From positions 160,001 through 224,000 of the forward strand of contig CAWBAT010000008.1 in the NCBI GenBank assembly GCA_963786955.1: a DNA stretch of 64,000 bases, read 5' to 3'. The position numbers and the translations under genes are program-made. The DNA is from an uncultured Acidimicrobiia bacterium (GTDB taxonomy: Bacteria; Acidobacteriota; Terriglobia; Versatilivoradales; Versatilivoraceae). The notes below the pieces were generated by a model. The model had not been told where the DNA came from and searched no databases. It saw nothing but the letters and a program-made list of their open reading frames with translations. How positions within the stretch are numbered: position 1 is the first letter of the stretch; every line of letters begins with the position of its first letter. Below are positions 1 to 64,000 of the stretch, piece by piece.

Positions 1-1626
1 ACAGGCGCCATTGGTGGTAGTTTGAAAACCGGGCGAGGGAGTCACCATCTCGGTTCCGGCGGTTTCCAGGTACCCTCCCTTGGCCACCGCGGACACTCCT
101 CCCCATAGCCAGGGCGCCGCCCCGTTCGGGAATTGATAAGCCTTGTAGCCCCGCATTTCCGAAACCGCCAATTCCGGGAAGAAGTAGACCAGTGGCAGAT
201 GGGCGTAGAAAATATCCGGGATGACTTCCATGTCCGGCCAGTCGATGATGCCAGACATCAATCCGAACAGGCCGTCCTCTTTGCGGCACCAGTCTCCAAT
301 GGGAGGCTGGGCCACCGCCCAGAAACTGCAAATCGGGAATAAGTGCAGGATATTGACCAGCGCTTCCCTTAACCACACGGGGTATTGGGTTTCGCCATAG
401 ATCACTTGTTGCCAGGCGAGGACGCGGCCAAGCAGCGAAGTGTGCTCCCGGCTGACAAATTGGGCCACCTCCAAAGCGTTCTTGAATCGTGTCGTGTACA
501 TGTGGGCAAAGTTATGATCGCCTTCTCCGATCCAGAGTGGAGCGTACCAGGCCAGCACAAACCGGATGACCTTCTTTTCGCCGGGCTGCAGTTGGTAATC
601 CACCGCCATCGAACGGCTGAGATCCATCTCCTTTGCCCGAGGAAGTACAGAACCAATTTTGGACCAGGCGTCCCCGGAGTGGATGGCCGTCCCATCCCCT
701 CCAAGCCCCGCGCCGTACCGCGCTTTCGCACTGCCAATCACCCCCAGGGCATAGCCCACGTTGTTTTCCAATTCCGAGCTTACCCACAAACCGGTGAAAT
801 CCCCTTCCGATTCGACGACGCGAGCGCGTACTTCCCGTTCTGCCACGGGAAGCCAAGTGTGGGGATTCTTTCCGGGCATGCTTGTGCCGTGGAGCATTTT
901 GCGAGGGCTGCCCGGTGCGATCTGGACTTCCTCTTGAGTGGGTCCCGGAAAACTGAAAGCAAGTACCCCCTGCTGCGGCAAATTCGTCTGATTGCGGAGA
1001 TGCACTTCAAATACGGCGGCGGGCGTGTTACTTGCGGCGGAATCTCCAGGAATGAATGGACTCCATGCGCGCAACCCCACGCGAACCGGGGAGCCAGCAG
1101 TTTCATATTCAAGATCGGCCACCGGGAAGTGGCCCCAGTAATGAATTTCACTGGGGCTTCCGCCGTCTGTGGAGTACCAGCTTTCATTGGAACTGAGCGA
1201 TGCCGTGGTGAGCAGCCACATCTGCTTGCCAACGGTAAAGCCCAGGAATGGGAGTTTCAGCGGTCCCCGCATCGGCACGAAGGAATTGAAGATGGAAGTC
1301 AAACCGAGCCTTCCATCCGTCTCGAGCATAAGACAACCGGTGTCGAGACTTCCCAAAGGCATGCCAAACGTTGCCGGATTCTTTCGCCCGCGGATGATTC
1401 CGCAAACCGGTTTGGAAAACCCCGCGGCAGGGAACTCGGACCATTCATTTGCCTTGAGGTTCGTGGGAAAGAGCGAATCGCCCAGTGCCGATTCTTCGAT
1501 TCGCGCTGAGGAAGGGTCGGCAGCCCCAGGAAGTGGAGCGGCAGCGCTTTGATCACCGCCGCCAAACAACTGATAGGCACCTGCTAGGGACGCCAGCGAA
1601 CCTCGCAAAAAGTTTCGTCTGTCCAA
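1..1626 (-). CDS. GH116-family glycoside hydrolase (GBA2-like), Tat-exported; C-terminus truncated by the window edge
   Basis: Hand translation of both ends from TTG at 1626 (GGAGG 6 nt upstream): MDRRNFLRGSLASLAGA..., GMPLGSLDTG, YWGHFPVADLEY, VGLRAWSPFIPGD..SNTPAAVFEV, PVWLREALVNILHL, YFFPEL, all in the same frame. It reaches position 1 without a stop, so it is absent from the ORF track. Confidence 0.8.
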   Translation of the reverse strand, partial: MDRRNFLRGSLASLAGAYQLFGGGDQSAAAPLPGAADPSSARIEESALGDSLFPTNLKANEWSEFPAAGFSKPVCGIIRGRKNPATFGMPLGSLDTGCLMLETDGRLGLTSIFNSFVPMRGPLKLPFLGFTVGKQMWLLTTASLSSNESWYSTDGGSPSEIHYWGHFPVADLEYETAGSPVRVGLRAWSPFIPGDSAASNTPAAVFEVHLRNQTNLPQQGVLAFSFPGPTQEEVQIAPGSPRKMLHGTSMPGKNPHTWLPVAEREVRARVVESEGDFTGLWVSSELENNVGYALGVIGSAKARYGAGLGGDGTAIHSGDAWSKIGSVLPRAKEMDLSRSMAVDYQLQPGEKKVIRFVLAWYAPLWIGEGDHNFAHMYTTRFKNALEVAQFVSREHTSLLGRVLAWQQVIYGETQYPVWLREALVNILHLFPICSFWAVAQPPIGDWCRKEDGLFGLMSGIIDWPDMEVIPDIFYAHLPLVYFFPELAVSEMRGYKAYQFPNGAAPWLWGGVSAVAKGGYLETAGTEMVTPSPGFQTTTNGAC

Positions 1627-1830
1627 TGAATTCCTCCATGAGGGAATCTCCGCGGACGGATGCTTCGCACTTAGGGTCTGTCCGGGGATATCCATTGTGG
1701 TTTCCGACTCGCGGCGACTATACACTTTGACAACTTTGTTCGCAATCCTCCCTCAAAAATGCCAACAGTTACTACTCTGTTTCGTGAAGGGTCTCTCCTG
1801 TAATGGTGCTCATAGAGTGTCGTAGAAACT

Positions 1831-1867
1831 CTCCCCTCCTTTTTTAAGGAGGGGATATAGGGGTGGT
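1831..1867. repeat. CCCCTCC-N-GGAGGGG REP-like palindrome
   Basis: ctcccctccttttttaaggaggggatataggggtggt, nearly identical to the copy at about 17637-17671. Confidence 0.85.
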
Positions 1868-2053
1868 AGGTATTACCTTGTCCACTTCTTTCCAGAAGGA
1901 AGGCGTGAGGAGGAATGCAACTCAGTCGGGCTTCAAAATTGGAAATAATTCTCATTCCCCCTTTCACGGGTTTCAGAAATGTTGTGCTAAACTGGGGCAG
2001 TCGGTTTTATACTTTGTTCGAAACGCTGCCGCCAGGCCTAACCAGCATCGCCG

Positions 2054-3901
2054 TTGATGCGCCAGCATTCAGATCCACCCAGGAAACCTCACGTGAAATC
2101 CTTTCGCCGCCATTTTCTTGGCTCTTTGTCTGTCCTACTGAGTTCCAAACTACTCGATGCGGTCACGACTCCCCTCTGGAAATGGAGTAGTATACCAACC
2201 CTTTCCGCTGCGCCGCTTCTTGTTCCTGACGAAACCTCACCAGTTACATTTGTAGATGTGGCTGAAGAAGCGGGGCTGGTCACCCCGAACGTCTGGGGAG
2301 GAGTGGAACGCAAGAAGTACATTATCGAAGCCAAAGGGAGTGGACTGGCGTTCTTCGATTACGACAATGACGGTTGGCTGGATATCTACCTGACGAACGG
2401 ACTCCGATTGGGAGAGACCTACGAGCCTGGAAAAGCTCCGATCCAACATCTCTTTAAGAACAACCGCGACGGGACATTTACTGATGTGACCGAAAAAGCT
2501 GGTTTGGCGCGGAGTGGCTGGGGCACGGGAATCTGCGTCGGTGATTACAACAATGATGGTTGGGACGACCTGTTCTGTTGCTATTGGGGTCACAACGTCC
2601 TTTGGCACAACAATGGAGACGGCACTTTCACGGATGTGACAAGGAAAGCGGGACTCTGGGAAGAACGCGTGAGATGGGGTTCAGGTTGTTCGTGGGTTGA
2701 TTATGATCGCGACGGCCTTCTTGACCTATTCGTTTGCAATTACCTTGAATTCGACATGAAGAATATCCCCTCCCCGGGTGAATCTCGCTATTGCCAGTGG
2801 AAAGGCCTGCCCGTGATGTGCGGGCCTCGTGGACTTCCCGGCGGGATGAATATTCTTTACCATAACCGCGGGGATGGAACGTTTGCCGATGTTTCGGAAA
2901 AGGCAGGCATTCTGAAACCTGGGCCGAGGTATTCCATTACTGCCGTTGCCTATGACTTTGACAATGACGGCTGGCCTGATATTTATGTGGCTGTAGACTC
3001 GGCTCCGAGTATGTTGTTTCATAATAACCGTGACGGATCATTTACAGAAACGGCTATGGTAGCGGGCTGCGCGTTTAGCGAGGATGGGCAGGAGCAGGCC
3101 GGCATGGGTGTGGGTGTGGGAGACTATGACTGTGACGGATGGTTTGACATCTTCAAAACCAATTTCGCCGATGATACCGCTGACCTATACCATAACTTTG
3201 GGGACGGGACTTTTGAAGTCGTCACATTCCCGGCAGGTGTTGGGGTTAACACCCAATACGTCTGCTGGGGAGCCGGGTTTATGGATTATGACAACGACGG
3301 CTGGGTGGATATTTTTCAGGTCAACGGTCACGTATACCCTGAAATTGAAAAGATGCTGACCGGCGTAAGCTTCAAGAACCCGCGTATTGTTTACAGGAAT
3401 CTCGGCAACGGAAAGTTCAAGGATGTCTCAGCCCAAATGGGTCCTGGGGTGAATGAGAGATTTTCCAGCCGCGGCTGTGCTTTTGGGGATTACGACAACG
3501 ATGGGGATATCGATGTCGTGGTCATGAACATGAATGACAGGCCCTCTCTCCTGCGCAATGACGGGGGAAATAAGAACAATTGGATCAAACTTAAATTGAT
3601 TGGCACACAGTGTAATCGCAGCGCAATTGGCGCGCGTGCTCGGGTGACAATAGGGAAACACTCTCAAATGGACGAGGTCCACACGGGCACTAGCGTCATG
3701 TCGCAAAGCGACTTGCGCCTTCACTTCGGCGTTGGCGATGCAAAGGTCATTGACCTCATCGAAATAAAGTGGCCCACAACGTGGAAAACGGAAGTGTTTA
3801 AATCGGTCAAAGTGAATCAGATTCTCACCATTAAGGAGGGGCGCGGAATAATCAAGGCCGAAGTGCTTCAAGCGCCAGGGAAACTCGTTGTCGTGAAGTA
3901 A
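2054..3901 (+). CDS. CRTAC1-family protein (FG-GAP repeats plus ASPIC/UnbV domain), Tat-like leader
   Basis: Repeated DYDNDGWxD motifs, C-terminal SVMSQSDLRLHFGVG, N-terminal SFRRHFLG. Confidence 0.9.
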   Translation: MMRQHSDPPRKPHVKSFRRHFLGSLSVLLSSKLLDAVTTPLWKWSSIPTLSAAPLLVPDETSPVTFVDVAEEAGLVTPNVWGGVERKKYIIEAKGSGLAFFDYDNDGWLDIYLTNGLRLGETYEPGKAPIQHLFKNNRDGTFTDVTEKAGLARSGWGTGICVGDYNNDGWDDLFCCYWGHNVLWHNNGDGTFTDVTRKAGLWEERVRWGSGCSWVDYDRDGLLDLFVCNYLEFDMKNIPSPGESRYCQWKGLPVMCGPRGLPGGMNILYHNRGDGTFADVSEKAGILKPGPRYSITAVAYDFDNDGWPDIYVAVDSAPSMLFHNNRDGSFTETAMVAGCAFSEDGQEQAGMGVGVGDYDCDGWFDIFKTNFADDTADLYHNFGDGTFEVVTFPAGVGVNTQYVCWGAGFMDYDNDGWVDIFQVNGHVYPEIEKMLTGVSFKNPRIVYRNLGNGKFKDVSAQMGPGVNERFSSRGCAFGDYDNDGDIDVVVMNMNDRPSLLRNDGGNKNNWIKLKLIGTQCNRSAIGARARVTIGKHSQMDEVHTGTSVMSQSDLRLHFGVGDAKVIDLIEIKWPTTWKTEVFKSVKVNQILTIKEGRGIIKAEVLQAPGKLVVVK

Positions 3902-4018
3902 TTTCCTGGCCACCTTTCGCCCATGCGGAAAGGCGCTTCGGTTTTGACAGTTGATCCACTGTGAACATCGCGGCCGGGAACCCGGGCCGCGCAGCAGCCG
4001 GAAGGGAATAGCCTTATC

Positions 4019-6859
4019 GTGCGCCAACATGCTGTGCTGTTAATGAAGGGCTTATTTATTGCGATATTAACCCTGCTGGCCCATGGGGCCGGTGGGAGAG
4101 CCCAGTCCCCGCAACCAGCCAAAACCATCAACCCGCATTCCGTCCAACAATCTTCATCCCAAGAAAAGGTCTCATTTCCTCTTAGCGGAACCGCTCCGAT
4201 CACGCCTCCACTTTCCGGCGATATTCGTGAGGAACAACGCCAGCAGATTATCCGTTATTACCTGCAGCAAATCGCCGCCACCCCAGACAAACGGGATCGT
4301 CTCTGGCACCCTAACTTTTCCTCAACTGCTTTCTACCAGACATCTCTTCAAGAGCATCAGAACCGCCTGCGCGAGATGTTAGGGCTCATCCAGCCGGAGC
4401 TGGGACCGCCACAGGTTAAGCTCCTCGCGGAAAAGAAAAATCTGCGGATCGAGGAACTGACCCTTCCAATCGACCAGGAGTTGAGCGTGCGTGCCTTTAT
4501 TTTCTTGCCGCACTCCAGTGCGCCTACGGCCGCCGTCATTGTGATTCCCCCGGATAATCAAAGCCGCGAAGAATTCACCGGGGCTGCAACAGGGATGAAG
4601 CCTGCCAAATGGTTACGCGCGCTCCTTGAGCGAAACATCGCGGTTGCGGTTCCACTCATGGCGGAACGCCGCGATGATCATCCGATCTGCCGGCAGGCGG
4701 GCGGGAAGGATCGCCGGCGAGTGTTATGGCGGGCGGGCTTTATCGTCGGCCGTACCCTGGTCGGGTTGGAAGTGCAGCAAGTGCTGGCTCTCCGGGAATT
4801 CCTGGCTTCCCAGAAAGAGATCAATGGCAAACAAATTGCCGTGATGGGTGAAGGTCAGGGGGGGATGACCGCGTTGTATGCGGGGGCTGTGGAGGGGCGC
4901 TTCGCGGCAGTTGCAAGCCTTGACTACTTCCAGCAAAGGGAAAATTGCTGGGAAGAACCCGTAGACCGCGTCCTCTATGGACAACTGAACGAATTCGCCG
5001 ATGCGGAGGTGGCTGCGCTGATCGCTCCTCGACCTTTGTGGATTGTCACGAAGCCAGGAGTTGTGATTCCTCTGGCCAGTGTAACGGCCGAATTCAGCCG
5101 CGCACAGCGCTTTTACAAGGGGCTGAGGATACCGGGAAACCTGAAGATCATTGCTGCCTCTAATGCTGGACTCGAAGACGCGGCAATAAAGATCGCTTCG
5201 TTGTTTGGTGGTTTGCAGAAAGGCAAGACGGCTGAATTTACCCTGCGCATTTTGCCGGAGCAAATCGAGGGTGCTCGAAATCAGAATTTTGAAGCTCTCT
5301 TTGCATACCTCCGGCGCCTAGACACCGTGAGTGAACAAGTCCGGGCAGACTATTGGCAACTCAACTCGATACCGCCCCAGGAACGCCCGCTGAAGGCGCA
5401 GAAGCTCCGAACGGAATTAGCCGGCTTGATGGGTGAATTCACGTTTGAAGCGGTTCCACTGCGTCCTCGCACGGGTTTGATTGGAGAAACGGAGAAGTTT
5501 TTGGCTTATGAAGTTGTGCTGGACGTTGCGCCGGGCATCGAAGTGTATGGGCACCTTCTGGTTCCTCGAACTGTGGCGGGCCAGGTCAAGAAACGCCTTC
5601 CGGCAGTTGTCTGTCAGCACGGCTTCGACGGCGCTCCGAAGTATATCACCGGCATTGGGACCGAACTCGAGAACAACGATCATTTTTATCACCGGTTCGG
5701 AGAACGTCTGGTTGAGCGTGGCTACGTCGTCTTTGCCCCCTATATGACGGTTCCGGAAGACCACCGCCCCCCCAACATCGTGTACCGGGCAGATCTCATC
5801 AATCCGTTAGTGCGTCTGACCGCTTCACTGGGCTTGATGCGCACGAGCATTGAACTGACGAAGCTCCATCGGGTGGTTGATTTTCTGCAGTCATTGTCTT
5901 TTGTCGACCCGGACCGGATCGGTTATTACGGCTTGTCCTATGGCGGTTATTCGGCCATTTGGATGGCCCCTTTGGAACCACGTCTGAAGCTGGCTGTCAT
6001 TTCGGCCCACTTTAACGACTGGCAAACAATGCTCACTGATACAGAGCGTTACGGCGACTCCTATTGGACGCTTCCGGACGAGGACTTTTACAACTGGAAC
6101 GTCCTCAACCGATTCGTGCATACCCAACTGATCGCCGCAATGTGGCCGCGCCCGGTATGCATCGAATATGGTTCAGGGGATCCCGTGACGACTCCCGAGT
6201 GGCATGAGCGGGCCTGGAAAGAGGTGAAAGCGTTTGGCGACTCATGGGACATGCAAGACAAGCTGGTGGATGACCGTTTCAACGGAGGCCACACCATCCA
6301 CGGGATTGGGACATTTTTCTTTCTGGACCGATGGCTTCGACCGGAACGGTCGGCGGGACGTGACTATGGCTGCTGCGATGACGAATTCTGCGACAAGACC
6401 ATGGCGCCCGACTATCATGGATACATTCCGGCATCCAAAAACTCTGTGCCCTATGCCGCGCAACTTCTGAGCTCAGGTCCTAATTCAACGATGCGCGGCA
6501 GATTTTACGTTTCTGACGGCAAGACTGTGTTGACGGGCGTGGCCTTTAAATTTGCAAGCAACGGCAATCCCGGAGACCTTCTCGTGCGGTTCGGGTCTTC
6601 GGAAGGGTCGGATGATCTAGGAGAAGCAAGGATCTCCGGGAAGGACGTGTATCCTCAGGTAGATCTGTGGTACGAAGCCGCTCTCAGCAAGCCAATTCGG
6701 CTGGACCCCAAGAAATTGTACTTCTTTGAAATCACAGTGGCATCGGGACAGGTTCCCGGAGATGGCTACACCGTCTTCGGACCGAAACCTTTGGGCGGTG
6801 AGGATGATGCTTCCCATTTTGGATTGTCCTTTCGAACGCTGACGAGAAAGAATGAATAG
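4019..6859 (+). CDS. Secreted tandem alpha/beta-hydrolase (dienelactone hydrolase / acetylxylan esterase-like)
   Basis: Signal peptide; two modules with GEGQGG and GLSYGG elbows; VAALIAPRP and IAAMWPRP; VVCQHG. Confidence 0.75.
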   Translation: MRQHAVLLMKGLFIAILTLLAHGAGGRAQSPQPAKTINPHSVQQSSSQEKVSFPLSGTAPITPPLSGDIREEQRQQIIRYYLQQIAATPDKRDRLWHPNFSSTAFYQTSLQEHQNRLREMLGLIQPELGPPQVKLLAEKKNLRIEELTLPIDQELSVRAFIFLPHSSAPTAAVIVIPPDNQSREEFTGAATGMKPAKWLRALLERNIAVAVPLMAERRDDHPICRQAGGKDRRRVLWRAGFIVGRTLVGLEVQQVLALREFLASQKEINGKQIAVMGEGQGGMTALYAGAVEGRFAAVASLDYFQQRENCWEEPVDRVLYGQLNEFADAEVAALIAPRPLWIVTKPGVVIPLASVTAEFSRAQRFYKGLRIPGNLKIIAASNAGLEDAAIKIASLFGGLQKGKTAEFTLRILPEQIEGARNQNFEALFAYLRRLDTVSEQVRADYWQLNSIPPQERPLKAQKLRTELAGLMGEFTFEAVPLRPRTGLIGETEKFLAYEVVLDVAPGIEVYGHLLVPRTVAGQVKKRLPAVVCQHGFDGAPKYITGIGTELENNDHFYHRFGERLVERGYVVFAPYMTVPEDHRPPNIVYRADLINPLVRLTASLGLMRTSIELTKLHRVVDFLQSLSFVDPDRIGYYGLSYGGYSAIWMAPLEPRLKLAVISAHFNDWQTMLTDTERYGDSYWTLPDEDFYNWNVLNRFVHTQLIAAMWPRPVCIEYGSGDPVTTPEWHERAWKEVKAFGDSWDMQDKLVDDRFNGGHTIHGIGTFFFLDRWLRPERSAGRDYGCCDDEFCDKTMAPDYHGYIPASKNSVPYAAQLLSSGPNSTMRGRFYVSDGKTVLTGVAFKFASNGNPGDLLVRFGSSEGSDDLGEARISGKDVYPQVDLWYEAALSKPIRLDPKKLYFFEITVASGQVPGDGYTVFGPKPLGGEDDASHFGLSFRTLTRKNE

Positions 6860-6978
6860 GCCCCTCTTACGAGAGGGGATCTTTTATTATTCCCCTCCTA
6901 TGCTGGAGGCGCTAGAGCTGGGTCTCTTTTTGGTAGCGATGGCTGGCAAATTTCATTTTTCACCGGAGGACTCTACCT

Positions 6979-9279
6979 GTGGATCGGAGAACATTTTTGC
7001 AAAGCGCCATGGGAGGACTGACTGTGCTGGCGGGATGGAGGGCATTCCTAGCGGAATCCCAAGCTGGAACTCTGCCAGCTATTGGAGCAGGGCAGACTGA
7101 CTTCCCGGAAGACAATTACCAGATGCCGGAATGGTTGCATTATGCACAGCCGGTCTATTTCGATGGCTACTCACCCCCGGTCTATCCGCATGTGGCCGAC
7201 TTTGACGCCAAACGCTTGGTGGACGTGGTTCTTGAGTTGGGTGGAAATCTCTTGAGATTTCAGCCGATCGGCTATTTTGCCTATTACCCGAGCAAAGCGT
7301 TCCGGGTTGATCCCGAACTGGGTGGCAGAGACTTGATCAACGAAGTCTCGCGGGAGTGCCGGCACCAGGGCGTCCACTGCTATTGTTACACGGGATATGG
7401 CCATCCCCACATGGAAGTCGGCTGGGCTGACCAACATCCGGAATATGCCGACTGGGTGATGCGCGATCCGGAAGGAAAGCCTTACGGAACTTATAATCAC
7501 ATCGGCTGGCCCATGCGGCAGAGGGTCTGTACGACGGGCGATGCTTACCGCGCCGGAATCCGCCAGGTGGTCAAAGAACTCTGTGAACATGACATTGACG
7601 GTGTGTACTTTGATGCTCCGAGCGGTTTCGGATATACGGGGGTTTGCTTTTGCGATTCCTGCAGGCAAAATGTCAAGAAATTCAGCGGTCTGGATCTGGA
7701 TCGCCTTCGCGGAATTGTAAAGTATCAAGGTCTTCCCTTTGAATGGGGTGATCTGCCAGCCGACACGGATATAGAGGCGCTCACGGCCTGGTATGTGTGG
7801 GCCAACCAACTGACCAAAGAAGATCTACTGGACTTTCGCAAGATCATCCACGGCAGCGGGAAGTTCATGATGTGTCATAACGGACAGGCGTGGATCGGGA
7901 CTTCGCTTTTCTTGCAATACCGGATTCCCGAGGGCTTCATGGTGGAAGCGAGTCGAGATGTGCATGAGCGGCTGATGCGGGGGATGAAGGGCGCATCGAT
8001 GGCGCGGCCGCACAATAAGGTGGCGCAAATGTACCTGGGCGGTTACATGACGTCGTGGTGGGAGGAACCACCTCACGAGCGGCCCTGGGTCGTGCACAAC
8101 ACCAACGTGGAAGATGGAGATGAAATCCGCATGGAGGGATTCACGAACCTGGCCTGTGGAAATACTCCGCTTTATGCGACGGCAAACCGGTTTTATTTCA
8201 AGGTTGGAAGCGGGAGCGCCAAACCCGCTCAGGAAGTCTATGCGTTCATGCGGCGTGTGGAAGGGATCCATAAAGGCAGTGTTCCGGTACCCTACGTTTC
8301 AATTGTTCCCACTTGGGAATCGCTACAGCTCTTTCGGACGAACCGGAAGAGCTGGAATTGGCCGATTATGACGAGCGCGTTGGGATTGACATTGCTCGAC
8401 GAACGTATCAGCGTGGATGTCCATGTGAGCACGGAGATGAGCGACGCCTGGTTCGAGCAGCAGCGCGTGATTGCGTTGTGCGGCGCCTCTGGAATATCGA
8501 CTCGGCAGGCGGAGAAGTTTGCCAAGTGGGTGGAAGACGGCGGTGGTCTGCTGGCCACCTACGATACGGGGCTGTACGACGAGCACGGCGACATGCGAAA
8601 GGATGGGGGAGCCCTGCGCGAGGTCTTGGGAGTGCGAATGATCGGCGAGCCGTCGAGAAGCCAGCCGGAATGTTTCTACCGGGTGAAGGAGGCTCATCCG
8701 GCGCTGGGAGAACTGGAGTTGGGAGCCGTGGTGCAGGGGGATGGGCGATTAGTGCCGACCGAGACATTGGCTGGAGCCAAATTGTTGGCGGAATGCTGGA
8801 ATCTGGGAACTGGCGAAGTCCGCGGCCCGGCGGTGGTTGTGAACAACTATGGGAAGGGGCGGGCGATTTACAGCAGTGGGAGCCTAGAGGCCAATTACCT
8901 CTATGACCGGGTGAAATCAACCAGGCAGATGTTGGCGGCAATGGTGCGATACCTTGGAGGAGGAGCCCCGCAGCCTTACACCTTGAAGGCGCCCACGGGC
9001 GTGTACGCGGTCTTGCGGCGTGCGCCGAATGGAGATTTGGCACTGTGGGTATTGGCCAATGTGGGCTTCAAAGACGCCGTGGTGGGAAGGATGCGGCAGG
9101 AATATTTGCCGTTATCGCTAATCGAAGTGGGGATCCGCATCCCGGAGGGGAAACAAGCGAAGTCGATGCGCTTGATGCGAGGTGAACAGTCTGTCCCGTA
9201 CAAAGTTGAGGGAGGGTATGCGATGGCAACCATCCCGACACTTCACATTGCTGAAGTGGTGCATCTGGCGCTGGTATGA
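6979..9279 (+). CDS. Tat-exported putative glycoside hydrolase (GHL6-like TIM barrel plus beta-galactosidase trimerisation-like domain)
   Basis: MDRRTFL leader; AYYPSK, GRDLINE, DGVYFD, CFCDSC, GGGLLATYDTG. Confidence 0.75.
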   Translation: MDRRTFLQSAMGGLTVLAGWRAFLAESQAGTLPAIGAGQTDFPEDNYQMPEWLHYAQPVYFDGYSPPVYPHVADFDAKRLVDVVLELGGNLLRFQPIGYFAYYPSKAFRVDPELGGRDLINEVSRECRHQGVHCYCYTGYGHPHMEVGWADQHPEYADWVMRDPEGKPYGTYNHIGWPMRQRVCTTGDAYRAGIRQVVKELCEHDIDGVYFDAPSGFGYTGVCFCDSCRQNVKKFSGLDLDRLRGIVKYQGLPFEWGDLPADTDIEALTAWYVWANQLTKEDLLDFRKIIHGSGKFMMCHNGQAWIGTSLFLQYRIPEGFMVEASRDVHERLMRGMKGASMARPHNKVAQMYLGGYMTSWWEEPPHERPWVVHNTNVEDGDEIRMEGFTNLACGNTPLYATANRFYFKVGSGSAKPAQEVYAFMRRVEGIHKGSVPVPYVSIVPTWESLQLFRTNRKSWNWPIMTSALGLTLLDERISVDVHVSTEMSDAWFEQQRVIALCGASGISTRQAEKFAKWVEDGGGLLATYDTGLYDEHGDMRKDGGALREVLGVRMIGEPSRSQPECFYRVKEAHPALGELELGAVVQGDGRLVPTETLAGAKLLAECWNLGTGEVRGPAVVVNNYGKGRAIYSSGSLEANYLYDRVKSTRQMLAAMVRYLGGGAPQPYTLKAPTGVYAVLRRAPNGDLALWVLANVGFKDAVVGRMRQEYLPLSLIEVGIRIPEGKQAKSMRLMRGEQSVPYKVEGGYAMATIPTLHIAEVVHLALV

Positions 9280-9289
9280 CGCAGCCCAA

Positions 9290-9415
9290 CTCCCCTCCTT
9301 ATTTAGAGGAGGTGGAGCGGGCGCTCCCGCGCACGCTCAATGCTCGGAGGGAAAGCGGTCAATGACCGCTGTTCGTTCCCCCTTGTCCCCTCTCTCTCGT
9401 TGGGGCGAGGGGAGC
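9290..9415. repeat. Cluster of fused REP-like palindromes (CCCCTCC, GGTGG and GCGGTC-GACCGC families)
   Basis: tcccctccttatttagaggagg runs directly into aggtggagcgggcgctcc; then gcggtcaatgaccgc and cccctctctctcgttggggcgagggg. Confidence 0.7.
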
Positions 9416-9458
9416 CGTTAATTCATTATTGTGTTCATTTCCAACCTTGAAGATTCCT

Positions 9459-10640
9459 ATGAATGATGAAAACCAGACCCGCCGAAAGTTTCTGAAGAAA
9501 TCATCGTGGCTCGCTGTTGGCACGGCTGCAGCACTAAACTCTGTTTCGGGCGAATCTGCCGTGACCCCAACCAACAAAGAAACACCCGTACATCTACTGC
9601 CAAATGCCAAAGACTTGCCTAATGGCGGAAAACCGATCAAATTGTTTTGTTGCGACTTGAATTTTATCGCTCCCAAGGGAGAGCGAGTGGTGATGGCGCC
9701 AGCCCTGCCCCAGGACTGGGCCTTCATTAACCCCGAGGAATACTTTGCCTGGCATCGGGATTTCGGCGTGAACATCTTCTTCTTGCAGGGTTATTCCCAA
9801 TGGGGATACGCCTATTATCCGACGAAGCTCGGGCCCGTAGGACCTGGACCCGGCAGAGATTTGTTTCCCAGGCTTTTTAAAATGGCCCAGAAAGCGGGAC
9901 TTCCTTTTTGCGGCTATTTTTGCATTGCTATGGACCCTTACATCAGCAATAGCCGCCCGAACTGGCTCGTTCCCACCACTCGAAACCATAACGAGGTAGG
10001 ACTTTTGGCGCCCGAGAGTCCTTGGACAGATTTGCTCTGCGCCCGCATCACCGAGTTCTTGCGCCTCTATCCTGTCGACTGGATCAATTTTGACTGCTTT
10101 AATTATGGGAAATACGATTGCAATGATTTCCCGGTGCAGCCATCAGCTTTCGTCAAAAATCCGTTCCGGGAAATTATCGGGCGGGACATGCCGGAGAAAG
10201 CATCCGAGATCAGCCCGGAGGAAAGCCTGAAGTACAAGCGGGAAGTTATGGCCCGGCAATTCCATCGCATCCAGGAAGCCATGCACAAAGGCAACCCGGA
10301 AACCAAAGCGAACTTCAATGTGCCATTTTACAGACCGGCGGAACCGATGTGGGTGGACCATCCGATGGTCAACGAATGTGACCAACTCATCGCGGAATCA
10401 TCGGATGCTGTAGTGGATTGGCTTCTGAAGATCCGCAAACCGAATCAACGGGTCATGACTACCATCATCGGTCGTCCCGATGTCAAGGGGTTGTGCGATC
10501 CCAACACTTGGAAAAAATGGTACGAATCCGGATGCGACTTTTTCGGATATGCGCATGGAACTTCGCCTGATTTTCGTCCCCACCCCGCTCTTCGTGAACA
10601 AGTCGAAATTGTTCGACAAGCTTATCGGCAAATGCCGTAG
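9459..10640 (+). CDS. Tat-exported GHL6/GH29-like putative glycoside hydrolase
   Basis: MNDENQTRRKFLKK leader; GYAYYPTKLG..GRDLF; YPVDWINFD. Confidence 0.6.
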   Translation: MNDENQTRRKFLKKSSWLAVGTAAALNSVSGESAVTPTNKETPVHLLPNAKDLPNGGKPIKLFCCDLNFIAPKGERVVMAPALPQDWAFINPEEYFAWHRDFGVNIFFLQGYSQWGYAYYPTKLGPVGPGPGRDLFPRLFKMAQKAGLPFCGYFCIAMDPYISNSRPNWLVPTTRNHNEVGLLAPESPWTDLLCARITEFLRLYPVDWINFDCFNYGKYDCNDFPVQPSAFVKNPFREIIGRDMPEKASEISPEESLKYKREVMARQFHRIQEAMHKGNPETKANFNVPFYRPAEPMWVDHPMVNECDQLIAESSDAVVDWLLKIRKPNQRVMTTIIGRPDVKGLCDPNTWKKWYESGCDFFGYAHGTSPDFRPHPALREQVEIVRQAYRQMP

Positions 10641-10715
10641 TTGCGGCCACCCGGGCTGTCGATGCCAGCCGCAATTCATATTCCCACCTACCCCGCATCT
10701 TTTCCGGAGGAGAAA

Positions 10716-13190
10716 ATGCCATCTTCAACTTCAACCAGCCGTCTTGCATCTGCTTTTATGGTTATCCTCTGCTTGTCGCTAATCCCGTCGCTGCAATCGT
10801 CTCCCCCCGTAACTGGTCAAGCCTGGATCGCCAACAAGGGCCACGCTGAGGCGTTCATCGTCGTTGGCGAAAGCGCCAGTCCTTCGGATCGTTTTGTGGC
10901 TGGCGAACTCGTGAAGTACCTCGAAATCCTTTCGGGGGCCAAGCTCGAAATCGTCTCTCCGCGCCAATTAATCAGCCAGGAAAAGGGCAGAAGCCTGCTG
11001 CTGGTCGGAGGCCCTGGGACGAACGAACTAGTCGGTCAGGCTGCCAGTAGCCGGCAGGTAAATTTTGGAGGACTGAAGCCGGAAGGCTACATCCTGCGCC
11101 GCGTTAAGCTGGAGGGACGGTCCGCGCTGATCGTGGGCGGGAATGACGAAGCGGGCACACTGTATGCGGCCTATGACCTGCTGGAGCGGCTGGGTTTCGT
11201 CTTCCTTTTGACCAAGGATATTCTGCCGGAGAAGCGAGATGAAGTTGCCCTCCCCTCGCTTGACGATCGCGTGGAGCCGGCCTTTCGCCGCCGTGGCGTG
11301 CATATCGATAACGTCTATCCCAGCCAGACGCTGTGGTCACTGGACGACTATCGAAAGATCATCGACCAGATGGCCAAGATGCGGTTGAACTACTTGCAAG
11401 TGTTCTGGTTTCCGGATACCCCTTTCCTGACCTACGAGTACCGAGGCGAGAAGAACGGCTTGGGCGACGTCACGGCAAAGGAAAGCGGCTATCTCTTGTG
11501 GCGTCGCCAGCAGGGATCGTTTCTAGTAAAGGACATGACCGTTGGCCGGGAACTTTACAAGCACCCGCGAATTGCTCCGGCGGAATTGCAGGATGTGGAA
11601 ACACCGGAGCAGGCATTCCAGAAGGCTCAGGACTTGCTGCGGGCCGTTATCGCCTATGCCAGCCAGCGCCAGATTAAGACCTGGCTGGCCATTGATCCCG
11701 TGAGCGTACCGGTGAACCTGTCGCGATTCGCTTCCACCCGAACAGGCGATCTGCCGTTTCATGATGTCTTGGGAGGGGTTTATATGTGTCCGGGGGATCC
11801 TGTGGCACAAGAGATCAACGCGAATCGGATGAAGAGCCTGTTATCGACTTATCCGCAAGCGGAAGGCTATTTCCTCTGGTTTCCGGAATTGTACCCCGTT
11901 TGCGAAGACAGCCAGAGTCAGGCTTTCTACTGGCAGGAGCGTCCCAAATATTTGGCCGATGAACTAAGACGTTGGGCGGCTTATGGCAGTTACGAAAGGG
12001 ATAAAGACCGGGTAGTCAACTCGAACAATGGCGCGGTGGAATTGATGCGCGGGGCGCTGGCAGCGCGCGACCGCGTGAATCCTCAGGCACAGGTTGGCAT
12101 CGGGGCATTCGGGCGCGGCTTTTTCTATCCATCGCTTGACAAGATTTTTCCCAGGACGATGCCGTTCACCGACATGGTCTCCCGTGCGATCTGGACGCCT
12201 TTGGGTGTGCCCATGCAGGATTACGGAGGAATGGGCGAACGTGAGCGGACGCTGATTACGCGCTCCGACGACGATAGTGCCATGTTTGGGATGCAGTTCA
12301 ACGTGAACATGTTTTATAAAGACCGAATCTTTGAAGGCGCGTTGGAAAACGGTGTGACCGGACACGCTATGCAGCTGAATCGTGCGCGTGGCATGGAACA
12401 GAATGAGAAATTCTTGGCCGAGGGCGCCTGGAAACCGAGTCTGGATCCCCAGGAATTTTATCGGAGCTATGTGCGGCGCATTTTCGGGGAAGCCGCGGCG
12501 CCAGAAGCGCTGAAGGCCTATCAAACGCTCGAAGCGAATGAAGAATTCCTGGGCTGGACGGGAAACTATAATTTCCCTTGTTGCAGTGTGCCAGCGGAAA
12601 TCAGCATCCTTGAAACTTACTCAGAGCAGGTCAATCCCTATGACGGACCAACCTTCGAGAAGTGGGCCGCTTTTCTAGATCATGCGCGAGATGAATCCAT
12701 GTACTACACCCAGTCGGCGGGTCTGCTGCGCCAGGCGCTGGCGCATTTCGAACAGGCAGATAAGCAGGTTGCAGCCGGCGGCAAGAGCGAACTAGCCTAT
12801 CTGCGGAATAAAACAGAAGCCTATGCCAAGCATCTGGACACACTCGTGGAATTGGAAAATGCCTATCTGGAATTCGACGCGGCATTTCGTGCCAAGTCTG
12901 CGGGCAATCTTGAAGAATTCATGCGGCGGCTGGATCATAGCATGGAGAGGTTCCGCACGGCCCATCGCATGTCGATTGCGACGGCAACTAAGTTTGCGGA
13001 GATCATTGACGACCCTTCGGACCTGGGCGTACTTTATAAGTACAACGTCTACATGATTGACGGAACAGAAATCGTCGAGCAATTCATGCAGAATATGGTC
13101 AATTTCTATCACGGGAAGCCCTATTTGGATCCCGTTCCTCTGGACAAAGTCTTTAACCGCTGGCCGCGCTTCAAGCGCCCGCGAATCTAA
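10716..13190 (+). CDS. Secreted putative glycoside hydrolase with GH67/GH20-type N-terminal domain
   Basis: GGAGG before ATG 10716; signal peptide; PEGYIL..IVGGNDEAGTLYAAYDLLERLG; PAFRRRG; IDQMAKMRLNYL. Confidence 0.7.
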   Translation: MPSSTSTSRLASAFMVILCLSLIPSLQSSPPVTGQAWIANKGHAEAFIVVGESASPSDRFVAGELVKYLEILSGAKLEIVSPRQLISQEKGRSLLLVGGPGTNELVGQAASSRQVNFGGLKPEGYILRRVKLEGRSALIVGGNDEAGTLYAAYDLLERLGFVFLLTKDILPEKRDEVALPSLDDRVEPAFRRRGVHIDNVYPSQTLWSLDDYRKIIDQMAKMRLNYLQVFWFPDTPFLTYEYRGEKNGLGDVTAKESGYLLWRRQQGSFLVKDMTVGRELYKHPRIAPAELQDVETPEQAFQKAQDLLRAVIAYASQRQIKTWLAIDPVSVPVNLSRFASTRTGDLPFHDVLGGVYMCPGDPVAQEINANRMKSLLSTYPQAEGYFLWFPELYPVCEDSQSQAFYWQERPKYLADELRRWAAYGSYERDKDRVVNSNNGAVELMRGALAARDRVNPQAQVGIGAFGRGFFYPSLDKIFPRTMPFTDMVSRAIWTPLGVPMQDYGGMGERERTLITRSDDDSAMFGMQFNVNMFYKDRIFEGALENGVTGHAMQLNRARGMEQNEKFLAEGAWKPSLDPQEFYRSYVRRIFGEAAAPEALKAYQTLEANEEFLGWTGNYNFPCCSVPAEISILETYSEQVNPYDGPTFEKWAAFLDHARDESMYYTQSAGLLRQALAHFEQADKQVAAGGKSELAYLRNKTEAYAKHLDTLVELENAYLEFDAAFRAKSAGNLEEFMRRLDHSMERFRTAHRMSIATATKFAEIIDDPSDLGVLYKYNVYMIDGTEIVEQFMQNMVNFYHGKPYLDPVPLDKVFNRWPRFKRPRI

Positions 13191-13202
13191 ACAGATGTCT
13201 TG

Positions 13203-13227
13203 CTCCCCTCCTCAAAAAGGAAGGGAG
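13203..13227. repeat. CCCCTCC-family palindrome between convergent genes (possible terminator)
   Basis: ctcccctcctcaaaaaggaagggag. Confidence 0.6.
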
Positions 13228-13262
13228 TTGTGAATTGAATTTTTCAGTAGCAAGACAAACCA

Positions 13263-14261
13263 CTAGACGATGTCACCGCTGCCGCCCCTGAATCCGCGGC
13301 GATGGGAAAGGCCAGACATCCGATCCCCAGTATTCTTCTCTTCCGACCTGAAAAAAGCCAGATGGATTACCTGGTCTTCAAAAAGCAGAGCAGATCCTAA
13401 GCTCTTCTTGTCTTCGAAGCGGTAATCCTCTCCGAGCCCGATCGAGGCAAACCGGCTTTCGCGACAACCCGTGATCTCTTTAAAGAAAGTCCTGGTTTCG
13501 GCCTCTTTGCCGCTAGAGCCGGACTTCTTATCGTCCAGGATCGCATCCATGGCATAACTCTTGATCAGCTTAAGATGAATCTTTTCAAACGCTGCCTTTT
13601 GAGACAGGACGTCCATACCCACAACTTTTCCGTCAATAAAAACGACGATCCCTTGCTGGTTCGGGACATAGGAGAAAGTTTGCGCGTACTGGTTGAGTTC
13701 ATTTTCCCTGGAGGTGTATACGTCTTTCATGGCGCCGGTTGAAGACGTGACGTTTGCCTTGGAGTGCATCTCGTGTATGTCCTGCCACACAGTCCCCTGA
13801 TCCGATCTGTAGCTTTGGTCTTGATGCAGCGAAGCGCTGACTGAGCGGACTTTATTTAACCGGACTTTACTTGCCAACATAGCGTCTGAGTCTGAAAAGG
13901 CCGCCGAGCGGTAAGACCATCGTCCTTGCTCCGTGCAACTGACTGGAATGATGGTCTCCGAATTCCCCTTGAGAAGCACCGAGGTGTTCAGAACCCGGTT
14001 TTGCTTGGCGCCTATCAATTCCTCGCCGTCCAGCAGCAAGACCAACTGGGTCGATTTGTTGATGACTTTGAGTTCAGGGACAGATCCGGATTGGCTTAGT
14101 TCGGTGATCGCGATGAAGTTCTTGTCCAGCGCTTCTTTTAAGGTGATGTACTCCGGACCGCCATTGTGGGTCGCAAAGATTGGAATGACATCCATATTCT
14201 GAAACGATTGCATTGATCCAAGATGAAGTTCTGACAAATAGGTTGTTATGGTTGGGTTCAT
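13263..14261 (-). CDS. ARPP-1 / DUF6569 family protein
   Basis: GSVPELKVIN..VLLLDGEELIGAKQNRVLN..IPVSCTEQGRW..DQGTVW..LIKSYAMDA. Confidence 0.85.
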   Translation of the reverse strand: MNPTITTYLSELHLGSMQSFQNMDVIPIFATHNGGPEYITLKEALDKNFIAITELSQSGSVPELKVINKSTQLVLLLDGEELIGAKQNRVLNTSVLLKGNSETIIPVSCTEQGRWSYRSAAFSDSDAMLASKVRLNKVRSVSASLHQDQSYRSDQGTVWQDIHEMHSKANVTSSTGAMKDVYTSRENELNQYAQTFSYVPNQQGIVVFIDGKVVGMDVLSQKAAFEKIHLKLIKSYAMDAILDDKKSGSSGKEAETRTFFKEITGCRESRFASIGLGEDYRFEDKKSLGSALLFEDQVIHLAFFRSEEKNTGDRMSGLSHRRGFRGGSGDIV

Positions 14262-14290
14262 GGCGAACCTCCTTGATTAAGAGAACGGGG

Positions 14291-14414
14291 GTAAGGGCCG
14301 AATTCATGGGAACCATTTCTTTACTGGGCCCTTACTTTAGAGCTTATTCCTCTTGCATTCCAGAAGATGGAATAGTGGACAGATTTTTTATCAATGATAG
14401 GTTATTCTCCGTCC
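14291..14414. promoter_or_regulatory. Divergent promoter region with spaced inverted repeats (candidate WYL operator)
   Basis: GTAAGGGCC-N27-GGCCCTTAC (14291-14335); ATTCCA-N5-TGGAAT; GGACAGA-N24-TCCGTCC (14377-14414). Confidence 0.45.
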
Positions 14415-14453
14415 GATGAGCAAGTTAGCCTTTGAAGCAAAGGAAATCGAATT

Positions 14454-15485
14454 ATGCCCGAAAAAAAAGACGCCTACTCCACGCCGGCGATGAAGGTATT
14501 GCGGCTTTATATCTTGTTGCTCTTTAGCGGCAGAGTGTTCTCTCTTTCGGAACTGGCTCGCAAACTCAAATGTTCCAAACAAACCGTGATGCGGATGATG
14601 GAGCAGATCAGCCGGAGCCGTCTCGAACACATCGAGAGTTGGATGGATGAAAGTGGTCGCCGGTTCTACCGCGCCAGGACTCCCGCGACCAAACCGCGGG
14701 TGGCCCTCGACGTGGAAGCCATCCAGCATCTGCTCCTTTGCCGTGACATTGTGTGGCATCTCTTGCCCCTGGCCTTCCGGGAGGAAATCAGTCAAACCAT
14801 CGCTCAAACCACAGTCCTTCTGCCGGAGTTCGAAAAGAGATCAGAAGCCAATACTCACTTTGCCAGAGCTCACTCGAAGGGAAGTATTGATTACTCCCCA
14901 TTTCAGCAAGTGCTGGAAACGGCTCTGGAAGCAATTGCAGGAAGGCGAATCTGCCAAATCAGTTATCGAGGGCAGCCAAAGCAAAAGGCCAAGGATCTTC
15001 TCGTGGCTCCGCTCAAACTCATTGCATACCGCGATGGACTCTATCTCCAATGCCGCCTGGAAAAGGCATTGGCGAATCCGGAGGAGTTTTACGATCCGGT
15101 ACTGGCCATTCATCGGATGGCAAGTCTGAGCCTGACGGACCGAGTCTTCGAAACGCCGAGAGAAAAAAAGAAGAATTTGCCCGCAATGTTTGGTTTCATT
15201 CCGGGTCAGCCGTTTCAGGCCGAAGTGGCCTTTCTTCCGCAAGCAGCCCGATATGTAGCCGAGCGCACTTGGAGTGATGACCAGAAGATCCTTCATCATC
15301 GCGCTGGAGGACTTACCTTGAAGTTCACCGCCAGCAGCCGTCAGGAAGTGATTTCCTGGGTTCTCGGTTTCGGGAAACAAGCTGAGTTGCTGGCTCCGGA
15401 GGATTTGCGCGTGGAGTTGTTGAGATCGCTTCAAGAAACGGCTGATATTTACGGGAGAGGAGGTTCTGGAAAAAAGGCCGAGTGA
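14454..15485 (+). CDS. HTH-WYL-WCX transcriptional regulator
   Basis: N-terminal HTH (SLSELARKLKCSKQTVMR); WYL core (ISY..VAPLKL..DGLYL..LAIHRM); WCX (YVAERTW..WVLGFG..AELLAPEDLR). Confidence 0.9.
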   Translation: MPEKKDAYSTPAMKVLRLYILLLFSGRVFSLSELARKLKCSKQTVMRMMEQISRSRLEHIESWMDESGRRFYRARTPATKPRVALDVEAIQHLLLCRDIVWHLLPLAFREEISQTIAQTTVLLPEFEKRSEANTHFARAHSKGSIDYSPFQQVLETALEAIAGRRICQISYRGQPKQKAKDLLVAPLKLIAYRDGLYLQCRLEKALANPEEFYDPVLAIHRMASLSLTDRVFETPREKKKNLPAMFGFIPGQPFQAEVAFLPQAARYVAERTWSDDQKILHHRAGGLTLKFTASSRQEVISWVLGFGKQAELLAPEDLRVELLRSLQETADIYGRGGSGKKAE

Positions 15486-15612
15486 GTTAAACGGATGTGA
15501 TCTTCGAATATCTTAGCTTCCCCCGATGGGACTAAGAATGTGGAATGGGGGACGGCCGGCGGTCTTAGGGCGCCGATATGGGGGGTTGGGGAAGAACCGA
15601 TCAAAGTAATCG

Positions 15613-15646
15613 TCCCCCCTTAGACAAGGGGGGACTTCAGGGGGGT
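15613..15646. repeat. CCCCC-N-GGGGG REP-like palindrome
   Basis: tccccccttagacaaggggggacttcagggggg; a similar copy lies at about 57744-57774. Confidence 0.7.
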
Positions 15647-15657
15647 GGGTCCCGAGT

Positions 15658-15770
15658 AGGGAATGTGCAAAGGTTATGTCCGTGTTCTTGGGTGATTGTT
15701 CCCAGTCCCGTTAGGGACGACATCTTTATAGAACTCGTATCCCCAATTAAGCGCCAACCCCTTAGGGGCG
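15658..15770. repeat. Composite repeat module A, copy 1
   Basis: Aligns closely with 18591-18702 and contains the hairpin agtcccgttagggacgacatctttatag. Confidence 0.9.
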
Positions 15771-15933
15771 GTGCTCGGGTGAGGAATGCGAGAAATTGAT
15801 CAACTACCACAGCCGGGCCGGTTCAAGCAAAAACCCAAGGCCTAATATTAAGATATAATGATGTTCATGATTCTTTGCCACGTCACCCATCCCGACCACT
15901 GGAACAAACCACCTCAACCGAGCTAGGAGAGAG

Positions 15934-16497
15934 ATGTCTAAACATCACGTCTGTCCTTGGTGGCTCGGATACTTGCTCGCGAGTCCGATACGCCGCCTCT
16001 GGTATGATCCCCGCGAAGTCCTGAGTCCGCACGTTCGTGAAGGCATGACGGTCCTCGAGCCGGGGCCGGGTATGGGCTTCTTCACCCTGGAACTGCTTCG
16101 ATTAACAAGTCCCTCGGGTCGGGTGGTGGTCGTCGACATGCAGCCCAGGATGCTCGCAGCACTGAAACGCCGGGCGGCAAAGGCCGGACTTCTCGACCGG
16201 CTCGATGCCCGACTCGTTCAGCCGGATTCCATGGGACTTGTCGGTCTCGATGGCGGGGTGGATTTTGCCCTCGCCTTCGCGGTGGTCCACGAGCTTCCTG
16301 CCGCCGGTCCCTTCTTCGCCGAGGTTTCGCGAGCCCTGAAACCTCGCGCCCACTTGCTTCTGGCCGAACCCGTCGGACACGTTAAGCCGGCCGAGTTCGA
16401 GGCGCAGTTACAACATGCAGCCAGCGCCGGCCTGATTCCGGTGGACCGCCCGGCAATCCGGCGCAGCAAGACTGCGTTGCTCGAAAAGACCTCTTGA
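15934..16497 (+). CDS. Class I SAM-dependent methyltransferase
   Basis: HVCPWWLGYLL; VLEPGPGMGFF motif I; FAVVHE. Confidence 0.9.
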   Translation: MSKHHVCPWWLGYLLASPIRRLWYDPREVLSPHVREGMTVLEPGPGMGFFTLELLRLTSPSGRVVVVDMQPRMLAALKRRAAKAGLLDRLDARLVQPDSMGLVGLDGGVDFALAFAVVHELPAAGPFFAEVSRALKPRAHLLLAEPVGHVKPAEFEAQLQHAASAGLIPVDRPAIRRSKTALLEKTS

Positions 16498-16511
16498 CGA
16501 GGTTCACCGCC

Positions 16512-17358
16512 ATGAGGAATGGACTGATGAGAACATCCTTAAGAATAACCAGTTCATTGTGCGCATTCGCCGTCCTTTTGCTCGGGGGGGCTGCACCCGG
16601 ATGTCCCAATCTTTGTATCTGAGCGGCTACGACCGCGACATCAAGAACTCTACGCGGGCCATCGAGGCCGCCCGCGACGATGTCCAGCGCGCGGCGGGAT
16701 ACGCTCAGCGCGGCAGCGCCTATTCCGAGAAAGCCCGCTATTGCCGGGCCTTCAAGCTGATTCCTGCCGATGAATACGGCCGCTTGTTCAGTCTGGCCCT
16801 CAAGGACCATGACCAGGCCGTGGCGCTCGACCCCTAGCAGCGCGGAGGCGTATTTCAAGCCGGGGGCAGACCTATTACGACCGGGCCGCCTTAGAGGACC
16901 CCAAGGATGCCAAGCCGTGGTTCGACTCCGCGGCCGCGGATTTCACGAGCGCCGTCGAGAGAGACGGTCGGCATTACATGGCGTGGGACATGCTCGGCCT
17001 GGTCCATTCAAGTATCGGGGAATGGGACAATGCCATCAGTGATTTCACGCAAGAGATGGCGCTCAATGCGTTGGGCAAGACGAGGCTAGCCGACGCCTAC
17101 TGCGAGCGGGGACTTTCCCGCGAGAGAGAGAAGAGTTACGGTTCCGCCGTCGCAGATTTTGAGAAGGCGGTCGAGATTGGCACCACTGCCGATGGCTGCT
17201 CGTGCGATCCTTACAACCCGCTGGTCGCGAACTATGTCGGCGAAAGCCGGCAGTACGACAAGGCCTGGGAAGTCGTCCATAAGGCGAAGAAGTCCAAGAG
17301 ATGGATCGCGCCCGAATTGCTGGAGAGCTTGAAAAAAGGTTCCGGACGCAACGACTAG
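16512..17358 (+). CDS. TPR-repeat lipoprotein, frameshifted (sequence errors or pseudogene)
   Basis: Joining frames gives MRNGLMRTSLRITSSLCAFAVLLLGGC..., DHDQAVALDP/SSAEAYFKRG and ADAYCERG; shifts at a G7 run (~16584), a C4 run (~16832) and ~16860. Confidence 0.65.
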
Positions 17359-17389
17359 CGGCGCTCTATGAGCGCCGACCAGCCCTCCC

Positions 17390-17672
17390 AGCCCCATCGG
17401 GGCAACATATTTATAGCTTTGCGTCCGCCAATAAGAATTCTCCCTCCCCCTGGTTGAAGGCCGGGTCCCCAGAACCGGCGTTGCAGTGGTTCTGTGATGG
17501 AGGTAATCTCCCTCTCCCCAACGCGGTGGTCCGTCGGGACCGGGTGATGGGGACCTCCACTCCAGAGCCTTGACACAGTATCTCAACTCCCCTCCTTTTT
17601 TAAGGAGGGGCCAGGGGGTGGTGGGTATCTCTTCAATCCCCTCCTTTTTAAGGAGGGGATACAGGGGTGGTG
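17390..17672. repeat. Composite repeat module B, copy 1
   Basis: About 280 bp aligning with 18688-18978; built from several hairpins. Confidence 0.9.
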
Positions 17673-17705
17673 ATTTAACCTTGTCCCCCTCCTCTCATAA
17701 GGAGG

Positions 17706-17825
17706 GAAAATGTGAAAAGATTCCGCCGGGTCGGGGGACCCAGCCTACAATATAATGGTAAGCCCGTTGAAATCATTGTAGGCCGCGTGACCTCACGCGG
17801 CGTTTTCCAATTCTTTCACACTTTC
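17706..17825. mobile_element. MITE-like unit: terminal inverted repeats enclosing a GTAG-REP doublet
   Basis: gaaaatgtgaaaag ... tctttcacactttc flank ccgggtcgggggacccagcctaca / tgtaggccgcgtgacctcacgcggc. Confidence 0.6.
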
Positions 17826-17942
17826 AGGGGGTTCGGGGGAGGTGGTTGCTGTCTATTCCCTCTCCCTGGTGGGGAGAGGGAAACGAAGAAATCGGAACAC
17901 CGGCATGCTCGTCCATGGCGCAGTTCTGCCGTGCTCAAGTAT

Positions 17943-18236
17943 TTAGCCCCTTGCGATTCTAGCTAGTTGGGCTTTCATGTATGCCCTCAGAAGGGCATTA
18001 ATGCGTGTCTGGTACCCACGCCCCTGTGCCTTAAACCATTTGAGGACATCACTATCTACACGCAAAGTCAGTTGTTTTTTATTGGGAACGACCCTTAGAC
18101 CGTACCGGACAACTGCCTGGGCAAATTTGCTGGGAGAAATTTCTGGGATATCGGAAAAATCAATGTCCCCGTCTTCCATTGCAGTCAGGCGCTTAAAGTT
18201 AGTGCGCGATTTGTTCAAAGTAGGCTTTTCTTTCAT
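17943..18236 (-). CDS. brnA: BrnA antitoxin
   Basis: KKQLTLRVDSDVLKWFKAQGRGYQTRINALLR. Confidence 0.92.
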   Translation of the reverse strand: MKEKPTLNKSRTNFKRLTAMEDGDIDFSDIPEISPSKFAQAVVRYGLRVVPNKKQLTLRVDSDVLKWFKAQGRGYQTRINALLRAYMKAQLARIARG

Positions 18237-18474
18237 TTCGTGTAGCCTTTCGAATTGAGATCAGTCTGATTCTATTTTGGCGTTCTGTGTGTAAGACGGC
18301 CACCACTCTACCTTTCAACATCCCGAATGTGATGAAACGGTTCTCGTCATATTGAAAACGATCATCTTGCAGGGTGACTGTGAACCCCGCAAAGATCTTG
18401 ACAGCGTCCACAAAATCGACGCCGTGCTTTTGCAGATTCGTGCGGCGTTTGTTTTCATCCCACTCGAATTGCAT
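18199..18474 (-). CDS. brnT: BrnT ribonuclease toxin
   Basis: MQFEWDENK..NLQKHGVDF..ENRFITFG..IRLISIRKA; overlaps brnA. Confidence 0.92.
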   Translation of the reverse strand: MQFEWDENKRRTNLQKHGVDFVDAVKIFAGFTVTLQDDRFQYDENRFITFGMLKGRVVAVLHTERQNRIRLISIRKATRNERKAYFEQIAH

Positions 18475-18590
18475 GATTCAATTGTAGTGCCATAATGTAA
18501 CTGCGTCAAGATTGTCATGCAGAATGAAGATAGAAGAACGAGGAAGGGCGTGATAGTTCGTAGGACCCCCTTGTTTATTCATTCTCGAGA

Positions 18591-18978
18591 AGGGAATGTA
18601 CTAGGGCTATGTCCGTGTTCTTGGGCGATTGTTCCAGTCCCGTTACGGACGACATCTTTATAGAACTCGTATCCCCAATTAAGCACCAGCCCCATAGGGG
18701 CGACCTATTTATAGGTCTGCGTCCGCCAATAAGAATTCCCGCTCCCCCTGGTTGAAGGCCGGGTCCCCAGAACCGGCGTTGCAGTGTTCTGTGATGGAGG
18801 TAATCTCCCTCTCCCCAACGCGGGAGAGGGAGGCCCGCTAGGACCGGGCGAGAGGGACCTCCACTCCAGAGCCTTGACACAGTATCTCAACTCCCCTCCT
18901 TTCTTAAGGAGGGGGTCAGGGGGTGGTGGGTATCTCTTCAATCCCCTCCTTTCTAAAGAAGGGGATTCAGGGGAGGTG
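18591..18978. repeat. Composite repeat, uninterrupted A+B copy
   Basis: First part matches 15658-15770 and second part matches 17390-17672; they join at the hairpin gccccataggggc. Confidence 0.9.
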
Positions 18979-19045
18979 CATCGTAGTATGCGGAGTCAAA
19001 GGGGCAAGGAAGGGGAAGTTGCCGGATGAGTTGGAACCCTCTCGA

Positions 19046-19426
19046 TTACGATTTCCATTTCCGGTCTTCTGCGACACATTCCCGAACACGAAACGCAGTA
19101 ATCTTGCGAATGAGAGACAACGGCAGGGGTTTTTCCAGCGGAAACTGAATTGAGCCCTTGGCAGTTTTGAATTTTGAAAGATCTTCTGCAAAGGCCTTCA
19201 CTGCTGACGGCGTGGGATAGAACCCAATATGGTGCTTGAACGCGGCGAAGGTGACCAATATTCTTTGATAAGAGAATGCGGGCATTCCCCACTTCAAGCT
19301 TTCCTTTGCTCCGGGCGCCGCCGCGCGAATGCAGGCGCGCATTTCACGCAGTTTCCCCCGAGCTTCCTTGGGAGCCGCTTGAATATATTCGGCAATATTT
19401 TTAGGTTTTTCCTTTTTTGAAAGCAT
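19046..19426 (-). CDS. DUF1801 (YdhG/iron chaperone-like) protein
   Basis: IRAAAPGAKESLKWGMPAF..FAAFKHHIGFYP..KGSIQFP. Confidence 0.9.
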   Translation of the reverse strand: MLSKKEKPKNIAEYIQAAPKEARGKLREMRACIRAAAPGAKESLKWGMPAFSYQRILVTFAAFKHHIGFYPTPSAVKAFAEDLSKFKTAKGSIQFPLEKPLPLSLIRKITAFRVRECVAEDRKWKS

Positions 19427-19750
19427 AGCTTTAACCTGGATATTCTATCAAAGTTCACTCCTGAAAACGATGCTGACATGCATTATTTTTTTTCACGGAT
19501 TGGCAGAGAGTTTTCTTGAAGATGTCTAGTGAGTGGGAGTCTGAAGCTACATCCAGTTTATCATTCTGCAGCGGGCAAGAAAAAAGGTCGCAGGATGGGT
19601 TTTTGGGCGGCAGAATTCGAGTCATTTGATCGGGAGAATTCGGGTCCTGGGGACTCGAATTTTGCGTGAGGGTTGAGACGCGGATTTTGGCGGTGGGGGC
19701 TTGGTTTGTGCGGGTTTTGTTGGGGATTTGCTTCGATGTCACCAAGCGGG

Positions 19751-20956
19751 TTATTGAATGGTGTTGCGTTTTGATTTGGTTGCGGTGCGGTGAGCCAGGA
19801 GGCCGATTAGGGCAATCGTAGAAAAGACGGCTCCTGCCAGAAATGCAGCTGCGGGGCCGTACGCTGTCCAGAGGAAGCCGGCGAGCACACTTGCCAGCAA
19901 GAGGACTCCACCTGTAACAAGATTGAAGACGCCAAAAGCCGTGCCGCGAAGATCGGAGGGCGCCGCTGCGGCAACGAGCGTGGTTAAGAGGCCTTGGGTC
20001 GCGCCCATGTGCAGCCCCCAAAGCATGGAGCCCGCCAGCACCTTCCACACCGTATCGGCGCCTGCGAGGACCAGATCGGCGGCAACCAAAAACCCGATCC
20101 CGAACACAAGGAGGCTTCCTCGGTTTACGTGATCAGACAAGTGGCCGAACGGGTAGGCACTTGCAGCATAGACCACGTTCATGGCAATGAGTACAAGTGG
20201 AACAAGAGCGACTGCAAGGCCGACGTTTTGGGCACGCAACAAGAGGAAGGCCTCACTAAAGCGAGCTAGCGTAAGGATTCCCCCGAATACGACGATCAGC
20301 CAGAATGCGATACCGAGGCGGCCAATTTCCCGACGTTTGAGAGGGAAGCGTCGATGCTCACCATTACTTTTGGTTTCCGGCTCTTGGACTCCGAAGATGA
20401 CAAACGCCACGGCGACTGCCGCCGGCAAAACGGCGATCCATAATACAAAACGAAAATTGTCGGCAGAGTGCCACATCAAGGCCAACGCCAGCGCAGGTCC
20501 AACAAAGGCGCCGATGGTATCCATGGACTGGCGCAAGCCGTAGGCGGCACCGCGCATCGGTTCCGGGGTCAAATCCGCAACCAGCGCATCGCGGGGCGCG
20601 CCGCGTATCCCTTTACCAATGCGGTCGAGAAAGCGAGCGGTGAAGACCGGCACGGCACTGGAAGCGAGGGGAAACAAGGGCTTGGTTAGTGCTGCCAAGC
20701 CATAGCCCAGGAGCACTAAGGGCTTGCGCCTGCCAATCCAGTCGCTGATGACGCCCGCAAAGATTTTCACAACTGCAGCCGTGGATTCGGCGATGCCCTC
20801 GATAATGCCCACCGTCAAGATGTTCAATCCCAGCACGCTGACCATGAAGGCGGGCAGCAAGCTATGGATCATCTCCGAGGAGGTGTCCATGAATAAACTG
20901 ACGAACCCGAGCACGATAACGCCGCGGGGCAAGGTGAGCGTTACGGTGTTGCGCAT
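19751..20956 (-). CDS. MFS transporter
   Basis: GFVSLFMDTSSEM; SDWIGRRKPL; DRIGKGIRGAPRDAL; many hydrophobic segments; start taken at MRNTV. Confidence 0.92.
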   Translation of the reverse strand: MRNTVTLTLPRGVIVLGFVSLFMDTSSEMIHSLLPAFMVSVLGLNILTVGIIEGIAESTAAVVKIFAGVISDWIGRRKPLVLLGYGLAALTKPLFPLASSAVPVFTARFLDRIGKGIRGAPRDALVADLTPEPMRGAAYGLRQSMDTIGAFVGPALALALMWHSADNFRFVLWIAVLPAAVAVAFVIFGVQEPETKSNGEHRRFPLKRREIGRLGIAFWLIVVFGGILTLARFSEAFLLLRAQNVGLAVALVPLVLIAMNVVYAASAYPFGHLSDHVNRGSLLVFGIGFLVAADLVLAGADTVWKVLAGSMLWGLHMGATQGLLTTLVAAAAPSDLRGTAFGVFNLVTGGVLLLASVLAGFLWTAYGPAAAFLAGAVFSTIALIGLLAHRTATKSKRNTIQ

Positions 20957-21144
20957 GGGGTAACTGTGAATCAATAGCGTTCCAGAAACAAGGGACAGTT
21001 CTTTCTGGAAGAAATGAAAGACCGTCCCGGCGGTCTTTAGTGGATGGGCTTCGTTGTTGCGGGGCACGGGTTTTTGGGTGAAGTGGGCGTGAGGAGTGGG
21101 GAGGGATCAGGATTCAGTCATGCTTTCCGAAGCGTGGCGATCTG

Positions 21145-21421
21145 TTATATCAGCATGGTACGGATGGTGTTTTCGTATTCCGGGAAGTAGCGCTGGATCA
21201 CCGGCAATTCGAAGGCGCGGAGGATGCTCGTGTTCTCTTCGCGTTCAAGCTGGAATTCGAACGACTTCTTAACTAGTTTCTCTTCCGAAAAAGTGCTGCC
21301 GGTCATCCTCTGCTAGTTTTCGGGAGCCACGGTCACGACGTGCGTGGTTGTAGTCCGGTAGGAGAGTGTGACCTTGAATATTGTCTCGTCCATCTTTTTT
21401 GATGGTGATGAGCATTGGCAT
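21145..21421 (-). pseudogene. Small conserved hypothetical protein (~90 aa), inactivated
   Basis: MPMLITIKK / DETIFKVTLSYRTTTTHVVTVAPEN*QRMTGSTFSEEKLVKKSFEFQLEREENTSILRAFELPVIQRYFPEYENTIRTMLI; shift at an A6 run and in-frame TAG at 21313-21315. Confidence 0.65.
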
Positions 21422-21586
21422 CTAACCGGTTTGGGGCGCCAAGGCAGTGAGGAGCGGATACACGTATGAACGACTCGGACTTGCTTGAATCGCCGAGCGT
21501 CATTCACAGTAGTCGGCATGCGAGTATTGGTGGATAACTCGTACTTTGTAAGTCTCAGCTAAATTCTGATGCTCTCCTGACTCCAG

Positions 21587-21880
21587 CTACGCCATTTTGG
21601 CGAGGATTTTGCTGACCTCTTCGGCCGAGAAAGCTCGAAGTGTTTGCGTTTGAACATAACCCAACGAGGTTAGGCTTAATGCGAGCGCAGTTGCGGTCGC
21701 TTCGTCCGGAGCTTCAATGATCAATACCCCATCGTATTGGCCCAGAGTCCAATAAACCTCCTTTACCTTGCCACCGGCCTTGTTGGCTACGCTCTTGAAA
21801 GCCTCAGCCCTCTTGGTGGTGTCCTTTGCATTGCGGACTCCTTGATCCGTAAAGGTCAAAAGCAGGACATAAGTTGCCAT
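21587..21880 (-). CDS. GYD-domain protein
   Basis: MATYVLLLTFTDQG..YWTLGQYD..TQTLRAF. Confidence 0.92.
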   Translation of the reverse strand: MATYVLLLTFTDQGVRNAKDTTKRAEAFKSVANKAGGKVKEVYWTLGQYDGVLIIEAPDEATATALALSLTSLGYVQTQTLRAFSAEEVSKILAKMA

Positions 21881-22141
21881 GATCCATCTCCTTTCCCAAC
21901 CGATTGACTCCAATTCCAAAATCATAGCGCCGTCAGGCACATGAGTCGAATTTTTGTTGGCGGCAGCTTTGAAGTCGCGGTGGATTATTTGTTGTCTTGG
22001 TCGCGGAGCGACGTTTGAAAAGGCCGCTGGCGAGCGGCCTGGGGATGAATGCGCTACGGCGTTGCCGAGCGCGAGGATTTTGGGCAAATGGGGAGAAAAA
22101 GATTTTCTAAAACCACTGAATCTCTGCTTTGCAGAGGTTGC

Positions 22142-22231
22142 TGGCGGAGAGAGTGGGATTCGAACCCACGTTAGAGTTTCCCCTAAACACGCTTTCCAAG
22201 CGTGCGCCTTCAGCCACTCGGCCATCTCTCC
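22142..22231 (-). tRNA. tRNA-Ser(GGA)
   Basis: GGAGAGATGGCCGAGTGG..CACGC-TTGGAAA-GCGTG, long variable arm, GGTTCGAATCC, 3' CCA; 90 nt. Confidence 0.97.
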
Positions 22232-22339
22232 TGCGGTTCTGCAGAAAGCCCGTTGATTGTATTGAAAACCGGGGTTGGAGTCCAGTTCCTTCGGGAAGGA
22301 TGGCGCACGGAGGCTAAGCTACAGGGAAGACGAAGAGGC

Positions 22340-22527
22340 CCCCACCTCCCCCTGGCCCCCTCCTTGTGCAAGGAGGGGGGAAAAGATGAAAGCTCCAAGC
22401 TAGGTCGTGGCATGGCTACCACGACCTTTCCCCTCCTCAAAATAAGGAAGGGGAAAAATGAAGTGGTGGGATGGGACTGTGGTGGAGGTTCCCCCCCAGC
22501 CCCTCTCCCGCGATGGGAGAGGGGGGG
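22340..22527. repeat. Three CCCCTCC/CCCTCTCCC-family palindromes
   Basis: ccccctccttgtgcaaggagggggg; ggtcgtggcatggctaccacgacctttcccctcctcaaaataaggaagggg (related copy at about 24661-24712); cccctctcccgcgatgggagagggg. Confidence 0.8.
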
Positions 22528-22642
22528 CCGATAATTCTGAGTTCCGAAGTTAGGCTGGCGTGATTGCTATCTAATTACTGATTTGTCAGAGACACGAAAA
22601 GAGCTCAGCAAAGGGGAAAAGTATACCCTTAACCTGCGAATT

Positions 22643-22720
22643 CAGGTGGAACGAGCGCTCCGCCGCGAGTTCATCCAGCGTGCGCAGGGGGACGGCGGTC
22701 CCACGCGCGCGCTTTACCTG
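22643..22720. repeat. GGTGG-family REP doublet
   Basis: caggtggaacgagcgctcc...gcgcgcgctttacctg; related copies near 9310, 57638 and 61123. Confidence 0.7.
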
Positions 22721-22749
22721 GCGACACTCATACAACCTTGGGAATTGGG

Positions 22750-23073
22750 TTAGTGTTGTACTTGGTTGTCGTGCTTCTGGCGATAGATGTCACGACTGGA
22801 GTGATTTAACTCCCGTTGAATTTTTGCGCGCTCATGTGACGTGAAATTCCCGTCCGATTTGGCTGCCGCTTCATTCCGAGCAATCCGCTGTTGCTCCTTT
22901 TCCAGTCTCACGGTTTCATGCGGGGTGAGCTGGCCGCTCTGAACTCCCTGACCGATTCTCTGTTGCTGGTTCTTCTGGCACTGATTGATGTTCGGCTGGG
23001 CTAACACCACACTCCCGAAGACCAACACGGCTGAAAGGCTTCCTGCCAGGGTTTTCTTGAGTTGTCCGGTCAT
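22750..23073 (-). CDS. Small secreted helical hypothetical protein
   Basis: Signal peptide; NQQQRIGQGVQSGQLTPHE..SRDIYRQKH; GAGGAG RBS. Confidence 0.8.
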   Translation of the reverse strand: MTGQLKKTLAGSLSAVLVFGSVVLAQPNINQCQKNQQQRIGQGVQSGQLTPHETVRLEKEQQRIARNEAAAKSDGNFTSHERAKIQRELNHSSRDIYRQKHDNQVQH

Positions 23074-23254
23074 CGTGTACTCTCCTCTGAAGTCATTTTC
23101 AATTAATCACTCGGCTTCTTAAACACGATTGGCTGGGGAAAGTTGCGTGCAGGTAGAAATTCTTTGTGGGGGATTTTGAACTCGGTATCTGACAGGAGCC
23201 ATGAAACGACCCGCTTCACAGGTGGGAAGTCAACTGGCTTGAGGAAAGAAGCAG

Positions 23255-24361
23255 CTACTCATAGGCCAACGCCTCGAGCGGATCTTTCCTGGCGGCACGT
23301 ATGGCAGGGTAGATCGACCCGGAAATTCCGCTGAAGAGGACCAGCGCAGAAGCGATGAGGATCCAGCGGAAAGTGATGAGGACCATCTGCGTAGGAATAA
23401 ACTTTTCGATGATTATCTTTCCTGCAAACATCAGGACAACCCCTAGCACCATGCCGAAGATACTCAGTGCGACCGATTCTCTCAGGATGAGGCTGACAAT
23501 ATAGATCTTTGATGCCCCTAATGATTTTAGAATCCCTATTTCCCGGGTTCGTTCACTGATGGTGGTGTACATGGAAAGGAAAATCGCAAATGATCCGATG
23601 ATCACAGCAATGCCGACCACCACTTTGATGAATGCGTTCAGTCCAGTGGGAGAATTGTTGGTCAATAGCGAAATGAATTCCTGGCTGGAATTGACCAGGT
23701 ATTCCGGAAGAGTGGCTTGGACCTGAGCGATAGCAGAATCGATTTGACCCGGGTTGTTACATTTGATCAAAGCCATTGACGCTTGTCCGGTCCAGCCAGT
23801 TAAGGTCTGGAGGGTCTCGATGGGGATGAAGATTCGAGCCCCTTTGCCGTGCCGGACGATGCCGCAAACTTTAAAGTTCTTCCCCCTGAGTTCCTGCCCA
23901 TCTCCCACTTTGAGCCGCTTCGACTGCGCATAAAGATCGTCAATGATGATTTCATCGGTTAGAGGGCCACTGAACGCCCCCCCCGACAGGTACGTGAGGC
24001 CTTCGGACACCACAGCATAGCTTGGGTAATCGATTCCGTAGATGTTCACCCATCCTGCCGATGTGTCTAATTGCATGAGAACTGGAGTGACCGCTTTGAT
24101 CTGTTCGATGGACTTGAGTTTTTCAAGGACCGCGACGGGCATGCGAACGCTTCCGGCAGAAAGAATCAGAGAAGAATTGGGCGGGCGCAAGAAGATATCG
24201 GCGCCAATCCCTTTTTGGCGTTCGGCAGTCTCTACAATCATACCCTCGCAGATTCCGACGACCATCAGAATGAGCACCACTTCCAGGCTGATCGCCAAAA
24301 CGCTTACCAGCGTCCGGACAGGCCGATGAAGTACATTGGCCAAAACGTATCGATTCCTCAT
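23255..24361 (-). CDS. ABC transporter permease (MacB/FtsX family)
   Basis: ERTREIGILKSLGA; PAIRAARKDPLEALAYE. Confidence 0.92.
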   Translation of the reverse strand: MRNRYVLANVLHRPVRTLVSVLAISLEVVLILMVVGICEGMIVETAERQKGIGADIFLRPPNSSLILSAGSVRMPVAVLEKLKSIEQIKAVTPVLMQLDTSAGWVNIYGIDYPSYAVVSEGLTYLSGGAFSGPLTDEIIIDDLYAQSKRLKVGDGQELRGKNFKVCGIVRHGKGARIFIPIETLQTLTGWTGQASMALIKCNNPGQIDSAIAQVQATLPEYLVNSSQEFISLLTNNSPTGLNAFIKVVVGIAVIIGSFAIFLSMYTTISERTREIGILKSLGASKIYIVSLILRESVALSIFGMVLGVVLMFAGKIIIEKFIPTQMVLITFRWILIASALVLFSGISGSIYPAIRAARKDPLEALAYE

Positions 24362-24649
24362 GAATCCCTTTTTCCCTTTAGTCTATGGCTCGGGCAGAGA
24401 GGTCTCAGGCATCCAAGCCATCTCCCGCTTCACTCGCGACGGTGATATTACCATGCCAGGCAGCATTTATCTTGTAAGAGATTGAAGTGCCGCTCAAGAC
24501 GCTTGCGGAGTCGTTTCTTTCGTGGCTTAATTCGATCGAGCGGAGGGAGGTTGTAGCCGCTGGGAGCGAGTGCATCTTGCCCGCTTTTCGTCACAAACGA
24601 ATCCACCGCGTCACTTCCTCATTGTGTAGGGAGGAGAGATTAGGCAAAA

Positions 24650-24795
24650 GCACCACCCCTGGTCGTGGCCATTCGGCCGCGACCTTTCCCCTCCTTAACG
24701 TAAGGAGGGAGGCTACAAGTCCCTTCCCCCCGGCCCCTCGTTGGGGGAGGGGAGAGTAAACCCTATTTTAACCCTCATCTCTTTAAGAGGGATCT
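24650..24795. repeat. CCCCTCC-family palindrome cluster
   Basis: ttcccctccttaacgtaaggagggag; ccccccggcccctcgttggggagggg. Confidence 0.7.
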
Positions 24796-24817
24796 TCCTC
24801 CAGAAACCTGAAGCCAA

Positions 24818-25558
24818 ATGATTAAGAGAGAATACATCATGACGATGACCCGCAGCACTCATTCACTTGCCAAAACTATTGACCATTCCTTGCTTCATCC
24901 GACTTTGACTGATCAGGGGATACGCGAAGGTTGCGAGTTAGCCAAGCAATACGACGTCGCAACCGTTTGTGTGAAGCCGTATTCGATCGCGCAAGCAAAG
25001 TCGTTTCTCGCCGGCACTCGAGTCGGGGTCTGTGCCGTTATTGCTTTTCCACACGGGAACGGCACGACTTCCAACAAAGTCAAAGAAGCCGAAGAGGCGG
25101 TTCAGTTGGGGGCAACTGAAATCGATATGGTGGTGAACGTGGGGAAAGTGCTGGGCGGGGATTGGGACTATGTTTCTACAGAAATCAAAGTCATTAATGA
25201 TTGTGTCGTCGGCAAAAACGCGCTCCTCAAGGTGATATTCGAAAACGACTTCCTTGAAGACGCACAGATCATTAAACTGTGCGAAATCTGTAGCAGCCAC
25301 CGGGCTGCCTTTGTGAAAACTTCAACGGGCTACGGGTTCGTCCGGCGAGACGACGGAACTTATTCCTACAATGGGGCAACCGACCACCATCTCAAATTGA
25401 TGCGCACGCATTGTCAGGAGTCGGTGCAAATTAAAGCAGCCGGAGGGATCCGAACTCTGGATGACCTGCTGCGAGTTCTGAAATTGGGAGCGACTCGGAT
25501 TGGGGCAAGCGCAACCCAAAGTATTCTCGAAGAAGCCAAACGGCGTGGGATACAGTGA
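24818..25558 (+). CDS. deoC: Deoxyribose-phosphate aldolase
   Basis: IDHSLL; GATEIDMV; FVKTSTG; IKAAGGIR. Confidence 0.95.
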   Translation: MIKREYIMTMTRSTHSLAKTIDHSLLHPTLTDQGIREGCELAKQYDVATVCVKPYSIAQAKSFLAGTRVGVCAVIAFPHGNGTTSNKVKEAEEAVQLGATEIDMVVNVGKVLGGDWDYVSTEIKVINDCVVGKNALLKVIFENDFLEDAQIIKLCEICSSHRAAFVKTSTGYGFVRRDDGTYSYNGATDHHLKLMRTHCQESVQIKAAGGIRTLDDLLRVLKLGATRIGASATQSILEEAKRRGIQ

Positions 25559-25720
25559 GTGAGCCGATGGACAGGGTAAGAAAAGCTGCGGCAGAGTCGG
25601 ATATTGTTGTAGAGGTCCCAACCACTTTGCACGCCACGACCTTGATTGTGGAGGACACTTTCAGCGGTTGGTAGTTGGGTGGTATCATGACGCTGATCGC
25701 AATGTTCAGGAGGTGCGAGA

Positions 25721-26728
25721 ATGACGGGACGAGAACGCGTGATTGCGATGTTAGAGGGCAAGGCAGTGGATCATCTCCCCTTAATGCCGATTACCATGAT
25801 GTTTGCGGCGGATCAACTAGGGGTGAAGTATGGGAACTACGCCCGGGACCATCGGGTGATGGTTGATGCCCAGCTCAAAACGGCCGCAGAATTTGGTTTT
25901 GATTATGTTTCTACAATTTCCGATCCGGCTCGGGAGGCCGCCGATTATGGTGCAAACGTAGAATGGTACGAGGATCAACCGCCTGCCCTGATCGAAAGTG
26001 AAGCGCTTCTTTCTGAGAAAAGCCAATTAAGGCGTCTCCAACCACTCAATCCGCGGGGAGGCGGGCGAATGCATGATCGGATCCAAGGAATTGAGCTATT
26101 CCGGAAACGGATCGGGCTCGAAAAATTTGTGGAAGGCTGGGTGGAAGGTCCGTGTGCTGAGGCTTCCGATTTGCGGGGAATCAATCGCTTGATGGTCGAT
26201 TTCTACGACGATCCTTCTTTTGTTCGCGACCTCTTTGAATTCCTGGTGGAAAACGCAATCTCCTGCGCAAAAGAGCAGATTGAGGCAGGCGCTGACATCA
26301 TTGGTGTTGGTGACGCTGCCGCCTCTTTAGTGGGACCCAAAATCTATGAAAAGTTCGTATGGACCTTTGAAAAAAAACTAGTGGACGGTATCCATGCGGC
26401 TGGCGGGCGGGTCCGCCTGCACATCTGCGGAAATACTCGCAAAATTCTCGACGGGATTGGCAATCTGGGTTGCGACATCGTGGATCTGGATTTCCTTGTG
26501 CCTGTCCGGGAGGCCCGTGAACAGATGGGTCCACGACAAGTCTTGTTAGGGAACATCGATCCCGTCAGGGTGCTGCGAAACTGCGATCCCGAGAGTGTCA
26601 CGTCAGCGATTGCGGAATGCCATCAGCAAGCGGGTAGCCGTTATATCGTGAGTGCGGGATGTGAGGTTGTAAGAGACACACCTCATGAGAATGTTCGGGC
26701 GCTGGCGAATTATGCTGTTTCCCATTGA
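25721..26728 (+). CDS. Uroporphyrinogen decarboxylase-family protein (MtaA/CmuA-like)
   Basis: MTGRERV; LHICG; GNIDP; SAGCEV. Confidence 0.88.
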   Translation: MTGRERVIAMLEGKAVDHLPLMPITMMFAADQLGVKYGNYARDHRVMVDAQLKTAAEFGFDYVSTISDPAREAADYGANVEWYEDQPPALIESEALLSEKSQLRRLQPLNPRGGGRMHDRIQGIELFRKRIGLEKFVEGWVEGPCAEASDLRGINRLMVDFYDDPSFVRDLFEFLVENAISCAKEQIEAGADIIGVGDAAASLVGPKIYEKFVWTFEKKLVDGIHAAGGRVRLHICGNTRKILDGIGNLGCDIVDLDFLVPVREAREQMGPRQVLLGNIDPVRVLRNCDPESVTSAIAECHQQAGSRYIVSAGCEVVRDTPHENVRALANYAVSH

Positions 26729-26765
26729 ATTTCCGCGGGTGTCCGGGACTGCTGCACGAATTCCG

Positions 26766-27107
26766 CTAGTTATCCTTTTTGACGGGTGCGTAAATTGGAG
26801 TCGGCATTGCAGTGATTTTCCCTCCCGTTTCCGGCATCGGGAGAATCTTGCTGGTTCCCCGTTTTTCTACCTCATCCACTCGGACCACGGCATGCATCGG
26901 AATGAAAGTCCGCTCCACGCCTGAAAACTCTCTCTGGAGGGCCTCTTCCGAAGGGTCCACCACGACGGACAGCTTTTCTCCAAAAAGAAGCCCTTCGACT
27001 TCAATGAAGCCGAATAATCCCCCCTGGGATACACTTCTGGCGTAGACCTCGTAGACCTTGCCCTGGTTATAGAAAATAACTTTGTAGATTTGTTTTTTTG
27101 GAGGCAT
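26766..27107 (-). CDS. DUF1820 family protein
   Basis: YKVIFYNQGKVYEVYA..VVDPSEE..IPMHAVVRVDEVEK. Confidence 0.85.
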   Translation of the reverse strand: MPPKKQIYKVIFYNQGKVYEVYARSVSQGGLFGFIEVEGLLFGEKLSVVVDPSEEALQREFSGVERTFIPMHAVVRVDEVEKRGTSKILPMPETGGKITAMPTPIYAPVKKDN

Positions 27108-27404
27108 TGATTCTATTCACTAAATTAAATGAAACCATTGAGAAAAAGTGCCACCGAAATCACCCGAGCGTGAATGTGGCCTGCTGGCGTGGGCAAAGCT
27201 AGAGCAAAGATATCCCGGAATCAGTCTTCCCTTGTTCATATGTTCATACATGAATTGCTCGACCGATTCGTGTCCCAGCAGGTTGGGTGGGTGGGATTCG
27301 ATCGGGCGGACCAGCCAACGATGAGATGACACAAATTGCAACCGTATATTAAACTGTTAGAATCAATCTGTCTTTTGAAATGTTTTTTCCAGGAAGGGTG
27401 AGCC

Positions 27405-28532
27405 ATGGCAGAAAATGTGTTTGAACGGCTTGAGAGTCTTTTGTCGAGGCGGAATCCTGAATCCGTCTTTGAATTCCTGGAAGGACAGTTTCGCGAGGAG
27501 AAGAGATATCCCCATTTATTCGAGACTTTGCTGATGCGAAAACGGTGCGAAATGGGATTGCCACTGATTCAAACGGGACCGCTGGATCTCCAGGATCCAC
27601 AGCGCAAGGACTATGAAGAGAGCTTCATCCGTGCCGCTCGAGAAGTTGGGGCACTGTATCTGGCTGACGGGAATGTACCCCGGGCCTGGCCGTATTTTCG
27701 GGCGATCGGGGAGACGGCTCCAGTGGCTGCCGCCATCGAGCGAATCGAGGAGATCGAAGATATTGGGCCGATCGTCGAAATTGCTTTTTACGAGAAGGTC
27801 CATCCCGTGAAGGGTTTCGAGCTTATTTTGAACCAGTACGGGAGTTGCCGGGCGATCAGTAGCCTGATGCAATACCCGGGCGTGGAGGGTCGTGAAGAGT
27901 GCCTGGTCATTCTGGTCCGCCGGTTGGAGTCCGAGTTGTTTGAAAATTTGAAACGCACCATCGAACAGGTGGAGGGGAAGACACCTGAAGCGCAGAGCGT
28001 GTCTCAACTCGTTGGCGGGCGTGAATGGCTGTTTGAGAATCATGCGTATTATATCGACACCTCCCATATCCAATCCGTTCTGCAAATGAGTATTGACTCC
28101 AAGAACGATGTCACTCACCGGCGGGCGCTTGAGCTGGCCGAATACGCAACGCATTTGTCGTCTATGTATCAATACGCGGGGCAGCCGCCATTTGAGGGTT
28201 TTGGGGATTATGCCGTCTATTTTCGCACTTTGCTGGGAATCTCGGCGGAAGAAGGCGTTCGGTACTTCAATAATAAATTGGAGGCGACCGATTTCGAACA
28301 GGTGGGGAGTGGTCCGGCTCAACTCGTGGTGAATCTGCTGGTCAGGCTCGGGCGTCAGCAGGAGGCCCTGGATGTATTTCTAAAATATCTGCGGAAGACC
28401 GATCCTACTCAGCTGAACTGTCCTAATGCCGTTCAATTGTGTCAGATGGCTAGCGCCTATGATCGGTTAAAGGAAGTCTCCTTGCAAGACAACGATTTGC
28501 TGAGCTTTGCGGCCGCTTCGTTGCAAGCCTGA
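27405..28532 (+). CDS. Conserved hypothetical helical protein
   Basis: 375-aa ORF with an upstream purine-rich RBS; no function recognised. Confidence 0.75.
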   Translation: MAENVFERLESLLSRRNPESVFEFLEGQFREEKRYPHLFETLLMRKRCEMGLPLIQTGPLDLQDPQRKDYEESFIRAAREVGALYLADGNVPRAWPYFRAIGETAPVAAAIERIEEIEDIGPIVEIAFYEKVHPVKGFELILNQYGSCRAISSLMQYPGVEGREECLVILVRRLESELFENLKRTIEQVEGKTPEAQSVSQLVGGREWLFENHAYYIDTSHIQSVLQMSIDSKNDVTHRRALELAEYATHLSSMYQYAGQPPFEGFGDYAVYFRTLLGISAEEGVRYFNNKLEATDFEQVGSGPAQLVVNLLVRLGRQQEALDVFLKYLRKTDPTQLNCPNAVQLCQMASAYDRLKEVSLQDNDLLSFAAASLQA

Positions 28533-28578
28533 ACGGGCCGGCATCACCCTGATTCTTCTAATAAGCGGTAGAATAAGG

Positions 28579-28608
28579 TTGACAGACTTTGTACCGCCTC
28601 CCTATAAT
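28579..28608 (+). promoter_or_regulatory. Sigma70-type promoter of rplU-rpmA
   Basis: TTGACA-N18-TATAAT. Confidence 0.75.
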
Positions 28609-28641
28609 TTCGGTTTCTTTGTGTTGGGAGGGAAAGTTCTT

Positions 28642-28956
28642 ATGCATGCAGTGATTAAGTCCGGCGGAAAACAATACAAGGTTTCACCTGGCGATGTAGT
28701 TCGTCTCGAACGGCTGGAAAAAGAGCTCGGAGCTGTTGTCGAATTTGATCAGGTTCTCTTGATCAGTGACGGGAGCAAAGCCACGGTAGGCAATCCTTTG
28801 ATTGCAAATGCTCAGGTCTTGGGCACCGTTGTGGAAGAAGCCAAGGCAAAGAAGGTCATTATCTTCAAATTCAAGCGCAAGAAACAGTATAAGGTGACAC
28901 GAGGTCATCGCCAACCGTACACCGCCGTACAAATTAATGATATCAAACTAAGTTAA
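28642..28956 (+). CDS. rplU: 50S ribosomal protein L21
   Basis: MHAVIKSGGKQYKV..GHRQPYT. Confidence 0.97.
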   Translation: MHAVIKSGGKQYKVSPGDVVRLERLEKELGAVVEFDQVLLISDGSKATVGNPLIANAQVLGTVVEEAKAKKVIIFKFKRKKQYKVTRGHRQPYTAVQINDIKLS

Positions 28957-28974
28957 TTTTGCTGGGAGATCGAG

Positions 28975-29235
28975 ATGGCACACAAGAAGGGTGTCGGTAG
29001 TTCCAGAAATGGTCGCGATTCTAACGCGCAGCGTCTTGGCGTGAAACGGTTCGGCGGCCAGTGGGTGTCTGGAGGGTCCATTTTGGTAAGGCAGCGCGGG
29101 ACCCGCTTTAAGCCGGGTCTCAATGTAGGAATCGGCAAAGATGATACGCTCTTTGCCAAGGTTTCTGGTGTCGTTCAGTTTCAGGATAAGGGCCTGAATG
29201 GGAGGTTTGTGAGCATCACGCCTTCCGTTAATTAA
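28975..29235 (+). CDS. rpmA: 50S ribosomal protein L27
   Basis: [16 protein letters not shown]. Confidence 0.98.
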
Positions 29236-29331
29236 TCTGTATTCCGATCCAACTCAATTGAGTCTTTGCTTCCAAGATCCCCTGTTCTATTGGATAAGAT
29301 TCCTTAGGCAGGGGATTTGTTTTTTTGTCAC

Positions 29332-30336
29332 ATGTTTTTAGATCAAACAAAAATTAGCATCAAAGCCGGTGATGGTGGTTCCGGATGCATGGCCTTTCGC
29401 CGGGAAAAATATGTTCCCCGGGGAGGTCCCAGCGGTGGCGATGGGGGGAGAGGTGGACACGTGTACCTCGAATCGACCCTCCGGCATAATACACTCATCC
29501 AATTTCGATATAAGCACATTTTTGAGGCAGAGCGGGGCGAACATGGCATGGGGAGCAATTGCCACGGCCGCGACGGGGAGGATTTGATCCTCCAGGTTCC
29601 TGTCGGGACCATGGTCTTTGACCAGGATCGACAGGAAATGGTCCACGATTTTTCTCAACCCGATGAGCGTATCTTGTTCTGCGTGGGCGGTCGCGGAGGG
29701 AGAGGGAATGCCCAGTTTGCGACGTCCACGAATCGAGCGCCTCGACGCTGGGAAACGGGCTTCCCCGGAGAATCACTAAATCTCCGCCTCGAGTTGAAAC
29801 TTCTGGCGGATGTCGGCCTGGTCGGTTTCCCTAACGTCGGCAAATCAACCCTGATATCCCGAATCTCAGCGGCCCGGCCCAAAATTGGAGATTATCCCTT
29901 TACAACCTTACAGCCGAACCTGGGAGTTGTGGAGCTGGAAGATTTTAAGAGCTTTGTCGTTGCCGATATGCCCGGGTTAATTGAAGGCGCTCATCTGGGC
30001 CATGGCCTGGGGCTACAGTTTCTGAAACATATCGAAAGAACCAAGCTGCTGGTCCATCTGGTGGACCTCTCGGACCAGCACGGGCGGGATCCGGTGGATG
30101 ATTTTGAGACGGTAAACCGGGAGTTAAATGAATTTAATGACATGATGTTAAAGAAACCCATGCTGCTGGTTGGGTCCAAACTGGATGCCATGGATGATCC
30201 AAAGCGCCTGGAAAAGTTGAAACTGCTTGCAAAAAGCAAGGGGCTTGAATTTCAATCCATCTCAGCAGCTACTGGAGTGGGTATTCAGGATCTGAAAAAC
30301 AAAGTGGCGCAGTTATTGGAACGAATTGAGCATTAA
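29332..30336 (+). CDS. obgE: GTPase ObgE
   Basis: [12 protein letters not shown]; GFPNVGKS; DMPG. Confidence 0.97.
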
Positions 30337-30364
30337 GGAACCAACATGAAAAGTTAGAATGATA

Positions 30365-30425
30365 CCTCTCTCCCCAACGCGGGAGAGGGTTGGGGGAGGA
30401 CGGCGGTCATAGACCGCCGCTACAG
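30365..30425. repeat. CCCTCTCCC palindrome plus GTAG-GCGGCGGTC-family REP
   Basis: cctctctccccaacgcgggagaggg; cggcggtcatagaccgccgctaca (related copy at about 17356-17377). Confidence 0.75.
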
Positions 30426-30437
30426 GAACACTTCAGG

Positions 30438-31103
30438 ATGGTGGAGCAGAACTTGCGGCTGGGAATTTTTGGAGGGACCTTCGATCCCGTTCATCGTGGG
30501 CATTTGCAAATTGCTAAGATTGCCCTGCAGTTGGCGACTCTGGACCAGGTGCATTTTGTCACCTCTGTTTATCCGCCGCACAAGTCTGAAAAAAACCACG
30601 CTAACTTCCTCGATCGCCATGCCATGGTGGCCTTGGCAGTGCAAGGACAGAAACACTTTGTCCCGTCCAGTATCGAAGCCAGTCGGCCCGGGAAATCATA
30701 CTCTATTGATACAATCCGCTATTTCAGGCGTTATGCGGGAGAAAAGGGGAAATTATTTTTCATCATCGGGTCGGATGCCTTCCTTGAAATCACGAGTTGG
30801 AAGGATTACGAGCAGTTCCCATCACTGTGCAACTTCCTGGTTTTTGCGCGTCCAGGCTTCACAACAAATGACCTGGGTCACCCGTTTTACAAAAACTTTT
30901 CGTGGAGGCCATTGACGAGAGGTCACGTCTCAGGCAAGAAGGGACCACTCGATCACGGCATGTACTTGGTTCGCTCCTATTCCAGTCCCATTTCGTCAAC
31001 AGGAATTCGGCAGAAGGTCCAGCGGGGACGTTCAATCATCCGCTTTGTCCCCAAGGGAGTCCAAGAGTATATTGAAAAGGTGGGACTCTACCGGAGTGCA
31101 TGA
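30438..31103 (+). CDS. nadD: Nicotinate-nucleotide adenylyltransferase
   Basis: GGTFDPVHRGH; ISSTGIR. Confidence 0.95.
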   Translation: MVEQNLRLGIFGGTFDPVHRGHLQIAKIALQLATLDQVHFVTSVYPPHKSEKNHANFLDRHAMVALAVQGQKHFVPSSIEASRPGKSYSIDTIRYFRRYAGEKGKLFFIIGSDAFLEITSWKDYEQFPSLCNFLVFARPGFTTNDLGHPFYKNFSWRPLTRGHVSGKKGPLDHGMYLVRSYSSPISSTGIRQKVQRGRSIIRFVPKGVQEYIEKVGLYRSA

Positions 31104-31482
31104 TTCTGAGAAGGTCGAGGAAAAAAACTTGCAAATAAACGATCCATTCATACAACGAGCGATTGCAGCCGCGCAGGATAAAAAGGCGCTAGATCTTGTG
31201 CTTCTAGATCTCAATAAAGTTGGGTCATTTACAGATTGCTTTATCATCTGTTCAGGAACATCCGCTCCGCAAAACCAGGCAATTGCAAACGAGATCGAGC
31301 TAAGCCTCAAGAAGATGCAACGACGCCCGAATCATATTGAAGGGTATGGTCAGGCGGAATGGATTCTGTTAGATTATTCCGATTTCATCGTCCATATCCT
31401 ATTGCCGAAGGCCAGGAGTTTTTACAATCTGGAACGGTTGTGGCGAGATGTCCCGAGAATGGATATTCCAGAGGCTGTGTAA
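31096..31482 (+). CDS. rsfS: Ribosome silencing factor (start uncertain)
   Basis: DKKALD; EWILLDY; FYNLERLW. Confidence 0.92.
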   Translation: MHDSEKVEEKNLQINDPFIQRAIAAAQDKKALDLVLLDLNKVGSFTDCFIICSGTSAPQNQAIANEIELSLKKMQRRPNHIEGYGQAEWILLDYSDFIVHILLPKARSFYNLERLWRDVPRMDIPEAV

Positions 31483-31628
31483 GCGAGCTTTTTTTTCTTC
31501 AGGTAGGATGTTCCCCGCAGGCTCTGGCATGAAGGCTATGGCCGTCATCCCGTTTCGAAGGGGGATTCTTTTCGAATCTGCTTTTGGAAATGGCGTTCTA
31601 CCAATCCGGCGGAGGAGTGGGCCCTACA

Positions 31629-32090
31629 GTGAAGATCACCTTGCTTTGGATTGGCAAGACCAAGAATAATTCTCTTCATAGCCTGATTGAAGACTACTGG
31701 AAAAGGCTCAGCCACTTCTGTGAATTGTCTTTGATTGAAATTCGAGCGATTCAAGAAGATGCCCCTAATCGTCTGGTCACCCGGGAAGGGGAAAAAATTC
31801 TCGCTAAAATCCAGCCGGAGGATTTTCTAGTTCTCCTGGATTCTCAAGGGAAGTCCTACACTTCAGAGGAATTCTCCCACCTCGTCTCAACTTACAGAGA
31901 TCGTTCGCTGGCGAAGATAGTGTTTGTCATCGGAGGGCCCAGCGGGGTTTCACCCGCAGTTCGGAAGCGAGCCAACCTTTCGTTCTCCCTGTCTCGTATG
32001 ACCTTCAACCACGACATGGTCAGGCTCTTTTTGCTGGAGCAAGTCTATCGGGCCTTTACCATGATTCACCATATTCCCTACCACAAGTAA
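31629..32090 (+). CDS. rlmH: 23S rRNA m3Psi1915 methyltransferase
   Basis: FVIGGPSG; EQVYRA..PYHK. Confidence 0.95.
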   Translation: MKITLLWIGKTKNNSLHSLIEDYWKRLSHFCELSLIEIRAIQEDAPNRLVTREGEKILAKIQPEDFLVLLDSQGKSYTSEEFSHLVSTYRDRSLAKIVFVIGGPSGVSPAVRKRANLSFSLSRMTFNHDMVRLFLLEQVYRAFTMIHHIPYHK

Positions 32091-32221
32091 TAGAAGTTTG
32101 CCCTACGCGGTTATCGGTGAATTGAAATGGGTTTGGGAGTTCGCGTCTGGAGAAGTGATCGGTTGAACACTCCCCCATGGATATTTATTCTCAATGAGGC
32201 GGTTTGCAAGATTCCGGAGTG

Positions 32222-32263
32222 CCCCTCACCTTCCAGCCCCTCTCCCGCAAGGGGCGAGGGGGG
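32222..32263. repeat. CCCTCTCCC-family palindrome
   Basis: cccctcaccttccagcccctctcccgcaaggggcgagggg. Confidence 0.75.
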
Positions 32264-32430
32264 CCGAGAATTCATTTCTCTTGTTCTATCCCGCGTTGGC
32301 GTGAGGGGTGCTGAAAAATGTGAGTGTTATGGGGAGCGGGGGCCGTTCACTCTTTGGACATTCCCTACTTGGGAAAGGCGATACACAGTGGAGCTCTTGC
32401 GAATCCATGAGTCAAGGTCTACGCCGATGT

Positions 32431-33579
32431 CTACGCCCGACCCCCTGCATGCACCGGATAAACACATTCCTGGCCCTCCTGGAAAAGAGCCAGGACATTT
32501 TCCGGGGGGACATCCGGCTGGATATTGTGGACGGAGGTCAACACATAGCCTCCGTTTTTGCCCATGAGTTCAAACATCCGCTGGACTTCTTGGCTGACCT
32601 GTTCAGGGGAACCCTGAGGGAGAAGGTGGTGGCTGTCTATCCCTCCCCAAAACGTGATCCGATCTCCGAATTCCCGCTTGAGTCGCCCGGGTTCCATGTT
32701 TCTTGCTGTCACTTGGACGGGGTTCAGGGCATCGATTCCCATATCAATGAAATCGTTGAGATACAGATAAACAGAACCGCAGCTGTGGTAGAGCGTTTTG
32801 GCTTTGGTCCTGCTGTGAATGATGTCTAACGCGCGCTCGTGAAAGGGCCGGATGAGCTTGCGATAATTGGCCAACGAACAGATAGGGCGATCCTGCTGGC
32901 CGACGTCATCTCCGAAGGCGACAATGTCGATGAACTCGCCTACTTCTGAAAGTGCCCTAAGGTTGAGCTCGAACAGATTTTCGGCGACAGCTTCCATCAA
33001 ACAATGAAAGAGGTTTTGGTCTTGGGCTAAATCCATGAACCAATTTTCAAAGCCGCGCAGATATTGTGTCATGTGGACGACGTGGAAGCGCGCGTTGTAA
33101 ATCACGGCATATTCGGTCTGTTCGTGAAGCTGCTTGGCCTTTTCTCTCAGACCGCGAAAACGGCCTGGATCGGTCGGATCGGGGAAAGGGTAGCGAGCAA
33201 TGTGCTCAGGGGTAATATTGCCGGACAGCGGACTGGTTTCCATCTCGTAAAAATAACAACCTGGCGGCTTGCGTCGAATCACACCCCACTCGTCCAACCA
33301 GCGTTCCGCATCCAGATCCAAGTCCCCGCCCTCGTCAGGCGGATTCTGTCCGAAAGCTCTGGCATCCACATCCAGATACTGAAGCACCCGCTCATCCATT
33401 TCCACGAGTTGCTGCATCCGGTCAACCATCGGGCCGGTTTCGCCGAACCCCAGATGGCGGCATAGCCTTTCGTAGGCGGGTTTCACCATTCCGGTGAAAC
33501 GTGCGCTGCCCAAGTCCATGGGTACTCGATCCGGTTCCTGATGATTGAGCGCTGCCAGTACCCGTTCTCGATGTGTCAT
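32431..33579 (-). CDS. Uroporphyrinogen decarboxylase-family protein
   Basis: MTHRERVLAALNHQEPDRVP; HSCG; NPVQ; HNIQPDVPPEN. Confidence 0.9.
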   Translation of the reverse strand: MTHRERVLAALNHQEPDRVPMDLGSARFTGMVKPAYERLCRHLGFGETGPMVDRMQQLVEMDERVLQYLDVDARAFGQNPPDEGGDLDLDAERWLDEWGVIRRKPPGCYFYEMETSPLSGNITPEHIARYPFPDPTDPGRFRGLREKAKQLHEQTEYAVIYNARFHVVHMTQYLRGFENWFMDLAQDQNLFHCLMEAVAENLFELNLRALSEVGEFIDIVAFGDDVGQQDRPICSLANYRKLIRPFHERALDIIHSRTKAKTLYHSCGSVYLYLNDFIDMGIDALNPVQVTARNMEPGRLKREFGDRITFWGGIDSHHLLPQGSPEQVSQEVQRMFELMGKNGGYVLTSVHNIQPDVPPENVLALFQEGQECVYPVHAGGRA

Positions 33580-33842
33580 GAGTTTCCTCCGAAGTAGGCC
33601 TTAGCTCCCTACAGGCTGCAATCTAAAATCATTAGATCATAACTGGAAACGCCATTCAGCTTGAAAATCTTAAGCTTTCGTTCGTTAATAGAGTTAGAGG
33701 GGTCAGCCCGGAATGGCTAAAAAACAAGGTTCTTGTATTTTCCAATTTAATGACTATAATACTGCGTTTTATTTCAGTGCCGCCATTCCTTGTGGAATGG
33801 CAGCGTCATCGCACCCAATCAATAGGCTGGGAGTTGCTTAGA

Positions 33843-34205
33843 ATGGATTCAAGAAAATACGATCATTTCAAAAAGAAACTTCAGGAAAAGAAAACCGAAC
33901 TTTTCAAAACAGTTTCGAAAACAGAGCAATATGGGCGTGAGGCCGATGAGGATGCGACTCAGGATATTGCCGACAAGGCTGCCAACTCCTATACCAAGGA
34001 GTTTCTGTTCAGTCAAAGCAGTAATGAGCGAAGTACTCTTCAATTAATAGACGAAGCAATCCAACGGCTTGAGGACGGGAAGTTCGGCTCTTGCGTTGCC
34101 TGCGAAAATGAAATTCAGCAGAAGCGACTTGAAGCAGTTCCTTGGACCAGACACTGCATTGCTTGCCAGGAACTTCAAGAACAAGGTCTTCTTCAAGAAG
34201 AATGA
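33843..34205 (+). CDS. DksA/TraR family zinc-finger protein
   Basis: DIADKA coiled-coil tip; CVAC..RLEAVPW..CIAC. Confidence 0.92.
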   Translation: MDSRKYDHFKKKLQEKKTELFKTVSKTEQYGREADEDATQDIADKAANSYTKEFLFSQSSNERSTLQLIDEAIQRLEDGKFGSCVACENEIQQKRLEAVPWTRHCIACQELQEQGLLQEE

Positions 34206-34242
34206 GGCTCCGGGATTCTCCCCGGCCCGTGCGGAACGATGC

Positions 34243-34995
34243 TTGAAGACTGTATCCCGAACGATTGCGCCACTTGTTGATTCCCTCCTGAGTATTATCT
34301 TTCCTTGTACTTGCCGATTGTGCCACAAGATTGTTGGCGATTCCGCCTTCGGTGTGGTCTGCGAAGACTGCTGGAACAAGATCAAAGCCATCGAGGACCC
34401 CTTCTGCTCAGTTTGTGGTTACCCCTTTGTTTCCAAATGTGTTGAACCGGGTGCACTCTGCGGCAGTTGTCGACATCAACTCTTTGCCTTCGATTTTGCT
34501 CGCTCCTATTCTTCTTTCAGCGATCCGCTAAAAGAAATCATTCACCAATTTAAATACTGCGGCCATCTCAGCCTCGCGCGCCCATTGGGACGACATCTTC
34601 AGGCTGTTTATCATTCTTTTCCAGCGGCTCTCCGTTCCGACGTCATTATACCCGTCCCGCTGCACAAGGCCCGTGAGCGAGAGCGAGGGTTTAACCAGGC
34701 TGCTGAACTGGCAAAGCAGTTGAGTGGCCTCACGCGCATTCCTTTTCAGCCCGGCTGGTTTGTCCGCACGAGACCGACCGAGGTTCAGGCCGGTCTTTCA
34801 CGCCGGCAACGTAGAATGAATCTAAAAGGAGCTTTTCAGGTCTCTCGCCGTGCCGTTCTTGCCAACCGCGACATTTTGCTCTTGGACGATGTGTTTACTA
34901 CCGGAGCAACCCTCAATGAATGTGCTACGATTCTAAAGAGGAGCGGGTGTCGTCGAGTCAATGTTTTGACCATTGCTCGTGTTTCCAGAGACTAA
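34243..34995 (+). CDS. comF: ComF-family phosphoribosyltransferase (start uncertain)
   Basis: Double zinc ribbon; PVPLH..RGFNQA; LLLDDVFTTGAT. Confidence 0.9.
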   Translation: MKTVSRTIAPLVDSLLSIIFPCTCRLCHKIVGDSAFGVVCEDCWNKIKAIEDPFCSVCGYPFVSKCVEPGALCGSCRHQLFAFDFARSYSSFSDPLKEIIHQFKYCGHLSLARPLGRHLQAVYHSFPAALRSDVIIPVPLHKARERERGFNQAAELAKQLSGLTRIPFQPGWFVRTRPTEVQAGLSRRQRRMNLKGAFQVSRRAVLANRDILLLDDVFTTGATLNECATILKRSGCRRVNVLTIARVSRD

Positions 34996-35138
34996 AAGTT
35001 TTCTGAATTCCAATTTTGAAACTATGAATATTTCAGCCTGCTCGCACCTGAAACGAGCACATCTAAAATCAGATTGTGAAAATTGGATATTATGGTTTTT
35101 CGGATCTTTTATTCTGAATCCATCCCCGCGGGGAAGGT

Positions 35139-36319
35139 ATGAAGAAATTCAATTTTGGTTCCCCTCCTTGGTAAGGAGGGGGCGAGGGGGTGGTCGTAAG
35201 CCCTGCTGGACGAACCCCCTGGAGTCCCCCTTAACCAAGAGGGACACTCGCAGAGCCGCACCGAAACCAATTCTTTCGCACCTTCGGGGAACAGGCAAGT
35301 TTTGGACATTATTTTTTTTCACTTTGGGGTTAGGCCCTGGCCTGTTTGCGCTTCCGCAACAGAAGGGAGAAAGCTCAGAGACTTCTGCGGTACCGGTCGT
35401 GGATCATCTCCCCCCCGACTATTTCCCGATGCATCTTGGCGACCGTTGGATTTATTTGAGAACGGATAGTCGTTTTAAGAAATCGGAACAGATTGTTGTC
35501 CAAATCATCAACACTTCAATCATCAAATGGAAGACTTACTATGTCTTCAATCGACTCCCTTTCGTCCCTCGTCTGGAGAATGCCAACAATGTGCTGGTGC
35601 GATATGATCCGGATAACAAGCGCTTCTTGTATCTGTTAGAGGGAAAAGAACTTCCGTTGCTCCCGGTCGGTCTCGGCGTCGCCGCCAAATTCGATGCATC
35701 TGTTGACGAAAACGGGAAACGAGTCTTCAACCGATTGAGTTACCTGACCTGTGTCGACTGTGAAGACCAAGGTATGGAAATGGTGTTTGACCAGGGGATC
35801 GGGGTCACCGCTGTCCTCATCACCTACGCGTGGGGGACGGAAAGCTTTGATATGAGATCAGCCGACGTGAATTTACGGCACTATGGGGAAACCATTCGCG
35901 AGGATCCCAAGAAATCGCCCAAGGGAGCCAATCGTGGAGGGCCGGTGGTCAGCCGTGCCGACCCCGAGATCAGGGTCGAAGTCGAGAAAAGCAACTCAAA
36001 GGCGCACTTGGTGATGCGTGTAAAAAACCCGACCGAAAGTTATTTAAGCCTCCACTTCACCACCAGTCAGACTTACGATTTCATTATTAGGGACAAAGAG
36101 ACCGGAAAAGAAGTGTGGCGTTGGTCAAAGGGAAATTTCTATTCCCGGGTAAGGCGAAATGTCGCCATACTACCCGAAGCGGAATGGCGGTTTGAATTCT
36201 TTTGGGACTTTAAGAACAGCGACAGAGATGAACTCACTCACGGTGTTTACGAGGTCAGCGCCGTATTGACGACACGGGAGCCTCGCGAATCGGAGCCAAT
36301 CACGATCACCGTCCCATGA
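35139..36319 (+). CDS. Secreted protein with C-terminal BsuPI (proteinase inhibitor-like) domain; 5' end uncertain
   Basis: DYFPMHLGDRWIY; LHFTTSQTYDFII..VWRWS; the start region is overlapped by a palindrome at 35160-35245. Confidence 0.65.
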
Positions 36320-36519
36320 GGAATCAATGGGAGTAGGTGACGGGCGTAATTTTTGACCCCACAAGACGGTAGCAACAGGCCTGTTTGCCGGGCGCAACGC
36401 CCCATAAGTTCTAACCAAAGCTTGGATGATGGGTTCATTCCGGAATTCCCGGTTGAGCAGATGACACCCAGAATTGGGAAACGCCAAGATCGCAAAGGTT
36501 GGTAAGAGTAGGAGCCTTC

Positions 36520-36921
36520 ATGTCCGCCGACGAAGTAGCTCAGTACATGAATTCATGAATACGGTGACGTTAACGCCGGGTCGGTGACCCGGCCTACAAC
36601 TTTGTAGGCCGCGTGACCCCACGCGGCTCCTAACCTCAGAAACGTCGCCACAGGGTTGAATGCGAATTTGCTGTTCCGCTAGAGTTTGAAGAGGTGCTTA
36701 TTGAGGTCAGTTAGCGCATCGACATGCGAATCGACCAATTGGTGTTGGTGGAAAACCAGACGGTCGAAAAAGTTCTCCCCATCCACCTCGCTCAGTTGCT
36801 GACATACTTGAAATGGAGCGGCTTGTCTTTGGGGTTGATCATCAATTGGAACATGATTTTGTTACACGACGGCATCCAGCGGGTAGCCAGAAACTATGCG
36901 AAAGAACTGCGGGTAGGATAG
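36520..36921 (+). pseudogene. GxxExxY protein remnant
   Basis: AGGAG plus MSADEVA, interrupted at 36536; resumes RVECEFAVPLEFEEVLIEVS*RIDM..LPIHLAQLLTYLK..LGLIINWN..DGIQRV; TAG at 36712. Confidence 0.8.
36536..36650. mobile_element. Nested palindromic MITE/REPIN-like element, right-truncated
   Basis: tagctcagtac..tacggtgacgttaacgccgggtcggtgacccggcctacaactttgtaggccgcg..acgtcgc; homologous to 52020-52159. Confidence 0.75.
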
Positions 36922-37089
36922 GATCAGGCGGCTGACCGAAGTGGATCCTCTTTTCTTGGCGTGCTTGGCGTTTCGTTCTGCCGACGACAGGCGTGGGCGC
37001 CTGTCGCCACTGAAGACAGTAGCAATGAGCGTCTTCGCCTGTTGTCCGAAGCCAGCGGCTCAGGCTACAGCCGCGGAGAGTCTTGACTT

Positions 37090-38589
37090 CTAAACCCGCC
37101 TAGAGTGCAATTTTCCCGCGAAACCCCACATCATCACCCCATAAAAAGGCAAGAATTGCAGGGCCAGTAGTACCTGATTCTGATGCCATACTCCGAGCGT
37201 CCACCAATCGATCAGTACATAGTAAGAGAGGGCAATCGTAGTACTCAGTAGGAGCCAGGCGGGATTGGGAAAGAAACAGAGGAATGGCACAATCCAAACG
37301 ACATACCAGGGAAACAAATTGGGACTGCAAAGCAGCGTGATGCCGACCATCCAGTAGCATTGTTCTAAGAGACTCGTTTTGCGCGAGAGGGTAAAAGCGA
37401 GCACGGTCAGGACTAAGATCAGAAGAATCAGTTCGGCCAATGCTTCAGAATGGAGCTGCGAAGAAAGGCCTTGATAGAGGAACCCATTGAACCTCCATTT
37501 CTTGCGGTAATGCCAGAGCGCACTGAACATATGGGGGCCTGCCAGCGCGTACGGAAGGCTACCCGTGAAGAGAATGAGTGGAAGAATCCAAAACCTCCCC
37601 AATGGGATCTTACGCAAGAAGAGCGGGACTGTAACGAGGGGATACCATTTGCAGAGGATCGAAGCGCCCAGACTGAATAGCGACCTGTAGGTCAAGCTTC
37701 TTTGATAGAACCAGAGGGACTGGAGAACCAGTGCGACCACCAACACGTCGTGGTGCCCACTCCCCGCAATCTCAACGACAACCAAGGGATTCCACGCATA
37801 CACAATGACCTGCAGTGGGTCTTTTTGATTGGCTCGAAGGAGCAAAAACAAAATCCGAAGGACCCAGAGATCTAGCGCGATGAAAACCAGCTTGAAACCC
37901 CAGACCGATCGAAAGAGAAAAAAAGTCAGCGCGTTGAAGAGTTGCATGAATGGAGGATAAATGGCAGGAACATCTTTATTGTTGACCCTCTCCCAGGTCG
38001 CACTGCGGTAATTTCTGAGGAGCTCGGACTGAGGTGCCACTTGATAAGGATTGAATCCCTCAATCTGAATAGAGCCTTCCCACGCATAACGATAAACATC
38101 ATCCGAGAGAGAAGGGGGAGAAAAGAACATAATCAGTCGAAACACGATGGCGAAAAAAATGATCATCTTAATCATTTTTGCATTTTCTGTCTTCGCTGCC
38201 CTCGACGGGTCTTTCTTCGGAGGAGTGATTGTACCTTCCGAAAGGTTAACAGTGCTAAGTGTCTTCCCCAGAGGAGGCGGATTTGAATCAGACGGATGGG
38301 TCAGGTTGGGGGATTTCGAACCAGTCCCCTGAACATTCGCTATCTTAAGGGAAACAAGGTAGATAATTCCCAAAAGGAGATCGCAAAATAAGAATTCAGG
38401 GACCTTTTGCCTCAAATCTCCCAAACTGTATAGGAAAAGGTACCCCAGGCAGGAGGCCAACCCCCAGCCTATTAAACTGATAAACTGAAGTTGGGAAAGA
38501 ATTTGAGATTGATCTTTCGGGGCAGCAAAGGTATATTTTCTGTTGCTTTGGACAGACTGTATGGGCGAATTTACCGGGGTGAATTCCAT
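37090..38589 (-). CDS. GT87/DUF2029-like integral membrane glycosyltransferase
   Basis: LSDDVYRYAWEG; IYPP; YAWNPL..GSGHHD; FPWY. Confidence 0.85.
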   Translation of the reverse strand: MEFTPVNSPIQSVQSNRKYTFAAPKDQSQILSQLQFISLIGWGLASCLGYLFLYSLGDLRQKVPEFLFCDLLLGIIYLVSLKIANVQGTGSKSPNLTHPSDSNPPPLGKTLSTVNLSEGTITPPKKDPSRAAKTENAKMIKMIIFFAIVFRLIMFFSPPSLSDDVYRYAWEGSIQIEGFNPYQVAPQSELLRNYRSATWERVNNKDVPAIYPPFMQLFNALTFFLFRSVWGFKLVFIALDLWVLRILFLLLRANQKDPLQVIVYAWNPLVVVEIAGSGHHDVLVVALVLQSLWFYQRSLTYRSLFSLGASILCKWYPLVTVPLFLRKIPLGRFWILPLILFTGSLPYALAGPHMFSALWHYRKKWRFNGFLYQGLSSQLHSEALAELILLILVLTVLAFTLSRKTSLLEQCYWMVGITLLCSPNLFPWYVVWIVPFLCFFPNPAWLLLSTTIALSYYVLIDWWTLGVWHQNQVLLALQFLPFYGVMMWGFAGKLHSRRV

Positions 38590-38651
38590 ATTCAGCGAGT
38601 CCTTGGAGAGGATTTGATTTGCCAGATCAATTTACTGAAGGTGAATGAACA

Positions 38652-40244
38652 ATGTTTGGGTTATTAGGACAAGGTCTCTTTTTTCAATTGAAAAAATTCT
38701 TCGTTCCTTCCGGACCGTATAAATATTTTGTCGACCATACCAGGTCCTACTACGCCCTCGACACTTTTGACATCCTGATTTTGGTACCCTACTTTACCAT
38801 ATTGATCATTTTGGCCCTCTATGGCTTGCATCGTTATCAATTGGTTTATCTCTATCTGAAAAACAAGAAGCCCATTTCCGAGCCTGAAAAATTCTCGCAA
38901 CTCCCCACTGTCACCATCCAATTGCCCGTGTATAACGAGATGTATGTAGTGGAACGCCTGGTGGACTCCGTGGCAGCAATCCAGTATCCGAAAGAGTTGC
39001 TGGAAATTCAGCTGCTTGACGATTCAACCGATGAAACAAAATTTATCGCTGAAAAGACCGTCGAGTCCTGGAGGAAACAGGGAGTCGATATTCACTTCAT
39101 CCACCGCGACAATCGGTGGGGTTTCAAAGCCGGAGCGCTTGAAAATGGACTAAGAACAGCCAAGGGACAATTTATCGCAATCTTTGATGCTGACTTCATC
39201 CCGGACCCCGAATTCCTCTATAAGACCATTCACTCCTTTACCAATCCGAAAATTGGCATGGTGCAGACCCGCTGGGGTCACATCAACCGTGATTATAGCC
39301 ATCTCACCCAGGTGGAAGCGATGATTCTGGATGGACATTTTGTTATGGAACATGGAGGGAGATCGAGCTCCGGTAGATTTTTTAACTTCAATGGTACGGC
39401 AGGCATTTGGAGACGGGAAGCCATCGAAGATTCCGGGGGATGGCAGCACGATACTTTGACGGAAGATACCGACCTTAGTTACAGGGCTCAAATGAAAGGC
39501 TGGGAATTTCTCTATCTGTCCAATGTTGTGTGTCCGGCCGAATTGCCGGTCGAAATGACGGACTTCAAGAACCAGCAATTTCGCTGGGCGAAGGGTTTGG
39601 TCCAGACTGCAATTAAGTTACTGCCTCAGATCCTGCGCAGCAACCTCCCGCTTAAAATCAAGTCCGAAGCGGTTTTCCACCTGACCGCAAACTGTTCTTA
39701 CCCGCTTATGGTGATTTTTGCCTTCATCTTTCTGCCCGCTATGATCGTCCGTTTTTATCAGGGCTGGTTTCAGATGTTGCTGATCGACCTGCCCTTGTTC
39801 ATGGCAGCGACGATGTCCGTCTCGTCGTTTTATATGATTTCCCAGCGTGAGCTTTATCCCGATTCCTGGAAAAAGAGGCTTAAATATCTACCTTTCATGA
39901 TGTCGGTCGGGATTGGACTTTCGGTGAGCAATTCCAGAGCTGTGATGGAAGCAATTTTGGGTATCAAGACTTCGTTTAATCGAACCCCGAAATATTGCAT
40001 CGATTCGGCCCAACAAAATCCCCTTCCATCCAGGAAGTATCGTAGAAAAGGGGGTTACACGCCGTATCTCGAGTTGTTTTTGGGAGTCTATTTCGCCATT
40101 ACCGTGATGTATGCGTTCTCGAATGAAAACTACGCCACACTCCCCTTCTTGATGTTGTTTGTCGTCGGTTTCATCTACACAGGGATCATGTCTCTCTTTC
40201 AGAACAATCTGCCGCGCTTCCTGAGTTCGAAGATTCCGCACTGA
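38652..40244 (+). CDS. GT2 cellulose-synthase-like glycosyltransferase
   Basis: QLPVYNE; DDS; FDADF; TED; QQFRW. Confidence 0.92.
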   Translation: MFGLLGQGLFFQLKKFFVPSGPYKYFVDHTRSYYALDTFDILILVPYFTILIILALYGLHRYQLVYLYLKNKKPISEPEKFSQLPTVTIQLPVYNEMYVVERLVDSVAAIQYPKELLEIQLLDDSTDETKFIAEKTVESWRKQGVDIHFIHRDNRWGFKAGALENGLRTAKGQFIAIFDADFIPDPEFLYKTIHSFTNPKIGMVQTRWGHINRDYSHLTQVEAMILDGHFVMEHGGRSSSGRFFNFNGTAGIWRREAIEDSGGWQHDTLTEDTDLSYRAQMKGWEFLYLSNVVCPAELPVEMTDFKNQQFRWAKGLVQTAIKLLPQILRSNLPLKIKSEAVFHLTANCSYPLMVIFAFIFLPAMIVRFYQGWFQMLLIDLPLFMAATMSVSSFYMISQRELYPDSWKKRLKYLPFMMSVGIGLSVSNSRAVMEAILGIKTSFNRTPKYCIDSAQQNPLPSRKYRRKGGYTPYLELFLGVYFAITVMYAFSNENYATLPFLMLFVVGFIYTGIMSLFQNNLPRFLSSKIPH

Positions 40245-40322
40245 CAACTCCATTTGACAATCTGGCATTGGCTCCGGCGAGGAATGCCGGCGCCCAGTTG
40301 AGTTCTAACTTGCGGGACCCTT

Positions 40323-41690
40323 TTGCTCATGGCCAAAAAGTATCTAATGATGGTTTGTTTCGGTGGACTGCTGTGGATTTGGCCTAGTCCGGCGCTCCCC
40401 GGCACCATTTCGCCTTCAAAGGAAGAATATAAGGCTCGAAGGCAGCATTATATGGATCGAGTCCATGACGGGGTTACTGTGGTCTTTAATGCCCCAGAAA
40501 CAGAAGATGAATTCGTCGTAAGTAGGGATTTCTACTATCTGACCGGGTTTTCCGAGCCGGACGCCATCCTCGTTCTTTCTCCCAAACAGAAAGAGGAGAA
40601 GGTGACGTTGTTCATCCCGGAAAAAAATCCGGACAAGGAGCGCTGGACGGGGCCTAGATTGGAAGCCGGGCGCGAGGCAGAGGAGATGTTGGGAATCGAA
40701 CGAATCCTGACAACCAATCATTTTCAATTTGAATTGTCTCAATTGTGTGCGTCGGAAAAAGTGATCTATACCGTTTTCCCAGTGCATTCTCATGGAGACA
40801 CTCCAACTTTCGAGGACATGCAGGTGGAACGGTTGAAGAAGTTATTTCCGTTTTCGCAGATCAGAAACGCAGCGCCCGAAATCGCTTCGCTTCGGATGAA
40901 GAAATCCAGTGCAGAGATTAATTTGTTAAAAAAGGCGATTGAAATTACTTTGGCCGGTCAGAGGGCGGCTGCCTTGGCGATTGCTGACAACCGCTACGAA
41001 TATGAAGTTGAAGCGGCGCTGGAATACGAATTTCACCGCCTCGGATCAGCTAGGCCGGGGTATCCTTCTATCGTAGGCTCTGGACCGAATTCTTGCATTT
41101 TACACTATGATCAAAACAACAGGATGATGAGGAACGGGGAGCTGGTAGTCGTCGATGTCGGAGCGGTATTCGAAGAGTACACGGCGGATATCACTCGGAC
41201 TTATCCCGTCGGAGGAAAGTTCAATCCTCGACAACTCGAGATTTACGACATTGTCCTGGCAGCTCAAGAGGCAGCCTTGAAGCAAGTTAAGCCAGGCGTT
41301 CAGATTGGGAGGAACGGTCCCATCTATAGGACTGCCTATGATTACATAAATACCCATGGACAAGATCGCCAGGGGAATTCCCTCGGCAGCTACTTTATCC
41401 ACGGGGTCAGTCATCACTTGGGACTTGACGTTCATGATGTCGTTGGGGATCTAAATAGGACACTCGAACCAGGAATGGTGATTACGGTGGAACCCGGCAT
41501 CTATATTCCCGAAGAAAACCTGGGAGTCCGGATTGAAGACGATGTACTTGTCACGGAAACCGGTTATGAATTGCTCTCCAAGGATTTGCCTCGAAAAGCA
41601 GCGGATATAGAGGCGCTCATGGCCCAGATTAAAGAACGGCCATCCCCTGCGGTGGAGACTCGGAAGCAGGCTCCGGAACCTGTGAAATAA
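40323..41690 (+). CDS. pepP: Xaa-Pro aminopeptidase (M24B) with signal peptide
   Basis: DFYYLTG; ADITRT; HHLGLDVHD; EPGIY; RIEDD. Confidence 0.9.
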   Translation: MLMAKKYLMMVCFGGLLWIWPSPALPGTISPSKEEYKARRQHYMDRVHDGVTVVFNAPETEDEFVVSRDFYYLTGFSEPDAILVLSPKQKEEKVTLFIPEKNPDKERWTGPRLEAGREAEEMLGIERILTTNHFQFELSQLCASEKVIYTVFPVHSHGDTPTFEDMQVERLKKLFPFSQIRNAAPEIASLRMKKSSAEINLLKKAIEITLAGQRAAALAIADNRYEYEVEAALEYEFHRLGSARPGYPSIVGSGPNSCILHYDQNNRMMRNGELVVVDVGAVFEEYTADITRTYPVGGKFNPRQLEIYDIVLAAQEAALKQVKPGVQIGRNGPIYRTAYDYINTHGQDRQGNSLGSYFIHGVSHHLGLDVHDVVGDLNRTLEPGMVITVEPGIYIPEENLGVRIEDDVLVTETGYELLSKDLPRKAADIEALMAQIKERPSPAVETRKQAPEPVK

Positions 41691-41875
41691 TTGCGGGCTT
41701 TTGTAGAGAACGCGCGCTGTGTCTTTCCTTGTTGACCGACCGGGAAACCTTGCAGCCGGAGTTCCCTAGCGCTTCGAGAAAATGCTGTGAGAAGTCATGT
41801 GTCCTGCAGGGAGATTGGAATGCTAAAAAGAATCGACCATTTAATTTAAATGACAAGTTTCAGGAGGAATGCGGC

Positions 41876-42436
41876 ATGATTCAGGCAACTGCCCTGCGAA
41901 GGGGAATGCTTATCAAGAAGGATGGTGAACTTTTTTCCGTTTTTTCCGCGATTCATAAGACGCCCGGAAATCTGCGCGGATTTGTTCAGGCCCGACTTCG
42001 CAATTTACGCAATGGTGCCATGGGCGAATTCCGGTTCAGGTCTGTCGACATGGTGGAAAAAGTCTCACTTGACGAGCATGAGATGGAGTACTTGTACAAA
42101 GATGGGAATGATTACTATTTCATGAATACCGAGACCTATGAGCAGACTCATTTGAATGAAGAAGTGCTGGGAGACAGCGTCTTGTATCTGATTCCCAATA
42201 TCAAGATCAAGGTTGAGTTCTATGAAGGGAATCCGATCGGGATCGACTTGCCTGCGTCTGTGGAAATGGTTGTCGTGGAAACCGAACCCGGGTTAAAGAG
42301 TGCCACGGCCTCCAATGTCAACAAGCCTGCCAAGATGGAGACCGGCCTGATCGTGCAAGTGCCGCCGTTCATTGACATAGGAGAGAAGATTCGGGTTGAC
42401 ACCAATGAGGGAAAGTACCTCGAGCGGGTACGATAG
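41876..42436 (+). CDS. efp: Elongation factor P
   Basis: HKTPGNLRGF; FMNTETYEQ; KPAKMETG..VPPFI. Confidence 0.95.
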   Translation: MIQATALRRGMLIKKDGELFSVFSAIHKTPGNLRGFVQARLRNLRNGAMGEFRFRSVDMVEKVSLDEHEMEYLYKDGNDYYFMNTETYEQTHLNEEVLGDSVLYLIPNIKIKVEFYEGNPIGIDLPASVEMVVVETEPGLKSATASNVNKPAKMETGLIVQVPPFIDIGEKIRVDTNEGKYLERVR

Positions 42437-42465
42437 GGCTGCGCGGCTCCGTTTTGGTCGGAGAG

Positions 42466-43938
42466 TTAACCTCGTTCCCCTCCCACAGTCGATTTCGATA
42501 GTCTCATCAGTTTATTGAGCGCCCGGACGAGCTCATCCTCCTCATCCAGGAAAACCGTGCGCAAATCGAGAAGGAGTTGGTCGTCTTCGACGCGAGTAAT
42601 CACCGGAGGCTCTGCCTGTCGAAGTTCTGATTCCAGTTGATTCGTCGAGTGACAGGAACTGCGGATTGCGATCAATCTCGTCGGAAGTCCTGCTTCAGGG
42701 GCCGAGCCCCCTCCGATTAGGGAGACTCCGTCGATGATTCGGATATCCCAATCCGAACTTCTTGAGTTGAGTCGCTCCAGAATGGCGGTTGCCCGATTTT
42801 CGAGTTCCTCGGGACTCATTCCCATCATCCGACATACTGGGATTTCTTCGCGCTCCCGGCCCTTCAAGTAAGAAATCAGGTTGGATTCAAGAATCGTCAA
42901 GGTGAGTTTGTCCACCCTCAGGGCACGAAACAGTGGATTACGGCGCAGTAGCGACACCCAGGGTGTCTTCCCGGCAATGATGCCGGCCTGGGGGCCTCCA
43001 AGCAGCTTATCGCCACTGAAGCAGACCATGGGAACTCCAAGATCAAGACTTGCTCTTGGAGTCGGTTCGTTTTCTATCCCCACTGATTTCATGTCGATCA
43101 GACATCCGCTCCCTTGATCTTCCAACAGAGGAATCGCTTTCTCGATCGAGAGATTCAAAAGTTCTTCTAGAGAGGGTTTTGCTGTGAACCCAATCATCTT
43201 GAAATTACTCTGATGGACTCTCAGGATGAGCCGGGTTCGATCCGTCAACGCGTTTACGTAATCGGAAATTCCCGTCCTGTTCGTTGTCCCAATTTCTTTG
43301 AGAATTGCGCCACTCTTTCTCAAAATATCCGGAATCCGGAAGCCATCTCCAATTTCGACTAATTCTCCGCGCGAGATCAGCACTTCTCCGCCTTCCGCCA
43401 AGGTATTGAGAGCCAGGAATACTGCTGATGCACAATTGTTGACGACAATGGCTTGCTCACATCCGAGAATGTCCCGGAGCAGTTGGTCCGCAAAAATGTC
43501 CCGCTTGCCTCGTTTCCCGCTTTCGAGGTTGTATTCAAGATTTGAATAATGCGCCCCTGTCTCCAGCAACTGCTCGATCCCTTTCGGGCTTAAGGGAGCC
43601 CGCCCCAGGTTGGTATGGAGAATGACTCCTGTAGCGTTGATCACTCGCCTCAGTCGGGGAGTCGTTCGGCTTATGACAGATTCTTTTAGAATCAGCAAGA
43701 TAGAGTCCAGGATTTCGGATTGAGTCCAAACTTGTTCTATCCTCTCAGCAGGTTTTTGCCGAAACCTATGGAGAATATGGCGGAGCTGATTGACGATAAA
43801 GGGACGGCCTGTCTGCTCGATCAACGGAGAAATTTCCGGGTGCTCGAGAAGACTCTCAACAGAAGGGATAGCACGGAGAGGGTTTATGGGGGGTTCTTTC
43901 ATAGTCCGAATTTCATCATAGAGCCCGCGAGTCGTCAA
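42466..43938 (-). CDS. selA: L-seryl-tRNA(Sec) selenium transferase
   Basis: VINATGVILHTNLGRAPL; FSGDKLLGGPQAG; RALRVDK. Confidence 0.95.
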   Translation of the reverse strand: MTTRGLYDEIRTMKEPPINPLRAIPSVESLLEHPEISPLIEQTGRPFIVNQLRHILHRFRQKPAERIEQVWTQSEILDSILLILKESVISRTTPRLRRVINATGVILHTNLGRAPLSPKGIEQLLETGAHYSNLEYNLESGKRGKRDIFADQLLRDILGCEQAIVVNNCASAVFLALNTLAEGGEVLISRGELVEIGDGFRIPDILRKSGAILKEIGTTNRTGISDYVNALTDRTRLILRVHQSNFKMIGFTAKPSLEELLNLSIEKAIPLLEDQGSGCLIDMKSVGIENEPTPRASLDLGVPMVCFSGDKLLGGPQAGIIAGKTPWVSLLRRNPLFRALRVDKLTLTILESNLISYLKGREREEIPVCRMMGMSPEELENRATAILERLNSRSSDWDIRIIDGVSLIGGGSAPEAGLPTRLIAIRSSCHSTNQLESELRQAEPPVITRVEDDQLLLDLRTVFLDEEDELVRALNKLMRLSKSTVGGERG

Positions 43939-44104
43939 CTTTCACGTTGACCCTTTCAGGTCGCGAAGATAAGATCCAATCTCAGACACGGCTCGATTCG
44001 ACACCACTTCTGCCCATACTCAAATAACTCGTGACCCTTAGAGGATCCCTGTTGGCAAAGGGACTGCCAAGGAGTCATGAGCAAATGTAAGTTTACCAAA
44101 TGCG

Positions 44105-44701
44105 ATGGCAACCGCGCCGACGAATGCAGATTTTGACCAGGCACTAGACAACCTCGAAGACGGGATTCGAAGGCTGAAGATCGAGTACGAGATCTTCTTC
44201 AGCGGGGGCTCGAAAAAGATCCCCTATGACCTTCGCTGGCGTGTCGAATCCATGATCAAACGGTATGGTGATTTAGGCAAGATGAGTTTTGCCCATCGCT
44301 TCCGCTACAACACCCTGGTTGCCAAATTTCACTCTTACAGCGAATTGTGGCGACGCAACTTAAAAAATAAGGAGGAGGGGAAACTGAGTTATGCTGCGTC
44401 AGTGTTCCCCGATCCTGAAACTTCGGGTGATGGAAAAGCCAATGGGGACCGCTTGATCTGTCAACTCATTTGCAAGGACCCCGAATCCGAAGACGAGAAG
44501 GTTCAAAATTTGTTCAAAAGCCTGGTTGAGGCTAAACGCGAGTGCGGCGAAAATCCAGAAAACCTGCAATTTGACTCTTTTAAGAGATTCCTCTTGGATA
44601 AGACAGCCAAGCTGAAAAGCCAGTTCAAATGTGATTCTGTCTGTTATGTTATTTCCGTAGAATCTGGCAAAGTAAGGCTAGTTGCCAAAGGGAATAATTG
44701 A
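44105..44701 (+). CDS. MXAN_5187 C-terminal domain protein
   Basis: RRLKIEYEIFFSG; RFRYNTL; VESGKVRLVAK. Confidence 0.75.
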   Translation: MATAPTNADFDQALDNLEDGIRRLKIEYEIFFSGGSKKIPYDLRWRVESMIKRYGDLGKMSFAHRFRYNTLVAKFHSYSELWRRNLKNKEEGKLSYAASVFPDPETSGDGKANGDRLICQLICKDPESEDEKVQNLFKSLVEAKRECGENPENLQFDSFKRFLLDKTAKLKSQFKCDSVCYVISVESGKVRLVAKGNN

Positions 44702-44816
44702 CGCTTTTGCCATAGGAATCAAAGTCGGGCAGAAACGCCGCGCTTCGCTGAAGAATCCTACCCACCTGTGAGGCCCAAAACCTACTTCCCCTCCAAACGG
44801 GGATTTTCAAAGGCGG

Positions 44817-44899
44817 CTCATTGGTCATTGTTCACTTTTCATTTCTCATTTTATGGAAGAGCTTAAATGAAAGGTAACTAATGAAAATGGCCCAATGAG
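44817..44899. repeat. Inverted pair of heptamer tandem arrays
   Basis: tcattgg tcattgt tcacttt tcatttc tcatttt ... taaatga aaggtaa ctaatga aaatggc ccaatga. Confidence 0.7.
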
Positions 44900-45042
44900 A
44901 AATAGGGTTTTTGCGGACGGGAAAGATTCACCCATCAAGATTGACGTCTGCCTTTCCCCCCTGACGGAAGGGTTGGGTTGACAGAGACGAGTTAGAAGAT
45001 TCAAATTGAAACCATCGCCGTACCTGTGAAACAAGCTCAATA

Positions 45043-45804
45043 GTGCGCCATTTCCTTGATATTGAATTCTCCAACCTTCAAAAGATGCTAGCCTACTGGT
45101 TTCTTCTTTTGCTCCTCGGCAGTGGATCGGTCTCATCGGCAGCATCGGGACGGCCAGACCCGGCTCCTCAGATTGTCCAAGATGCGGCACAGCTCATGCC
45201 TCGTTCTTTCCGTGGCCTCCTTCCGAAATACTCTTCGAATCTTGTCCTAGGCACAAATCGGTTTTCTTCCCAACCCTATCTGGACCGTCAAGGGCGTGAG
45301 TTGCTCGAGCAAAAAATATTGGCTCAACTCGAAGGGACCGTAAACATTCTTCTTGGGGCTAGACCCAAGTTTTCTTTGGTGATGGAGGAACTCGGTTTGC
45401 TGGCAGAGATGATGCTCCTGTTAAATCTTCCTGACCTGGAAGAACCCGCTCGGGAAGACTTTCTTTCACTGAAGTCCGGGATTGAAATCAACAGTCCTTC
45501 TTTTCGACGGGTAGTATATGATTCTACCGAGTTGGGTTCCGGTTCGGATTCGGTAAAGGAATTCTTGCGGGAAATTCGCGGTCGGAGAGTTCTCGTTACC
45601 CGTTGGTACAAAGACTTTTTTTTCGATAAATCACCGCTTGACCTGACGATTCCTCTAGATCCAAAATCTCCACCTTTCGGGGTTCTGTCGCTGGTCTATT
45701 CGCACACTGTTAATGATCTGGCCAGGTTGTGGCTTTGGATCTGGCGAGAGGCGAACGGCGACATGGCAGGAAGCCCGCTGCTAAACGGTTCAAGCCAGAA
45801 ATAG
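45043..45804 (+). CDS. Secreted hypothetical protein
   Basis: 253-aa ORF with a hydrophobic leader; SLVYSHTVNDLARLWLWIWREANGD. Confidence 0.65.
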   Translation: MRHFLDIEFSNLQKMLAYWFLLLLLGSGSVSSAASGRPDPAPQIVQDAAQLMPRSFRGLLPKYSSNLVLGTNRFSSQPYLDRQGRELLEQKILAQLEGTVNILLGARPKFSLVMEELGLLAEMMLLLNLPDLEEPAREDFLSLKSGIEINSPSFRRVVYDSTELGSGSDSVKEFLREIRGRRVLVTRWYKDFFFDKSPLDLTIPLDPKSPPFGVLSLVYSHTVNDLARLWLWIWREANGDMAGSPLLNGSSQK

Positions 45805-45993
45805 GGCATTTCTGCAAGAGCGCTGACCCGGGACGGAACTAGTGCTGTCTAGAGTCAAAGCAGATTGGGTTGAAATTCTGCCCCGCGGCGCGAATCTCGG
45901 AATCGTCCTGATTCGCAGCGGTTGGGTTTGGTTCGCTTCTATTTCCGCAGGGTTGCTTAAGAGCAGATAGGTCTTTACTAAAGGAGTCATCCC

Positions 45994-47565
45994 ATGAATA
46001 CAGTCCGTAGGGCTTTAATCAGCGTTTCCAATAAAAACGGGATATTGGAATTAGCCAAGGGACTTGCAGTCCTGAAAATTGAGATTGTTTCAACTGGCGG
46101 GACAGCCAAAGCCCTTAAGGAGGCCAATGTTCCTGTCAGAGAGATCTCGGAACTCACGAGTTTCCCGGAGATCCTGGATGGGCGCGTCAAAACCCTTCAC
46201 CCCAAAGTGCATGGGGGAATTCTGGGAATCCGGGAGAATCCGGTTCACCAGCAACAAATGGCGAGCAACGATATTGCTCCGATTGACATGGTGGTGGTGA
46301 ATCTCTATCCGTTTGAGGAAACGACAGCCAAACCCGGAGCCTCCTTCGAAGAGATCATTGAGAATATTGATATTGGGGGCCCGGCGATGATCCGATCCGC
46401 GGCCAAGAACTTCCACGATGTCCTAGTGGTGGTCCAACCGGATGACTATGGATGGGTCCTGGAAGAGCTCAGAAGAACCCAATTGTCGCTCCCATTGGAG
46501 TCGAAGTTTCGTCTGGCTCAGAAAGCGATTGCCCTGACGGCCCGCTATGATTCGGCGATTTCTTCTTATTTGTCCAGGCTCGCGCACAAGGATGGCGAGT
46601 TTAAGCTCGCGCAGGAATTTCCCGAGAGGATGTACGTTTCTTTAGAGAAAGTGAGTGATCTCCGGTACGGAGAAAATCCTCATCAGAAGGCTGCATTTTA
46701 CCGCGAGTTGACCCCTTTTGATTCAATACTGCCAGATGCCAAACAACTTCAAGGCAAGGAACTCTCATTTAACAATATTCTGGATCTCAATGCCGCTTTT
46801 CAGATTGCGAGAGAATTTTCAATTCCTTGTGCTTCCATCATCAAGCACACCAATCCTTGCGGGGTAGGCATTTCTGTGAACTCGCAGTCAGAAGCCTATA
46901 TTCGTGCCAGGGAATGCGATCCGTTGTCTGCGTTTGGTTCGGTACTTGGCTTTAATCAGGTGGTTGCCAAAGATACTGCCAAGGAAGTGGTTCTGACCTT
47001 TGTTGAAGCGATCATTGCGCCGGGATATACGGATGAGGCCCTGGAGTTATTAGCAACCAAGAAAAATTTACGATTGATCCAGTATCGCAAAGATCACATT
47101 AAGCTTCATCCTTTTGACTATAAGAGAGTGGAAGGAGGCTTGCTTGTTCAGGAGGCAGATCGGGTAGATACCGGAGAGGGAGAATGGAAGGTGGTTACAC
47201 GGCGTGAGCCAAGTCTAGAAGAGTTCCAAGCCCTCTCATTTGCATGGAGAATCGTCAAACACGTGAAATCGAACGCCATTGTTTACGCGAATGAAATCCA
47301 AACTGTAGGAATTGGCGCCGGACAGATGAGCCGGGTAGATTCCGCCCAGCTCGGCATCAGCAAGTCGCGGCTGCCCATCAAAGGGTGTGTTATGGCCTCC
47401 GATGCCTTTTTCCCGTTCCGCGATGGAGTGGATGTAGCCGCCTTAGCAGGAATTCGAGCCATCATCCAACCCGGGGGATCACTTAAAGATGGAGAAGTTA
47501 CTGCCGCTGCCGATGAACATCAAATGGCTATGATTATGACTGGAATGAGACATTTCAAACATTGA
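45994..47565 (+). CDS. purH: Bifunctional AICAR transformylase/IMP cyclohydrolase
   Basis: STGGTA; GRVKTLHP; RYGENPHQ; SDAFFPF; RHFKH. Confidence 0.98.
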
Positions 47566-47618
47566 CTTAGCCAAAAACTGCATGGGATAATTCTTATGCG
47601 GACTGAGGATCCTATCGA

Positions 47619-49655
47619 ATGAAAATACAATCCCGAATTGCCTGGAGAACCAGCGGCCATCTACGTGTGTTGATGCTCTGTTATTTAATGATTTACCCAA
47701 CCCTCTCACTACTGGGGGGAGAGAAAAAGTCAAACGAGGATAAAGCCCAATCCAGTTCACGAGCAGCAGCCTATTATCATTTCAGTCAAGCCCGGCTACT
47801 GGACGAAAACGGCGACTTTCTAAAGGCTTTGGAGGAGTATAAGAAGGCAGTTCAACAGGATCCGAAATCTTCTAACTTGTATATCGAGTTGGCTAACGCT
47901 TACCTGCGCCATCGGCGCGTGAGAGATGCGATCCAGGAGGCTGAGAATGCAATCAAGATTGACGAGAATAACCTGGAAGCCCATCGCCTTTTAGGAAGTA
48001 TCTACTACCAAATCATCAGGAATGAAGAGACGGGCCGGCAGACGGGTTCGAGTGAATACCTCAAGAAGGCGATCCAGGAGTATGAGAAAATTTGCCAATT
48101 AGAGCCTACAGATACGAATTCGTTATTGATATTGAGCCTTCTCTACCGTTATGACGGTTCCTCCGATAAAGCGATCGAAACCGCCAAACGGCTCCTGGAA
48201 GTCGCCCCCTCATCTGAATCTGGCTTGACCACGTTGGCCCAGATCTATACCGATCAGGGGAATATCAATGAGGCCATCAATGTCTTTAAGAAGGCTCTCG
48301 AAGTCAATCCGAACTCTCCTCGCGTCCTCGAGCAGATGGCCTTTGCTTACTTGCAGTTGAAGGATTATAAGAACTCCATCGAAACCTACCGCAAAGCCAT
48401 TGCTGCAGACGATGACAATCTGGACTTGCGAAAGGGTTTCGCCTACACCCTGCTTGAAGACAATCAAGATGCGCAGGCTGAAACGGAGTTTCTTAAGATC
48501 TTGGAAGCCGATCCCGATGACGGAAATTCTCACTTTCGGCTGGGCCAGATCTACCGGAAAAAGAAAGATTACGACAAAGCCCTCAGCGAGTTGACTAAGG
48601 CGAGTTCCATTCTGGTCGGGAATCTGGAGGTTTCTTTCTATCTGGCCACCCTTTATGAAGAACTCGGAAAATTTGAAAAGGCGGAAGAGCGATTCCAGCA
48701 GCTACTCAAACTGATTGAAAAGCCCGCCGGTACTTATGCGCCGGGAGAAATCCAAAACCGAACCATTTTCCTGACCCATGCGGGGTACGTCTGTGAGCAG
48801 TTAGAAAAGTATCCCCAGGCGATCACTTATTTCTCAGAAATAAAAACTTTGTCTGCAGAAAATGCCGCAAAGTCTGACAGCTATTTGATTGACACTTACC
48901 GGGCTGCCAAACAGCTTGACAAGGCTCTAGCCCTCGCCGAAAAAGGGCTGAAAGAATATCCTAACGATCAGGATTTCAAAATGCTTTATGCCGATGTCCT
49001 GGCAGAAAGCGGAAAGTCTGCCGAGTCCATCAAGCTGCTACAAGATATGTTGACCGGCAAAGAAGATGACCAGAAAGTGTATGCCGCCATGGTACAAATT
49101 TATCAACGCGACAAGAAGTTTAAGGATGCCGAGAAAGTGCTTCTGAGTTCTGAGAAGTATTTCAAGAATAGTGAATCCTTCAATTTTATGCTGGGATCGA
49201 TTTACGAGCGGGAGAAGGAATTTGAAAAGGCGGAAACGGTTTTTAAGAAAATCCTGGAAAGCAATCCCGAGCACACGGCATCTTTAAACTATCTCGGCTA
49301 TATGCTTGCGGACCAGGGCATTCGGCTGGAAGAAGCACTCCGAATGATCAAGAAGGCGGTTGATCAGGAACCTAGTAATGGCGCTTATCTGGATAGTTTG
49401 GGATGGGTCTACTACAAGTTGAACCGGAACGACGAAGCGGAGACTTATCTCAAGAAAGCCGCTGACCGCGTTCGAAAAGATCCCACGGTTCACGATCATT
49501 TGGGTGACTTGTACTATCGAAAAGGACAGTATGAGCAGGCCCGCGTCGCATGGGAGCAGTCCTTGGCGTTCGGCCAGGATGAAGAAGAGAGCCGAAAGAT
49601 CCAAAAGAAGGTTGAAGAGCTAAAGATCAAGCTGGCCCAGCTCGAAAAAAAATAA
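47619..49655 (+). CDS. TPR-repeat protein
   Basis: Many TPR units; LNYLGYMLAD; YLDSLGWVYYK. Confidence 0.9.
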   Translation: MKIQSRIAWRTSGHLRVLMLCYLMIYPTLSLLGGEKKSNEDKAQSSSRAAAYYHFSQARLLDENGDFLKALEEYKKAVQQDPKSSNLYIELANAYLRHRRVRDAIQEAENAIKIDENNLEAHRLLGSIYYQIIRNEETGRQTGSSEYLKKAIQEYEKICQLEPTDTNSLLILSLLYRYDGSSDKAIETAKRLLEVAPSSESGLTTLAQIYTDQGNINEAINVFKKALEVNPNSPRVLEQMAFAYLQLKDYKNSIETYRKAIAADDDNLDLRKGFAYTLLEDNQDAQAETEFLKILEADPDDGNSHFRLGQIYRKKKDYDKALSELTKASSILVGNLEVSFYLATLYEELGKFEKAEERFQQLLKLIEKPAGTYAPGEIQNRTIFLTHAGYVCEQLEKYPQAITYFSEIKTLSAENAAKSDSYLIDTYRAAKQLDKALALAEKGLKEYPNDQDFKMLYADVLAESGKSAESIKLLQDMLTGKEDDQKVYAAMVQIYQRDKKFKDAEKVLLSSEKYFKNSESFNFMLGSIYEREKEFEKAETVFKKILESNPEHTASLNYLGYMLADQGIRLEEALRMIKKAVDQEPSNGAYLDSLGWVYYKLNRNDEAETYLKKAADRVRKDPTVHDHLGDLYYRKGQYEQARVAWEQSLAFGQDEEESRKIQKKVEELKIKLAQLEKK

Positions 49656-49787
49656 TCAGTCTGCCTCAAGCCTTGAGAGCCGTGCCTCTGCATGACTCGA
49701 CAGGCAGAGAAGTTTGTCTCTTCCTTTGGCTCAGTCTGCGGATTGAGCTTTTTTTTTGTGATTCAATGGGTGTTGGCGAGGGGAGCA

Positions 49788-50600
49788 GTGAAGCGTCAGC
49801 AAGTCGTTCTGCACAGTTACGCTAAAGTGAACTTTGGGTTGCAGGTCCTGGGGAAAAGGGAAGACGGCTTCCATGAAATCCGGACCATCCTTCAATCGAT
49901 TGACTTGCATGACCGAATTGTTTTAGCCCAGCGCCGTGAGCCGGGCATAGAATTTGCTTCGAATTCCCCGGATTTACACCCTACACGCAATTTAGTCTGT
50001 GACGCCATTCGCTTGTTCTTCCGCAAATTGAAGATCCGCGGGGGAGCCAGGGTCTATTTGGATAAGAGAATCCCGGTCGGCGCCGGGTTGGGAGGCGGGA
50101 GCAGCAATGCTGCAGCAACTCTTAGCGGCTTGTCCTTTCTCTACGATCGTTCCTTGCCTGTCAGTCAACTGCTCGAGTGGGGAGGGGAACTGGGGTCGGA
50201 TGTCCCTTTCTTCTTCCTGGGCGGAAGATGTCTAGGTGTCGGGACAGGGGCCGAAGTTTACCCTCTTGAAGATTCCCCCAAACAGTACATTTTACTGGTA
50301 GTTCCTTCTTTTCCGGTTGCAACAGCCGGGGCCTATTCACGTTTGAGTTTGAAGTTGACAAAGAAGAGTAGCCTCGGTAAAATTCCAAGCTTCTGCTCAG
50401 GTTACCTGAACAGCTTGAGTGGTGTGCTGTCTCTGAAAAATGATTTTGAATCGGTAGTTTTTTCGGATTTTCCTCAACTCAAGAAAATCAAGCAGTTACT
50501 GGTAAAGTCAGGAGCAAGGGGCGCAGGATTGTCGGGGAGCGGTTCTGCCCTGTTCGGGGTTTTTGGTTCCAGAAAGAGCTCTTCCAGGCGCGTTCTATGA
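49788..50600 (+). CDS. ispE: CDP-ME kinase (probable indel near the 3' end)
   Basis: AKVNFGL; KRIPVGAGLGGGSSNAA; LGSDVPFF; SGSGS. Confidence 0.93.
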   Translation: MKRQQVVLHSYAKVNFGLQVLGKREDGFHEIRTILQSIDLHDRIVLAQRREPGIEFASNSPDLHPTRNLVCDAIRLFFRKLKIRGGARVYLDKRIPVGAGLGGGSSNAAATLSGLSFLYDRSLPVSQLLEWGGELGSDVPFFFLGGRCLGVGTGAEVYPLEDSPKQYILLVVPSFPVATAGAYSRLSLKLTKKSSLGKIPSFCSGYLNSLSGVLSLKNDFESVVFSDFPQLKKIKQLLVKSGARGAGLSGSGSALFGVFGSRKSSSRRVL

Positions 50601-50689
50601 TGGAGGCCGGGGAGATTCGACTGATCGAAAGCTGCACATTAAATCGGGTCGAATTTCTGAAACACTTTTTTGAGGCTTCTCCTCGAAAT

Positions 50690-50764
50690 TGGGGCGTCGT
50701 CAAGCGGTAAGACACAGGTCTTTGGCACCTGCATTCGGAGGTTCGAATCCTCCCGCCCCAGCCA
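50690..50764 (+). tRNA. tRNA-Gln(TTG)
   Basis: TGGGGCG/CGCCCCA acceptor stem; CAGGT-CTTTGGC-ACCTG; GGTTCGAATCC; 3' CCA. Confidence 0.97.
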
Positions 50765-51023
50765 AAATGGTCCCTCCCGGACCCCCCTTCTTGTAATTCC
50801 TCGCTGGCTGTTTTCCTCGGAAAACCCCAAGAGGCATCGAGTATTGTTGAGGGTCGCAGCATCAGGCGACAAACGGCCACAGCGGTGGGAATTCTGCTTG
50901 ACGTTTTTGATTCGGGACCGGAGAGAGTAGTCGGGAAGGCGAAGTGGAAGGGCAGCTTCAAGCGAAACAGATTAATCCGTTGTCGCCCGAGCTTGGAAGG
51001 TTCCATAGGAGAGCATTGAATCT

Positions 51024-51968
51024 TTGAAACACGACGACCTGAAGATATTCACGGGAACTGCGCATCGGGACCTGGCTGAGAAGATCTGTGAGTCCCTGAA
51101 CATTCCATTGGGGAAGCTCGGCGGTCACTCGATTCAGTGACGGTGAAGTCTATTTTCAAATTCTTGAAAATGTCCGTGGAGAGGATGTCTTCATCATCCA
51201 ACCGACATGCCGTCCTGTGGATACCACACTTGTCGAATTACTGGTGATGATTGACGCCTTTAAGCGGTCATCAGCCCGGAGAATCACCGCTGTCCTTCCT
51301 TACTACGGCTATGCCCGTCAGGATCGAAAGACAAACCAAGGGTCCCGATTTCTTCAAAGTTGGTTGCAGACTTAATCTCTACGGCTGGAGCCAATCGTGT
51401 TTTGACCATGGATCTCCATGTGCCGCAGATTCAGGGTTTCTTCGATATTCCTGTGGACCATTTGTTTGCTGCCCCGGTGATGGTGGATTATTTTAACAGG
51501 TTGAATTTGTCGGATCTGATTGTGGTTTCCCCCGATGCCGGAGGGACCGAACGTGCCCGAGCCTACGCGAAAAAGTTGAACACGAGTATCGCAATAATTG
51601 ATAAGCGTCGTTTAGAAGCCAATATCGCGGAAATCATGAATATCATCGGTGAAGTAGAGGGCAGGACAGCAATCATCGTGGATGATATTATTGACACGGC
51701 AGGGACGTTGGTGAAATCCGCGGAAGCTCTCCTCCACCAGGGGGCAAAGGCTGTTTACGCCTGTTGTACCCATCCGGTGTTATCCGGTCCGGCGGCTGAA
51801 CGGATCCGGCGGTCGGGAATCACGGAAGTGGTTGTGACGGATACGATCCCGCTTTCTACCAAGGCGTCACACGTGGAAAAGATTCGAGTATTAAGTGTGG
51901 CCGACTTGCTGGGCAAAGCCATCAAATCGATTCATGACGAATCGTCCGTCAGCTCTTTGTTTATTTAG
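51024..51968 (+). CDS. prs: Ribose-phosphate pyrophosphokinase (two apparent frameshifts)
   Basis: KIFTGTAH; RFSDGE; [11 protein letters not shown]; VSPDAGG; [10 protein letters not shown]. Confidence 0.92.
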
Positions 51969-52019
51969 GCGAGTACAAATTAGGAATTTAAAACTTCATG
52001 ATAGGTGCTGCAAGGCTGA

Positions 52020-52159
52020 TAGCTAAGTACTGCTTTTTTTTAATACGGTGACGTTAACGCCAGGTCGGTGACCCGGCCTACAACTTTGTAGGCCGCGTGG
52101 CCCCCGCGGCGCCAATCCTAAGATACGTCACAGTAATTACGAATAGCAGTACTGAGCTA
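52020..52159. mobile_element. Complete nested palindromic MITE/REPIN-like element
   Basis: Outer IR tagctaagtactgct/agcagtactgagcta (14/15); middle IR tacggtgacgt/acgtcacagta (10/11); inner GTAG-REP doublet. Confidence 0.8.
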
Positions 52160-52200
52160 ACCATCAGAGTCTGGTACTGAAAGTAAAGGGGAAAAAGGAA

Positions 52201-52904
52201 ATGGCATTATCGAATGTAACCGCTGAAATACGAACGACACGGGGCAAGAATGCGGCCCGACTGCTGAGGAGAATGGGGCTGGTTCCCGCTGTGCTGTATG
52301 GACAGCAAAAGGCTTCCATCGTCCTCTCGGTCAATCCCAAACAGATCTCTTCGGTTATCCACTCATCCCGAGGATACAACACCATTTTCACCGTCGATAT
52401 TAAAGACGGGGAGTCAGCCAGCGTGATGCTGAAAGACTGGCAGTTCGATCCCGTGAGCGGGAATCTGTTGCACGCCGACATGGTTCGCATTGCGATGGAC
52501 AAACTGCTTCAACTCCGAATTCCCGTAATCGCCACCGGTGAAGCCAAAGGGGTGAAGGTTCAAGGCGGTATCTTTGAGTTTGTGCTTCGCGAAGTCGAAG
52601 TCGAGTGTTTACCGGCAGACATTCCGGAATCCATCACGATTGATATTTCGAATCTCGAACTTGGCGCCAATGTGCGTGTTTCTGATTTGCCAGTGGATCC
52701 CAAATTCAAGATCTTATCGGATCCGGAATTAGTGGTTGCCCATGTGGTCTCGCCGAAGGAAGAGAAAGTTGAGGAAGTAGCAGTCGCTGAACGCCTGCTG
52801 AGCCTGAAGTCATCAAGAAGGGCAAGGTGGCGACTGAGGAGGAAGGCGAAGAGGGAAAGGAAAAGTCGGAGGAAAAAAAGAAGCCGGAGGAGAAGAAGAA
52901 GTAG
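52201..52904 (+). CDS. rplY: 50S ribosomal protein L25/Ctc (indel in the acidic tail)
   Basis: GKNAARLLRR..VPAVLYG; QFDPVSGNLLHAD. Confidence 0.93.
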
Positions 52905-52940
52905 TCGATGAACCCGGCACGAGGATACCGTTTGCCATAG

Positions 52941-53512
52941 ATGAATCGCAAGAAACTCGTCGTCGGGATTGGGGAATCCCGGCCCACGATATGCAAAGAC
53001 GCCGCATAATCTGGGATTCGAAGTGGTGGATTTGCTGGCTGCGGAATTAGGCGCAACACGGAAGTGGCAGGAGGCAGAACGAAGCCGGATTACCTTTTGT
53101 CCTCTCGAGGATTGGGAACTGCTTCTGGCGAAGCCGCAAACCTACATGAATCTGAGCGGTGAAGCCGTCGAGTCATTGTGCCGGGTATTTTCATTTGCGG
53201 TGTCTGACTTGATTGTCGTTTGTGATGATCTGGCATTGCCCGTGGGAAAGACTCCGGATTCGGAGTCAAGGCAGTGCCGGAGGTCATAACGGGTTGAAGT
53301 CAATCATTGAAGTTCTGGCTCGAGACGATTTTGCTCGAGTGCGGCTCGGCATTGCGCCGGATGTTGAAGTTTCCGAGGCCGCGGAGTACGTGTTAACTCC
53401 CATTCCCGATCGTTTCCGAGAAGATATGGATCTGCTCATCGTTCGGGGGAAGGAAGCAGTAAAAGCGATCTGCCTCGAGGGTATGATCGCCGCAATGAAC
53501 CAGTATAATTAA
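52941..53512 (+). CDS. pth: Peptidyl-tRNA hydrolase (frameshifted)
   Basis: GLGNPG..HNLGF; KPQTYMNLSG; GGHNGLKS. Confidence 0.92.
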
Positions 53513-53567
53513 ACCCGCTCGGTGCGCTGCCCCAAACGGCAGATGCAAGAGCTCGATAAGGAAAAGA

Positions 53568-53984
53568 GTGATGAGACATTACGAAATCATGTTTATAGTC
53601 AATCCCGCCTCCACTGATGAGGAAGTCGACAAACTGATCTCCCAAATGGAAGGCGTCGTGACATCTTCTCAAGGGGAGATTGTTGGAGTGGAAAAGATGG
53701 GTAGGCGAAAGTTGGCTTACCGGATAGGCAAATTGGAAGAAGGGAATTATATTCTCTTCAAAATCAATGCCAGTGGCGAGTGTGTCAAAGAGTTTGAACG
53801 CCGTCTTCGTGTGTTCGATTTTGTGATACGCTACATTTCCGTCAGAGTTGACGAGGGGTTGAAACGGATGGAAAAAATCAAGGCTGTCCGTCTCAAGAAG
53901 ATTCGGAAAAAGACTGCAGGGGCGAGCCCTGAAGCCTGTAGCCCCAGCGATCTAAGAGTAAGAGAAACGCGGGTGGTGAAGTAA
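53568..53984 (+). CDS. rpsF: 30S ribosomal protein S6
   Basis: MRHYEIMFI; GRRKLAYRI. Confidence 0.95.
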   Translation: MMRHYEIMFIVNPASTDEEVDKLISQMEGVVTSSQGEIVGVEKMGRRKLAYRIGKLEEGNYILFKINASGECVKEFERRLRVFDFVIRYISVRVDEGLKRMEKIKAVRLKKIRKKTAGASPEACSPSDLRVRETRVVK

Positions 53985-54161
53985 TGTTACACTGTAAGCC
54001 ATCGTCGAGCCTTTTCCCCTTGCCTGTCTGCCGGCTAGCGGCTCCCCCTCTCCCGCGAGAGGGTCTGAGTGGGGAAATTGTCGCAACACTTTTTGCGTCT
54101 CAGTAAAACAGCACACATTGAGTTAAGACACATCCCGTAAAAACATTGAGGAGTCTTTTCT

Positions 54162-54428
54162 ATGGCATTTGTCAGACGGACGACGAGCACGCCAGGCACT
54201 CACCCGAAACGCCAATTTATCAGACGGAAAAAGGTCTGTAAGTTTTGCGTGGAAAAGATTGATTATATTGATTACAAAGACACGAGACTTCTGACTCAAT
54301 TCATCCCGGAGCGTGGGAAAATCTTGCCCCGGAGAATTTCAGGAGTTTGTTCACCTCATCAGCGGAAATTGATGGAAGCACTTAAGCGGGCGAGAAACAT
54401 TGCCTTGATCCCGTTCGTGTCGGAGTGA
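54162..54428 (+). CDS. rpsR: 30S ribosomal protein S18
   Basis: [18 protein letters not shown]. Confidence 0.97.
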
Positions 54429-54486
54429 TGATCTCCCCCGATCCTCTGATTTTGGCCATTTGAATTCACCAGGAGCATATTCAGAA

Positions 54487-54934
54487 ATGGAAATCATTCT
54501 TAGAGAAAAAGTCGAAAAACTCGGAGGTAAAGGCGACATTATCAAGGTGAGCGACGGTTATGCCCGAAACTATCTCCTCCCCAAAAGTTTGGCGGTGGTA
54601 GCAAATCCTGCCAACATCCGCTTAATTGAGCAGGAAAAGGCTATAGCCGTCCGACGGGAAGCCAAAGAAAAGCAGGAAGCTGAGTTGCTCGCTCAACAAC
54701 TGGCTAAGCTTGTCCTCCAGGTGAGCCGCAAAGTCGGCGAGCATGATGTCCTGTATGGTTCGGTGACATCGATGGACATTGCCGAGCTTCTCGTCTGCGA
54801 AAGGTTTTAACATCGATCGAAAGAAAATGGATCTCCATGAACCGCTCAAATCCATTGGCCAATTCGATGTCCCCATCAAACTCCACCGTGAAGTAACAGC
54901 ATTCATTAAAGTGGAGGTTCTTAAAGAAGACTAG
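54487..54934 (+). CDS. rplI: 50S ribosomal protein L9 (frameshift near 54790)
   Basis: GYARNYLLP; LYGSVT. Confidence 0.93.
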
Positions 54935-55047
54935 CCCTTGAGGGCTGTTCTTCGAAGTTTGCAGATGCTTGCAGTGTGGCTCTGCTGAAGTTTAGTTTCA
55001 TTCCGCTAACGATCCCATCAACTGGTCTCTTCACGACAACGAAGCGT

Positions 55048-56397
55048 ATGCCCGCCGACCTCACGTTAGACCGAGGTTTACCACAAAGTATCGAAGCTGA
55101 GCGCAGTATTCTGGGCGCCATGCTTCTTGAGAATTCTCTCTTGAATCAGGCGGTAGAATTACTGAAATCTGACGACTTTTACCTGGCCAACCATCGGTTG
55201 ATTTTCGAACAGATGTTAGGCCTTTCAGAAAAATCCAGAGCCATCGATCTCCTCACTTTAACCGAAGAACTCGAGAATGCCGGGCACTTGGAGACCGTCG
55301 GTGGCCGCTCTTTTGTCTCGTCCTTAATTGATGGGGTACCGAAGCTTTCGAACCTCGAATATTACGCTCGAATTGTCCGTGAAAAAGCTACTCTGCGGCG
55401 ACTGATCAAGCGGGGTCATGAAATTATTAACTCCTGCTACGACCAGCAGGACGATGTCGACCAGATCCTGGATACGGCTGAAAAGGCAATCTTTGATTTA
55501 GCTGAAGAGAAGATTCGTACCGGGTTCCAGCCCATCAGCGAGATTGCCAAACAAGCTCTGCAGAAAATTGAAATTGCCTCAAAACGCAAGTCAATGGTGA
55601 CCGGAGTCCCCACCGGTTATACGAAGTTCGACGAGTTGACTTCGGGTTTGCAGCAGGCGGATCTCGTGATTATTGCGGCCAGACCCTCTATGGGGAAGAC
55701 AGCATTCAGTTTGAATATCGCCACTTATGCCGCAATCGTGGATAAGCTGAAGGTCGGGGTCTTCAGTCTGGAGATGTCCAGTGAGCAATTGCTGCTGCGT
55801 ATCCTCTGTTCAGAAGCCCATATTGATTCCCAAAAACTCAGAACCGGAAAATACCTGAGCAAAGAAGAATGGACTAAGATTACCCGGACCTTGGGAGAAC
55901 TTTCCAAAGCCAAGTTATTTATTGATGATACGGCGGGAATCAGCCTCCTCGAGACGAGGGCCAAAGCGAGACGTTTGAAAGCCGAGCATGGATCTGGATC
56001 TCCTGATTGTGGATTACATGCAGTTGATGTCGGGGGGAAGAGAGCGTTACGAAAACCGGCAGCAAGAAATTTCTACTATTTCCCGGGGGTTGAAGGGTCT
56101 GGCGAAAGAAATGAATATTCCCGTGGTGGCACTCTCCCAACTCAGCCGTGCTCCGGAACAAAGAACCGGAGATCATCGTCCCCAACTCTCTGATTTGCGC
56201 GAATCCGGCTCAATTGAGCAGGACGCCGATGTGGTCCTCTTTATTTTTCGCGAGGAAAAATACAAGCCTACCGAAGAAAATCGGGGAATTGCGGAAATTA
56301 TTATCGGAAACAGCGGAACGGCCCAACCGGCATGATCAAGCTTGCCTTTATAGACAGCTTCACTCGATTTGAAAATCTATACCGCGAAACGGAATAA
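55048..56397 (+). CDS. dnaB: Replicative DNA helicase (frameshifted)
   Basis: AARPSMGKT; VDYMQLM; [14 protein letters not shown]. Confidence 0.95.
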
Positions 56398-57574
56398 ATG
56401 ATTTCCCATGAATCTTTGAGAGGTCTCCGTCCAACCTGGGTTGAAGTCGACTTAAAGATCCTGGAATCGAACTATCGAGTCATTCGCGGTTTCCTGCCTC
56501 GTGAAGTTAGAATCATCGCCGTCATCAAGGCCCACGGATATGGCCATGGTGTGATCCCTGTTGCACAAGTCCTGGAGAAAGCCGGGGTGGATGCTTTTGC
56601 GGTCGCTATTCTGGAGGAAGCACTCGTCCTGAGGAATGTAGGGATTCACTCTCCTATCATTCTCCTGAACGGCTTTTGGGAAGGTCAGGAGGAGGAGATC
56701 ATTCAGCACCAACTCATTCCCACTATCTACAGCCAAGAGATGCTCTTAAGGCTGGAAAGAATCGCTTCTGATCTGGGAAAAATCTGCCCGTTTCACTTGA
56801 AAGTCGATACAGGCATGTCGCGGCTCGGAATCGACAGGGAAGAGGGAGTTCGGTTTCTCGAACAGTGTTCCCAATGTCGTTGGGTTCACTGTGACGGGAT
56901 CTACACGCATTTCAGTTGTGCTGAAGATATCCAGAGCCCCTCAACTCTGAGGCAATTGAGTCACTTCAAGAATCTCTTGGAACAGTTGGGAGAGACGCCA
57001 TGGGTCTTGGTGTCACGCCGCCAACAGCGCTGCCATGATCAATTTCCGCGAGAGCTGGTTCAATGCAGTGCGGCCGGGACTGATTCTTTACGGGATCAAT
57101 CCCATAGGAAGTCAGAATCGTCAAGGCGTTCCGAATTCACGGGAAGAGAGCTGGGAAGGCGTGCTGGCAAGCCTGAGGCCGGTACTGAGCTTTAAAACCC
57201 GCGTAGCGCAACTCAAAACCTTAAGAAAAGGGAAAGCCATTGGTTATGGCGACAGTCATATCGCGCCTAAGGATAGCCTAATTGCCACATTGCCTGTGGG
57301 TTATGCCGACGGATTCATGCGCAGCCTCTCCAACCAAGGCGCGGTATTGGTTCGAGGGCAGCGAGCACCTATCGTCGGCAGGATCAGTATGGATCTTTCG
57401 ACCATCGATGTGACCGACGTGACGGGGGTTGAAATTGGCGATGAAGTCGTTCTGATCGGTCAGCAGTGTGGGGAAGAGATGGGGGTCAGTGAGATGGCGG
57501 CTTTGGCGGGGACAATTCCCTATGAGATCCTTTGCCGAATTGGCGGACGCGTGACACGCGTCTATCGGAGTTAG
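56398..57574 (+). CDS. alr: Alanine racemase (frameshift near 57005)
   Basis: AVIKAHGYGHG; DTGMSRLG; VRPG; GRISMD. Confidence 0.95.
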
Positions 57575-57606
57575 GAATTCCGCACCGCCTGGTTTTGCCA
57601 AATTAG

Positions 57607-57716
57607 CCCGAATTCTGAAGTTGGATTTGCCTTGTCTGGTAGAACGCGCGCGGGGGGGACAGCGGTCCCACGCGCCTGCTCCACCTAGTGATGGTCACGC
57701 AACTTCGGAATTCGGG
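57607..57716. mobile_element. MITE-like unit: 17-bp TIRs enclosing a GGTGG-family palindrome
   Basis: cccgaattctgaagttg / caacttcggaattcggg (16/17) around ggtagaacgcgcgc..gcctgctccacct. Confidence 0.7.
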
Positions 57717-57864
57717 ATTAGTAGAATTGCCCTGAACAAGTGTTCTCCCTTGACAATGGGGGGACTTAGGGGGGCCGTGCCGGATTTGCACCATTATTGA
57801 TTGAGTTTGTGTCATTGCTGGCACCCGGGATCTATCTCGAGTTGGCCAGAACAAATGAAGTCTA

Positions 57865-59232
57865 ATGTCTAAACCAAAATCTTCCTTCGTTTGCCAGAAC
57901 TGCGGATATGTTGTTAGCAAGTGGATGGGTAGGTGTCCGGACTGTGGCGAATGGAATTCGATTATCGAGGATTTCTATTCAGGCTCGGTCAAAAGCGGAC
58001 AGCCCGGTTAGGCCTCTCGGAAATCTCGCGCCCCGTCCGCTTCCTCGAAGTATCTGCCGAGGAGCATCAGCGATTCTCGACCGGGATTCTCGAATTTGAC
58101 CGCGTGCTTGGTGGCGGGGTTGTCCCAGGCTCACTCATTCTCATCGGCGGCGACCCGGGTATTGGCAAATCGACGCTTCTCTTACAGGCTGCGAGTACCA
58201 TGCGAGCTCGGAGGAAAAAGTCTCCTTTACGTATCCGGGGAAGAATCGGAAACCCAAATCAAAATGCGCGGAGAACGGCTGGGGTTGCATCCGGAGCACT
58301 TGTTCCTGATGACGGAGACTTGCCTCGAGCGGATCATGGAGGGTGTAGAGTCCGTTTCTCCCGGTGTGATCATTCTGGATTCCATTCAAACGGCTTATTC
58401 CGAAAAACTAAGTTCTTCTCCCGGGTCAATCAGTCAAGTTCGAGAAGTAGCGACTCAGTTCCTCTTTCTGAGCAAAAAGCGATCGATTCCCACCTTCTTG
58501 ATCGGCCATATCACAAAGGACGGTTCATTGGCTGGCCCGAAGTCGCTTGAACACATTGTTGACACAGTGTTATACTTCGAAGGCGAAAAGTATCATAGCC
58601 ATCGCATCATACGATCCATAAAAAATCGTTTCGGGGCAGCCAACGAATTGGGTGTGTTTGAAATGACGAGCGATGGACTTTTACCCGTCGATAATCCTTC
58701 AAAACATTTCCTTGCCGAGCGTCCACTAGGGGCGTCCGGGTCGGTTGTGATCGGTTGCATCGAAGGGACGAGGCCTATTCTCGTTGAATTACAAGCGCTG
58801 GTGAGTGATACCAGTTATCCGAGCGCACGGCGTATGGCAGCCGGGGTGGACCCCAACCGGATTTCACTCTTATTGGCCATGCTTGAGAAGCGGCTGGGCT
58901 TCCACCTCGCCACAAGCGATGTTTACGTCAATGTTGCTGGCGGATTGAATGTCAACGAACCCGCTGCAGACCTCGGGATTGTGGCAGCTATTGTGTCCAG
59001 TTATCGGAACCTTGTCGTCGATCCGGAAACCGTTATCTTTGGTGAAGTCGGTTTGACTGGGGAAGTGCGGTCAACAGGTCAGGCGAATCTGAGAATTCGA
59101 GAGGCCGCTTCACTGGGATTCAAACGTTGTCTCATCCCTCATAACAGGGCAAGCAAGAGTGAATTTAAGGAAGACGTCGAGCTGGTTCCAGTGCGATCCG
59201 TTCAAGAAGCGCTGGAAGTTCTATTTCGCTGA
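57865..59232 (+). CDS. radA: DNA repair protein RadA/Sms (frameshifted)
   Basis: CQNCG..WMGRCPDCGEWNS; GDPGIGKS; KNRFG. Confidence 0.95.
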
Positions 59233-59242
59233 GGAAGAGTCA

Positions 59243-60375
59243 ATGGCGAAACTAATTAATTTACTGCAGAAATTCCTCGGTCTAATTTTAGGACCCTATT
59301 TATTCAATAATACCTTCATAAGACTCACTTTCAGAAAGGAGGGAATCATCTTGCTGGATATCATTATTGTTCGGACTATTTTTGCAGTGATCATGGTGGT
59401 AACGGCCTATTATTTCCGCCCCTTTGGGTTAGACCCTCTCTTGTCAGCAATTTACGGGAGTTTGGCCGCGCTCGCAGTTATCCTGTTTGAGGCCCGTCTG
59501 CGGAAGGCCTCCCTGAAGCGTTTGATTGGCGCAGCCGTTGGATCCACTCTTGGAATCATGGGAGCTACCATGACTGCTGGAATGCTGGCTAAGACTTCAA
59601 TCGAACCTCATACTCTTTCGTTTCTTGTGATCGGACTTTTTCTATTCATGGGCTATGTGGGATTGGTCTCAGGGGCGAATAAGGGCGATTTGCTCAATCT
59701 CTCGGCTTTAGGGGGATTGTTCGGGGGAGATCGCCCAGGGCAAAAAGGCCAATAAAATTTTAGACACCAGCGTCATCATCGACGGCCGAATTGCCGATGT
59801 TTGCGAAACCGGATTTGTCGATGGCATCTTAATCGTATCCCTCAATTTGTCTTAAGAGAATTACAGCAGGTGGCAGATTCCGCGGACTCCATGAAACGCG
59901 CCCGTGGGACGGCGCGGATTGGACATCCTGCAGCGAATTCAAAAAATGTCCGGGATCAGCGTTCAGATTGTTGAGAGCGGATTTTCCCAATATTCGCGAA
60001 GTGGATCTGAAATTGATCGAACTGGCCAAGCAGATGGATGCCAAGATTATTACGAATGATTTCAATCTCAATAAAGTGGCACAGCTTCAGGGCGTCGAAG
60101 TATTGAATATCAATGAGCTGGCTAATTCGCTGAAGCCGGTCGTGCTGCCGGGCGAAATCATGAAGGTGTTCATTCTCAAGGAGGGGAAAGAATACAATCA
60201 AGGCGTGGCTTATCTGGATGACGGGACGATGGTGGTTGTCGACAACGCTCGGAAAATGATCGGTAAAACGATTGATACCGCTGTGACGAGCGTTCTTCAA
60301 ACTACAGCCGGGAAGATGATCTTCGGTCGCTATGAGGAAAAGCCCCATAATAAAGCGGAAGCCGTAAATCAATGA
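59243..60375 (+). CDS. PIN/TRAM-domain membrane protein (YacL-like), frameshifted
   Basis: Transmembrane N-terminus; [11 protein letters not shown]; [10 protein letters not shown]; [10 protein letters not shown]. Confidence 0.9.
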
Positions 60376-61158
60376 AAGTTGTCGCAATTATTCCCGCCGC
60401 TGGGACCGGCACACGCATGCGGGCTAGCAGCCCCAAGCAGTTCCTCTCTTTGGCGGGCCATCCGATCATCGTTCACACGCTCAAGAAGTTTGCGTCCTGC
60501 AGTTTGATTCAGCAGGTGATTGTTCCGATCCGAAAACCCGATTTACCGCAATTCCAAGAGGTTGTGGAGAAAGGAGGGGTTGTCACGATGGGTGAAGCTT
60601 GTTCCAGGAGGCATTCACCGTCAGGATTCGGTTTACGCAGGGCTTAAGGCAGTCGAAGAGGATACAGACATTGTGGTCGTTCACGATGCCGTCCGTCCCT
60701 TTGTCGAAATTTCGCTCATCGAGGCGGTCATTAAGGAAGCCGAGACCAATGGCAGCGCGATTTTAGCCTTCCCTTGCTCCGATACTGTCAAGCAAATTGA
60801 GAAGAACCTTGTTGAGACGACACTGCCGCGGGATAAAATAGTTCTCGTGCAAACTCCCCAGGCTTTCCGTTACAACATTTTGAAAGAGGGATTTGAAAAG
60901 GCAACAGCAGAAAACTTTTATGCCACAGACGAGTCCTGCCTGATCGAGCGATTGGGATATCCCGTCTCTGTCATTCGTGGCAGTGACATGAATATCAAGA
61001 TTACGAAACCTTCCGACCTGCCCTTGGCTGAACTGTACATCAAGATCCAGGGAACAGCACCAGAACAGCTTGATTCCGATAAGCGGAGTATGGCCATCCA
61101 TCCATGCCTGTTCGTTGTCCGTCAGGTGAAGCGGGCGCTCCGCGCACGCTCGGGATGA
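60372..61158 (+). CDS. ispD: MEP cytidylyltransferase (frameshift near 60570)
   Basis: [13 protein letters not shown]; HDAVRP; QTPQAF; NIKIT. Confidence 0.93.
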
Positions 61159-61380
61159 GGTCCCACAAGTGTTGATGAGTGAACGCGCGACGGAGCGCTC
61201 GTCCCACCCCAGATCGGCTTAAGCCCGCGGGAGTGGGTAAGACTATCGCTGGGAGGGGAGCCTCTTCCCGCTTTCCAGTATGCAGATCCGCCCCTGACTC
61301 CTCCGACGGAGGGGAATAACTTAGTCCTTTCTCGGGAGGGGAAGGAAGGCCACTTTGAAATTCCCCTCACGCAAGGGATA
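61123..61380. repeat. GGTGG doublet and CCCCTCC-family palindromes
   Basis: caggtgaagcgggcgctccgcgcacgctc..gaacgcgcgacggagcgctcgtcccacc; cccctgactcctccgacggagggga. Confidence 0.7.
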
Positions 61381-61528
61381 ATTAAGAAAAATCTCCTTTT
61401 GAAGGAGAGAACCGCAGACTGCGGGGGATGTCCAGGTCGCAGCAATCCAAACTCCAAATACCCATTGAGTTGCCCCTTCCTTTAGGTTTAAATACACCGT
61501 TTGTTTATTCCCATGAGAGGAGAAGGGG

Positions 61529-62400
61529 ATGAGACTTCTTGCATTTGCGGAGAATGGCCGCCGGTCAATTGGCGCGGAACTGGATTCGGAGCGCTTAGTG
61601 GATTTCCATCGGGCTCAGGGTGCCATGCCTACGGGATGCGAGCGTTTCTAGAGCTGGGCGATGAGGGGTTGGAAGAAGCCAGGGCAATCATGAAGGCGCC
61701 ACCTCGAGAAGCGGTGATATTGAAATGCGACATTCGAGTTTTTTCTCCTTTGTGCTCAGCGGAACGCCCGAAGATTTTTTGTATTGGGGTGAATTATGCC
61801 GACCACGCAGCCGAAACAGGGTCCAAGCTTCCTGAAGAACCCATCGTGTTTGCTAAATTTCCAACCAGTCTCATCAGCCCTTTAGACAATATTGTCATTC
61901 CTCCAAATTCGACCATGCTTGACTATGAGGCAGAACTGGTGGTTGTGATCGGCAAGCGTGCCCGGCGTGTTCGGCAAGCGGAGGCTTACGATCATGTTTT
62001 TGGTTATACTTGCGGTAACGACGTCAGTGAGCGCCAGTTTCAGCGGTCCGACCGGCAGTGGCTGAGAGCGAAGTCCAGCGATACATTTGCACCGACAGGT
62101 CCCGTCATCGTGACAAAAGATGAAATACCAGATCCGCACGAATTGACACTGGGGAGTAAGGTCAATGGCGAGGTCCGTCAAAATTCCTCTGCTGGCCTGA
62201 TGATCTTTAAAATTCCCAAGCTAGTGGAATTTATTTCGCACTATCTGACATTGGAACCCGGTGACATGATCTTTACCGGCACGCCTCCCGGAGTGGGATT
62301 AGGATTTAAGCCTCCACGTTTATTGAGTGCCGGTGACCAAGTGGAGATATGGATCGAAAAAATTGGAAGTATTGTTAATACGGTAGTGCCTGTGGACTAA
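61529..62400 (+). CDS. Fumarylacetoacetate hydrolase-family protein (frameshift near 61635)
   Basis: MRLLAF start in another frame; CIGVNYADH; DYEAEL; GNDVSER; TGTPPGVG. Confidence 0.9.
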
Positions 62401-62437
62401 AGAGGGGGGCCCGACGAGCGACCGGGGGCGGACAGAA

Positions 62438-63637
62438 TCATTTTGATTCTAATAGCCGCTTCGTTTCACGGGCTACGACCAGTTCTTCATTGGCGAGCAC
62501 CACCAGGACCTTGACTGGAGAGTCATCCCGGGAAATGATACCGTCCTGACCACGAAGCTTATTTTGTGAGAGGTCCAGCTGCACTCCCAGACATTCTAGT
62601 CCGCTACAAATTCCTTCTCGGACATTGCAGCTGTTTTCACCGATCCCCCCGGTAAAGGCCAAGACATCCAACCCTCCCAATACGGCCGTATAGGCGCCGA
62701 TGTATTTCTTGGATCTCGTACGCGAGGACTTTGAGCGCCAAATCAGCCCGGGCATTCCCCGCGGCTGCGGCTTCTTCAAGGTCGCGAACGTCTCCGCTCA
62801 AGCCTGAGATCCCTTTTAGCCGCCATTCTTGGAGAGAGCCGCGCGGATCTCGCTCGACTGATAGCCCTTCCTTCTCCATCATATAAAGCAAGATGAAGGG
62901 ATCCAGGTCACCATTTCGGGTCGCATTGGAAAGTCCGGATTGTGGCGAAAATCCCATACTCGTGTCGATGGAGATGCCGCCTTTGATAGCACAAATACTC
63001 GAACTTCCGCCAAGATGGCAAGAGATGATTCTGAGGTCTTCCGCAGGGCGAGCTACCATCTCCGGAACCCGCCACGAGATATATCGATGCGAAGCCCCAT
63101 GAAATCCATAGCGGCGAATCGCATGCTTTTCCGACCACTCATGCGGGATGCCGTAGGTCCGTCGCATAATCCGGAATGGTTCGATGAAATGCCGGCTCGA
63201 ATACACCGACGAGTATTTTATTCGGGAAGAAGTTCCTGAAAAATTCGGAAAGCTTCAATATAAGGAGGGTTGTGTGCCGGAGCCAGCGGAATGTACTCTT
63301 CCATGGCCCGAATGACTTCATCGGTCACAATCACCGATTCAGCGATATTCTTGGCATGAACCGGCTTGAAACCGACTGCGTCCAGTTGATCTAGAGCGGA
63401 CAAGACTCCATCGGAAGGATGGGTGAGAATTTTCAACACATGCTGGATGGCGACCCGTTGGCTCGGGCATTCGATTTCTTCTTTTCTTCGGGGCCGGCTT
63501 CCCAATTGATAGGACATCGGTGATTTAGCGCTGCCAACACGTTCCACCTTACCTGCCGCCATGACGGATTCGTCCTTCATGTCGAATAAGCGAAATTTCA
63601 AGGAGGTTGAGCCGACATTAACCACTAAGATCTTCAT
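62438..63637 (-). CDS. ackA: Acetate/propionate kinase (several frameshifts)
   Basis: NVGSTSLK; APAHNP; RRYGFHGASH; CHLGGSSS; FTGGIGEN; NEE. Confidence 0.92.
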
Positions 63638-63724
63638 ATGGTTTTTTCTCCACCTCGCTTCGGCGTCTCATTTTCAACCGTCTCCCATGAAAGAAAGAAG
63701 AGCTCTTCGGGACGAGTACAAAGT

Positions 63725-63782
63725 GGCCGGGGTCAACGACCCCTGGCTACAACCAAGACGGGGGTCACGTCCCCGGCTACGG
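63725..63782. repeat. GTAG-type REP doublet
   Basis: ccggggtcaacgacccctggctac and cgggggtcacgtccccggctac. Confidence 0.7.
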
Positions 63783-63850
63783 CAATGATCGCGAATTTGT
63801 GCAGCTTTGGGCCTGGATTACGCCTCATCGGGGAATAAGCCGGCCCACAG

Positions 63851-64000
63851 TCATCCCGCACTCTGAACCAGTAAGATGCCGATGGCGATGGAACGGAGCT
63901 TGGTTTCCGGGGTTTCGGCGCGTGAGAGCAGGATGAGTGGAACCTTCGCACCGACAACCACTCCTCCGGATTCCCCCTTGGCAAAATAGAGAATGGAGCG
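63851..64000 (-). CDS. Phosphate acyltransferase (Ptb/Pta-like), C-terminal fragment
   Basis: Hand translation RSILYFAKGESGGVVVGAKVPLILLSRAETPETKLRSIAIG; the gene begins beyond the window. Confidence 0.8.
   Translation of the reverse strand, partial: RSILYFAKGESGGVVVGAKVPLILLSRAETPETKLRSIAIGILLVQSAG

Follow-up and report, generated by a model that had tools for sequence, protein, structure and literature searches.

The features of the locus are listed in Table 1, in coordinates of the window, the whole stretch of 64,000 nucleotides that was analysed. From left to right, the repeat part A', a cargo made of a methyltransferase and a TPR lipoprotein gene, the repeat part B', a type II toxin-antitoxin pair (brnA/brnT, GC 44-50%), a continuous repeat copy AB and a DUF1801 gene lie between a gene for a glycoside-hydrolase-like protein (Atlas look-alikes GHL6/Glyco_hydro_42M; amino acid identity of 91% and 78% to its counterparts in the sister species G002 and G001, respectively) and tRNA-Ser(GGA). 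The gene content that the first-pass annotation had assigned to this layout was borne out by Pfam. An Rfam scan of 14-21 kb, with E up to 1, matched no family.

Table 1. Coordinates of the genes and repeat elements of the locus within the window.
Feature	Position	Strand	Remarks
Glycoside-hydrolase-like gene, 766 aa	6979-9279	+	Last conserved gene left of the variable hotspot
Y-type hairpin element, CCCCCC..GGGGGG then CAGGGGGGTGG	15596-15649	+	Immediately left of A'
A'	15650-15770	+	m1, REP-X unit 1, spacer, REP-X unit 2
A', unique module m1	15650-15701	+	
A', REP-X unit 1, hairpin and tail	15705-15731	+	
A', REP-X unit 2, hairpin alone without tail	15754-15770	+	
Cargo leader, unique sequence	15771-15933	+	
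Class I SAM-dependent methyltransferase, 187 aa	15934-16497	+	Pfam Methyltransf_25/31/11
TPR lipoprotein gene, split over three frames in the assembly	16513-17358	+	TPR_1/2
GTAG-type REP singlet, 26-mer	17356-17381	+	Overlaps the TPR stop codon
B'	17388-17672	+	REP-X unit with tail, spacer modules, other hairpins, two Y-type hairpins
B', REP-X unit with tail	17391-17416	+	
MITE/REPIN-like element, about 130 bp, inverted ends GTGAAAAG..CTTTCAC	17701-17829	+	
brnA	17943-18236	-	Pfam BrnA_antitoxin 1.3e-18
brnT	18199-18474	-	Pfam BrnT_toxin 1.9e-27
AB, continuous copy	18583-18978	+	m1, REP-X units 1 and 2, B body, two Y hairpins
DUF1801 gene	19046-19426	-	Pfam DUF1801 4.7e-17
tRNA-Ser(GGA)	22142-22231	-	ARAGORN; right border of the hotspot

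Anatomy of the split repeat

Self-comparison of positions 15400-19100 gave exactly two diagonals. A' was aligned with 18583-18702 (90.1% identity over 121 nt, E = 3e-42) and B' with 18686-18978 (89.5% identity over 294 nt, E = 2e-108). A composite of about 390 nt is present in two copies some 3 kb apart, AB being continuous and A'/B' being split by an insert of 1.6 kb, and the copies differ by about 10%. Within AB the two matches overlap by 17 nt, at 18686-18702, which are the hairpin CCAGCCCCATAGGGGCG; the same hairpin ends A' and opens B' (17388-17404), each of these copies being 15/17 identical to AB. Both the composite repeat and its break at a hairpin found on either side of the cargo had been read from the sequence in the first-pass annotation and are upheld here; its coordinates were right to within 8 nt, A beginning at 15650 and not at 15658. 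At the informative sites of the hairpin, AB agrees with B' at the two left sites and with A' at the two right sites, a pattern that would misfit a simple single crossover but that is uninformative at 10% divergence.

The A'/cargo junction was bridged by contigs of three independent sediment metagenome runs (X1, X2 and X4, from three studies), and one X2 contig of 2055 nt runs from A' through the cargo into B' at about 95% identity. The A'/cargo/B' arrangement consists of real junctions, and a duplication produced by assembly, which had been named as a possible refutation, is ruled out by these contigs. Judging from the piece lengths of one contig, the fused AB form occurs in the X2 strain too.

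The hairpin at the break belongs to a repeat family (REP-X) whose units have a GC stem of 5 bp and, after it, a tail resembling GACCTGTTTATAG. Strict hairpin-plus-tail copies number 63 genome-wide, with the stems GCTCC, GCCGC, GCCCC or GTCCC; a stricter pattern gave 32 matches versus 1 with a reversed-pattern control. At least 15 adjacent tandem pairs are spaced 51-52 bp apart, as in A' (52 bp) and in AB, where the hairpin of unit 1 lies at about 18637 and unit 2 is complete (18689-18714).

Other families contribute further modules. The full Y pattern has 28 copies genome-wide, six of them in the window; the element left of A' has counterparts of 88-97% identity in other genera (G007, G008, G010, G014, G016 and G019), and a third Y-type hairpin follows B' at 17685-17707. 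The GTAG-type REP singlet corresponds to the left end of an inverted-doublet (REPIN/MITE-like) family of about 110 bp, and its 26-mer has ten other copies in the genome (nine exact over 26 nt, one over 25 nt). B' also holds GGGAGAGGG-type and GGTCCG..GGACC hairpins, and the MITE/REPIN-like element to its right recurs six times elsewhere in the genome, at 81-93% identity, and has many copies in other genera.

A and B are a mosaic in which REP-X, GTAG-REP, GGGAGAGGG-type hairpins and Y hairpins are combined differently from other loci. The first-pass annotation had allowed that A and B might occur independently all over the genome; their sub-modules are indeed scattered, at 72-92% identity, but the composite was found only here. 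The 3' part of A is matched by REP-X doublets at C3:125690, C5:194085 and C8:106236 (canonical), and the succession of GTAG-type REP, short spacer, REP-X and body seen in B' recurs at C6:113731, C4:842552 and C3:64893. Since the left context of B' is shared with these other B-type elements, the fused AB copy may be the derived form rather than an empty target. Module content also differs between strains, as seen in metagenome contigs. The repeat is best read as a BIME-like patchwork of at least four small extragenic repeat families, REP-X among them.

Two IS200/RAYT-like Y1 genes were located in the genome, at C3:281497-281841 and C9:203666-204010, and 12 of the 63 strict REP-X units lie within about 700 bp of them (eight around the former and four around the latter). 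In the sister species G001, 13 of 20 REP-X pattern matches surround its two Y1 homologues (73-74% identical), and REP-X units likewise flank a Y1 homologue in G017. The Y1 protein scored 74.2 bits against NF033573 (IS200/IS605; cut-off 55) and 36.3 bits against NF047646 (RAYT), below the cut-off of 80, these scores being for the C3 copy, while the C9 copy has an internal stop. The translation contains PDHIHLLV and VVRYIQNQ, candidate sites for the HUH motif and the catalytic tyrosine. Both copies look damaged in the assembly, one having an in-frame TGA and the other no in-frame start, and assembly errors are a possible cause. REP-X is best read as the cognate repeat of this Y1 gene, of which the genome has two copies away from the locus. 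The link that had been drawn between the hairpin and a Y1 enzyme thus has a real basis, because REP-X arrays flank Y1 genes both in this genome, where the search for Y1 genes beside the same hairpin succeeded at C3 and C9, and in sister genomes.

The variable hotspot and the cargo

Synteny of the left flank with G001 and G002 stops at the stop codon of the glycoside-hydrolase-like gene and resumes at tRNA-Ser(GGA). Between these flanks the three species of the genus carry different genes in different order; the DUF1801 gene is the only hotspot gene common to all three (92% amino acid identity to G002 and 87% to G001), and it swaps order with a GYD-domain gene between species. Gene order across the species places the locus within a variable, horizontally fed hotspot that extends from the glycoside-hydrolase-like gene to the tRNA gene. 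The edge of the G002 hotspot bears a B-type REP-X element, and no REP-X was found at the other block borders of the hotspot. An island integrated at the tRNA was considered and rejected: no integrase stands among the ORFs listed, and the 3' end of tRNA-Ser does not recur as a direct repeat; the best match of the tRNA-Ser region within 1-22099 was 16 nt long (15 identical, E = 0.16).

The GC content of the cargo is 57-64%, and that of the methyltransferase gene 57-62% versus 51.5% for the genome. Homologues of the methyltransferase were found at 58-73% amino acid identity in the 80 loci kept, mostly titled as Acidobacteriota MAGs, and a TPR neighbour was present in none of the 80. The TPR gene is 80% identical at the nucleotide level to an intact 306-aa gene of G002, which lies at a different locus with no methyltransferase adjoining. 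A conserved two-gene module was rejected on these grounds, and the comparisons identify the cargo as a mosaic of two unrelated acquisitions. The leader has no second copy in the genome and no match in the 80 methyltransferase loci. A second partial A unit directly after the A' hairpin was also rejected, as 203 and 219 of 300 shuffles equalled or exceeded the observed local-alignment score. The TPR frame is broken at a G7 run (16586-16592) and near 16836 and 16857; variants in runs X1 and X2 at the same three places restore the frame, so that the assembly probably contains homopolymer errors there. Where the TPR locus of G002 was sought in this genome, synteny simply stops, so that the place is uninformative as an "empty" site.

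Origin of the split arrangement

The anatomy of the repeat, the membership of its hairpin in REP-X and the link of REP-X to Y1 genes are established from the sequence comparisons, and the reading that we judge more likely than not is that a REP/BIME-like cluster was duplicated locally and underwent one insertion or deletion by REP-to-REP recombination. The patchwork of 390 nt would have been copied once inside the variable region, and the copies would then have diverged by about 10%. They differ by one segment of 1.6 kb, comprising the leader, the methyltransferase gene, the TPR lipoprotein gene, the GTAG-REP and a spacer. Both ends of this segment lie in the same REP-X hairpin, as a single recombination between two directly oriented REP-X units would leave them, and we infer on this basis that the crossover was REP to REP. 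A deletion could have fused A to B, or the reverse, an insertion, could have occurred; the two directions are about equally probable, and in either of them the present layout would need about three events. Only one event of the split type is seen at the locus. The region available for the crossover is short, the 17-nt hairpin with at most 13 nt of tail, which is close to the minimum length for homologous recombination. Short-homology recombination or slippage at hairpins could have been the catalyst, and a Y1 enzyme is less likely. The joints 15647->22344 and others like it, seen in the metagenome comparison, were rejected as rearrangements, as they join Y hairpin copies with short sides.

That the patchwork is kept alike by a host function, as a terminator, an mRNA-stabilising element or a protein-binding site, the split being incidental, is unlikely. 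Such roles are credited to REPs in passages of PMC3390384 and PMC3733652, and the cluster sits between gene ends; against it, its position is inconsistent (one copy lies upstream of the methyltransferase and the other downstream of DUF1801), module content varies among strains, and the Rfam scan was negative.

Less probable still is active capture, in which a Y1/RAYT-like enzyme acting in trans would cut single-stranded REP-X hairpins and move gene segments, giving an integron-like array. The break falls exactly at a REP-X hairpin that ends up on both sides, several genomes link REP-X with Y1 genes, and the hotspot shuffles genes, as seen in the changing order of DUF1801 and GYD and in the B-type REP-X at the G002 edge. 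An array of this kind was the proposal of the first-pass annotation, and it did not find support: the locus has the only split site, and the composite of A and B is absent from the rest of the genome and from 40 relatives, which show neither an empty site nor a different cargo. Among the matches listed in four sediment metagenome runs there was neither a cargo-less A'B' junction nor an alternative cargo, which, as metagenome contigs drop rare variants, is no evidence of absence; searching metagenome contigs for exact patterns of the A module gave 0 matches. The cargo lacks a common origin, other block borders of the hotspot lack REP-X, both Y1 copies look damaged (possibly by assembly errors), and the locus itself holds no Y1 gene, a PF01797 search of 15.6-19 kb giving no match and the nearest match lying about 20 kb off (C8:155686-155904). 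A strain at about 5% divergence appears to have kept both the split and the fused form, which argues against recent movement. We regard it as slightly more doubtful again that REP-X hairpins are live sites of Y1 recombination in trans, with REP-X-bounded segments excised and re-inserted at other REP-X. If they were, the REP clusters beside tRNA-Ser would be an integrase-free cassette platform, with A'-cargo-B' as a filled and AB as an empty site.

A classical integron was rejected, as no IntI was found at the locus and no attC-like repeats were apparent there by eye. TIGR02249 (IntI) had no match in the window, and its best match in the genome was a truncated fragment at C4:289913-290350 (190 bits versus a cut-off of 265). 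This integrase relic lies on another contig, where it is accompanied by an array of small ORFs on one strand; the attC-like repeats of that array differ by eye from the repeats of the locus.

An ordinary IS or transposon-like insertion into a REP with a long target duplication is very improbable. The insert is flanked by a 17-nt duplication, which is longer than a usual target duplication. No transposase or integrase ORF was found in 15771-17387 (ORF list and Pfam), self-comparison revealed no terminal inverted repeats of the cargo, and on its right the insert ends in a REP singlet belonging to the canonical B-type element; an IS that targets REPs is nevertheless on record, an excerpt of PMC8450116 describing ISPpu9 inserted into REPs. 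Finally, an artefact of MAG assembly, whether a mis-join caused by the repeats or the collapse or duplication of a segment, to which the apparent homopolymer errors in the TPR gene might point, is scarcely credible given the bridging contigs and a 10% difference between copies that such an error would not give.

Relation to known repeat systems

Among known systems, the locus stands near the REP sequences and BIMEs (bacterial interspersed mosaic elements) of Enterobacteria and Pseudomonas. Like these, REP-X consists of short, GC-rich palindromes outside genes, numbers tens of copies and is gathered in mosaic intergenic clusters with other motifs. The differences are a low copy number (about 60 versus hundreds), the direct tandem orientation of most pairs at 51-52 bp in place of alternating orientation, and a conserved 13-nt tail 3' of a very short 5-bp stem. 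REPs are discussed as recombination sites in parts of PMC3390384 and PMC2817692. In Pseudomonas, according to a section of PMC3390384, REPs are a mark of stable regions, mobile DNA being found in REP deserts, whereas the REP-X cluster described here stands in a gene-flux hotspot.

As in RAYT/REPIN systems, a putative HUH-type Y1 gene is flanked on both sides by its own REP arrays, and the two co-occur across related genomes; a second local family, the inverted doublet of GTAG-REP (about 110 bp), is laid out like a REPIN. Unlike them, the Y1 protein passes the IS200 model and falls below the NCBIfam RAYT model, the gene is present in two copies, and REP-X forms direct repeats and not inverted doublets. 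The locus differs from IS200/IS605 elements with passenger genes in that tnpA (PF01797) is missing inside 15.6-19 kb. With integrons and CALINs it has in common a variable region in which similar structured repeats stand between small unrelated genes, including a toxin-antitoxin pair; it differs in the lack of IntI, in repeats that are 390-nt mosaics in two copies only, and in genes on both strands.

The locus contributes a REP/Y1 pair whose layout is unusual (units in direct tandem at 52 bp, conserved 3' tail, low copy number), of use for repeat annotation and for studies of gene-flux hotspots and unsurprising to specialists. The host, an uncultured bacterium from sediment, may be an acidobacterium, the Atlas look-alikes of a gene flanking the hotspot being mostly Acidobacteriota. 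REP-to-REP exchange would matter much more if it were enzyme-driven and recurrent, because RAYT-type enzymes have, to our knowledge, no known function in moving genes; a literature search for reports of RAYTs moving genes gave none. REP-mediated rearrangements, with duplication join-points at REPs, were reportedly described in Salmonella by Shyamala, Schneider and Ames in 1990, and the present locus resembles them in having its endpoint inside a REP unit common to both partners, offering one clean case of a rearrangement with both ends in a single REP hairpin.

Geometry of the split repeat and its cargo

Within the window, which is C8:160001-224000 of genome G000, self-comparison of positions 15400-19100 gave exactly two diagonals (15650-15770 against 18583-18702, 90.1% identity over 121 nt; 17388-17672 against 18686-18978, 89.5% over 294 nt). 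The split and continuous copies described in the first-pass annotation were thereby recovered, with its coordinates right to within 8 nt, as was its gene order of methyltransferase and TPR genes in the cargo, then brnTA, AB and DUF1801. The break had also been placed correctly, at a hairpin present on both sides of the cargo: the two matches overlap in AB by 17 nt over the small hairpin CCAGCCCCATAGGGGCG, one copy of which ends A' and one opens B' (15/17 positions identical between A' and AB, 15/17 between B' and AB, 13/17 between A' and B').

Features of the split repeat and its surroundings (window positions)
Feature	Position	Strand	Remarks
Glycoside-hydrolase-like gene	6979-9279		766 aa; hotspot border
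ARPP-1 domain gene, divergent from HTH-WYL-WCX regulator	13263-15485		ARPP-1, 348 bits
Y-type hairpin element	15596-15649; also 17589-17707, 18893-18965, 22349
A' (split copy)	15650-15770
Class I SAM methyltransferase			187 aa; within 1.6 kb cargo
TPR gene			within 1.6 kb cargo
GTAG-REP	17356-17381		26 nt; overlaps TPR stop codon
B' (split copy)	17388-17672
MITE/REPIN-like element	17701-17829		130 nt; 6 other copies in the genome, 81-93% identity
brnA/brnT		minus	between B' and AB
AB (fused copy)	18583-18978
Break hairpin in AB	18686-18702		17 nt
DUF1801 gene		minus	beyond AB
tRNA-Ser(GGA)	22142-22231	minus	opposite hotspot border

The whole composite had no further copy in the genome under study (G000) and none in the 40 related genomes searched; an exact-pattern scan of metagenome contigs gave 0 matches. 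The A'-cargo-B' arrangement is real and not a product of assembly, the alternative that had been kept in view: the A'/cargo junction is bridged by independent contigs from three sediment metagenome runs of three studies, and a 2055-nt contig of run X2, ~95% identical, joins A' to B' across the cargo. Judging from the piece lengths of another X2 contig, the fused form seems to be present in that strain as well.

At the DNA level the cargo TPR gene shares 80% identity with an intact lipoprotein gene (306 aa) of the sister species G002, which lies at a different locus, adjoining an efflux operon and without the methyltransferase. Homology begins 5 nt ahead of the stop codon of the methyltransferase gene and runs to the TPR stop codon. 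A scan confirmed 272 methyltransferase relatives, the best 80 of which were compared (58-73% protein identity, most titled Acidobacteriota MAGs); among these 80 loci none had the cargo TPR gene nearby, and none had A or B modules, save for one 22-nt GTAG-REP match. The cargo as a single unit was rejected on the grounds that the G002 TPR gene lacks the methyltransferase and 0/80 methyltransferase loci have the TPR gene. Since the two genes are found apart elsewhere, the 1.6 kb segment is itself mosaic, put together from two or more acquisitions and a REP singlet.

In the window the TPR lipoprotein gene lies in three frames (break sites 16586-16592, 16836 and 16857). Metagenome variants restore the frame, and a lipobox resembling that of the G002 gene, by gaining one G or losing two in the G7 run and by losing a base at each of 16836 and 16857. 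The breaks probably stem from homopolymer errors in the assembly, and other 'pseudogenes' in G000 should therefore be viewed with caution.

The REP-X family, its Y1 genes and other small repeats

The break hairpin and the 13 nt after it in B' and AB make up one unit of a repeat family, REP-X (5-bp stem GCTCC, GCCGC, GCCCC or GTCCC; loop of 3-5 nt; tail close to GACCTGTTTATAG). A strict scan of G000 found 63 units, with at least 15 adjacent pairs in direct orientation at 51-52 bp spacing. Two units lie 52 bp apart in A' and likewise in AB, and doublets sharing spacer sequence occur at C3:125690, C5:194085 and C8:106236. In 41 genomes searched with a stricter pattern, and with the reversed pattern as control, there were 32 matches in G000 (control 1), 20 and 10 in the sister species G001 and G002 (control 0 in both), 6 in G017 and 4 in G012 (control 1 in each), and 0-2 in each of the other 36 genomes (control 0-3), except G020, whose 7 copies are of a different repeat.

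Pfam Y1_Tnp (IS200/RAYT-like HUH-type transposases) had 21 matches genome-wide, none nearer than ~20 kb to the split repeat. Two of the genes (C3:281497-281841 and C9:203666-204010, 91% aa identity) are embedded in REP-X arrays, 12 of the 63 strict units lying within ~700 bp of them. Two homologues in G001 (73-74% identical) are surrounded by 13 of its 20 REP-X matches, and a homologue in G017 (54% identical) has units alongside. The proposed link to Y1 enzymes thus held for genes flanked by the same hairpin, and the break hairpin belongs to a genuine REP family that accompanies Y1 genes. A Y1 gene amid its own REP arrays is the defining arrangement of REP-associated tyrosine transposases (PMC2817692, PMC5581495, PMC3390384). 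The protein passes the NCBIfam IS200 model (74 bits, cut-off 55) and fails the RAYT model (36 bits, cut-off 80). As assembled, an in-frame TGA interrupts one of the C3/C9 copies and the other lacks its in-frame ATG; the lost ATG may be an artefact, because homopolymer errors occur elsewhere in the assembly. Another Y1 gene (C6:1073404-1073745) is immediately preceded by at least six tandem ~73-bp units (C6:1072954-1073400).

The composite's parts belong to several small extragenic repeat families. The GTAG-REP 26-mer has 10 other sites in G000 (9 exact over 26 nt, 1 over 25 nt), where it bounds a ~110-bp inverted doublet on the left (e.g. C5:657546, C9:104830), a GTAG-tagged REP of REPIN-like layout; the tag name follows PMC3733652. 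An exact 22-nt match was present in L041, a locus of a MAG titled Acidobacteria bacterium. Y hairpins (CCCCTCC..GGAGGGG, then CAGGGGGTGG) number 28 full copies in G000, 6 of them in the window, and the pattern gave none in shuffled sequence. Their stem includes AAGGAGG, a Shine-Dalgarno-like string, and the element occurs at 88-97% identity in at least six genomes from four other genera of the family. A module pairing a GGGAGAGGG-type hairpin with a GGTCCG..GGACC hairpin is common in G000 and G002, and the 130-nt MITE/REPIN-like element has copies in several genera, with many in G008, G011, G012, G017 and G019.

Origin of the split

B' is a canonical B-type element, because the GTAG-REP and 9-12 nt spacer upstream of it, followed immediately by the REP-X hairpin, also precede B-type elements at C6:113731, C4:842552 and C3:64893; at C4:842552 inverted ends enclose the element in full. 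A', conversely, is a canonical doublet truncated precisely at the 3' foot of its second hairpin, and in AB the A doublet replaces the left part of a canonical B-type element. The simplest account of both the canonical B' and the cut-off A' is recombination, inside the hairpin, between two direct-orientation REP-X units separated by 1.6 kb. In the forward reading, a deletion would have produced AB from a copy of A'-cargo-B'; in the backward reading, a segment previously excised from a similar context would have been inserted. Either direction needs, by our own count, about three events for the present layout, and the four informative sites of the hairpin do not decide direction at 10% divergence; we hold the two equally probable. 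The catalyst could be short-homology recombination, palindrome slippage or a Y1 enzyme, the first two being rated higher because both require nothing beyond the already known. The favoured reading of the locus is a BIME-like cluster that was duplicated locally, in a hotspot next to tRNA-Ser, and bears a single joint from REP-to-REP recombination.

An integron-like system capturing genes at REP hairpins, as the first-pass annotation had suggested, is very improbable. It predicts several filled sites with varied cargo as well as empty sites, whereas a lone composite pair was found and no such sites in G000, 40 relatives or four metagenome runs, whose contigs can miss rare forms. It predicts REP-X at other block borders of the hotspot, but the borders of the DUF1801 and GYD blocks showed none; the G002 hotspot edge does carry a B-type REP-X element. 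It also predicts a working enzyme, which is uncertain for the C3/C9 Y1 copies. Both forms are kept in a strain ~5% diverged, so there has been no recent movement at the locus. Stable regions of the Pseudomonas genome are marked by REPs, from which mobile DNA keeps away (PMC3390384), whereas here the REP cluster lies in a gene-flux hotspot; it is therefore mildly unusual, yet no evidence for capture. A keyword-level search of the open-access literature found no report of genes moved between REPs.

At L009 (C4:288413-291850) lies a truncated gene for an integron integrase (167 aa, matching positions 1-146 of TIGR02249 at 190 bits), followed up to C4:297000 by about ten small same-strand ORFs on the opposite strand with attC-like imperfect palindromes between them. 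This locus resembles a chromosomal integron in decay and has no relation to the A/B repeats.

The hotspot beside tRNA-Ser

Content between the glycoside-hydrolase-like gene and tRNA-Ser differs among the three species. G000 has 12.9 kb with two GH-like genes, an ARPP-1 gene, a WYL/WCX regulator, the split repeat, DUF1801, an MFS transporter and GYD; G001 has an unannotated minus-strand stretch, DUF1801, other repeats, a small unannotated region and an Rdx-like gene; G002 has two Y hairpins, the B-type element, a GYD-domain gene, an O-methyltransferase, DUF1801 and Rdx, with the DUF1801/GYD order switched relative to G000. GC content is patchy: the cargo stands at 57-64%, brnTA at 44-50% and the genome at 51.5%. 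The locus is a gene-flux hotspot. No integrase was found in it, nor, by sequence comparison, a repeat of the tRNA-Ser 3' end, and a classical island was rejected on both counts.

The divergent ARPP-1 and HTH-WYL-WCX genes, in the G000-specific part, are possibly a defence-related pair. In L029, a G002:C2 locus, a 444-aa ORF (2186-3520) between a URO-D-like gene and deoC reads, in translation, like a group II intron reverse transcriptase. The match between the URO-D-like gene and the window's 335-aa ORF falls into two segments (86 aa and 251 aa), which adjoin near L029 934-940.
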